Part shown: in pieces, positions 1 through 38,856 of the stretch
Layout: every line of letters begins with the position of its first letter
Numbering within the stretch: the first letter of the stretch is position 1
Notes under the pieces: generated by a model
The model's database searches: none
What the model was told of the DNA's origin: nothing
What the model saw: only the letters and a program-made list of their open reading frames with translations
Position numbers and translations under genes: made by a program
NCBI GenBank assembly: GCA_947585915.1
Contig: CANPXJ010000003.1
Span: 1-38,856, forward strand
Source of the DNA: an uncultured Bacilli bacterium
GTDB lineage: Bacteria > Bacillota_I > Bacilli_A > RF39 > UBA660
Direction of reading: 5' to 3'
DNA: 38,856 nucleotides

Positions 1-680
1 GGTTTAGTACTAAAACTAATAATACCATCTAAAGCATATTTTAAATTTGCTTTAAGCTTAAATTTAGATTCGCCATTATTTCTTTCTAAAACATCATATT
101 CCATATAATAAGTATTAAAACCTATCCAAGAAAATATACCTTTGGAAAAGCGATTTCTTTCATTAAGTTTTAATATTTCTTTTATAACATTACATCGGAG
201 CATTCTAAAATCACTCGCACCATCGACAAACTTTATATCGCTTAATTTATCTATAACTTTATAAAAGCATTTTTTAAAAAAGATAGTTAATTTTTTTTCT
301 TTTCTTTTTTTGTTTACCATAGCTACTTGATCATAATCATTGTTTTCTTCTAAAAAATTATACATTTTAGTTATATATTTTGGATGTTGTTGCATATCAG
401 CATCAATAATACATGTATATTTAGCATTACAATTTTCTAAACCAGCAAAAATAGCTGAATCTTTATTGAAATTACGAGAAAATCTTATTATTTTAATATG
501 TTTATCTTTTTTTGCTAAAACTTTAAGAATATTAAAAGTTTCATCACTACTACCATCATCTACATATATAACTTCATATTCAATACTTTTTAATTCAGTA
601 ATTAAAGTTTTATTAAATAGGTTTAAATTTCCTTCTTCGTTAAAACATGGAACAATAACACTAAGTTCTTTCATATACAT
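1..680 (-). CDS. GT2 polyprenol-phosphate glycosyltransferase (GtrB/CsbB-like), 3' end runs off the window
   Basis: Not in the ORF track. Manual translation of the minus strand gives M(YM)KELSVIVPCFNEEGN...YVDDGSSDET...FSRNFNKDSAIFAGL...IIDADMQQHP...DGASDFRML...RFSKGIFSWIGF. Start is ATG 680 or 674. Confidence 0.9.
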   Translation of the reverse strand, partial: MYMKELSVIVPCFNEEGNLNLFNKTLITELKSIEYEVIYVDDGSSDETFNILKVLAKKDKHIKIIRFSRNFNKDSAIFAGLENCNAKYTCIIDADMQQHPKYITKMYNFLEENNDYDQVAMVNKKRKEKKLTIFFKKCFYKVIDKLSDIKFVDGASDFRMLRCNVIKEILKLNERNRFSKGIFSWIGFNTYYMEYDVLERNNGESKFKLKANLKYALDGIISFSTK

Positions 681-751
681 CACAATTCTATTATATTACA
701 TAATAAAGTTAGTTGTAAAACTTTTTAGATTAAAAAAAGATGTTAAATTTG

Positions 752-1561
752 TTAGGCAACATCTTTTAAAATATTTTCAAGTTCTTCTTCGCTTAAATTT
801 AATGATTTACTTATTATATCTTTGGAAACGCCATTTTTATAAAAATTGATAGCATTGGTAGAGATGGTAGTTCTCATTACATAATGTTCTCTTGAAATTT
901 TATCTAATCTTTCTTTTTCTTCTTTGTCATATAATGCCATTACCTCGGGGTCTCTACTTAATTTTTTTAATAATTCTACTGCTTCTCTTAAGCGTTGGTT
1001 ATCATATTTTTCCATATTCCACGATTCCCTCTCTTTTAATATTTCTATCCATTCTCTTAATTTTTTACTTATATTTCCTTCTTCTTTTAATGCTATCATG
1101 TATATCTGTAAGATATCACTTACATCTTTTTTGTTATTAGTGTTGATTAATTTATAACAATTTTTTATTGTTTTATAGTTTTCATCTTTATAATCTAAAA
1201 TGTTAATAGCTATATGTTTAGTTAGATTATCATAATTTTCTCCTTCTTCAAAGCTTCTTGTTATCATTTTAGAAAGATAGTAGATACTTCTTTTTAACAT
1301 ATCACCATTTTTACTTTTTTGCATTTCAATATTAATTTTAGTACCATCATTAAGCTCGGCAATAACATCTAATCTACTTTCTTTATTATTATCATACTCT
1401 TTTTGCATAGTGGTGTCTAGATAAATTAAATGATTAATAGGTATATTAAGTAAATCAGTTAAAAAAAGTTTTAAAATCTTTTCATTATGGAAGAAAGAAC
1501 GAAAGCAGCCATCAGAGACTACTGGAACGAAATAATCATTTTTTTCTTTAAGTTTAGTCAT
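752..1561 (-). CDS. Rpn family recombination-promoting nuclease / PD-(D/E)XK nuclease family putative transposase
   Basis: Motifs SRLDVIAELNDGTKINIEMQ and RSIYYLSKM; C-terminal HTH-like tail (GVSKDIISKSLNLSEEEL); GGAGG RBS upstream. Confidence 0.88.
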   Translation of the reverse strand: MTKLKEKNDYFVPVVSDGCFRSFFHNEKILKLFLTDLLNIPINHLIYLDTTMQKEYDNNKESRLDVIAELNDGTKINIEMQKSKNGDMLKRSIYYLSKMITRSFEEGENYDNLTKHIAINILDYKDENYKTIKNCYKLINTNNKKDVSDILQIYMIALKEEGNISKKLREWIEILKERESWNMEKYDNQRLREAVELLKKLSRDPEVMALYDKEEKERLDKISREHYVMRTTISTNAINFYKNGVSKDIISKSLNLSEEELENILKDVA

Positions 1562-1883
1562 TATACCTCCCTGATAATTATTAAAATTTAAAAACTGCTT
1601 ATTAAGAACTACAATAATTTTTACATATTTAAATGCCTCCTTTTTTACCCCTTCACTTATATATTATAAATTTTTTCTCCATTTCCTTTTTTTTTAATAA
1701 AATTTTTGCTAAATTCAATAATATATTCAAAAATTACTATTTATAGTATAATGATAAAGAAGAAATAAGTAGTTAATAAGAGAGAAAAAAATATAGGATT
1801 AAATGATTATAAAATAATTTTAGCTGGAATGAGACTATAATTTTTGATATTATAGATAAAAATTTAAGTAAATGAGGAATTAG

Positions 1884-4064
1884 ATGAAAAAGAAATATTG
1901 GCTGTGGGCATTTTTATTATCACTTCTTTTAGGAGCTATAATTGTTATACCTAATATTATTTTAGGTGGCAAAGGAATATATACATTATTTGCTGATTTA
2001 AATTTTCAACAAATACCATTTAATAAAATGATTAATGAAGCTATTAAAAGTGGTAATATTCTATGGAATTGGCAAAATGAATTAGGTAGTAATTTTATAG
2101 GTACATTTAGTTTCTATAATTTGTTTTCTCCTTTTAATATTATTGGGTATTTATTTCCGGCTAAGTTTTTTCCTTATTTAATTGGACCTATTTTTATTTT
2201 GAAATATGCAGTAGCTGGCCTTACTTCTTATTTATTTTTAAAGCGTTATGTTAAAAACCCAAAATATGCTATCATTGGGTCATTACTATATAGTTTTTCA
2301 GGTTTTCAACTTACTAATATTATATTCTATCATTTTCACGATATTGTAGCTTTCTTTCCTTTACTTTTGTACACTTTAGATAATTTAATATATGATAATA
2401 AAAAAGGTGGATTTGCTTTAGTTTTAGCATTATGTGCTATAACTAATTGGTTTTTCTTTATTGGCCAAGTAGTATTTCTAGTTCTATATTTTCTAGTAAA
2501 AGTTATAACTAAAGAATATAAAATGAATAAAAAGAAATTTATACAATTAATAATTGAAGGTTTAATTGGGTGTGGAATAGCAGCCTTTGTATTAATTCCT
2601 TCCCTTTTATTTACTATGGGAAATCCTCGTGTTAATTCCTCTTGGACATTATCTAGTATGTTAAAACATGGAGGAACAACTTATTTAGAAATATTAAGAG
2701 CCTTAATTATGCCTCCTGAGATTATGAGTTATAGATCTATAATAACTCCAAGTAATTTTACTAGCATCGAATTATACTTGCCCTTCGTTGGTTGTGTTTT
2801 AGCATTTAGCTATTTAATTAAAAATTATAAAAAATGGGATAGTATTCTTTTGTTAATTTTATTTGTTTTTATGTTATATCCAATTTTAAATAGTACTTTT
2901 TTTGCATTTACTACTAATTACTACGCTCGTTGGTTTTATATGCCAATATTATTACTTTCTTTGGTAAGTATTAAAACTCTTGAAGAAAAAATTAAAATCA
3001 AAAAGGGAATCATTGCTACGATTATAATTGGGGGTTTATTTATTATTTTATCTATACATTGGTTTAAACATTCAGGAGCGAAAATTTTCATTTATGATAA
3101 ACCATATTTTATGGCAAGTATAATTTTAACGATAATAAGTATAATTGCTCTAATGTTAGTTAGTTTAATTAAAAAGGAAAATAAAAAGATAACTATTATA
3201 ATTATTTTAATATTTATAAGTGTTGCTTATTGGGGGAATTATCTAACTTATACTTATAAATTGAAAACCTTTAAAACAGAAGATAGTTATTATAATTATG
3301 TAACTGGCAAAGATAACTATAATGTAGATAAAAATGTTAGAACTAATAGTGTAGGGTGTTATTATAATAGTAGCTATTTATATGATGTTAAAAATTTATA
3401 TAATTGGAATAGTAATTTAAATAGCACTGATTTTGAATTCTATTATAGTTTAGATTATCCTAGAGTGATCCAAACTGAAATATCTGTTGAAGATAAATCT
3501 TTAAATGATTTCTTAGCCGTTCAATATATTTTTGATTGTTCAAAAATAAATATAGAGAATTATGGTTATAAACTTTCCAAAAAGGAAAATACGTATGATT
3601 TGTATGAAAATAAAGATGCAAAGCCGGTGGGATTTATTCTAAATTCATATATGTCGTTGTCAGAATTTAAAAATTTAATAACTATGGAAAAACCAAAAGT
3701 CCTTAATGAAAAAATAATTCTTAATAATGAACAAATAAAAAAATATAAAAATTTATTTGAAAAAGATACTAATTATACCAGTACTGATTTTAAATATTTA
3801 AAAAATAGTTTTAAATCGACTATTACTACCGATAAATCGGCTCTTGTTCTTTATACAATTCCTTATGATAAAGGATGGAAAGCGTTTAATAATAAAGAAG
3901 AGGTAAAAATTGAAAAAGTTGATAATGGTTTAATGGCTATAAAAGTAGCAAAAGGAAAAAATAATATTACTTTTAAATACTTCCCACCAGGCTTAAAAGA
4001 AGGATTAATTCTAACGATAATAGCATTTATTAGTTATTTAATATATATGAAGAAAAAAATTTAG
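1884..4064 (+). CDS. YfhO family membrane glycosyltransferase (GT-C)
   Basis: Multi-TM N-terminal region with D..QQIPF, LG.NF..FSFY.LFSPFN, LYSFSGF; C-terminal TIPYDKGWKA...FKYFPPGLKEG typical of YfhO. Confidence 0.88.
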   Translation: MKKKYWLWAFLLSLLLGAIIVIPNIILGGKGIYTLFADLNFQQIPFNKMINEAIKSGNILWNWQNELGSNFIGTFSFYNLFSPFNIIGYLFPAKFFPYLIGPIFILKYAVAGLTSYLFLKRYVKNPKYAIIGSLLYSFSGFQLTNIIFYHFHDIVAFFPLLLYTLDNLIYDNKKGGFALVLALCAITNWFFFIGQVVFLVLYFLVKVITKEYKMNKKKFIQLIIEGLIGCGIAAFVLIPSLLFTMGNPRVNSSWTLSSMLKHGGTTYLEILRALIMPPEIMSYRSIITPSNFTSIELYLPFVGCVLAFSYLIKNYKKWDSILLLILFVFMLYPILNSTFFAFTTNYYARWFYMPILLLSLVSIKTLEEKIKIKKGIIATIIIGGLFIILSIHWFKHSGAKIFIYDKPYFMASIILTIISIIALMLVSLIKKENKKITIIIILIFISVAYWGNYLTYTYKLKTFKTEDSYYNYVTGKDNYNVDKNVRTNSVGCYYNSSYLYDVKNLYNWNSNLNSTDFEFYYSLDYPRVIQTEISVEDKSLNDFLAVQYIFDCSKINIENYGYKLSKKENTYDLYENKDAKPVGFILNSYMSLSEFKNLITMEKPKVLNEKIILNNEQIKKYKNLFEKDTNYTSTDFKYLKNSFKSTITTDKSALVLYTIPYDKGWKAFNNKEEVKIEKVDNGLMAIKVAKGKNNITFKYFPPGLKEGLILTIIAFISYLIYMKKKI

Positions 4065-4117
4065 ATTATATAACATAACTTTCTATTTTATGATATTATT
4101 ATATAGAGGTTTTGACT

Positions 4118-5410
4118 ATGAAAGAAAAGGTTACTAAATTAATAAATGTTGTAAAAAAAGATGGTTTAATAAAAGGAATAAGCAAAATGGTAAGATATTA
4201 TTCAGCCAACTATTTAAGCAAAATAAATATTTTTGCTTCTTTAGATATAAAAAAAAATAAAGAAAAGTATTCTCAAGAATTAGAACAAATTTTAAAATCT
4301 AAGTATGATAGAATTATTTTGTGGCGTAGTAATTTTGGTTGGAATGTTCCTTTATATCAAAGACCTCAACATATGGCTGTTTCTATGGCAAAAAAAAATA
4401 CTTTGGTTTTATATGAGGTAACAACTTTTACTGATAAGGTTAAAACTATTAAAAAAGTTGATAAAAATTTATATTTAATTAATTTTAATAATAAAGAATA
4501 TGCTAAATTAGTCTTTGCTAAATTATCTAAAGTCAAAAAACCAAAATACGTGCAAGTATATTCAACTGAATGGTTAATGGGTGTTAGTGATTTAAAAGAA
4601 TATATAAATAATGGTTATAAAATTATTTATGAATATATTGATGAATTAACAGCCGATATTGCCGGGACTAAAGAAATACCTCAAAATATTATGGATAAAT
4701 TTAATTATGCCATTCAAAATAAAGAAGATGTCTATATTGTAGCTACAGCAGATAAATTATATAATGATATAACCCAAAAAAGAGGACAAACTAAATTAAT
4801 TTTTTCGACTAATGGGGTAGATTATGATTTTTATCAAAAATTTAGTAACTTTAAGTTAGAAAAAAGTTATTTAGATATTATCAAAAATGGCAAGATAAAT
4901 ATCGGTTATTATGGTGCTCTTGCTAAGTGGTTTGATTATGATTTAATTAAAAAAATTAGTAAAACCAATAAATATAATATAATTTTATTTGGGGTTAAGT
5001 ATGACGAAGCTTTTGATTTATCAAAAATAGAAAAAGAAGAAAATGTTTATTATATGGGTGTTAAAGAATATAAATATTTAAAATATTATGCTAGAAAAAT
5101 AGATATTTTAACTATTCCTTTTATAATAAATGATATAACTAAATCAACTTCTCCATTAAAATTATTTGAATACATGGCCCTTCATAAACCAATAGTGACA
5201 ACTAATATGAATGAATGTCAAAAATATAAATCAGTTTTAACTGCTAAAAATCATCAAGAGTTTATTAAAAAATTAGAGATTGCTTATGAAAATAAAGATG
5301 ATAAAAAATATTTAAACCTTTTAGATAAAGAAGCGTGTGAAAATTCATGGAATCAAAAAGCTGAAGCTTTAATAAGTTACTTGCAAGATGAAGAAAAGGA
5401 ATTATTATGA
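4118..5410 (+). CDS. GT-B fold glycosyltransferase (group 1, TuaH-like)
   Basis: QRPQHMA, NGVDYDF, IGYYGALAKWFD, SPLKLFEYMALHKPIVTT motifs; ATG 4118 follows GAGG. Confidence 0.85.
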   Translation: MKEKVTKLINVVKKDGLIKGISKMVRYYSANYLSKINIFASLDIKKNKEKYSQELEQILKSKYDRIILWRSNFGWNVPLYQRPQHMAVSMAKKNTLVLYEVTTFTDKVKTIKKVDKNLYLINFNNKEYAKLVFAKLSKVKKPKYVQVYSTEWLMGVSDLKEYINNGYKIIYEYIDELTADIAGTKEIPQNIMDKFNYAIQNKEDVYIVATADKLYNDITQKRGQTKLIFSTNGVDYDFYQKFSNFKLEKSYLDIIKNGKINIGYYGALAKWFDYDLIKKISKTNKYNIILFGVKYDEAFDLSKIEKEENVYYMGVKEYKYLKYYARKIDILTIPFIINDITKSTSPLKLFEYMALHKPIVTTNMNECQKYKSVLTAKNHQEFIKKLEIAYENKDDKKYLNLLDKEACENSWNQKAEALISYLQDEEKELL

Positions 5411-5829
5411 TAAAAAAAGTGAAAAAATTATATAAAAAATATGATGAAATTATTAATTATTTAATAGTTGGAGTTTTAACAACTATTGTTAGTTTAATTA
5501 TTTATTATGGACTTGTTTATACTATTTTAAATCCTCAAAACGCCATCCAATTACAAATTGCTAATATCTTATCTTGGATTGGAGCAGTAGCTTTTGCTTA
5601 TATAACTAATCGAAAATATGTTTTTAAAAGCAAAAGTAAAAATATCAAAAAGGAAGCTGCATCTTTTGTTTCATCACGAATTCTTACTTTGCTTATGGAT
5701 ATGGGTGTAATGTTTTTAACAGTTACTATCTTTAAAATGAATGATAAAATAGCTAAGTTAATTAGCCAAGTAATTGTTACTATTGCTAATTATGTATTTA
5801 GTAAGTTATTTGTTTTTAAAAATAAATAA
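5407..5829 (+). CDS. GtrA family lipid-linked sugar flippase
   Basis: 140 aa, about 4 TM segments, YLIVGVLTT, AFAYITNRKYVF, NYVFSKLFVF; ATGA overlap with the upstream GT. Confidence 0.92.
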   Translation: MIKKVKKLYKKYDEIINYLIVGVLTTIVSLIIYYGLVYTILNPQNAIQLQIANILSWIGAVAFAYITNRKYVFKSKSKNIKKEAASFVSSRILTLLMDMGVMFLTVTIFKMNDKIAKLISQVIVTIANYVFSKLFVFKNK

Positions 5830-5836
5830 AGAATAT

Positions 5837-6416
5837 TTAAAAACTTGTTAATTCTTTAAAAGTCTTTAAATATTCTTTTTCTACTTCTTTCATATCTCTA
5901 AAAGAGGTATCAATGTCTAACTCTCTTCTTAAATTTTTGGTGGCCCAATTATCTTTATTATTCATAAGAACTTTAGCCTCATTATATAAAACTTCATTAT
6001 CAGATATTTTAATAATTTGTTTTAAGGTTTCATTATAAGGTGGTAAATTAAATCTTTGTAAAATAGCTTCTTCAATTCTTTCCTCGTAAAATAGCTTCTT
6101 CAATTCTTTCCTCAGCTTTATTGTATTCAGGAATTGTCACTTTAAATGGTTTAGGTAAATCACTAATATAAACTTCTGTAGCATCGTGAAGTAAACCATA
6201 AAGTTGAATATTTTTATCATAACCTAAATCTTTTAAATCTTTACAAACATTTAAACAATGTTGTGCAACGCTATAAAAATGTTTGCATTGACCAGCATAA
6301 CGACAAATTAAAGACAACCCATGAGCAATGTCTTCAATATTAACATCTTCGCTTTGGGGGTCGAAGGCCCAAAATTCACCAGTATAAGTTTCTTGAACAA
6401 AACCATTTCTTTTCAT
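5837..6416 (-). pseudogene. HD-domain phosphohydrolase (YfdR/YfbR-like 5'-deoxynucleotidase), frameshifted by a 28-bp tandem duplication
   Basis: IEDIAHGLSLICRYAG...FYSVAQH...GLLHDATEVYISD. Both track ORFs (6072..6467 and 5837..6103) contain EERIEEAIL; removing one repeat copy gives one 552-nt ORF (183 aa). Confidence 0.85.
6058..6113. repeat. Exact 28-bp tandem duplication
   Basis: GTAAAATAGCTTCTTCAATTCTTTCCTC at 6058-6085 and 6086-6113. Confidence 0.97.
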
Positions 6417-6445
6417 ACTTATCACCACTCTCATGATAATAATAT

Positions 6446-6459
6446 CATACATATGTTTG
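6446..6459 (-). promoter_or_regulatory. LexA (Cheo)-like box in the spacer of the HD gene promoter
   Basis: CAAAC-ATAT-GTATG on the minus strand, between TTGATT and TGnTATTAT (17-nt spacer). Confidence 0.5.
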
Positions 6460-6482
6460 CTAATCAACTAATATTTGCGATT

Positions 6483-7028
6483 TTACACACCAAATATTAA
6501 TTCCTGGGCTTTAGCCTTTATATAAATAGCAATTTCATCTAAACTTTGATTTATTTCTTTTTTAAAGTATTTAAATATTAAATTAATAGCTCCATCAGTA
6601 AAAAAGATGATATCTAATTCTTTATTTTTATTATTTAAAATTAAAGTTAGAGAATCATTAATTCTTTTACTAATCCAACCCATGAAAATTAAAGCTTCAT
6701 CCGAAAATAGTAATTTAGAATAGATACTTTCATTTTCTTTTAAAAAATGAAAAATATTATCAAAATATAAATTAATATCTTCTTTAGTATGAACGCTTTT
6801 TTTAAATTCAAAAACCTCTTTAGTAATTTCTTCTTGAAAAACTTGGGCAACATCATAAATATTATCAAAATGACTATAAAAAGCTCCTCTTGTCAAACCG
6901 GCTTTTTTAACAAGTTCGGTCACAGTTATAGCTCTAATTTCTCTTTTTTCTTCAATTAATTCGGCAAAGGCCTTTTTAATTAGTTCAATTGTTCTTTTCG
7001 AAGAAGAGTTAACACCTTTTAATTTCAT
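6483..7028 (-). CDS. TetR/AcrR family transcriptional regulator
   Basis: N-terminal HTH ITVTELVKKAGLTRGAFYSHF; divergent from the MMPL gene. Start is 7028 or 7034 after AGGTGGTG. Confidence 0.92.
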   Translation of the reverse strand: MKLKGVNSSSKRTIELIKKAFAELIEEKREIRAITVTELVKKAGLTRGAFYSHFDNIYDVAQVFQEEITKEVFEFKKSVHTKEDINLYFDNIFHFLKENESIYSKLLFSDEALIFMGWISKRINDSLTLILNNKNKELDIIFFTDGAINLIFKYFKKEINQSLDEIAIYIKAKAQELIFGV

Positions 7029-7077
7029 TTTCATCACCACCTTTATTATAACATAATTTTAACAAATAGTTATATAC

Positions 7078-7109
7078 TGTTTAAATTTAAACATTGTTCA
7101 CAAATTTGT
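7078..7109. promoter_or_regulatory. Candidate TetR operator palindromes
   Basis: Perfect 16-bp palindrome TGTTTAAATTTAAACA (7078-7093) and 10-bp ACAAATTTGT (7100-7109) in the tetR/MMPL divergent spacer. Confidence 0.5.
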
Positions 7110-7172
7110 TGTTCAACTTTTTTTATAATAGGAGTAAACTAGAATAGTTGTAAAAAGAGGGAGTGTTTTGTA

Positions 7173-10100
7173 ATGAAAAAAATAACAAACTTTATTGTGG
7201 AAAAAAGATATTACTTTTTAGCTTTATTTATAATACTTGCTGGTATTTGTTTATTTTTAGCAACAAAAGTTAATATTAATGAGGATATTATAAAGTATTT
7301 GCCTAAAGATTCCGAAACTAAAATTGGTAAAGATATAATGGACGAAGAATTTGCTCAAGAAGATTCTTCGACTTTAAATGTTATGTTTAAAAATTTATCA
7401 AAAAAAGAAAAAGAGCAAACTTTAGAAGATTTAAAAGCTCTTGAAGGAGTTAGTTCGGTCGAATACGAAAATACTAAAGAATATAATAAAGATAAATATA
7501 CTTTATATGTTTTAAATGTTGCTGATTATAATGATTCTAAAAAAGCAACTAACGTTTATAATGAAGTTCAAGATAACTTTAAAACTGCTGGGATGAGTGG
7601 GTCAATATATGATGCTAATAAACCTGTTTTACAAACTTGGGTTGTTATTTTAGCAATAGCTTGTGCAATGGTAATTCTTATTATATTAAGTGATTCTTAT
7701 ATTGAACCATGGTTATATTTAATATCTATTGGTATAGCAGTTTTTATTAATAAAGGTACGAATATAATGTTTGATAGTGTTTCTTCTATCACTAATTCCA
7801 TTGTAGCTATTTTACAACTTGCACTTTCTATGGATTATTCAATTATGCTTTCTAATAGATATAAACAAGAAAAAGAAAAAAATCCTAATAAAATTGCTGC
7901 TATGAAAGAAGCCTTGTATCATTCATTTAAGGCAATTTCTAGTAGTTCGGTAACTACGATTGTGGGTCTTCTAGCTTTAGTGTTCATGAGTTTTACAATT
8001 GGTAAAGATTTAGGCTTTGTTTTAGCTAAAGGAGTACTTTTAAGTTTAGCTAGTATCTTCTTCTGTTTACCAGCTTTACTCTTAATTTTTGATAACTTAA
8101 TAGCTAAAACTAAGAAAAAAACACCAAAGTTTAATTTAACTAAATTAGGTAAATTTATTTATAAAACAAGATTTGTCCAAGCGGCTTTAATTATTGGTTT
8201 ATTTATAGCTGCTTACTTACTTAAAGGCAATATCAACATTTTATATACAGCTTCGGAACAAGATAAAGTTGGTAAAGTCTTCCCCGCTACCAATCAAATG
8301 GCTATTGTTTATAATAACAAATATGAAGATATAATTTCGAAATATTGTCATAGTTTAGAAAAAGACAAAAAAATAGATGAAGTCTTATGTTATTCGAATA
8401 CTCTTAATGAGAAATTAGCTTACGATGAATTAAATCAAAAATTTAAAGATTTAGGTCAAGATGTGGAAATAGATGATTATTTAATTAAAATTATTTACTA
8501 TAATTATTATAATCAAGATGAAAATAATAAAATGACTTTAGATGAGTTTATAACTTTTATAAAGTCAGATATTTATACTAATGATAATTTTAAAAACTCT
8601 CTTAATCAAAATATGAAAAATAGTATCAATACTTTAGAAAACTTTACTGCCCCATCTTTAATTAATAAGAATAGAACCCCAGAAGAAATTGCGAGTATTT
8701 TAGGAATGGAACAACAAGACGCTCAAAATATACTAATCTATTATAATAGTAAAAATTTAGATACGAAAATGACTATCAAAGAATTTGGAAACTTTATGTT
8801 AAGTGATGTAGCAAATGACCCTAAATATTCCGCTAGTATAGATAAGCAAACGCTAGCAAAATTGCAACAATTACAAAATTTCACTAATGTTTCGCAAATT
8901 AATAAACAAATGTCGGCAAAGGAAATAGCAAATATTTTTGATATAGATAAAAGTCTAGTAGAGCAGTTATTCTTATTTGCCAAAACTAATTCAGAAAGTA
9001 AGACAACTTTAACTTTAAATGAATTTGCTAACTTTGCTCTTGAAATGGCTAAAGAGCCTACTTATCAAAATATGTTTGATCAAAATACTCTTAATTCTCT
9101 AAATCTTTTAAAGACTTTAAGTGATGAAAACATTATCAATAATCCTCTAGATCAATCTAATATGCAAACTTTACTTAATAATCTAGGTTTTAATCTTGAT
9201 GTATCTCTTTTATATACTTTCTATACGGGAGTAAATAGTGATACAACTTTAACTTTAAATGAATTTGCTACAACGGCTCTTGCTATGGCTGATAATGGAT
9301 ATGACGCTTATTTTGATGTCCAGCAATTACAAGTTTTACAAAATTTAACAACTAAAGAAAAATTAACAAAAGAAGTTTTATATCAAACATTTAATATAAG
9401 TAAAGATACTTTAGGAGAAGTATTATTTAAAAAAATAGATGATGCTATAACTACTGATGAAATGACTCCTTCAGAATTTGCAAATACTCTTCAAGATTTA
9501 CTAAATAATCCTGATTTAGGTTTAAGTGAGGAACAAATAAATGCCTTAAAAGAAAGCTTAACAACAGCTCAAAAACTTATTAATGATATTACTTCTCATT
9601 CAAAAACTGAGATTGCCAGTATCTTAAAGCAAAATGAGACCATTGTTAGTATGATTTATGGGGTCCATGATGTAAATAATAAAGTTAAACCTATATCTTT
9701 AAAAGAATTAATTAATTTCTTAACTTTAAATAAAGATAATACTTTTATAAAACCATATTTAGAAAATAAAATAGATTTATTAAATTTAGCTTATATGATT
9801 GTAAACAATTCTCAAAATCTTTATAGTTATCAAGAAATAAGTAAAATAACTAATACAAATGTTGCTCAAGTTAAACAAATATATGGTGCTTATGACTATT
9901 ATCATGAAATAACCAAAATGACTCCTTTGGAATTTGCTAACTTAATTATTAATAATAAAGATAATACCCTATTAAAAGGAAAATTATCTAAATCAGCCTT
10001 AAGTGAATTAACTATGGTTAGAGAAGTTATGCTTGCTACTTTAAATCAAACTAAGTATTCGGTATCTAACTTAAGTTCATTACTAGGTATTAATAATGAT

Positions 10101-11243
10101 ACAATGAGTTTACTATTTAGCTTATATGATTCTAAATATATTAAAGCTCATGAAACAATATCCTTAAAAGATTATGTAAGTTTTATAATAACAGATGTCA
10201 TGAATAATCCTGAATATGCTTCTTCTTTTGATAATTCTAAAAAAGAAAAATTAACAACAATCAATAATATAATGATAAATTCTTTAAAAAAGGTAAAATA
10301 TACATCTAATGAAGCTTTTGGAATCCTTACTATTTTAAGTGATGATTTAGATAAAAATTTATTAGATTTAGTCTATATGTATTATGGTAGTAATAATGAA
10401 TATAATAATTCTTGGCAAATGACGATTGAAGAATTTGTTAATTATTTAAATAGTAATATTATTAATGATGAAAGATTTACGGATTTTATTAGTAAAGATA
10501 AAAGAAAAATAATAGTTGATGCTAAAAAAACAGTCGATAAATCTAAAAAGTTATTAGTATCTAATAAATATTCAAGAATAGTTCTTAATACCAAATATGC
10601 GGCGGAGGACAAAGAAACATATCAATTTATAAACAATTTACATAAAAAAATAGGTAATAAAGATGATATATATGTTGTAGGAGATTCACCTATGGCAGTA
10701 GAAATTAGTAAAACGTTTAATAAGGAATTAAATAAGATTACGATATTGACGATGATATTTATTTTCGTAGTTGTAGCCTTTACTTTTAGAGATTTAATTA
10801 TTCCTTTCGTTTTAGTTTTAATTATTCAAACTGCTGTTTATATTACTATGAGTGCTATATCTCTTTCAGGTGGTTCAGTATATTTTATATCTTTATTAAT
10901 AGTTCAAGCAATTTTAATGGGAGCCACTATTGATTATGCGATTGTTTATACCTCTTACTACCGGGAATCAAGATTAACAATGGGTATTAAAGATTCAATT
11001 ATAAATGCTTATAATAAATCGATTCATACAATTATTAGTTCATCTTCTATTCTAATTATTGTTACTCTTATTGTTGCTGGGTTTGCCTCAGCCATAGCTG
11101 CTAAAATATGTGAAACTATATCTGAAGGTACTTTAGCTTCTTTAATTCTAATATTATTTGTTTTACCGGGAGTTTTAGCACGTACAGATAAACTAATATG
11201 TAGAAAAGGTTATTATAAAGATAAAAAGAAAAATCATGATTAA
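7173..11243 (+). CDS. MMPL/RND family transporter with a large repeat-containing extracytoplasmic insert
   Basis: Two RND TM bundles (LQLALSMDYSIML; ILMGATIDYAIV) separated by about 800 aa of soluble repeats. Confidence 0.88.
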   Translation: MKKITNFIVEKRYYFLALFIILAGICLFLATKVNINEDIIKYLPKDSETKIGKDIMDEEFAQEDSSTLNVMFKNLSKKEKEQTLEDLKALEGVSSVEYENTKEYNKDKYTLYVLNVADYNDSKKATNVYNEVQDNFKTAGMSGSIYDANKPVLQTWVVILAIACAMVILIILSDSYIEPWLYLISIGIAVFINKGTNIMFDSVSSITNSIVAILQLALSMDYSIMLSNRYKQEKEKNPNKIAAMKEALYHSFKAISSSSVTTIVGLLALVFMSFTIGKDLGFVLAKGVLLSLASIFFCLPALLLIFDNLIAKTKKKTPKFNLTKLGKFIYKTRFVQAALIIGLFIAAYLLKGNINILYTASEQDKVGKVFPATNQMAIVYNNKYEDIISKYCHSLEKDKKIDEVLCYSNTLNEKLAYDELNQKFKDLGQDVEIDDYLIKIIYYNYYNQDENNKMTLDEFITFIKSDIYTNDNFKNSLNQNMKNSINTLENFTAPSLINKNRTPEEIASILGMEQQDAQNILIYYNSKNLDTKMTIKEFGNFMLSDVANDPKYSASIDKQTLAKLQQLQNFTNVSQINKQMSAKEIANIFDIDKSLVEQLFLFAKTNSESKTTLTLNEFANFALEMAKEPTYQNMFDQNTLNSLNLLKTLSDENIINNPLDQSNMQTLLNNLGFNLDVSLLYTFYTGVNSDTTLTLNEFATTALAMADNGYDAYFDVQQLQVLQNLTTKEKLTKEVLYQTFNISKDTLGEVLFKKIDDAITTDEMTPSEFANTLQDLLNNPDLGLSEEQINALKESLTTAQKLINDITSHSKTEIASILKQNETIVSMIYGVHDVNNKVKPISLKELINFLTLNKDNTFIKPYLENKIDLLNLAYMIVNNSQNLYSYQEISKITNTNVAQVKQIYGAYDYYHEITKMTPLEFANLIINNKDNTLLKGKLSKSALSELTMVREVMLATLNQTKYSVSNLSSLLGINNDTMSLLFSLYDSKYIKAHETISLKDYVSFIITDVMNNPEYASSFDNSKKEKLTTINNIMINSLKKVKYTSNEAFGILTILSDDLDKNLLDLVYMYYGSNNEYNNSWQMTIEEFVNYLNSNIINDERFTDFISKDKRKIIVDAKKTVDKSKKLLVSNKYSRIVLNTKYAAEDKETYQFINNLHKKIGNKDDIYVVGDSPMAVEISKTFNKELNKITILTMIFIFVVVAFTFRDLIIPFVLVLIIQTAVYITMSAISLSGGSVYFISLLIVQAILMGATIDYAIVYTSYYRESRLTMGIKDSIINAYNKSIHTIISSSSILIIVTLIVAGFASAIAAKICETISEGTLASLILILFVLPGVLARTDKLICRKGYYKDKKKNHD

Positions 11244-11258
11244 ATTTTCATGATTTTT
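11229..11258. terminator. Bidirectional intrinsic terminator between MMPL and lysR
   Basis: AAAAATCATGA-ttaaattt-TCATGATTTTT inverted repeat between convergent genes. Confidence 0.6.
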
Positions 11259-11272
11259 TGTTGTAAGAAGAA

Positions 11273-12160
11273 CTACTTTTTAATAAGTTCAATTAATTTT
11301 TTGGTACTAAAATTTGGTAAATGATTTTTAGATAAGGCAATGCCTATATATCTACTTGGTATTTTTTCTTTAATATTTAAAATAAATAGTTCTTTATTTT
11401 GTAATTCTTTAGAAATATAATTTTTAGTGACATATCCTATTCCCAACCCAATTTTGGCAAATTCTACAACTAAATTATAACTAGCTAATTCAATGTTTGG
11501 TTTTAATAAAACATGATTATTAAAAGCAATATTATCAATAAATTTTCGGGTGTTTGAGCCTTTAGCTTGTAATATTAGAGGGTATTTATTTAAATCATTT
11601 AAAGATAACTCTTGGTTTATTAAGTTTTTAAATTTAGAATTAACGACAAAGCAATCTTGAATTTTTTGGCATTTTATTATTTCAAAATCATTATCGTATT
11701 TAGAATTATTTAGATTTAAAACAACCATATCAATTAAACCATTACGTAATTTTGTAAATAAAACAGAACTTAAATTAGTATCAATTTGAATATTTATTTT
11801 GGGATATTTTTCGTGAAATTCTTCTAAAAAGGGAAGAAGGAATTCTTTTGTTAAAGTAGAACTTATACCTATTTTAATACAGCCAGTATCTAAATTAATC
11901 AGTTCTGTAAATTTATTTTCGGCACTTGTTATATAAGAAATAGCTTCTTTAATTAATTTATAAAATTCTTCTCCTTCGCTTGTTAAAATTACACCCCTTT
12001 TTGTCCTAGTAAAAAGTTGTCCTCCTAGTTGTTCTTCTAAATTTTTAATAGATTTACTTATAGCTGGTTGAGAAATATTTAACTCTCTAGCCGCCAATGA
12101 AATGTTTCCATTACGAGCAACGATATAAAAAATACGATATAATTCAAAATCAATATTCAT
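11273..12160 (-). CDS. LysR family transcriptional regulator
   Basis: FYIVARNGNISLAARELNISQPAISKSIKNLEEQLGGQLFTRT HTH followed by a substrate-binding domain. Confidence 0.96.
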   Translation of the reverse strand: MNIDFELYRIFYIVARNGNISLAARELNISQPAISKSIKNLEEQLGGQLFTRTKRGVILTSEGEEFYKLIKEAISYITSAENKFTELINLDTGCIKIGISSTLTKEFLLPFLEEFHEKYPKINIQIDTNLSSVLFTKLRNGLIDMVVLNLNNSKYDNDFEIIKCQKIQDCFVVNSKFKNLINQELSLNDLNKYPLILQAKGSNTRKFIDNIAFNNHVLLKPNIELASYNLVVEFAKIGLGIGYVTKNYISKELQNKELFILNIKEKIPSRYIGIALSKNHLPNFSTKKLIELIKK

Positions 12161-12161
12161 A

Positions 12162-12176
12162 ATAACCTCCGGTTAT
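12162..12176. promoter_or_regulatory. LysR box (T-N11-A dyad) overlapping the lysR RBS
   Basis: ATAAC-ctccg-GTTAT, with T12163-N11-A12175, in the 90-bp divergent spacer. Confidence 0.7.
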
Positions 12177-12250
12177 AATAGATATACAAAATATGCATTT
12201 TTATTATATCAGCCTTTAGATTATAATACAAGTAGAAAGGACGTGATTAG

Positions 12251-12805
12251 ATGATTATTTGTGTTTGTGGAAAATCAGCATCTGGTAAAACAACTTTATG
12301 CCAAGATATTCAAAAAATACAACCGAATTCAGTACATATAGATGTTGATAACATTTCTCACCAAGTATTAGAAATTAAAGAAGTTCAAAAATCTTTAGCT
12401 AATACTTTTGGCAAAGAGGTAGTAGTTAATCATAAAGTTAATCGTCAGAAGTTAGGTAACATTGTATTTAATAGTCAACAACAGATGGAAAAATTAACGT
12501 TAATTACATGGAAATATATGGAACAGATTATTGATAATTATATTAAAAAATATTCAGATAAATTAATAATATTGGATTGGTTATTATTACCTAAAACCAA
12601 ATACTTTGAACAAAGTAATTATAAAATTTTATTAGAAATACCTTTTGAAGAAAGATTAAAACGTGCTCTAAAAAGAGATAACATCAGCGAAGAAGCTTTT
12701 AGGCTTCGAGAAAAGGCTAGTTTAACATATGATAAAGAAGGTTTTGATTTAGTAATAAACAATTTAGAAAATAAAAAATATTTAAGAAAGTTGATGAGAT
12801 TATGA
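12251..12805 (+). CDS. coaE: Dephospho-CoA kinase
   Basis: P-loop GKSASGKTT, IDVDNISHQ, VNRQKLGNIVF, RLKRALKRD match the CoaE fold, but the sequence is divergent. Confidence 0.8.
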   Translation: MIICVCGKSASGKTTLCQDIQKIQPNSVHIDVDNISHQVLEIKEVQKSLANTFGKEVVVNHKVNRQKLGNIVFNSQQQMEKLTLITWKYMEQIIDNYIKKYSDKLIILDWLLLPKTKYFEQSNYKILLEIPFEERLKRALKRDNISEEAFRLREKASLTYDKEGFDLVINNLENKKYLRKLMRL

Positions 12806-13293
12806 GTAAAGTTATTTATCCAGGAAGTTTTGACCCAATTACTAAAGGCCATATGAATATTATTGACCAAGCTGGGAAAGTTTTTGAGGAAGTTATTATA
12901 GCTGTATTACAAAATTCTGATAAAAAACAAGGGATGTTTACTTTAGATGAAAGAGTAGAAATAATCAAGAAAGTTTATGAAAATAAACAAAATATAAGAG
13001 TAATTAAAGGAAGTGGGGCAACAGTTGATGTAGCAAGAGCAAATAATTGCCAAGCTATTGTTAGAGGTATTAGAAGTTTAACTGATTATGCGCAGGAAGT
13101 TTTATTAAAACAAGTAAATCAAGATATTTCTAATAATCAGATTCAGACAGTTTGTTTCCTAGCTGATTGTTGTTATCAATTTATTTCATCTTCAATGGTG
13201 AAAGAAGTTTTTGCTTTAAATAAGGATATTTCTTCCTATGTTGAGCCTTATGTAAAAAAAAGAATGTATGAAAAAAGAGGAGGCCAAAAATGA
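12802..13293 (+). CDS. coaD: Pantetheine-phosphate adenylyltransferase
   Basis: YPGSFDPITKGH (HxGH-type motif), FTLDERV, IVRGIR, FISSSMVKEV; ATGA overlap with coaE. Confidence 0.92.
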   Translation: MSKVIYPGSFDPITKGHMNIIDQAGKVFEEVIIAVLQNSDKKQGMFTLDERVEIIKKVYENKQNIRVIKGSGATVDVARANNCQAIVRGIRSLTDYAQEVLLKQVNQDISNNQIQTVCFLADCCYQFISSSMVKEVFALNKDISSYVEPYVKKRMYEKRGGQK

Positions 13294-14048
13294 ATATTAC
13301 GATAATTCCTTTGGGCACTGTATCACCATTTTGTTATCAAAATATGAATTGTCCTGGTTTTTTAATAAAATATAAAGATTATAATATTTTACTAGATTGT
13401 GGAAACGGAGTGACGAGATATTTTGATGTTTTAAATGATTTAAAGAAACTTCATATTTTTATTTCTCATTATCATTTTGACCATTATAGTGATATTTACG
13501 CGTTGCAATATGCTTCTTTTGTAAATCATAATCTTGGTTTATTAAAGGAAAAAATTAATATTTACTTACCGAAAGATGATCTAAAACAAAGAAAACAGAA
13601 TATAAAAAATAATGAAGATAGCTTTGCTAATTATCACGATATAGATTATAATAAAAATTACTATTTTGATGATTTAAAGGTGAGTTTTGAAGATAATAAA
13701 TCTCATCCAATTAATTCATATATGACAAAATTAGAAAACGATGATTATAAAATTGTTTACACCGCTGATGTGGGAACAACTAATTTAGATGGAATAGTTG
13801 ATTTTAGTAAAAATGCTGATTTATTGATTTGCGAAGCTTCTTTACTTTTAGTGCATAACTCAAATAGTAAAACTCATTTAACGGCACATACAGCGGCCGA
13901 AATTGCTAAAAAAGCCAAGGTAAAAAAATTATTGCTAACTCATTTTTATCCGCTTGAAGATAAAAGGAAGTATTTAAAAGAAGCTCAAGAAGTATTTAAG
14001 GAAAGTTATGTAGCTTATGAAAATAAAAAAATAATTTTAAGGAGATAA
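13290..14048 (+). CDS. MBL-fold metallo-hydrolase (RNase Z/YhfI-like phosphodiesterase)
   Basis: LLDCGNG, SHYHFDH (HxHxDH), YTAD, LLICEA, HLT..AAEIA..A.VKKLLLTHF; ATGA overlap with coaD. Confidence 0.88.
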   Translation: MNITIIPLGTVSPFCYQNMNCPGFLIKYKDYNILLDCGNGVTRYFDVLNDLKKLHIFISHYHFDHYSDIYALQYASFVNHNLGLLKEKINIYLPKDDLKQRKQNIKNNEDSFANYHDIDYNKNYYFDDLKVSFEDNKSHPINSYMTKLENDDYKIVYTADVGTTNLDGIVDFSKNADLLICEASLLLVHNSNSKTHLTAHTAAEIAKKAKVKKLLLTHFYPLEDKRKYLKEAQEVFKESYVAYENKKIILRR

Positions 14049-14054
14049 AGTAAT

Positions 14055-14903
14055 ATGGAGAAGTTAATTGATTTGCACACTCATACAAATTTTTCAGATG
14101 GACAATATTCACCTAATGAATTAATAAAAAAGGCAATTGCTAATAATGTTAGCGTTTTGGCTATCACTGACCATGATACAATAGCGGGATTAGAATATAT
14201 TGATAGAAGTGATTTTGAAAATCAAATAAAAATTATAAATGGAATCGAATTATCTATTAAAGTAGATAAGGGAGCTATGCATATATTAGGGTTAGGAATT
14301 GATTATAAAAATGAACTTTTAAATCAAGTAACTAAAGAATTAAAAAAGAAAAGTATTAGAGCAACTTTTGCTATTATAGATAGGATTAAAAAAGATTACA
14401 ATATTATTTTTAATGAACAAGATTTAGAGACACTATTAAAGGCAAATAGGAATATAGGTAGACCAGATGTAGCTAAATTGTGTATTAAGTATGGGTATGC
14501 TAAAAGTGTAAGTGAGGCTTTTAAAAAATATTTAATTGATGCTTATAATAAAACTCGTAGTGTCGGAAAAGGATTGCGATATGATGAAGCTATTGATTTA
14601 ATTTTAAAAAGTGGGGGAATTCCCGTTCTTGCTCACCCTAAAACTTTAGAATTAGATAAAAAAGATTTTCTAATTTGTTTAAGAAAATTAATTTCTTGTG
14701 GTTTGAAAGGCATAGAAGTTTATCATTCAACTTTCTTACCAGAAGATATTGAATATTATACTAATATTGCTCGTGAATATAATTTATTAATGAGCGGGGG
14801 AAGCGATTATCATGGGCCAGATATTAAACCAGATATATCTTTAGGAACAGGTAAAAATAATAATTTACGAATAAAAAAATTAAGCATTTTAGATAAATTA
14901 TAA
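14055..14903 (+). CDS. PHP domain protein (TrpH/YciV-like; 3',5'-nucleoside bisphosphate phosphatase / RNase AM family)
   Basis: DLHTHTNFSDG, AITDHDT, GIELS, HILG, GRP, VLAHP, GIEVYHS, GGSDYHG. Confidence 0.88.
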   Translation: MEKLIDLHTHTNFSDGQYSPNELIKKAIANNVSVLAITDHDTIAGLEYIDRSDFENQIKIINGIELSIKVDKGAMHILGLGIDYKNELLNQVTKELKKKSIRATFAIIDRIKKDYNIIFNEQDLETLLKANRNIGRPDVAKLCIKYGYAKSVSEAFKKYLIDAYNKTRSVGKGLRYDEAIDLILKSGGIPVLAHPKTLELDKKDFLICLRKLISCGLKGIEVYHSTFLPEDIEYYTNIAREYNLLMSGGSDYHGPDIKPDISLGTGKNNNLRIKKLSILDKL

Positions 14904-15058
14904 AAAGAATCATGATTTTTTAAATATTGTTTAATTATAGAAACTATTCTTTCTTTTTCGATAATCCGTTAAGGATGTGTTGAAAAGGTGTTTAGGAAAG
15001 TATAAAATATATAAAAGTAATTGGTTAAAAAAATATTATCCTAGCTAGGAGGCTATTT

Positions 15059-15262
15059 ATGAAAGAATATGATTGGAGACCATCATTAATGGCAAGTAAA
15101 GTAAAGAAGGTTTTTCCCGAAAAAAAAGAAATCGTTTTTTTCGATGATGAAAAAGAACTGGCATGTAAAGTTCCCCTTGATATATTTCTTGAGCAACAAT
15201 TAAAAGCCGAGAAACCGCCAATTATAAAAAAAAGAGTTTATAAAGAAAATAAGTGGATATAA
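15059..15262 (+). CDS. Small hypothetical protein
   Basis: 67-aa ORF with a strong AGGAGG RBS and a downstream terminator. Confidence 0.6.
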   Translation: MKEYDWRPSLMASKVKKVFPEKKEIVFFDDEKELACKVPLDIFLEQQLKAEKPPIIKKRVYKENKWI

Positions 15263-15319
15263 TTTCAATTTTAATTGATAGAAAAAAGAGAAAATATAAA
15301 AAGTCAAATTAATAATTTA

Positions 15320-15350
15320 AAGAAACTGCCAATTTAATTGGTAGTTTCTT
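15320..15350. terminator. Bidirectional intrinsic terminator
   Basis: AAGAAACTGCCAA-tttaa-TTGGTAGTTTCTT hairpin between convergent genes. Confidence 0.75.
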
Positions 15351-16654
15351 TAAAATTTCCTTCTTACTCGAGGATGACCACATGGAGTAGGGCAATTGTA
15401 ATCGGGATAAGCACATCTTAAACGATTAATATATGGTTCTAAAGCTTGAGCTAGTTCCAACTTTTCAGCTGCCAATAATCCAGCATAGATATCGGGAAGC
15501 ATTTGATTTGTAAACATATCTTGAGTTTCAGTAAAAGCTCGATCGCACGCACGTTCTTTTCCCACGTAATGAACTAAATTGCGCAAAGATCCGTTAATAT
15601 TAGTTTGCACCATTTTCCCTTGGGGATATAAATTATTAACACTTAACATATCATAATACCAATCATCTTCTAAATCTTTTTTGCCACTTAATAATAAAGG
15701 GGTATAAAATTGATATTCATTTTTATTAGGAGTAAGCATTTCAAAATCTATAGTACGATGACGATGAAATTGGGCAAAGCAAGCTAAAGATATTTGGGTA
15801 TTATAACTAAAAGCTGAATCATAACAATCAGGTAAATTAATACCACTAAATTTATTTCGCTCAGCAAATAGAGATAAATTTATATTTTTGTTATTGTGAT
15901 AAAAATAATCATCATTGTAAGGGACATCTACAATTCCTAACTCGGCAATTTTTTGATTAGTTATAACTACATCTAAATCTTTTAATTTTGCAATAAAATC
16001 TTTCATATAGGGAATAAGTAACTCTTCAAATTCATTTAAAGGGTTAGCAATTATTCTTTGCATATATAAACAAATCTTATTAATTTGCGCCAATGGTACA
16101 GTATAAGTTAAAGTAGTAGGAATAAAAACACTAGTCATATAACGAGCATTTTCTTGAGCAATTCTTTTAATAGCATTATAAGTTTTTTTCTTTGTTGCTT
16201 CCTCAGTCTTTCCTTGATTAAATTTCCAAAAAAAGTCATAATATTCTGTAGTTAAGATATTAGTAAAAATGTCAAACCATTTATCATATAAAGTGATTTC
16301 TTTATCTGAAATATAATTACTAGCAACAATTGGTGTATATCTTAAAGATCTTTCATCGGCAGCATACTCATGCTCATTATTTAAAATCATACAAAGTATT
16401 TTAGGAATGCCAGTAATTTCTAGGCTAACTGAAACTTGTTCACTAGGCGAGGTGTGATCACTTAATATTGTGTTTATTCCTCTTTTAATTAATTGCTCAT
16501 CACTTTCGGTTTCCCTAATCATTTGGGGAGTTATATCACCATTTTTAAAACACACTGCTGCTTTAACACCTGTTACCTTTAGAGCCTCTTTTAAATCCAA
16601 CTTCTTTTTATCCTTAGTTAAACACATCCCATTAGGATCTAAGTTTATTTCCAT
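15350..16654 (-). CDS. thyX: FAD-dependent thymidylate synthase, tandem two-domain form
   Basis: HTSPSEQ...ITGIP...ERSLRY...ENARY in the first half; ISLACFAQFHRHR in the second half; 434 aa is roughly twice a single ThyX. Confidence 0.75.
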   Translation of the reverse strand: MEINLDPNGMCLTKDKKKLDLKEALKVTGVKAAVCFKNGDITPQMIRETESDEQLIKRGINTILSDHTSPSEQVSVSLEITGIPKILCMILNNEHEYAADERSLRYTPIVASNYISDKEITLYDKWFDIFTNILTTEYYDFFWKFNQGKTEEATKKKTYNAIKRIAQENARYMTSVFIPTTLTYTVPLAQINKICLYMQRIIANPLNEFEELLIPYMKDFIAKLKDLDVVITNQKIAELGIVDVPYNDDYFYHNNKNINLSLFAERNKFSGINLPDCYDSAFSYNTQISLACFAQFHRHRTIDFEMLTPNKNEYQFYTPLLLSGKKDLEDDWYYDMLSVNNLYPQGKMVQTNINGSLRNLVHYVGKERACDRAFTETQDMFTNQMLPDIYAGLLAAEKLELAQALEPYINRLRCAYPDYNCPTPCGHPRVRRKF

Positions 16655-16728
16655 TTTCTAAACCCTCCTTAAATTAAGTATAACATAAAATATGAAAATA
16701 TATATATATTTTAATGAAGGAGGAAAAA

Positions 16729-17340
16729 ATGTATAAATTAAAAGAACTACCATATCTTTATCAAGATTTAGAACCATATATTAAAACGCATACAATGGGT
16801 TTGCATTATCATAAACACGCCGAGAACTATCTTAATAAATTAAATCAAATACTTACCCAAAATAATTATAAGTTTAATTATCAATTAAACGAGCTTTTAT
16901 TTCATATTGATGAATTTCCTCAAGAAGTGCAAGAAGATATTTTATTTAATTTAGGAGGAGTTATAAATCATAACTTATATTTTTATAGTATAGGTAAAGA
17001 TAGTGCTAAACCAGAAGGCTTATTTAAAAGTTATTTAGAAAGAAAATATCAAAATTTGGATAACTTTTTTCAAAAATTAAAAGAAAAAGCCTTAAAATTA
17101 AAAGGCTCTGGTTATACTTTTTTAGTAATTAATGCAAAACAAGAATTAGATTTAATTAATTTACCAAATCAACAAACACCTTGGCTAATTGGTAATATTC
17201 CTCTTTTTTGTATCGATTTATGGGAACATGCTTACTATTTAACTTATGAAAATGATAAAGAAAAGTATATTGATAATTTTATTGAAATTGCTGATTTTTC
17301 TTTAGCCAGTAAAATATTTAATAATTATTTTAAAGCTTGA
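16729..17340 (+). CDS. sodA: Fe/Mn superoxide dismutase
   Basis: [32 protein letters not shown]; ATG 16729 follows AGGAGG. Metal specificity is not certain. Confidence 0.88.
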
Positions 17341-18788
17341 ATTATAATGGTAACTACTGGATTAATAAATGATGAATAACTGCTTATGTTAGCAATATTA
17401 GGAGCATTTAAGTAAAATGATTTATTACCTAAATTTACAAGTTCAAAAACATCATCAGTTGAAGCATTAAAGATTCCATGCCCAGCTATTTCTAAAACAG
17501 GTTCCGCAAAATTCCAAACAGAACGACCGGCATAAACTGTATCTTCGCCTACTTTTTTAAAACCTATGGCAATTATATCGGTAGTTGGATCAAAGTCTTG
17601 AGTTGTTGTATAAGAAGCATTAACGATAAAATCGATGCGATAAACTCCATCTTTATTAAAAGTTATAGTATTGTTATCAAGATTTATTTCGTTTCTTACA
17701 TCTAAGGACTTAATTTCAATTGGAATTCGACCTTTGCTTGGCACTTCAACACCTTGGGGTTTTTGATCTTCATCATGAAAAGTTACGAAGAAGGCGGCGG
17801 GAATTTCTAATGGTCCTTCAACGCCTTGGGGGCCCTGTGGACCAGGTTCACCCTTATCTCCTTTAGGCCCTTGTTCGCCTTTTTCTCCAGGTAATCCTTG
17901 TTCACCTCTTGGCCCTTGTGGTCCCATTGGTCCTGTATCCCCTTTAGGTCCATCACTCCCATTAATTCCTCTAGGAATAACAAAATCAAATATATGATTT
18001 AAACCGGCTTTACGATCGACGATTTTGGCAAAGGTACTAGCATCACCTGTAGAAACAATTCCTAAACTAATTGTTTCGCCTTCACCAGTGTCACCTTTAT
18101 CCCCCTTTGGTCCTTGAGGACCTGGTGGACCCATCTCACCTTTTTCGCCTTTCCAACCAGTAGGTCCTGGATCTCCTTTTTCGCCAGGAGGACCTTGAAT
18201 TCCTTGTGGTCCAGTATCACCTTTAGGACCGGGGTCACCTTGTGGTCCCATTGGACCTATATCTCCTTTAGGCCCTTGGGGACCTATATCACCTGTCTCC
18301 CCTTTTTCACCTGGAATTCCCTGTTCTCCTTTTTCGCCTTGCTCACCTTGAATTCCTTGTTCACCTTGCGGTCCTTGAGGTCCTCTTGGCCCTTGTAATC
18401 CTGTTTCCCCTTTAGGTCCAATTAAACCTTGCGGTCCAGTTTCCCCTTTAGGTCCACGAATATGACCAACATTTGCCCATTCATTTTCTTCTTCTGACCA
18501 AACATATAAATCATCACCAACTAAATACGACGAACCAATTGTGGAAGTAGGGTGATGAGCAATTAAATCATTATAAGAATCATAATTACCTAAAATTGTA
18601 ACACTAACACCGGCTGGTCCCTGTGGTCCAGTTGGACCTATTTCACCAGTGTCTCCTTTATCACCCTTCGGTCCAGTTGGACCTACACTAGGGGAGTATT
18701 GAGGATATGAATAACAATAGGGGGTACAATTACAATTTTTTTGGGCATTATTAATTTTATCTAAAGCTTTTTGATAACTATTATTCAT
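17325..18788 (-). CDS. Collagen-like (Gly-X-Y) protein, possibly spore/exosporium surface protein
   Basis: Three GXY tracts with two short globular interruptions, a Cys/Tyr-rich N-terminus, a beta-rich C-terminal domain, and no obvious signal peptide. Confidence 0.85.
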
Positions 18789-18853
18789 AAAAAATCATCC
18801 CTTTATAATAAGATATGATAATTTCGAAAATTAAGTTAAAAAAAGATAATTTC

Positions 18854-20050
18854 TTATTTCAAAATTATCTTTTTATCATATTCATCAAGTAAATTTTTAT
18901 AATCTTTATTAGTATTTATAGAATTAATATGTTTTATTTTAAGCAAGTTAGAAGTAATTAAGAAGAAAATATAATCATTTAATTCACTACCTACGAATTT
19001 AGCTTTAAAGTATTTATTTTCTTGCCAATTAGGAATATATTTATCTAAAATTTGTAATATAAGTTGAGCAATTTCTTTTTTATTAACAATTTCCTTACTT
19101 TTAAGCACATTATATATTCTTTGATAGATTAGTTTAATAGATATAGAATTAAGCTCTTCTTCATAATCTTTAAGCATATTATCTTTAGCAAATTTATCTT
19201 TCATAGAAATAGTAGCATTAATTAATCCTTTAAGGCCATTTCCTTTTGTAATATCAAGACCTAAAGCAGATGTACTATTTTCTTCTTTACTACGCATGCA
19301 ATAATTATAAATAAGGTTATTGGTATGTAACATATAACGCTCTTTAGCTAAAACATAATAAACAAATTCTAAATCTTCATAAACTTTTTGATTAGATTTT
19401 TCGTTAAATAACGAAGCACAATCATAATGCCAAATTTTATCCCAAAGGGCACAAGTGGTATTACTAAGTTCCTTTTTATCATTTAAAAAATCTAAACTTG
19501 TTTTTGTCCACTTTCTACTTTTAAAAGGAATACTTAAATTAGGAAGATATACGGTGGTTCGACCATTTCCTACTTTATATTTAAAATAGTACATATCTTT
19601 GCAAAGATTAAAATAATTTTCAGTATTAATAAAATCATCACTATCAACAAAACTGAAATAAGGTGTGTTTACTAAATTAAGAGCTGTGAGTCTAGCTTGT
19701 TGTGGCCCTTGGTTTTTGGTGTGAATAACTTGAAAGTTGGTATGATTTTGACACGATTTAATTTTCAATAAGAATTTTGTGAAACATTATGAATTTTGAA
19801 AATTAAATCAAGGGTACAAGCCCCGCAATCTTGTTGCGAGGAATATAGCTTATGCAATACCTATTCAAGCCCCGATAATCTTGTTACGGGGTACTTGACA
19901 ATAAAAATCAATTAAATCACTAGACTTATCTGTAGAACCATCATCAACAACTATAACATTAATATTAGGATGATTTAAACTTTCTAAACATCTTAAAACA
20001 TAGTTTTGGGTATTATAAACAGGAACAATTATAGTTAGTAACTTTTTCAT
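18854..20050 (-). pseudogene. GT2 family glycosyltransferase interrupted by a 147-bp insertion
   Basis: 5' part LTIIVPVYN...VVDDGSTD...DFYCQ and 3' part CQNHTNFQVIH..NQGP..AR...FVDSDD are in the same frame; removing the insert rejoins them as DFYCQNHTNF. Confidence 0.9.
19753..19899 (+). mobile_element. Non-autonomous IS200/IS605-like mini-element (PATE/MITE)
   Basis: TTGACA at both junctions (19748-19753, 19895-19900); two related hairpins AAGCCCCGcaa-tcttg-ttgCGAGG and AAGCCCCGataa-tcttg-ttaCGGGG; ends GGGGTACTTGAC; no transposase ORF. Confidence 0.7.
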
Positions 20051-20157
20051 AATTAATCCCCCTTAAGACTTAGAAAATATCTTAGCAAACATAAATTTTA
20101 ATTTCAATAGTAACAAATTTAAGTGAATAATAATCCGGTTTTTTATTTAAAGTAATA

Positions 20158-20190
20158 AAAAAAGTTTACGATTTTACATAAACTTTATTA
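20158..20190 (-). terminator. Intrinsic terminator
   Basis: AAAGTTTA-cgattttaca-TAAACTTT with an A-tract giving a U-run on the minus strand, just after the 20199..20483 ORF. Confidence 0.5.
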
Positions 20191-20198
20191 TTAAGTGG

Positions 20199-20483
20199 TT
20201 ATAGAGAAAGTGTTTTTTTTAGATACTTAATATTTGGTGTTCCCTCAATGTCGTCTTTAAATTTTTTTATCCAATAACTATCTCCACTATTAATAATTAC
20301 ATTTTTATGAGCAAGAAGATCTGCACCTTTGATATTAACAGCAAACCAATAACTTAATTTTGGAATTTGGGCATTTAAAATAGTTTTTTCAAAAGTATTA
20401 ACTACATTTTTGTCGCCAATTTCTATTCGTATGCTTTTAATCATTGTTATTACTTCATCTATTTTTTTATCTATTTCATTCAT
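20199..20483 (-). CDS. Hypothetical protein
   Basis: 94-aa ORF with a GAGG RBS and its own terminator. Confidence 0.65.
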   Translation of the reverse strand: MNEIDKKIDEVITMIKSIRIEIGDKNVVNTFEKTILNAQIPKLSYWFAVNIKGADLLAHKNVIINSGDSYWIKKFKDDIEGTPNIKYLKKTLSL

Positions 20484-20608
20484 ATTATAAATTTCCTCTC
20501 TAAAATCGTTCTTATTTTAACATAGGCAACCCAAACACACAATATATAAATATTGATTTTAGTAAAAATAATGTTATAATCAAAGCAAAGAAAAGTTTGG
20601 TGGTAGAA

Positions 20609-21310
20609 GTGATAGATTTTTATGAACTATTAGGAATAAGTAAAAATGCTTCCAATGAAGCTATCAAAACTGCCTATCGTTCTATGGTAAAAAAATATCA
20701 TCCCGATATTAATAAAACTGAAGAAGCTGAGGCAATCATCAGAAGTTTAAATGAAGCTAAAGATACTTTATTAAATGAAGAAAAAAGAAAAGAGTATGAT
20801 AAAACTTTAGATGAAATTAAATATTCTAAACAATTTTCAAGTAATAAAGAATCAACTTATAAAGCTAAAAAAGAAAAATATAAAGAGAACTATGCCGATG
20901 CTTATTTAACCAGATGGCAATTCTTTATTTATTACTTAAAACAAAGTCAAAATAAAATAATTTTTAAATTTTTAAAATCACTTTTAGTAGGTATAAATTT
21001 TTCGATTTTTCTTATAATTAAGGGAATAATTTTTGGTGTTTTATTTGTAGTTTATTTATTTAGTGACTTTATTGATTATGTAATTGGTTTATTTATGTTA
21101 ATTGCTTTATTAGGGTTATTTTTCTTAAGTCATGAACAAAGTCCTGATATAATTCCTTTATTACCAGCTAATATTGAATTTTTTGGCTTAATTTCCATTG
21201 GCTGTTTAATAATAGGTCTTTTAAAAAATACAATTATTACAAAATCGATTAATCTTTATGCCTTAATACAAGATTGGGAAGATTTTATCTTTTTAAAAAT
21301 TTTAAATTAA
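20609..21310 (+). CDS. DnaJ domain-containing membrane protein
   Basis: DFYELLGI..A..IKTAYR...YHPD...LNEAKDTL..EKRKEYD J-domain followed by hydrophobic TM segments. GTG 20609 is the likely start (track start 20597). Confidence 0.88.
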   Translation: MIDFYELLGISKNASNEAIKTAYRSMVKKYHPDINKTEEAEAIIRSLNEAKDTLLNEEKRKEYDKTLDEIKYSKQFSSNKESTYKAKKEKYKENYADAYLTRWQFFIYYLKQSQNKIIFKFLKSLLVGINFSIFLIIKGIIFGVLFVVYLFSDFIDYVIGLFMLIALLGLFFLSHEQSPDIIPLLPANIEFFGLISIGCLIIGLLKNTIITKSINLYALIQDWEDFIFLKILN

Positions 21311-21335
21311 AACAACCTTATTCTTGAAGGTTGTT
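21311..21335. terminator. Bidirectional terminator overlapping the holin stop codon
   Basis: AACAACCTT-attcttg-AAGGTTGTT. Confidence 0.6.
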
Positions 21336-21596
21336 ATTTGTTTCTTCTTCTTTTTTAAAAGTTTTTACTAAACCAGACATTCCTCCCGCTCCCATTGTGG
21401 CCGTAAAGCATAAGACGAAAGCTTGAATAAAGTTTGGTTCAAGTTTAGTAAAGAAGCAAATTAGAGTACTTATAATAGCAATAATAACGTTTTGAATTGG
21501 TATAAATTTATTAGGCACTTTATTCCATTTAAGTTTAGTTAGCGCTCCAAGGACATAGGTAATAATGGCAACAACAATGACATAAGTAACTTGCAT
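21318..21596 (-). CDS. Phage holin family protein
   Basis: About 92 aa, 3 TM segments, K...VPNKFIP motif, charged C-terminus; GGAGG RBS and TAATG coupling to the upstream gene. Confidence 0.7.
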   Translation of the reverse strand: MQVTYVIVVAIITYVLGALTKLKWNKVPNKFIPIQNVIIAIISTLICFFTKLEPNFIQAFVLCFTATMGAGGMSGLVKTFKKEEETNNNLQE

Positions 21597-21952
21597 TAAA
21601 TTTTTCCCTCCTTTATTAATTTTTCCCAACGATCATGAACATAGGAGTTACCTCCTAAAGTCTTATAACGATCATAAAGTTCATACACATTTTGTTTCTG
21701 AATTGGGGATTTATATACTTCGTGTTCGATATCATTTATAAAATTAACTAAAATCATTTTTATTAATTGAAGCTCAATGTTATTTCTACCACTTGTTGAA
21801 ACTTCTTCTAAATGGTCAATTTTTTGATTAATTGGTTTTAGTAGTTTGGATATAAAAGCTTTAGAAAAGGCAATTAAACTCGTAATAGCTCCAATTATGA
21901 TTGTTAATATACTGATAAATCCCGCAATTTGTCCAATTGATATATTTCCCAT
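21596..21952 (-). CDS. Membrane-anchored hypothetical protein of the type found next to phage holins
   Basis: N-terminal TM, coiled coil, C-terminal YELYDRYKTLGGNSYV motif. Confidence 0.65.
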   Translation of the reverse strand: MGNISIGQIAGFISILTIIIGAITSLIAFSKAFISKLLKPINQKIDHLEEVSTSGRNNIELQLIKMILVNFINDIEHEVYKSPIQKQNVYELYDRYKTLGGNSYVHDRWEKLIKEGKI

Positions 21953-22040
21953 TTTTAATCCTTCTTTCAAAAATATATCTATAATAAAATATGAAGTTTT
22001 AGATAAATGAAATATAATATTTGTATCATAAAAAGGGGAC

Positions 22041-22069
22041 TTGACTTAAAAATATAGTCATTTTATAAT
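22041..22069 (+). promoter_or_regulatory. sigmaA promoter with an overlapping dyad
   Basis: TTGACT-N17-TATAAT; TGACT-N9-AGTCA dyad at 22042-22060. Confidence 0.65.
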
Positions 22070-22096
22070 ACTAAAACAAACAAAGGGGGAACTTAA

Positions 22097-23047
22097 ATGA
22101 GTTTTTTAACAAAGATAACAAAAAATTATCAAATAATGTCTTTAGAAGAAGCACAATATAACATAATCAAAAAATCTAAAGAATTTTTGGAAATTACAGA
22201 AAGATATTTAAATTTAGTCAAAGCTAATAAAGTAAATTTTATTGGTTTAGGGAATTCTTTATCAGCCGGTTGGTCAGCTGTTAATCAAGATGTTCGACCT
22301 TTTATTTTAAAATTAAAAAAAATATTAGCTGAAGAAATAAATAATAGTGGTATCGATATTAATTTTTATAATTATGCTATTGCTGCAAATAATTCTAATC
22401 GTCAAATTTTAGATTTTATTAAACAAAATCCTACCGAAACTGATGTTAAAAATCATTTTATAGCTGATGTAAAACAATGGAAAAAAGAATTTGATAATAC
22501 TTTATTTGAAAATTATATTGATTTAAATGAAGCTGTAAAATTATATCCTAATTCTAATACTGAATTTTTAAGTAATTATAAAAATGATTCTTTAACTATT
22601 AATTTATTAAATGGATGTACAGGAGCGTTTTTAAATAATGTCACTGATCAGTTTAGTTTTGAAAATATTATAGAAGGATTTAAAGAAGATAAAGATAATT
22701 TAGTTTTATTAATTGAGTATTTAAAAAACTTAAAAGATGACGATAAAAATATGATTTTTATTGGTAATTTTCCGCATATTTCTACATCAGTTGGACTAAT
22801 TGCTAATCATTATCTTGATAAAATTATTAATAATGATATTAAGACTATCTGCGCGGAGAATAAGGTTAATTATTTTGCTAAAAATCAAATTGCTTTATTG
22901 CAACCTTTTATAAATCCGGTTACTAAAAAGAAAGGGATAAAAGTTGATAACCATCCTCGAATGGATGAGCAATATACGGTTTTATTTCATTACTTTTGTG
23001 ATGTAATAGCTACTTTGGAAAATAAAAGCAGAACATTGACTAAATAA
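22097..23047 (+). CDS. SGNH/GDSL hydrolase-like protein
   Basis: FIGLGNSLSAG (GDSL block I variant), NYA block II, C-terminal DNHP. Confidence 0.6.
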   Translation: MSFLTKITKNYQIMSLEEAQYNIIKKSKEFLEITERYLNLVKANKVNFIGLGNSLSAGWSAVNQDVRPFILKLKKILAEEINNSGIDINFYNYAIAANNSNRQILDFIKQNPTETDVKNHFIADVKQWKKEFDNTLFENYIDLNEAVKLYPNSNTEFLSNYKNDSLTINLLNGCTGAFLNNVTDQFSFENIIEGFKEDKDNLVLLIEYLKNLKDDDKNMIFIGNFPHISTSVGLIANHYLDKIINNDIKTICAENKVNYFAKNQIALLQPFINPVTKKKGIKVDNHPRMDEQYTVLFHYFCDVIATLENKSRTLTK

Positions 23048-23063
23048 GTACATAAATATAAAA

Positions 23064-23095
23064 TATTATCTCAGAATAAAAATGAGGTAATTTTT
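23064..23095 (+). terminator. Terminator hairpin whose 3' arm contains the ligD RBS
   Basis: ATTATCTCA-gaataaaaa-TGAGGTAAT followed by TTTT, then ATG 23098. Confidence 0.5.
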
Positions 23096-23097
23096 AT

Positions 23098-24477
23098 ATG
23101 AAAGATAAATTAAAAAAATATAATTCAAAAAGAGATTTTGCTAAAACAAAAGAACCAATTGGCAAAGAAAGAAAAAGTAAAAAGCAACCCATTTTTGCTG
23201 TGCAACATCACATGGCTACTCGCGACCATTATGATTTTCGTTTGGAATTTGAGGGAGTACTCAAAAGTTGGGCCGTTCCTAAAGGACCATCATACAATCC
23301 TCAAGATAAAAGACTAGCTATCTTGGTTGAAGATCATCCTTATGATTATCATGATTTTGAAGGAACTATTCCTAAAGGAGAATATGGTGGAGGAGAAGTC
23401 ATGCTTTTTGATGAGGGGACTTATCAAATAATAGGAGATTTTAAAAAATCTTGGCAAGATGGAGCTTTAAAATTTAAACTTAATGGTAAAAGGTTAAAAG
23501 GTAAATGGACTTTAATTAATATTGAAAAAGAAAATTGGCTTTTAATTAAAGAAAAAGATGAATATGTAAATTATAAAGATATAACTAAATTTAAGACTAG
23601 TATTAAAACGGGAAGAACAATGAAACAAATTAAAGAAGGAGTAAATAAAAAACAAAAAAGTTGTAATATTGAAATAACCAATCCTGATAAAATCATGTTT
23701 AAGCCCGACATTACAAAGATGGATTTGGTTAAGTACTATCAAAAAGTAGCTAAAAGGATGCTTCCCTTTTTAGAAAATCGTCTTATTAGTACTATTAGAT
23801 GCCCTGAAGGCATTTACAAAGAAAAATTTTTTAAGAAACATTTAGATAATGATTATTTAACCAAAGTCATTTTACCAAATAATGATAATAAAAAAGAAGA
23901 TTACTATTATATTACTGATGAAGATGGTTTAATTAGTGAAGTTCAAAGAAATAGTGTAGAATTTCATATTTGGGGAAGTAGAGCCGAGACTTTGGAAAAT
24001 CCTGATTATATGGTTTTTGATTTAGATCCAGATGAGAAACTAAGTATTAAAAAATTAAGAGATGGCGTTAGAGATTTAAAAAGTATATTAGAGGAGTTGG
24101 ATTTAAAAGCGTATTTGAAAACTAGTGGGGGAAAAGGGTATCATGTTGTAGTTCCTCTTAAATATGAAATATCTTGGGAGGAATTTCGAAAGGTTGCTAA
24201 AAATGTTGCAGAGTTAATGGCAACTAAATGGCCTGATAAATATGTTGATAACATGCGTAAGGTCAATAGAAAAGGAAAGATTTTTATTGACTGGGTAAGA
24301 AATACTAAATCTTCAACTAGTGTTGCTCCTTATTCTTTGAGAGCTCGTCCTAATGCTCCAGTTTCCATGCCGATAAAATGGAGTGAATTAGATAAAATAA
24401 AACCTAATGAAATAACAATTAAAACGGCTCTAAAAAGATTGCGTAATAAAGATCCATGGGAAGATTTCTTTAATTAA
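23098..24477 (+). CDS. ligD: NHEJ LigD-like protein: 3'-phosphoesterase plus primase/polymerase domains, no ligase domain
   Basis: YNSKRDFAKTKEP, QHHMATRDHYDFRLE, SWAVPKGP, EDHP (PE); ITNPDK, RCPEG, FDLDP, KTSGGKGYH, VAPYSLRA (Pol). No KxDG ligase motif. Confidence 0.92.
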   Translation: MKDKLKKYNSKRDFAKTKEPIGKERKSKKQPIFAVQHHMATRDHYDFRLEFEGVLKSWAVPKGPSYNPQDKRLAILVEDHPYDYHDFEGTIPKGEYGGGEVMLFDEGTYQIIGDFKKSWQDGALKFKLNGKRLKGKWTLINIEKENWLLIKEKDEYVNYKDITKFKTSIKTGRTMKQIKEGVNKKQKSCNIEITNPDKIMFKPDITKMDLVKYYQKVAKRMLPFLENRLISTIRCPEGIYKEKFFKKHLDNDYLTKVILPNNDNKKEDYYYITDEDGLISEVQRNSVEFHIWGSRAETLENPDYMVFDLDPDEKLSIKKLRDGVRDLKSILEELDLKAYLKTSGGKGYHVVVPLKYEISWEEFRKVAKNVAELMATKWPDKYVDNMRKVNRKGKIFIDWVRNTKSSTSVAPYSLRARPNAPVSMPIKWSELDKIKPNEITIKTALKRLRNKDPWEDFFN

Positions 24478-24512
24478 TAAAAAGTGTTAAAATATTATTT
24501 GAGGACGTTAAT

Positions 24513-25424
24513 ATGGAAGAAATTATAAAAATTGATGAATATTTAAAAAGCTTAAAGGAATATTTAGAACAAAGAGGGATAAAAACCAATAAAATTATTT
24601 TAGATGATATAAAAGATAAGATGTATTCTCTTATTGCCTTATGGGAAGATAGAAATTTACGAAATGGTATTTTATTCTTTGCAAAAGAAATTGCCGAATT
24701 TTATGAGCCTAATGCTAATATTGGTATCAAATCATTTGTCGTAAGTACGGTTCGTAATTCTTATTTAGAAAGTGCTGGTTCTGAGTTTTATCAAAATTAT
24801 TATTTTGAAAATCAACTAACAGATGAAGATATGCCTAAAATAACTGGTTTTGCTATTAACTTTTTTAAAAAATTTGATTTTGTTAAGGCTTCTAAAGAGT
24901 TAATGGGTAAAGTAAATGATAATTACTATTTAAAAATAATTCAAAAATATCCTTTGGCTTGGAAAGTTATTGAAAGATTAGCTAATCTTAAAACGAGTGA
25001 AGCTTATTTTGATAAAATTCCTTTGAAAACTGATTTATTAAATCTTAGAACAATTGGTGGATTTAAACCAAAGACAAATAAAAAAGGGCAAATCATTGAA
25101 GATGGTAACTCTTTAGCATTTAATACGGAGCTTTTAAAACAGTTAGAAGATATTGCCCAAGCTAAGGGAGTCTTTTTTACTAATTCTTTTAAAACTTTAT
25201 CACGCAATTTTGAAAAAGTGTTAAAAACAATTGAGTATTTACTACAAAGAGATTGCATTTATGTAACAATGAATTACTATATTTCCAATGGTTATGTGTC
25301 TTGTCGCAAAAAGTTAATGCCTCCTCAACATGCTTCCAAAAGTGTAGCAATAAATTTTAATGATATATCTAAAAAACATAAAAAAGTTTTAGAGAGTTTA
25401 AAAAAACAAGGAGTTTTACTCTAA
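24513..25424 (+). CDS. Hypothetical protein
   Basis: 303-aa ORF with a GAGG RBS; the C-terminal part weakly resembles a resolvase-fold segment. Confidence 0.75.
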   Translation: MEEIIKIDEYLKSLKEYLEQRGIKTNKIILDDIKDKMYSLIALWEDRNLRNGILFFAKEIAEFYEPNANIGIKSFVVSTVRNSYLESAGSEFYQNYYFENQLTDEDMPKITGFAINFFKKFDFVKASKELMGKVNDNYYLKIIQKYPLAWKVIERLANLKTSEAYFDKIPLKTDLLNLRTIGGFKPKTNKKGQIIEDGNSLAFNTELLKQLEDIAQAKGVFFTNSFKTLSRNFEKVLKTIEYLLQRDCIYVTMNYYISNGYVSCRKKLMPPQHASKSVAINFNDISKKHKKVLESLKKQGVLL

Positions 25425-25434
25425 TTAAAAATGA

Positions 25435-26949
25435 TTATAGTTCGTTATAATCATTTATTTTTTGCATATTATTTTGATATTCATTAATAATTAAGGTGTT
25501 AGTTGTTAATAACATTCCTGCTATAGAAATGGCATTTTCTAAACAGGTAGTTAAAACTAAAGTTGAATCTAAAACATTCGTATTTTTACTATCTTCATAA
25601 GAATCAGTTTTGACATTATATAAAACATCATAATTTTTTTGCTTTATATTTTTGATAACTTTTTCTTTATCTAAAGCAGCATTATGCATAATTTGGGCAA
25701 AGGGTTTTTTTAAAGCTTGTTTAAATAAAATATTTTCCCAAGAATTATTATCTAGGCTTTCACTTATTTTATAGTAAGTCAAACCACATCCTAAAGATAC
25801 ACCTTTGCTGGCTGAAGAAATAGCACTTAAAGCATCATCAAAACGCATTTTAGCTTCTCTTCTTTCAGTTGTCGTTTTGCTTCCCACCATAATGTAGGCC
25901 ATTCCTTTTTTTAACATAGATAATCTTTGGTTATAAAATGGTAAATCTATTTTGTTATTAGTTTTAATTTCTTTTTTTATTATGTTAATTCTTTTTGTAA
26001 TTTCTAAGTTACTCGCAAAAGTTATTGTACATTTTTCTTGGGTAATTTTAATATCATCTACTTGATTATAAAAATTATTACCTAAAATTGCTTTTAAATC
26101 ATCAATTATAAGTTGTTCATTTATTCCATATTCTTCTAATTTTAAAAGAATTACATTAATATGTTCATTTAAATACAAAGAAACTAACTCATCTTTAATA
26201 TATTCATCATATTCACTAGCAATAATTACTAAACTTTTATTTTTAGAACTTATCTCATTTATATAGGAAGAAATAGTTTCGATATCATTTAGATTATCAA
26301 TTAAAAGTATATTTGGGTTATTAAGTAAAAGGGAAGATTTATCTTTTAAATAATATGGAGAAGAAAGGGTAATATTTATTGTGTAACCTTTTAAGAATTC
26401 TAATTTGTGATAATTATTTTCCCATTCTTTAATAAATATTGCATCTTTATTTTTAAGTTTTTGGTAGGCTTCCCATACTAATCTTCCCATTTCTAAATTG
26501 TTAGCTGAAGTACAAGCAATATTTAAAAGCTGAAGACTAGTCGGTTTATGACTTAATTTTATAATTTCTTCTACTAACTCACGTCCTTTTTCTGTTAATT
26601 TTTCTTTAACGATTAAAGGATTTTTTCCTTTTTCGATTTGTTTAAGTCCTTCTTTAAAAATACTTTGGAGTAACACCAAAGTAGTAGTTGTACCATCTCC
26701 TACTTCCTCATCAGTTTTAATGGAAGCTTCTTTAGTAAGTTGCAAAATAGTATTAACAATAGCATCTTCACTTTCAATATTAGAAGCAATAGTTACTCCA
26801 TCACTTGTGATAAAAGGACTAAAAGAAGAGTTATCAATTATAACATTACTGGATTTGGGTCCGAGAGTTACCTTAACATTATCACATAAGATATCTACAG
26901 CTTTGACCATTTGTTCTTTTAATTTTAAACCACTTATAATTTTTTTCAT
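25435..26949 (-). CDS. Divergent chaperonin-60 (GroEL-like) paralog
   Basis: VTLGPK..NV, IT.DGVTIA, GDGTTT, R.DDAL, LENAISIAGMLLTT; 504 aa, shortened apical region, no GGM tail. Confidence 0.88.
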   Translation of the reverse strand: MKKIISGLKLKEQMVKAVDILCDNVKVTLGPKSSNVIIDNSSFSPFITSDGVTIASNIESEDAIVNTILQLTKEASIKTDEEVGDGTTTTLVLLQSIFKEGLKQIEKGKNPLIVKEKLTEKGRELVEEIIKLSHKPTSLQLLNIACTSANNLEMGRLVWEAYQKLKNKDAIFIKEWENNYHKLEFLKGYTINITLSSPYYLKDKSSLLLNNPNILLIDNLNDIETISSYINEISSKNKSLVIIASEYDEYIKDELVSLYLNEHINVILLKLEEYGINEQLIIDDLKAILGNNFYNQVDDIKITQEKCTITFASNLEITKRINIIKKEIKTNNKIDLPFYNQRLSMLKKGMAYIMVGSKTTTERREAKMRFDDALSAISSASKGVSLGCGLTYYKISESLDNNSWENILFKQALKKPFAQIMHNAALDKEKVIKNIKQKNYDVLYNVKTDSYEDSKNTNVLDSTLVLTTCLENAISIAGMLLTTNTLIINEYQNNMQKINDYNEL

Positions 26950-27692
26950 AATTCATCTTCCATTTCTATTATATATTGCCAATATTTTTTAGGCATAAAA
27001 TTCATTCGACAACGTTCGTTTTTTCTTTCTTTTATACCAATTGTCTGATAAAAATTTTTCCATAAATCAGCAATTTGTTTTTCTTCTTGACTAGTTTCCA
27101 CTTCATTTAAATTAAAGTTATCTTCACTAATTAAATAAACTTCTTTTTTATCATATAAACTATAAATATTTCTTTTTTTATCTTTAATAATAAAATATTC
27201 ATGGGGAAGCCTTCTTTTAAAATGTAAAGCTAGTAAGTAAATGACATTGTTATCCGGAGCAATTTCAGCGTATAAAATATGATTTTTTAATTCTTTAAAT
27301 CTTAAAAAACCTTTCAATTTATGTGCTTCATTACCTACTTGTTTTGCTATTTTAAGAGCAAGATTTACACATCTTAAATTACGATGATATATAACATCTT
27401 GATGATATTTTAAAGTATTTAAGAAAAAATAATAAATAATAAGCTCTTTATTATCATGATTAGATAAATAAACTTCATACATAATTTTAAATATTCTATA
27501 ACTATAGTTTTTCTTTATTTTATTTATTATGTTACTATCTTCTTTAATTTTTAAGAAAATTACTTCATCTAAAAGTGTCGCATTATAACTTGTATCTTTA
27601 ATATTATCAGGTTTTATCTTATTTTTAAGTAAATAATCTATTAAGCATAGAAGACTAATAAAATTATCGTGATATAAATAAATAGTATTCAT
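26946..27692 (-). CDS. TIGR03915/DUF4130 family putative DNA metabolism protein
   Basis: V.NEAHKLKGFLRF, YAEIAPDNNV..L..HF.RR, LWKNFYQTIGIKERKN.R.RMNFMPKKYW. Confidence 0.92.
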   Translation of the reverse strand: MNTIYLYHDNFISLLCLIDYLLKNKIKPDNIKDTSYNATLLDEVIFLKIKEDSNIINKIKKNYSYRIFKIMYEVYLSNHDNKELIIYYFFLNTLKYHQDVIYHRNLRCVNLALKIAKQVGNEAHKLKGFLRFKELKNHILYAEIAPDNNVIYLLALHFKRRLPHEYFIIKDKKRNIYSLYDKKEVYLISEDNFNLNEVETSQEEKQIADLWKNFYQTIGIKERKNERCRMNFMPKKYWQYIIEMEDEL

Positions 27693-28894
27693 TCAAAAAA
27701 ACTCAATTGCTTATTACTATTAATTGGGGGTATTTTATCTTCTAATACTAAATTAGCCTCAATAAAATTCTTCTTAAAATAAGATAGATTGGTAAAATAT
27801 TTATGGTTACAAGTTATAAAGTATTTGGCTCTTTTTAAGACGATGCCCATTGCTTTTAAATCTTTGAAAGTAATTTTAAAATGCTGACGGGAACTAATAA
27901 TCCTCCTAGCTCCCTTAACCCCAATCCCTGGCACTTTAAGAAGATCATAATAAGAGGCAGTATTTATTTCTTTGGGAAATTCTTCTAAATGATTTAAAGC
28001 CCAGAAAGCTTTAGGGTCGAGTAGTAAGTTTAAATTAGGGTGCTCTTCATCTAGAATATCTTTAGTTTTAAAATGATAATAACGAAGAAGCCAGTCGGTT
28101 TGATAAAGCCGATGTTCTCTAACAAGAGGTGGAGTAGTTAGGCTTGGTAATAATTTATCTTTATTAACAGGTATATAGGCAGAATAAAAAACTCTTTTTA
28201 AATTGTAGTTTTGGTACATGTTTTCACTTTTTTGCATGATATCTAAATCATTTTCCTTGGTAGCTCCAATAATCATTTGCGTACTTTGCCCAGCTGGCGT
28301 AAATTTGCGTGATTTATTATTTTTAATGTAACTCATGATATTTTCAACTTTTTTAGTTTCTTTGTTAGGAGCTAGTAATTTTAATGATTGTTCAGTAGGT
28401 AATTCAACATTAGCACTAAGTCGGTCCACTAATAAACCTAACTTTTTTAATAAAACTTCACTGCAATTGGGAATGGCTTTAGCATGAATATATCCACCAA
28501 AATGATATTTATGACGAAGTAAATGAATTGTTTTTATCATTAATTCCATTGTATAATCAGCATTTTTTATAATACCAGAGCTTAAAAATAATCCTTCAAT
28601 ATAATTACGACGATAAAAGTTTAATGTTATACTACAAATTTCTTCTGGTGTAAATAACGCTCGTTTTACATTATTGCTTTTTCGATTTAAACAATATTTA
28701 CAATCATAAATACAACAATTGGTCATAAGAATTTTAAGTAAAGAAATACATCTTCCATCAGCTGAAAAAGAATGACATATTCCACTAAAAGACGTGTTAC
28801 CAAAGGCATTTTGCCGCTTGCTCCCGCTGGAAGAGCATGAGGCATCATATTTAGCGCTATCAGCAAGTATTTGTAGTTTTTCTTTTATCTCCAT
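27689..28894 (-). CDS. Putative DNA modification/repair radical SAM protein (TIGR03916-like)
   Basis: KLQILADSAKYDASCSSSG, GICHSFSADGRCISLLKILMTNCCIYDCKYC (CxxxCxxC), PAGQSTQMIIG, REHRLYQ, HhH motif LLKVPGIG. Confidence 0.95.
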   Translation of the reverse strand: MEIKEKLQILADSAKYDASCSSSGSKRQNAFGNTSFSGICHSFSADGRCISLLKILMTNCCIYDCKYCLNRKSNNVKRALFTPEEICSITLNFYRRNYIEGLFLSSGIIKNADYTMELMIKTIHLLRHKYHFGGYIHAKAIPNCSEVLLKKLGLLVDRLSANVELPTEQSLKLLAPNKETKKVENIMSYIKNNKSRKFTPAGQSTQMIIGATKENDLDIMQKSENMYQNYNLKRVFYSAYIPVNKDKLLPSLTTPPLVREHRLYQTDWLLRYYHFKTKDILDEEHPNLNLLLDPKAFWALNHLEEFPKEINTASYYDLLKVPGIGVKGARRIISSRQHFKITFKDLKAMGIVLKRAKYFITCNHKYFTNLSYFKKNFIEANLVLEDKIPPINSNKQLSFFE

Positions 28895-28937
28895 AATTAT
28901 TCACCATCTTTAGTATACCTCAAAATTATAAAATAAG

Positions 28938-28951
28938 CAAACAAATGTTTA
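28938..28951 (-). promoter_or_regulatory. LexA (Cheo)-like box at the -35 of the radical SAM operon promoter
   Basis: CAAAC-AAAT-GTTTA on the + strand, overlapping TTGCTT-N17-TATACT on the minus strand. Confidence 0.6.
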
Positions 28952-28997
28952 TGGTTGTAAAAAAATGGAAAATATTATGCAGCAAACTTTACAAAAA

Positions 28998-29026
28998 TTG
29001 ACAAAAACGAAAAAATGTGCTATAAT
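28998..29026 (+). promoter_or_regulatory. Consensus sigmaA promoter
   Basis: TTGACA-N17-TATAAT with an extended TG. Confidence 0.85.
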
Positions 29027-29117
29027 TTTAGCATCAGTGGGGATTGGGTAGCATATAAAAATTGTACTTATAAAGTCCTGATTGAAAGGATTTTTTCTAT
29101 TTAAGGGGGAAAAGAAA

Positions 29118-29813
29118 ATGGAAATAATTGCTCATACTGCATTAACTGCTAAAACAAAAGAAGGATTAGAAAATTTAATTGCCGATGATAGATTTTCAAA
29201 AATAGAATTAGATTTTATTCCAACTAAAGATACAACTTTAGTCTGGGCACATGGTCTAAAAAAAGATAATCAAAAATTAAATCAAACAAATTATAAAGAT
29301 TTAAGCAATGTTTTAACTTTAGATGAAGTCTTAGAAATTGTAAATAATAGAAAGAAATTATTAATTGAAATTAAACATTTTATAGATTACAAACAAAAAT
29401 CGGAAGAGTTATTAAAGAAATTAGAACAATTAAAATATACAAAAGATAATGTGCAAATTCAAAGTTTTAATCAACATGTCATAAAATTTTTATTACAAAA
29501 CAAAGAAAATTTAAAAAATGTTGAAATAGGACTAATAATTAATTTATTTAAGACTTTTAATTATCGAAAAGGAAATATTGAAGGTTTAGAAAACGTGGAT
29601 TTTGTGTCTTTAGCTTCTGAATTATATGAATGGCCTGTTGTCGGAGAAGATTATAAATTATATAGAGATTTATTTTTAAATTCTAAACAATATGCATGGA
29701 CATGGGATTTAGTTTATAAAGAAACAGATAAACGTCTTAATAACTATATTGATAAAAAAGTAGATGGAATTATTACTTTAGCTCCTGAACTTATTTTAAA
29801 TCGTACTAGATAA
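29118..29813 (+). CDS. Glycerophosphodiester phosphodiesterase (GDPD)-like protein
   Basis: IIAH, IELD, AH, IEIK, IQSFN, AWT, VDGIIT; ATG 29118 follows AGGGGG. Confidence 0.78.
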   Translation: MEIIAHTALTAKTKEGLENLIADDRFSKIELDFIPTKDTTLVWAHGLKKDNQKLNQTNYKDLSNVLTLDEVLEIVNNRKKLLIEIKHFIDYKQKSEELLKKLEQLKYTKDNVQIQSFNQHVIKFLLQNKENLKNVEIGLIINLFKTFNYRKGNIEGLENVDFVSLASELYEWPVVGEDYKLYRDLFLNSKQYAWTWDLVYKETDKRLNNYIDKKVDGIITLAPELILNRTR

Positions 29814-29882
29814 AAATATTAAGTTTACTAAAGATATATTTATGTGTTATAGTAATAACCATTAATTGATGGAGGTTTTAAA

Positions 29883-30437
29883 ATGTTACACGATCTATTA
29901 GATAAAAAAATATATGAGGCAACTTTGATAGCTGTTGATGGCAATGAAATAGGTAATAAAAAAGAGGTAATTAAAAAAAGACTAAATTGTGATGGTTTTA
30001 AGGAAATTGAAAGATTAATTGTTCAAAAAACTAGTAATAAGGGAATATATCAAGAAATTATAACTGGTATATTAATACCAGCTTATGAGACTATTGATAC
30101 TAAAATTCCAATAATTCCTTCGCTTATAGATGAGAGCTGGATAATACATAAATATCCTAATAGCCCAACATGTGTTTTAATAAGTAAAGATATGTTTAAA
30201 GTAGCTAATACTAAAGCTAGTTTAGAAAGGTTAAAAGAATATTATAAAAAGCATCAAAATGTTGATGAATTTGCTGAATATTTAAATAATTTATTTCAAA
30301 TGAATGATGAAAAATTTGATAGAGAATTTAATCTATTTGCTAAAAAAGTTGAAGATAGGGAGAATAAGAAGCAACAAGATAAAGAAGAACTAAAACAATT
30401 ACTTAGAACTATCGAAAATAATAGAGTAAAAAACTAG
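29883..30437 (+). CDS. Hypothetical protein
   Basis: 184-aa ORF, GGAGG RBS, terminator at the stop. Confidence 0.75.
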   Translation: MLHDLLDKKIYEATLIAVDGNEIGNKKEVIKKRLNCDGFKEIERLIVQKTSNKGIYQEIITGILIPAYETIDTKIPIIPSLIDESWIIHKYPNSPTCVLISKDMFKVANTKASLERLKEYYKKHQNVDEFAEYLNNLFQMNDEKFDREFNLFAKKVEDRENKKQQDKEELKQLLRTIENNRVKN

Positions 30438-30457
30438 GAATCACTTCCTAATTTTTT
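30435..30457 (+). terminator. Intrinsic terminator
   Basis: TAGGAA-tcac-TTCCTA followed by a T-tract. Confidence 0.6.
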
Positions 30458-31377
30458 TATCCCATAATTTGACCACCATTATTGTGAATTACTTGGCCGG
30501 TTACATAAGAAGAATCATCACTAGCTAGAAAGACAAAAGTTGGGGCAAGTTCATAAGGCATAGCTCCTCTAGCCATAGCAGCATCTGCTCCAAGTGACGG
30601 TATTTTTTCTTTTACCCAACAAGCAGGTTGTAAAGGGGTCCAATAAAATCCAGGAGCAATAGCATTAACACGTATATTTTTTAAAGCTAAATTTCGAGCT
30701 AAACTTCTCGTAAATCCTACAATTGCTCCTTTAGTAGTAACATAATCAATTAATTGCGGTTCGCCATAAAAGGTTGTAACTGAAGATAAATTTATAATGG
30801 ATGAGCCACTTTTTAAAAGGGGAAGAACTTCTTTAGTTAAATAAAACATACCATAGACATTAACTTTCATTGTATGGTCAAATTGTTCATCGGAAATACT
30901 TCCAAGTTCATCTTGTTGATATTGAACCCCCGCATTATTAACTAATATATCTATTTTACCAAATCTCTTTAAGGTTTCGTTGACAATGCGTTTAGAAAAA
31001 TTTTTATCAGCAATATCCCCACTTAAAAATAAACATTCGCCACCCATTTTTTCAATATAATTTTTCGTATCTTCAGCATCCTTATGCTCATCAAAATAAG
31101 GAATTACCACTTTAGCTCCCTCTTTGACAAAAGCAATAGCACAAGCTCTTCCTAGTCCACTATCACCACCAGTTATGATAGCAACTTTGTCTTGTAATTT
31201 AGAACTACCATGGTAATTAGGATTATCAAAAATTGGTAAAGGATGCATTAAATATTCCATACCTGGTTGCTTATCTTGAGATTGTTCAGGAGCTAATATT
31301 TTATATTTAGTGTATTTCACTCCATACTTTTTATCATATTTATATGCAGTATTACCATATGTATAATTATATTTCAA
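30457..31377 (-). CDS. SDR family oxidoreductase (YhdF/YdaD-like)
   Basis: QPG.E..M.P.P N-terminal extension, TGGDSGLG, NNAG, YVTTK (YxxxK), IRVNAIAPG; TTG start after GAGGTG. Confidence 0.93.
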   Translation of the reverse strand: MKYNYTYGNTAYKYDKKYGVKYTKYKILAPEQSQDKQPGMEYLMHPLPIFDNPNYHGSSKLQDKVAIITGGDSGLGRACAIAFVKEGAKVVIPYFDEHKDAEDTKNYIEKMGGECLFLSGDIADKNFSKRIVNETLKRFGKIDILVNNAGVQYQQDELGSISDEQFDHTMKVNVYGMFYLTKEVLPLLKSGSSIINLSSVTTFYGEPQLIDYVTTKGAIVGFTRSLARNLALKNIRVNAIAPGFYWTPLQPACWVKEKIPSLGADAAMARGAMPYELAPTFVFLASDDSSYVTGQVIHNNGGQIMG

Positions 31378-31453
31378 TTATAATCACCTCACTATTAGTA
31401 TATGTGGGCTTTTTAAATAGATTATATAATATTTGCAACATTAAATAAAAAGA

Positions 31454-31482
31454 CAAAAAAAAGAGTAAAAATTTTTACTCCC
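31454..31482 (-). terminator. Intrinsic terminator
   Basis: Perfect palindrome GAGTAAAAATTTTTACTC (31463-31480) with an adjacent A-tract giving a U-run on the minus strand. Confidence 0.65.
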
Positions 31483-31533
31483 GTCTTCCAACAAAATTTT
31501 TGATAGTAAATTACAAATATATATTTTAATCTC

Positions 31534-32025
31534 CTATTTTGTATACAATTTTCTTTTTGAAGACTTAATAACATTTTTTTCTTTTCTTTCTAGGTTAGAC
31601 TTTATTAGTTCTATTTCTCGTAATGTAAAGTTATCCAAAGTATTTATATTTAAAGATGGATATCCTTCTTTTAAAGATTCTGCCAAATCATCTTTCATTT
31701 TTAAATATATGTCATATTTTTTTAATTCTTGTATTTTTTCATCAAAGGTATATAAATAATTATAACTTGGTGAGTGAGATGAATTAAGGACTAATGATAA
31801 TAGAGCATATTTTTCTCTAGATTCAATGATATTCTTTAAAGTATCGTTTTGCTGCCTTTCTTTCGCTTGTTGAAACAATTTATCCTGAAGTTCTTCCTCT
31901 ATTTCTTTACTATAATCTAACACTTTACAAGTATTATCTAGATAATAGATTACTATTTTATTGTATAGTATTTCGTAATTTTTAATTAAATTGTTAAGAT
32001 TAGCATTTTTCCAACCAAATGTCAT
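31534..32025 (-). CDS. Hypothetical protein
   Basis: ATG 32025 follows GAGGAGG; charged, probably helical protein. Confidence 0.7.
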   Translation of the reverse strand: MTFGWKNANLNNLIKNYEILYNKIVIYYLDNTCKVLDYSKEIEEELQDKLFQQAKERQQNDTLKNIIESREKYALLSLVLNSSHSPSYNYLYTFDEKIQELKKYDIYLKMKDDLAESLKEGYPSLNINTLDNFTLREIELIKSNLERKEKNVIKSSKRKLYTK

Positions 32026-32164
32026 TTTTTCCCTCCTCGTATAAAGCAAAAATATAATAGCAAATTTTTAGGACTTTTACAAGAACTTTATCAAAAACTG
32101 GCAAATTGCAAATACTACCTATATATGCTAAAATATTTTTGAAAAAATTTGTAGGAAGTTAGTT

Positions 32165-34576
32165 ATGAAAAAAAATAGAAATAATTATTTAATATTAATA
32201 ATTTATGGATTAGGATTAATATTTTTGCTACTTGGGTTAAATCATGTTTATGGTTCAATAACAGATTGGTTTAATCAACATACAATTTTTCCTGATTATT
32301 TTCGTAACTTTTTTTATGAAACAAAACAAATATTACCAGACATGGCTTTTAACATTGGGGCTGGGCAAAATATTTATAATTTTTCTTACTATGGTTTTTT
32401 AAGTCCAATTATTCTCTTTTCTTATCTCCTACCTTTTTTGAATATGACAACTTATTTAATTCTTATTAATATAATATTATATTTATTATCAGGAATTTTA
32501 ATGTATAAATGGCTAAATAATAACTTTAAAAATAATAAATTATCTCTTTTTTCAGGTCTTATTATCCTAACTTTTAGTCCTCTTACTTATCAATTTCACC
32601 ATCACTTTATGTTTGTTTCCTATCTTCCTTTTTTACTTTTAGCTTTAATAGGAATAGATAAATATCTTAAAGATTCAAAGAATCTATTATTAATTATTAG
32701 TATTTTTTTAATTATCTTAACCAATTATTATTTTAGTATTAGTTGTTTATTTGCTTTAGGAATTTACTTTATTTATAAAGCTATATCTTTAAAAAAATTT
32801 AATTTTAAAACTTTAGGACAAGGAGCATTGCGAGTAGTAATAGCCATTTTTTTAGCTGGGGTGTTACTGCTTCCTACTATTCATACAATTTTATCAACAT
32901 CAAGAGTAGTTACTGAGGTCATTACCTTAAAAGATTATTTAGAAATTGATTTTTCTCGTTTTATGTACGCTCCTTTTGGTTTAGGAATCAGTGGGATGTT
33001 TATTGTTGCCTTATTTAGTAATATTTTTACTAGTAAAAAAAGCGAAGTTAAGTTTTTAAATATAGTCTTATTATTAATAATTAGTCTTCCTTTTATAATG
33101 TATATATTAAATGGACTTTTATATATTAGAGGAAAAGTATTAATACCTTTTATCCCTCTTTATATTTTGTGTTTAGTTGAGTTTATGAAAAATATAAAAA
33201 GTTTTAAATGGACTAACTTATATTTAATATTTTTTCTTTATTTATTGATATATACTTTACTTGATTTAACAAATATCTTATATGTTTTAGAAATTATTAT
33301 ATCTTTTCTATTAGTGTTGTTATTTAAAAATAAGAAGAAACTAATTTATATTTATATCTTTATTATCTTATTTTTAAGTTCTTTTATAACTAATATGACA
33401 GAGGATTATGTAAAAATAGATGAATATAAAAAAATAAATACGCAAGATATCAACTATCTTTTAAGAGAACGAGAAAAAGATAATTATTATCGAACAGATA
33501 TATTATATTATCCTAATAATAATTTAAATAAAGTTTATCAAAAAGATTATTATAGTACGACTTTGTATTCTTCTACTTATAATGAAAATTATTGGCAATT
33601 TTATAATAGTATTGGTAACAATATTAGGTTTCGAAATTATCTTATGAGTGCTGGAAGCAAAAATGATTTATTTAATACTTTTATGGGGGTAAAATATATT
33701 ATTGCCAAAGATTATAATAGTTTGTATTATCAAAAAGTTGCTAGTATGTCTGGTAAAGATAATTTGAATTTATATTATAATAAACACGCTTACCCGTTAA
33801 TATATGTATCTAATAATATTGGTTCGCTAAAAGAGTATAATAAATTAAGTTTTCCTTATAACCTAGAGTATTTAATGAATAAAACTGTTGTAGATTCTAA
33901 TGTTAAAGGGCAAAATACCACGAATATTAAACAATATGATTCAGTAAATATTAAAGATACTTATAAATTTAGTAATAATAAAAAGGAAGAAAAAATTTAT
34001 AAACTTCCTAGTGATTATCAAAATAAAATTCTTTACATTTCTTTTGATATGAATAAATCTAATAGTTGTAGTAAACAAGATACCTCTATAACTATTAATG
34101 GAATTACTAATACTTTAACTTGTAAAACTTGGCGTTATCATAATCAAAATTATCATTTTCAGTATGTTATTCCTCTTATTAATAATGAATTAAAAGTAAA
34201 AGTTTCTAAAGGGGATTTTGATATTACGAATGTTAATGTTGCTTATTCAGATACAATGTTTAACTCTTTAGAAGAATTAAATGAGTTAAAAATAAATCAA
34301 CAAAAAAGTACAATTACCGGAAATGTTTCTTTACAAGAAGATTCTTATTTAGTTACCTCTATTCCTTATGATGAAGGCTTTACTATTTATGTTAATGGAA
34401 AGATGCAAAAAAAAGAAAAAGTTAATGTAGCATTTTTAGGATGCAAATTAAAAAAAGGAAAAAATGATATTGTGATTAAATATACTGCTCCTTTAAAAAA
34501 GGAAGGGCTAGTATTGACAATTATAGGGTTATTTAGTTTAATAAGTTTGTATTTATGGGAAAAGAGGAAAAGATAA
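32165..34576 (+). CDS. YfhO family membrane glycosyltransferase (GT-C)
   Basis: DWFNQH, GAGQN..FSYYG.LSP, TNYYF, C-terminal TSIPYDEGF...IKYTAPL. Confidence 0.9.
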   Translation: MKKNRNNYLILIIYGLGLIFLLLGLNHVYGSITDWFNQHTIFPDYFRNFFYETKQILPDMAFNIGAGQNIYNFSYYGFLSPIILFSYLLPFLNMTTYLILINIILYLLSGILMYKWLNNNFKNNKLSLFSGLIILTFSPLTYQFHHHFMFVSYLPFLLLALIGIDKYLKDSKNLLLIISIFLIILTNYYFSISCLFALGIYFIYKAISLKKFNFKTLGQGALRVVIAIFLAGVLLLPTIHTILSTSRVVTEVITLKDYLEIDFSRFMYAPFGLGISGMFIVALFSNIFTSKKSEVKFLNIVLLLIISLPFIMYILNGLLYIRGKVLIPFIPLYILCLVEFMKNIKSFKWTNLYLIFFLYLLIYTLLDLTNILYVLEIIISFLLVLLFKNKKKLIYIYIFIILFLSSFITNMTEDYVKIDEYKKINTQDINYLLREREKDNYYRTDILYYPNNNLNKVYQKDYYSTTLYSSTYNENYWQFYNSIGNNIRFRNYLMSAGSKNDLFNTFMGVKYIIAKDYNSLYYQKVASMSGKDNLNLYYNKHAYPLIYVSNNIGSLKEYNKLSFPYNLEYLMNKTVVDSNVKGQNTTNIKQYDSVNIKDTYKFSNNKKEEKIYKLPSDYQNKILYISFDMNKSNSCSKQDTSITINGITNTLTCKTWRYHNQNYHFQYVIPLINNELKVKVSKGDFDITNVNVAYSDTMFNSLEELNELKINQQKSTITGNVSLQEDSYLVTSIPYDEGFTIYVNGKMQKKEKVNVAFLGCKLKKGKNDIVIKYTAPLKKEGLVLTIIGLFSLISLYLWEKRKR

Positions 34577-35508
34577 TGGACTTAATTTCAGTAATTGTTC
34601 CTTGTTATAACGAAGAAGAAAGTATTCCTTTATTTTGTGAAGAAATGCATAAAGTAATAAAAAAAGTTAAGGTAAACTGGGAAATTATTTTTATTAATGA
34701 TGGCTCAACTGATAATACTTTAGAAGTTTTAAAAAAATTAGCTTCAAAATATAAACGAGTAAAATATTTTTCTTTCACCCGTAATTTTGGTAAAGAAGCA
34801 GCAATTATGGCGGGGATTGAAAAAGCCAAAGGAAACTATATTGGTTTAATGGATGTTGATTTGCAAGATCCTCCTCAATTTTTAGAAGATATGTATTATA
34901 TTTTAAAACATGAAGATTATGATTGTGTAAGAACTAGAAGAGCTACAAGAAAGGGAGAAGCTTTATTTAGAAGTATTTTTTCTAAAGCTTTTTATAAGTT
35001 AATAAATAAAATTTGTAATGTTAAAATAGTTGATGGAGCTAGAGATTATTGTTTAATGAAAAGGAGTGTAGCTAGCTCTATAATGGATTTTAAAGAAGTT
35101 AATCGCTTTTTTAAAGGAATAGTTAGTTATACTGGGTATAAAACGAAATGGTTAGAATTTGAAAATGTCGAAAGAGCAGCGGGAGAAACCAAATGGTCTT
35201 TATGGCAATTATTTAAGTATGCTATGGAAGCAATATTTTCTTTTTCCGTTTTTCCTTTAATATTAGCAACTATTATGGGTATTATTTGTTTTATTCTTTC
35301 TTTATTATTTATCGTTATTATTTTTATCAAAACAATTATTTTCTCTGATCCTGTTTCAGGATGGTCATCACTTGCCTGTATTATTTTATTTTGTTCAGGT
35401 GTGCAATTATTTTCTTTAGGTATTATCGGGGAATATTTAGCTAAAACGTATTATGAAACTAAGAAAAGACCACTATATATAATAAGGGAAAGTAGTGAAG
35501 AAAAATAA
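34576..35508 (+). CDS. GT2 polyprenol-phosphate glycosyltransferase (GtrB/CsbB-like)
   Basis: ISVIVPCYNEEE, INDGSTD, RNFGKEAA, MDVDLQDPP, two C-terminal TMs, ETKKRPLY; TAATG coupling to yfhO. Confidence 0.93.
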   Translation: MDLISVIVPCYNEEESIPLFCEEMHKVIKKVKVNWEIIFINDGSTDNTLEVLKKLASKYKRVKYFSFTRNFGKEAAIMAGIEKAKGNYIGLMDVDLQDPPQFLEDMYYILKHEDYDCVRTRRATRKGEALFRSIFSKAFYKLINKICNVKIVDGARDYCLMKRSVASSIMDFKEVNRFFKGIVSYTGYKTKWLEFENVERAAGETKWSLWQLFKYAMEAIFSFSVFPLILATIMGIICFILSLLFIVIIFIKTIIFSDPVSGWSSLACIILFCSGVQLFSLGIIGEYLAKTYYETKKRPLYIIRESSEEK

Positions 35509-35513
35509 GCCTC

Positions 35514-35542
35514 TTTACATTGGTACAAATGTTTGCTATACT
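35514..35542 (+). promoter_or_regulatory. sigmaA promoter with a LexA-like box in the spacer
   Basis: TTTACA-N17-TATACT with an extended TG; GGTAC-AAAT-GTTTG at 35522-35535. Confidence 0.6.
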
Positions 35543-35565
35543 AAACTGGTAAGTGGGGGATTATA

Positions 35566-38500
35566 ATGACAAATAAACTCTTTAATCAAGCGCGCAATTG
35601 TTTTTATAACTATCACATAAATCAGGCAAAAGCTTGTCGTGATAAATCTTTATTAGTGGGGAAAAGTCCATTAGATGATGGTTATGTTTATAAATTTTTA
35701 TTTCCTTTAAGAGGAGTAATAACAGGAATTTTTATTCTTAATAATAATTTAGAGGATTATTCGTGTACTTGTGATGAATTTAAACATCAACGCTCATGCA
35801 TGCATATTCCTTATATTTTGCTTAATAATAGTGATAAATTAGATATTAAAGATGAAAATTATATTAAGAAAAAGAGTAAAAGTATTTTAAATATGTTTGC
35901 TAAAAATGATGCAAGTGGTGTTATTAAAAAAGAACTAAATTTGGAACTTACTTTGGTAATTTATGAAAGTTATTGGGGAAAAGATATAAGACTTAAAATG
36001 AAAATAGGAAAAGATAAGTTGTATAGTGTATCCCAAAAATATAATCAATTTCGTGAATGTTTTTTTAATAACGAAGGAGTAATAGAATTTGGTAAGAATT
36101 TAACTTATGATCCAAAAAAATACTTTTTTTCTAAAGAAAATGAAAAAGTTTTAAACTTTATATTTGAAAATTGTGATAGTTATTATGGTCAAATTAGAAT
36201 TGATAATCGTGATTTAAAAACTTTCTTTAAACTTTTAAAAAATATTAATTTTTATATTGAAAAAATTGGTTTAATGGAAGGAATTAAAGAAGAATTACCT
36301 TTTACAATTGAACTTTTTAAAGAAAAAAATAATTATATTTTAAAAACGGATATAACTGATAATATCACTGAACTTACGGATGACTATGAATATATTTTAT
36401 ATGAGAAAAAAGTGTATAAATTAGATAAAGAATTAGCTAAATTTATTAAAGAAATTATTCAAGAAGATATCAAGGAATTAATGTTTGAAGAAAATGATTT
36501 AAAAGAATTTTCTAAAGGAGTTTTGCCAATTGTTAAAAGTCATTTAACTTTAAGTGATGAGTTAAGTAATTCTAATATGTTTAATAAACCGGATAGTAAA
36601 TTATATTTTGATATAAATAAAGATAATATTATTGCTAAAATAATTTTAATTTATAATAATGAGGAAATAGATTATTTTACTAAAAATACTAACATTATTA
36701 GAGATGTGGATTATGAAGCTAAAATTATTAATGCATTAGTTAAATATGGGTTTAAAGTAGAAAACGAGAAGTTTGTTTTAAATGATTTAGAACAAATGGT
36801 TGAATTTTTAGATACAGGTATAAATGAGTTAGCTAATTTATATAATATTTATACTTCGGAAAAACTTAAAAATACAAAGTTAATGAAAAAATTAATGATA
36901 ACCTCTACTTTTTCAATCGGCCAAGATAATATTTTGCGTTATGATTTTGATTTAAATGGGATTAATGAAAATGAACTATCTAGTGTTTTTGCTTCTTTAA
37001 AAGAGAAGAAAAAATATCATAAATTAAAAAGTGGAGATATTGTATCCCTTGAAGATGATTCTTTACAAGAATTAAGTGAATTAGTTAATGAGTTGGATAT
37101 TGACTATAAAGAATCAAGTGGGCAAATCCCTAAATATCGAGCAATCTATTTAGATAGTTTGAAGAAAAATAAATATAAAATAATTAAAACTGATAATCTA
37201 TTTGATAATTTTATTAATAATTTTAAAGAAAATAAAAACGCCATAGTTAATTTTAGTAAAAAAGATAAAGAAATTTTAAGACCTTATCAAATAACGGGAG
37301 TAGAATGGCTTTATAATATTTATAAATGTGATTTAGGCGGCATTTTAGCTGATGAAATGGGACTAGGAAAATCAATTCAAACGATATATTTTTTCAAAAA
37401 AATATTATTAGAAGATCAAGAAGCTAAGTTTTTAATAGTTTGTCCGACAGCTTTAGTTTATAACTGGTTAAATGAGTTTAAAAAGTTTGGAGAAGATATA
37501 TCTGTTGAGGTTTTAGTTGGTGAAAAGGAAAAAAGAAAAAATAAAATATCGGAAAGTAAAGCAACTGTGTTTATAACTTCATATGGAACTTTAAGAGAAG
37601 ATAGCTCTTTATATGAAGATAAAGAATTTAAAGTTTGTGTCATCGACGAGGCGCAGAATATTAAAAATCCTCTAGCTAAGAATACAAGAGTAGTCAAAAA
37701 AATAAAGGCGAGAACGCGTATTGCCTTAACTGGAACACCAATTGAGAATTCGATTGTGGAATTATGGAGTATTTTTGATTTTATAATGCCAGGTTTTTTA
37801 TCTTCTTTATCCAAATTTAATCAAAAGTATAAAGTGAAAGATATGGATGAGGCGGCTGAGACGCTTTTAAGCAATTTGAATTTATTAACATCACCTTTTA
37901 TTTTAAGAAGAAAAAAGCAAGAAGTAGCTACTGATTTACCAGATAAAATTGAAAATAATATTTATATAGATTTGGGAAAAAATCAAAGAAAGCTTTATGC
38001 TGCGGAAATTAAAAGAGTTCAAGAAGAAATGGACAAAATACTAGCCCATGAATCATTTACTAAAGCTAAATTTTTAATTTTACAATTGCTTACGAAATTA
38101 AGACAACTATGCATTGATCCAAGACTAGTTTTTGAAAATTATAAAGGAGAGAGCGCTAAATTAGAAAATCTAATAAAAGTTATAAAAGAATTAATTGATA
38201 ATAAACATAAAATTCTTTTGTTTTCTTCGTTTAAATCAGCCTTTGATTTAATAAGACCTTTATTTGAACAAAATGATATTTCCTATTATACAATAGATGG
38301 TTCAGTTCCTTCTAAAACGCGTCAAGAATTAGTTGATAAGTTTAATAATGATGAGACTAATGTCTTTTTAATAACTTTAAAAAGTGGGGGCACTGGCCTT
38401 AATTTAACGAGTGCTGATGTGGTAATCCATTTAGATTTATGGTGGAATCCCCAAGCTGAGAATCAAGCTACTGATAGAGCTCATAGAATAGGACAAACTA

Positions 38501-38682
38501 AAAAGGTTGAAGTAATTAAATTAATTTCTACGGGAACGATTGAAGAGAAAATTTTAGATTTACAAAAGAAGAAAAAAGTATTAAGCGATAAGCTAATTGA
38601 AAAAGGGGAAAATAGCTCTAATTTATATGAGTTAAATGAAAAAGATATCAAAAATTTACTTGCTTTTGATAATTCCTTATAA
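35566..38682 (+). CDS. SNF2 family helicase/ATPase with N-terminal SWIM zinc finger
   Basis: CTC...CMH SWIM motif; LRPYQ, GGILADEMGLGKS, DEAQ, LTGTPIEN, LRR.K, GGTGLNL, WWNP..E.QATDRAHRIGQ. Confidence 0.95.
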   Translation: MTNKLFNQARNCFYNYHINQAKACRDKSLLVGKSPLDDGYVYKFLFPLRGVITGIFILNNNLEDYSCTCDEFKHQRSCMHIPYILLNNSDKLDIKDENYIKKKSKSILNMFAKNDASGVIKKELNLELTLVIYESYWGKDIRLKMKIGKDKLYSVSQKYNQFRECFFNNEGVIEFGKNLTYDPKKYFFSKENEKVLNFIFENCDSYYGQIRIDNRDLKTFFKLLKNINFYIEKIGLMEGIKEELPFTIELFKEKNNYILKTDITDNITELTDDYEYILYEKKVYKLDKELAKFIKEIIQEDIKELMFEENDLKEFSKGVLPIVKSHLTLSDELSNSNMFNKPDSKLYFDINKDNIIAKIILIYNNEEIDYFTKNTNIIRDVDYEAKIINALVKYGFKVENEKFVLNDLEQMVEFLDTGINELANLYNIYTSEKLKNTKLMKKLMITSTFSIGQDNILRYDFDLNGINENELSSVFASLKEKKKYHKLKSGDIVSLEDDSLQELSELVNELDIDYKESSGQIPKYRAIYLDSLKKNKYKIIKTDNLFDNFINNFKENKNAIVNFSKKDKEILRPYQITGVEWLYNIYKCDLGGILADEMGLGKSIQTIYFFKKILLEDQEAKFLIVCPTALVYNWLNEFKKFGEDISVEVLVGEKEKRKNKISESKATVFITSYGTLREDSSLYEDKEFKVCVIDEAQNIKNPLAKNTRVVKKIKARTRIALTGTPIENSIVELWSIFDFIMPGFLSSLSKFNQKYKVKDMDEAAETLLSNLNLLTSPFILRRKKQEVATDLPDKIENNIYIDLGKNQRKLYAAEIKRVQEEMDKILAHESFTKAKFLILQLLTKLRQLCIDPRLVFENYKGESAKLENLIKVIKELIDNKHKILLFSSFKSAFDLIRPLFEQNDISYYTIDGSVPSKTRQELVDKFNNDETNVFLITLKSGGTGLNLTSADVVIHLDLWWNPQAENQATDRAHRIGQTKKVEVIKLISTGTIEEKILDLQKKKKVLSDKLIEKGENSSNLYELNEKDIKNLLAFDNSL

Positions 38683-38731
38683 ATAAAAGTAAAAAAGCGT
38701 GCATATGTTAGTAAAAAAGGGGTTAAAATGC

Positions 38732-38760
38732 TTGACTTCGACAAAATTAAATGATATATT
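38732..38760 (+). promoter_or_regulatory. sigmaA promoter of tRNA-Val
   Basis: TTGACT-N17-TATATT with an extended TG. Confidence 0.65.
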
Positions 38761-38780
38761 TGATTATGTCCAAGCAAGAT

Positions 38781-38856
38781 GGGCGATTAGCTCAGTTGGT
38801 TAGAGCACCTGCCTTACAAGCAGGGGGTCATAGGTTCGAGTCCTATATCGCCCACC
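38781..38856 (+). tRNA. tRNA-Val(TAC)
   Basis: GGGCGAT/ATCGCCC acceptor stem, D-arm TAGCTCAGTTGG, anticodon arm CCTGC-cTTACaa-GCAGG, GGTTCGAGTCC; ends ACC at the window edge. Confidence 0.97.

Follow-up and report, generated by a model that had tools for sequence, protein, structure and literature searches.

We report a putatively LexA-controlled operon in an uncultured Bacilli bacterium in which a radical SAM (rSAM) gene and a DUF4130 gene are followed by a gene for a GroEL-like chaperonin (Cpn60) that appears without GroES. The reading that we prefer, while giving it slightly less than an even chance, is that this is a LexA-repressed DNA-damage operon whose third gene encodes a GroES-independent chaperonin dedicated to the rSAM enzyme. 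The Cpn60 is the sole surviving group I chaperonin of this lineage, and the evidence suggests that a small-genome gut bacterium keeps a GroEL-like ATPase for a single client.

The stretch of DNA that was analyzed (the window) is 38,856 nucleotides long. Its minus strand carries the rSAM gene, then the DUF4130 gene, then the Cpn60 gene (Table 1), and both ATGA overlaps by which a preliminary description of this DNA had linked them can be seen in the sequence. The rSAM protein scores 607.9 bits against TIGR03916 (cut-off 343.5) and has its CxxxCxxC motif at C61, C65 and C68, cysteines that are invariant in 40 orthologues. The DUF4130 protein scores 205.9 bits against TIGR03915 (cut-off 112.25) and also matches PF13566. 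PF00118 covers residues 23-488 of the Cpn60 at 142.6 bits (cut-off 34.3); the protein falls under all NCBIfam GroEL cut-offs, with 305.4 against a required 352 for the best subfamily model, NF009487, and 278.6 bits for TIGR02348, below the cut-off of 582.1. The surrounding genes of the window are ordinary chromosomal ones (CoaE, SOD, MMPL, LysR, SNF2 helicase).

Table 1. Features of the operon and its upstream region, in window coordinates
Feature	Positions	Strand	Basis
rSAM gene, TIGR03916, 401 aa	27689-28894	minus	ORF and profile scores
DUF4130/TIGR03915 gene, 248 aa; start overlaps rSAM stop (ATGA)	26946-27692	minus	profiles and sequence
GroES-less, fast-evolving Cpn60 (GroEL-like ATPase) gene, 504 aa; start overlaps DUF4130 stop (ATGA)	25435-26949	minus	
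LexA operator, Cheo-box type palindrome CAAACAAATGTTTA (+ strand), overlaps -35	28938-28951	.	sequence, conservation
Putative sigma-70 promoter: TTGCTT 28940-28935, 17-nt spacer, TATACT 28917-28912	28912-28940	minus	inference
GGTGA ribosome-binding site, 3' of putative promoter	28905-28901	minus	

To our knowledge, the TIGR03916/TIGR03915 pair is an uncharacterized but widespread putative DNA repair or modification system. The pair in the window resembles the others in that its genes are adjacent and overlapping, score above curated cut-offs and have a LexA operator ahead of them. However, in 59 of 59 such loci from other lineages (Clostridia, Bacteroidota and others) no linked Cpn60 was found in the fetched flanks, whereas here the Cpn60 is a translationally coupled third gene. 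The pair here also differs from the uracil-DNA-glycosylase-like (UDG) linkage of these systems: no UDG domain was found in the DUF4130 protein, where Pfam detects DUF4130 only, or in the scanned neighbors. A link to SOS and the description “SplB-like radical SAM + DUF4130” are given in the available excerpt of PMC3765255, and an rSAM-DUF4130 heterodimer is predicted in that of bioRxiv 10.64898/2026.08.19.745780. Our literature search found no description of an rSAM-DUF4130-Cpn60 arrangement or of a link between a chaperonin and a repair radical SAM enzyme, and the excerpts of DUF4130 literature held no chaperonin link.

The preliminary description had taken the Cpn60 for a paralogue beside a canonical groES-groEL. 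This is rejected, because the operon Cpn60 is the single PF00118 match in the host assembly and no Cpn10 was found there. The absence of a visible groES extends from the window to the entire assembly (91.7% complete) and to the 24 closest family relatives. That the gene might be the only groEL in the genome had been regarded as fatal to a repurposed chaperonin. It is literally the only one found in the assembly, but this does not end the story so much as change it: a housekeeping chaperonin has been reduced to one operon.

Across the family, 151 genomes from 150 genera were sampled. Cpn10 occurs in only 4 of them and Cpn60 in 31; 120 have no Cpn60 at all. TIGR03916 is above cut-off in 29 of the 151, and all 29 have a Cpn60, counts that are not independent events given that the genomes are related. 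In 28 of these 29 the rSAM and Cpn60 genes share a contig and a strand, 720-1090 bp apart, and 30 of the 31 family Cpn60 genes belong to the rSAM-DUF4130 operon. The two genomes with Cpn60 only are G122, where the contig edge starts with DUF4130, and G049, which has a plain, stand-alone groES-groEL with a CIRCE site (1 mismatch). The order rSAM-DUF4130-(GroES)-Cpn60 is constant in all contiguous loci examined, and both the order and the start/stop overlaps are retained while Cpn60 identity drops to 31-39%. This conserved order, the overlaps and the joint presence across the family bear out the earlier proposal of an association between the Cpn60 and the rSAM/DUF4130 pair. Part of the co-occurrence may stem from physical linkage, since the genes of an operon come and go as a unit.

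The same arrangement exists outside the family. Genome G470, from a second family, has rSAM-DUF4130-Cpn60 with no Cpn10 and no further Cpn60, so that a paralogue is rejected there as well; ordinary groES-groEL, 31-34% identical to the G470 Cpn60, occurs in 19 of 41 genomes of its family. In every cassette-bearing sampled genome that was checked, the Cpn60 is the only one. Of the rSAM loci in named genomes, 80 were examined; 21 of these are Cpn60-linked, all labelled Bacilli, Tenericutes or similar. A GroES-less Cpn60 apart from the rSAM pair was not found in the loci and genomes surveyed, and a related-locus search of genome contigs with the Cpn60 alone as query gave no match.

By its sequence, the Cpn60 derives from the bacterial GroEL line. 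In the Cpn60 tree, the plain GroEL of G049 branches first on the canonical side, adjoining the rSAM-linked group, and the end branches of the GroES-less proteins measure 0.4-1.75 against 0.2-0.35 in canonical GroELs. Many deep forks of this tree are open, with long branches and uneven amino-acid composition flagged, and we therefore refrain from placing or dating the movement of the cassette. As intermediates, G075 and G099 carry rSAM-DUF4130-groES-groEL with the canonical GroES-contact residues retained. We hypothesize that groES-groEL once lay directly 3' of rSAM-DUF4130, that the need for a general chaperonin was lost, as in other small-genome Bacilli or “Mollicutes”, and that groES was then lost while groEL was kept only alongside a retained rSAM system. 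In Mollicutes and phytoplasmas, also small-genome Bacilli relatives, GroES-GroEL is patchy or lost according to the excerpts of PMC5810989 and PMC13245659, which make no mention of a GroES-less GroEL or a radical SAM link. The absence of Cpn60 from most of the present family is comparable, but their GroE is lost or decayed, whereas here a Cpn60 persists under purifying selection in one specific operon.

Heat-shock control through HrcA and CIRCE is typical of groEL in low-GC Gram-positives. As the preliminary description stated, no CIRCE lies upstream: a search of the window that allowed up to 3 mismatches found none. Elsewhere the genome has five CIRCE sites, including one at hrcA and one at a Clp ATPase gene. 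Instead, the LexA-like box noted over the -35 element appears to be the organism's own LexA operator, and on the strength of this motif the rSAM-DUF4130-Cpn60 operon is a member of the LexA regulon, under putative SOS control. The genome encodes LexA (227.6 bits), and a genome-wide regex scan located a matching palindrome ahead of lexA, recA and a Y-family polymerase gene. The box owes its significance to conservation among orthologues and to its other uses in the genome rather than to the window count, in which the AAAC-N4-GTTT core shows no excess against the AT-rich background (2 observed, 1.73 expected). Of 49 orthologous promoters, 30 have the strict form NNAAC-N4-GTTNN no more than 160 bp from the rSAM start, where 0.046 per 160 bp is expected, and orthologous loci have the box, TATAAT and GGTGA ahead of the start codon in matching layout. 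Consensus scans gave chance-level counts both for promoters (27 against 27.7 expected in the region, the sigma-70 promoter not being listed) and for terminators (1 against 1.0). SOS control is not universal to the cassette, since that of G470 lacks a LexA box and lies downstream of two Hsp20 genes and a CIRCE-like site (3 mismatches). Where the box is present, DNA damage would remove LexA, and the three proteins would be co-produced by coupled translation. Service to the Y-family polymerase was considered as a main role for the Cpn60 and rejected: of 24 family relatives, 21 have PF00817 and the majority lack a Cpn60, so the polymerase is independent of it.

Like E. coli GroEL, the Cpn60 has a three-domain fold and the residues for ATP binding and hydrolysis. 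Its AlphaFold2 model (pLDDT 91.7) has equatorial, intermediate and apical domains and predicted ring-knitting equatorial strands, and Foldseek matches it to GroES-bound GroEL chains at TM 0.87-0.90. The motifs LGPK, DGVT, GDGTTT and RFDDAL are present in the translation, as first described. Across 50 GroES-less sequences, G32, P33, D52, G53, D87-T90, D398, G414 and G416 are invariant (50/50), and the wider set T30-P33, D52, D87-T91, D398, G414-G416 and D495 is invariant or nearly so, the variable exception among ATP-site residues being G415, which is C in the window Cpn60.

What differs from GroEL concerns its partner and its ring. GroEL works with GroES, usually encoded next door, whereas none was found in this genome. 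GroEL also has 16 additional apical residues, a GGM tail, the R197-E386 switch pair and the loop 428-434, all of which the window Cpn60 has lost, the tail having been correctly reported missing. The description of the apical region as shortened holds, in that residues equivalent to E. coli 304-319 are absent, but it is not eroded, since it is modelled with pLDDT above 90. Among GroES contacts, L234 is changed to S, A or G, E238 to N, V264 to S or N and N265 to L; at the E238 position (N231 here) N occurs in 47 of 50 GroES-less sequences and E in 17 of 17 canonical ones. Apical Y199, L234 and V264 are replaced, and the groove positions Y203, F204, L237 and V263 keep their hydrophobic character. 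A comparison of the double-ring contacts (K105/A108/A109/E434 and R452/E461/S463/V464) shows that inter-ring residue E434 went with the deleted loop (its column is missing in 49 of 50 sequences), that V464 became E or K and that A108/A109 became K, E or N. With the switch pair and the inter-ring residues gone, this Cpn60 would cycle in another way than GroEL. The protein probably forms a single ring.

The Cpn60 also evolves far faster than canonical GroEL. In 12 hand-picked pairs its dN/dS is 0.11-0.37 against 0.05-0.14 for the rSAM gene, with DUF4130 at rates similar to its own, and it is 39-58% identical where the rSAM gene is 70-80% identical, the fastest of the three. Its apical domain is the least conserved part (mean top-residue frequency 0.46, against 0.69 in canonical GroELs). 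The reading frame is nonetheless intact in about 50 species-level genomes.

The closest functional analogy is offered by the co-chaperonin-independent chaperonins of phages. According to the excerpt of PMC9598537, EL gp146, OBP gp246 and AR9 gp228 are GroES-independent, GroEL-like ATPases with a narrow client, the phage's own endolysin; those of OBP and AR9 are single rings, and that of OBP is without the R197-E386 pair. However, these are phage-encoded, whereas the window Cpn60 is chromosomal and sits in a LexA-controlled repair operon.

Modelling of partner binding, as the preliminary description had suggested, was done on rSAM, DUF4130 and Cpn60 residues 133-382. The predicted complex seats the rSAM protein on the helix H/I groove with a score of 0.70, the best of 3 controls being 0.00. 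In calibration, 116 of 157 solved complexes and 2 of 215 mismatched pairs reached the mark; this job departed from the calibration by using a Cpn60 fragment, self-made alignments and three chains. Runs agreed in at least 88% of contacts, with partner pLDDT of at least 86. The predicted interface comprises rSAM residues 250-254, 257-258, 287, 289-291, 380 and 383-384 and Cpn60 residues 198-203, 223-235 and 250-264 (helices H and I), with Cpn60 N231 central to it; DUF4130 is not among the listed contacts. The prediction supports rSAM binding by the apical groove. Solved structures show many hydrophobic peptides bound in the GroEL groove, and the pass may therefore reflect groove likeness. On the rSAM side, 54 of 58 linked enzymes have L at residue 291, where the 59 unlinked ones have E, L, Q or R; at residue 384, L occurs in 41 of 58 linked enzymes and S, A or G in unlinked ones. 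L291 is already found in GroES-keeping operons, and so did not arise with the loss of GroES. Low apical conservation fits poorly with a fixed, specific interface.

In the dedicated chaperonin that we favor, the Cpn60 would bind rSAM through the helix H/I groove, normally the site of the GroES loop or of unfolded clients, and would then fold, hold or release the enzyme by means of its intact ATPase. The client would be a partial TIM barrel with an Fe-S cluster. Its dependence on the chaperonin is not absolute, unless assembly errors are at work, as the Cpn60 is broken beside intact rSAM and DUF4130 genes in G100 (two ORFs, apical part gone) and in G075 (stop near codon 72).

An alternative that we consider unlikely, although it deserves weight, is that the Cpn60 serves as a stable subunit or a regulator rather than as a foldase, with folded rSAM replacing GroES on the apical groove of an ATP-driven platform or gate for rSAM-DUF4130 modules. 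The predicted docking is of folded rSAM, through a defined interface on the helices that bind the GroES loop; translational coupling would match protein amounts; the allosteric switch and inter-ring contact residues are gone; and the Cpn60 and DUF4130 evolve at like rates. Yet the apical domain is poorly conserved, DUF4130 is missing from the listed interface, and in other phyla unlinked rSAM-DUF4130 pairs work with no subunit of this kind. A little less probable still is a version in which the Cpn60 has given up the role of folding cage and become a single-ring, GroES-less ATPase with folded rSAM docked at the former GroES site; ATP hydrolysis in this SOS-induced chaperonin-repair holoenzyme would gate or position the rSAM/DUF4130 modules on damaged DNA.

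It is also improbable, in our judgment, that the Cpn60 is a residual general chaperone with many clients whose shared transcript with repair genes is historical. Its descent from a housekeeping line, with the G049 GroEL next to the rSAM-linked group in the tree, the still hydrophobic groove (Y203, F204, L237, V263) and the position of the G470 cassette after Hsp20 genes and a CIRCE-like site would all fit such a role. However, the 120 of 151 family genomes without Cpn60 indicate that the lineage can do without a general chaperonin, none of the GroES-less Cpn60 genes found lies apart from the rSAM pair, and the operon has a LexA operator and no CIRCE though the HrcA/CIRCE regulon survives in the genome. 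We give very little credence to a functionless, decaying remnant carried by the operon, or to the relaxed selection once raised for it, since the deletions relative to GroEL, the breaks in G100 and G075 and the fastest divergence of the three genes stand against some 50 intact frames, dN/dS of 0.11-0.37, an ATP site invariant in 50 sequences and a confidently modelled fold.

Most studies treat GroEL as a generalist that serves hundreds of clients. In this case it seems to have been pared down to one operon, probably serving one client in a cell without GroES. Such a natural minimal system would let one ask what service a chaperonin performs for one obligate client and how a lidless group I chaperonin works. 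It would also be a clear case of a heat-shock gene that has putatively shifted from HrcA/CIRCE to LexA control. For the TIGR03916/DUF4130 system it offers an experimental handle; production of the rSAM enzyme may prove difficult if the chaperonin is left out, and, if our proposal is true, the rSAM-DUF4130 enzymes of ordinary bacteria would be predicted to depend on GroEL.

The window is ordinary chromosome of a genome with about 25% G+C, whose assembly comprises 1.39 Mb in 93 contigs and is 91.7% complete. Positions 25435-28894 are filled by three minus-strand ORFs, encoding a radical SAM (rSAM) protein (CxxxCxxC motif, helix-hairpin-helix), a DUF4130 protein, and a Cpn60 that falls under all curated GroEL cut-offs (TIGR02348, 278.6 against 582.1). 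Stop and start codons overlap as ATGA at both junctions. ORFs, family scores and junctions together confirm the three-gene operon behind a palindrome that the preliminary description had proposed.

Features of the operon and its surroundings (nucleotide positions in the window; interface positions in residues)
Feature	Position	Strand	Remarks
Radical-SAM protein	first gene	-	401 aa; TIGR03916 607.9 bits vs cut-off 343.5
DUF4130 protein	second gene	-	248 aa; TIGR03915 205.9 bits vs cut-off 112.25
Cpn60	third gene	-	504 aa; PF00118 142.6 bits
Palindrome	28938-28951, upstream of operon		overlaps promoter; read from sequence
Putative promoter TTGCTT-17-TATACT	upstream of operon, overlapped by palindrome	-	read from sequence
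Ribosome-binding site GGTGA	upstream of operon	-	read from sequence
rSAM side of predicted interface	250-254, 257-258, 287, 289-291, 380, 383-384		complex model
Cpn60 side of predicted interface	198-203, helix H (223-235), helix I (250-264)		complex model
LigD-type gene	23098-24477	+	3'-phosphoesterase and primase-polymerase domains; ligase domain absent
ORF between LigD-type and Cpn60 genes	24513-25424	+	303 aa
Promoter TTGACA-17-TATAAT	28998-29026	+	perfect, extended TG; faces divergent ORF
Divergent ORF	29082-29813		243 aa; without family match
Collagen-repeat gene	17325-18788	-	487 aa; collagen triple-helix repeats
J-domain protein	20597-21310	+	237 aa; J domain (PF00226) only

The LigD-type gene lies tail-to-tail with the Cpn60 gene, an arrangement shared by six related loci (L015, L017, L018, L019, L022, L025), and is found elsewhere near the operon in other related loci; it would be another repair gene retained alongside the operon. 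The ORF wedged between the two genes had no match in Pfam or NCBIfam and no homologue in the related loci compared. Further away, the collagen-repeat gene coincides with the window's only G+C peak (0.38 against about 0.25), and the J-domain protein may be a specialised co-chaperone of Hsp70 in a genome whose chaperone set is reduced.

Among the 40 nearest genomes, a Cpn60 homologue and an above-cut-off TIGR03916 match occur in the same 10 genomes of the organism's family, as well as in the window's own. A wider family sample (151 genomes, 150 genera) contained Cpn60 in 31 genomes, TIGR03916 above cut-off in 29 and Cpn10 in 4, these genomes being related and the counts thus of non-independent events. 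All 29 rSAM-positive genomes carry Cpn60; in 28 of them both genes stand on the same strand of one contig at a distance of 720-1090 bp, and in one (G058) they are on different contigs. In a further genome, G133, rSAM is represented just by a distant relative (297 bits, 38% identity), which DUF4130 does not adjoin. Cpn60 occurs without rSAM in two family genomes, one at a contig edge where the sequence begins with DUF4130 (G122) and one with a plain groES-groEL (G049), and 30 of the 31 family Cpn60 genes are located in this operon. ORF maps of all extracted loci give the order rSAM, DUF4130, (GroES), Cpn60, with stop and start codons overlapping in most cases, and this order is kept though identity to the window proteins drops to 31-39% for Cpn60, 34-46% for DUF4130 and 58-70% for rSAM. 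The co-occurrence and conserved adjacency on which the preliminary description had made its reading depend are therefore present. An rSAM profile search returned 80 loci from named genomes, 21 of which, three duplicating loci already in the comparison set, have Cpn60 downstream of the pair. These come from metagenome-assembled genomes labelled Bacilli, Tenericutes or Erysipelotrichaceae, from Clostridium sp. CAG:524, and from one assembly each labelled Muribaculaceae, Clostridiales and 'uncultured bacterium'. The other 59 (Clostridia, Bacteroidota and others) have the rSAM-DUF4130 pair but no Cpn60 within the extracted flanks.

Alignment of 50 GroES-less sequences to E. coli GroEL shows where the Cpn60 has changed. 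G32, P33, D52, G53, D87-T90, D398, G414 and G416 are invariant in all 50. Elsewhere Y199 is replaced by L/I/V, L234 by S/A/G, E238 by N (47/50), V264 by S/N, N265 by L and V464 by E/K; R197 and E386 are lost, and 49 of 50 sequences have a deletion at the E434 column. The shortened apical region and missing GGM tail noted earlier are real, the window protein having no equivalents of E. coli 304-319, 428-434 or the tail. Conservation in GroES-less as against canonical proteins is 0.62 versus 0.67 in the equatorial domain and 0.46 versus 0.69 in the apical domain. The gene appears to encode an ATPase-competent Cpn60, with its GroES and ring-ring surfaces apparently released from constraint.

A complex of rSAM, DUF4130 and Cpn60 residues 133-382, predicted with alignments as input, scored 0.70, against 0.00 for the best of three controls. 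Among the calibration cases, 116 of 157 solved complexes came up to the mark, as did 2 of 215 mismatched pairs; these counts hold only roughly here, as a job with its own alignments, three chains and a Cpn60 fragment is unlike those calibrated. At least 88% of contacts were common to the runs, with a partner pLDDT of 86 or more. The Cpn60 groove at the interface is the site of GroES-loop and client binding in GroEL, and clade-specific N231, at the position of E. coli E238, lies at its centre. Residue 291 of rSAM is leucine in 54 of 58 enzymes with a Cpn60 downstream and mostly charged or polar in 59 without; residue 384 is leucine in 41 of the 58, whereas unlinked enzymes have S, A or G there. 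L291 is already found in operons that retain GroES. The model supports binding of rSAM to Cpn60, so that the partner binding envisaged earlier stands as a prediction; the pass may partly reflect likeness to the GroEL groove, which binds many peptides in solved structures.

We tentatively favor, at somewhat short of even confidence, a reading in which Cpn60 would be a private, GroES-independent chaperonin, induced with the rSAM enzyme, which it would bind, fold or hold. Three points count against it. An operon's genes are acquired and discarded as a unit whatever their function; conservation within the protein is lowest in the apical domain; and a broken Cpn60 stands beside intact rSAM and DUF4130 genes in G100 and G075. 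In G100 (L058, 3531-4807) two ORFs, of 260 aa and 152 aa, stand in place of a whole Cpn60 and match residues 21-218 and 353-489, so that the apical domain is missing; the gene is either a pseudogene or one in which that domain has been naturally deleted. It is also conceivable, at perhaps one chance in four, that Cpn60 is a stable ATPase subunit of a repair complex.

Whether Cpn60 is a paralogue can be judged from the rest of the genome. The preliminary description took it for one and proposed to confirm a canonical groES-groEL elsewhere; the operon's Cpn60 is the single PF00118 match in the assembly (91.7% complete) and no Cpn10 was found there, so the assumption was not borne out. Cpn10 is likewise absent from all 24 family members among the 40 nearest genomes (0/24). 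That this is the only groEL in the genome, which had been named as fatal to a dedicated role, is literally the case for the assembly, but it alters the story rather than ending it. Cpn60 could also be a residual general chaperone, a view that we regard as improbable and that is weakened both by the 120 of 151 family genomes with no Cpn60 and by LexA control.

LexA is present in the genome, and the lexA promoter carries two boxes of the operon's type. Of 49 orthologous promoters, 30 have the strict form NNAAC-N4-GTTNN no more than 160 bp from the rSAM start, where chance would give 0.046 per 160 bp (roughly 2 in 49), and most of the other 19 have near variants by eye; the proposed LexA-like box is thereby upheld. 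A narrower form occurs 78 times in the genome, 11 times intergenically with an ORF start within 150 bp, preceding this operon, lexA, recA, a Y-family polymerase (two boxes), priA, an HD-domain gene, ORF6N, Bro-N and LPD3 genes, and two unknown genes. Those before the ORF6N, Bro-N and LPD3 genes (own-genome contigs C19 4599, C41 112, C48 6746) suggest SOS-controlled mobile elements, such domains being typical of prophage anti-repressors and mobile elements. An SOS role of Cpn60 via the Y-family polymerase is unlikely, as 21 of 24 family relatives have the polymerase gene and most of them lack Cpn60.

We give hardly any credence to a dead remnant, since dN/dS (Nei-Gojobori, 12 hand-picked close pairs) is 0.11-0.37 for Cpn60 (0.113 at dS 0.26 in the least saturated pair), ATP-site residues are invariant and the AlphaFold2 model is confident (pLDDT 91.7; TM 0.87-0.90 to GroES-bound GroEL subunits). 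Over the same pairs dN/dS was 0.05-0.14 for rSAM and 0.08-0.39 for DUF4130.

No report combining GroEL or chaperonin with radical SAM was found in the literature searched. The portions of the DUF4130 literature covered hold no chaperonin link, and the supplements of one bioRxiv preprint could list neighbor genes; the passages covered on GroE loss in Mollicutes make no mention of this arrangement. The nearest functional analogy to the putative private chaperonin is with phage chaperonins, described (PMC9598537) as acting on a single client without co-chaperonin.

Intermediate forms exist. In G075 and G099, rSAM-DUF4130-groES-groEL form one string, and their Cpn60s keep the canonical GroES-contact residues. 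A class-wide sample (401 genomes, 30 families) held TIGR03916 in eight, seven of the window's family including its own genome, and G470 of another family, with the order Hsp20-Hsp20-rSAM-DUF4130-Cpn60; no Cpn10 or second Cpn60 was found in G470. Its cassette was probably acquired, not home-grown, because the ordinary groES-groEL found in 19 of 41 genomes of its family encodes proteins just 31-34% identical to its own. In a quick 84-row tree, built without three partial and three duplicate sequences and with hand-picked canonical and 'near G470' proteins, the GroES-less operon proteins form a 45-row clade with SH-aLRT support 100. A second tree of 25 of the rSAM-linked rows and 17 canonical ones (42 in all, proteins of unknown context left out) splits the two sets with support 98, with GroES-retaining forms and G470 nearest the canonical side and G049 as the first canonical branch; both trees drew flags for long branches and uneven composition, which makes their deep order unsure.

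Other divergent chaperonins turned up alongside. P0122-P0149 (some attributed to Breznakia sp. PF5-3 and a Coprobacillaceae bacterium) are 38-43% identical to the G470 protein and cluster with GroES-retaining operon forms in the 84-row tree. Paralogues away from the rSAM pair occur in G033 (L024 3992-5434, 480 aa, 26% identity; flanked by PTS EIIC/MMPL genes and a TetR gene) and in G546 and G555 (476-514 aa, 25-29%). A canonical groES-groEL is present as well in G033 and G555; no Cpn10 was found in G546. G120 has an orphan GroES (L059 3025-3327; PF00166, 84.6 bits) followed by a 532-aa ORF without Pfam match, and no Cpn60 was found there with the query used.

In G049 the stand-alone groES-groEL has a CIRCE element (one mismatch) just upstream. 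G470 is an exception among cassettes: at L062 4052-4975, a CIRCE-like site (3 mismatches) and, behind it, two Hsp20 genes lie directly upstream on the same strand and no LexA box was found, which places its cassette in a heat-shock setting. CIRCE is absent from the window, as is groES, in agreement with the preliminary description, and occurs at five sites elsewhere in the genome, two of them ahead of hrcA and a Clp ATPase gene. Because a LexA box precedes the operon and CIRCE is absent there but present elsewhere in the genome, we predict that control of the chaperonin has shifted from heat shock to SOS.
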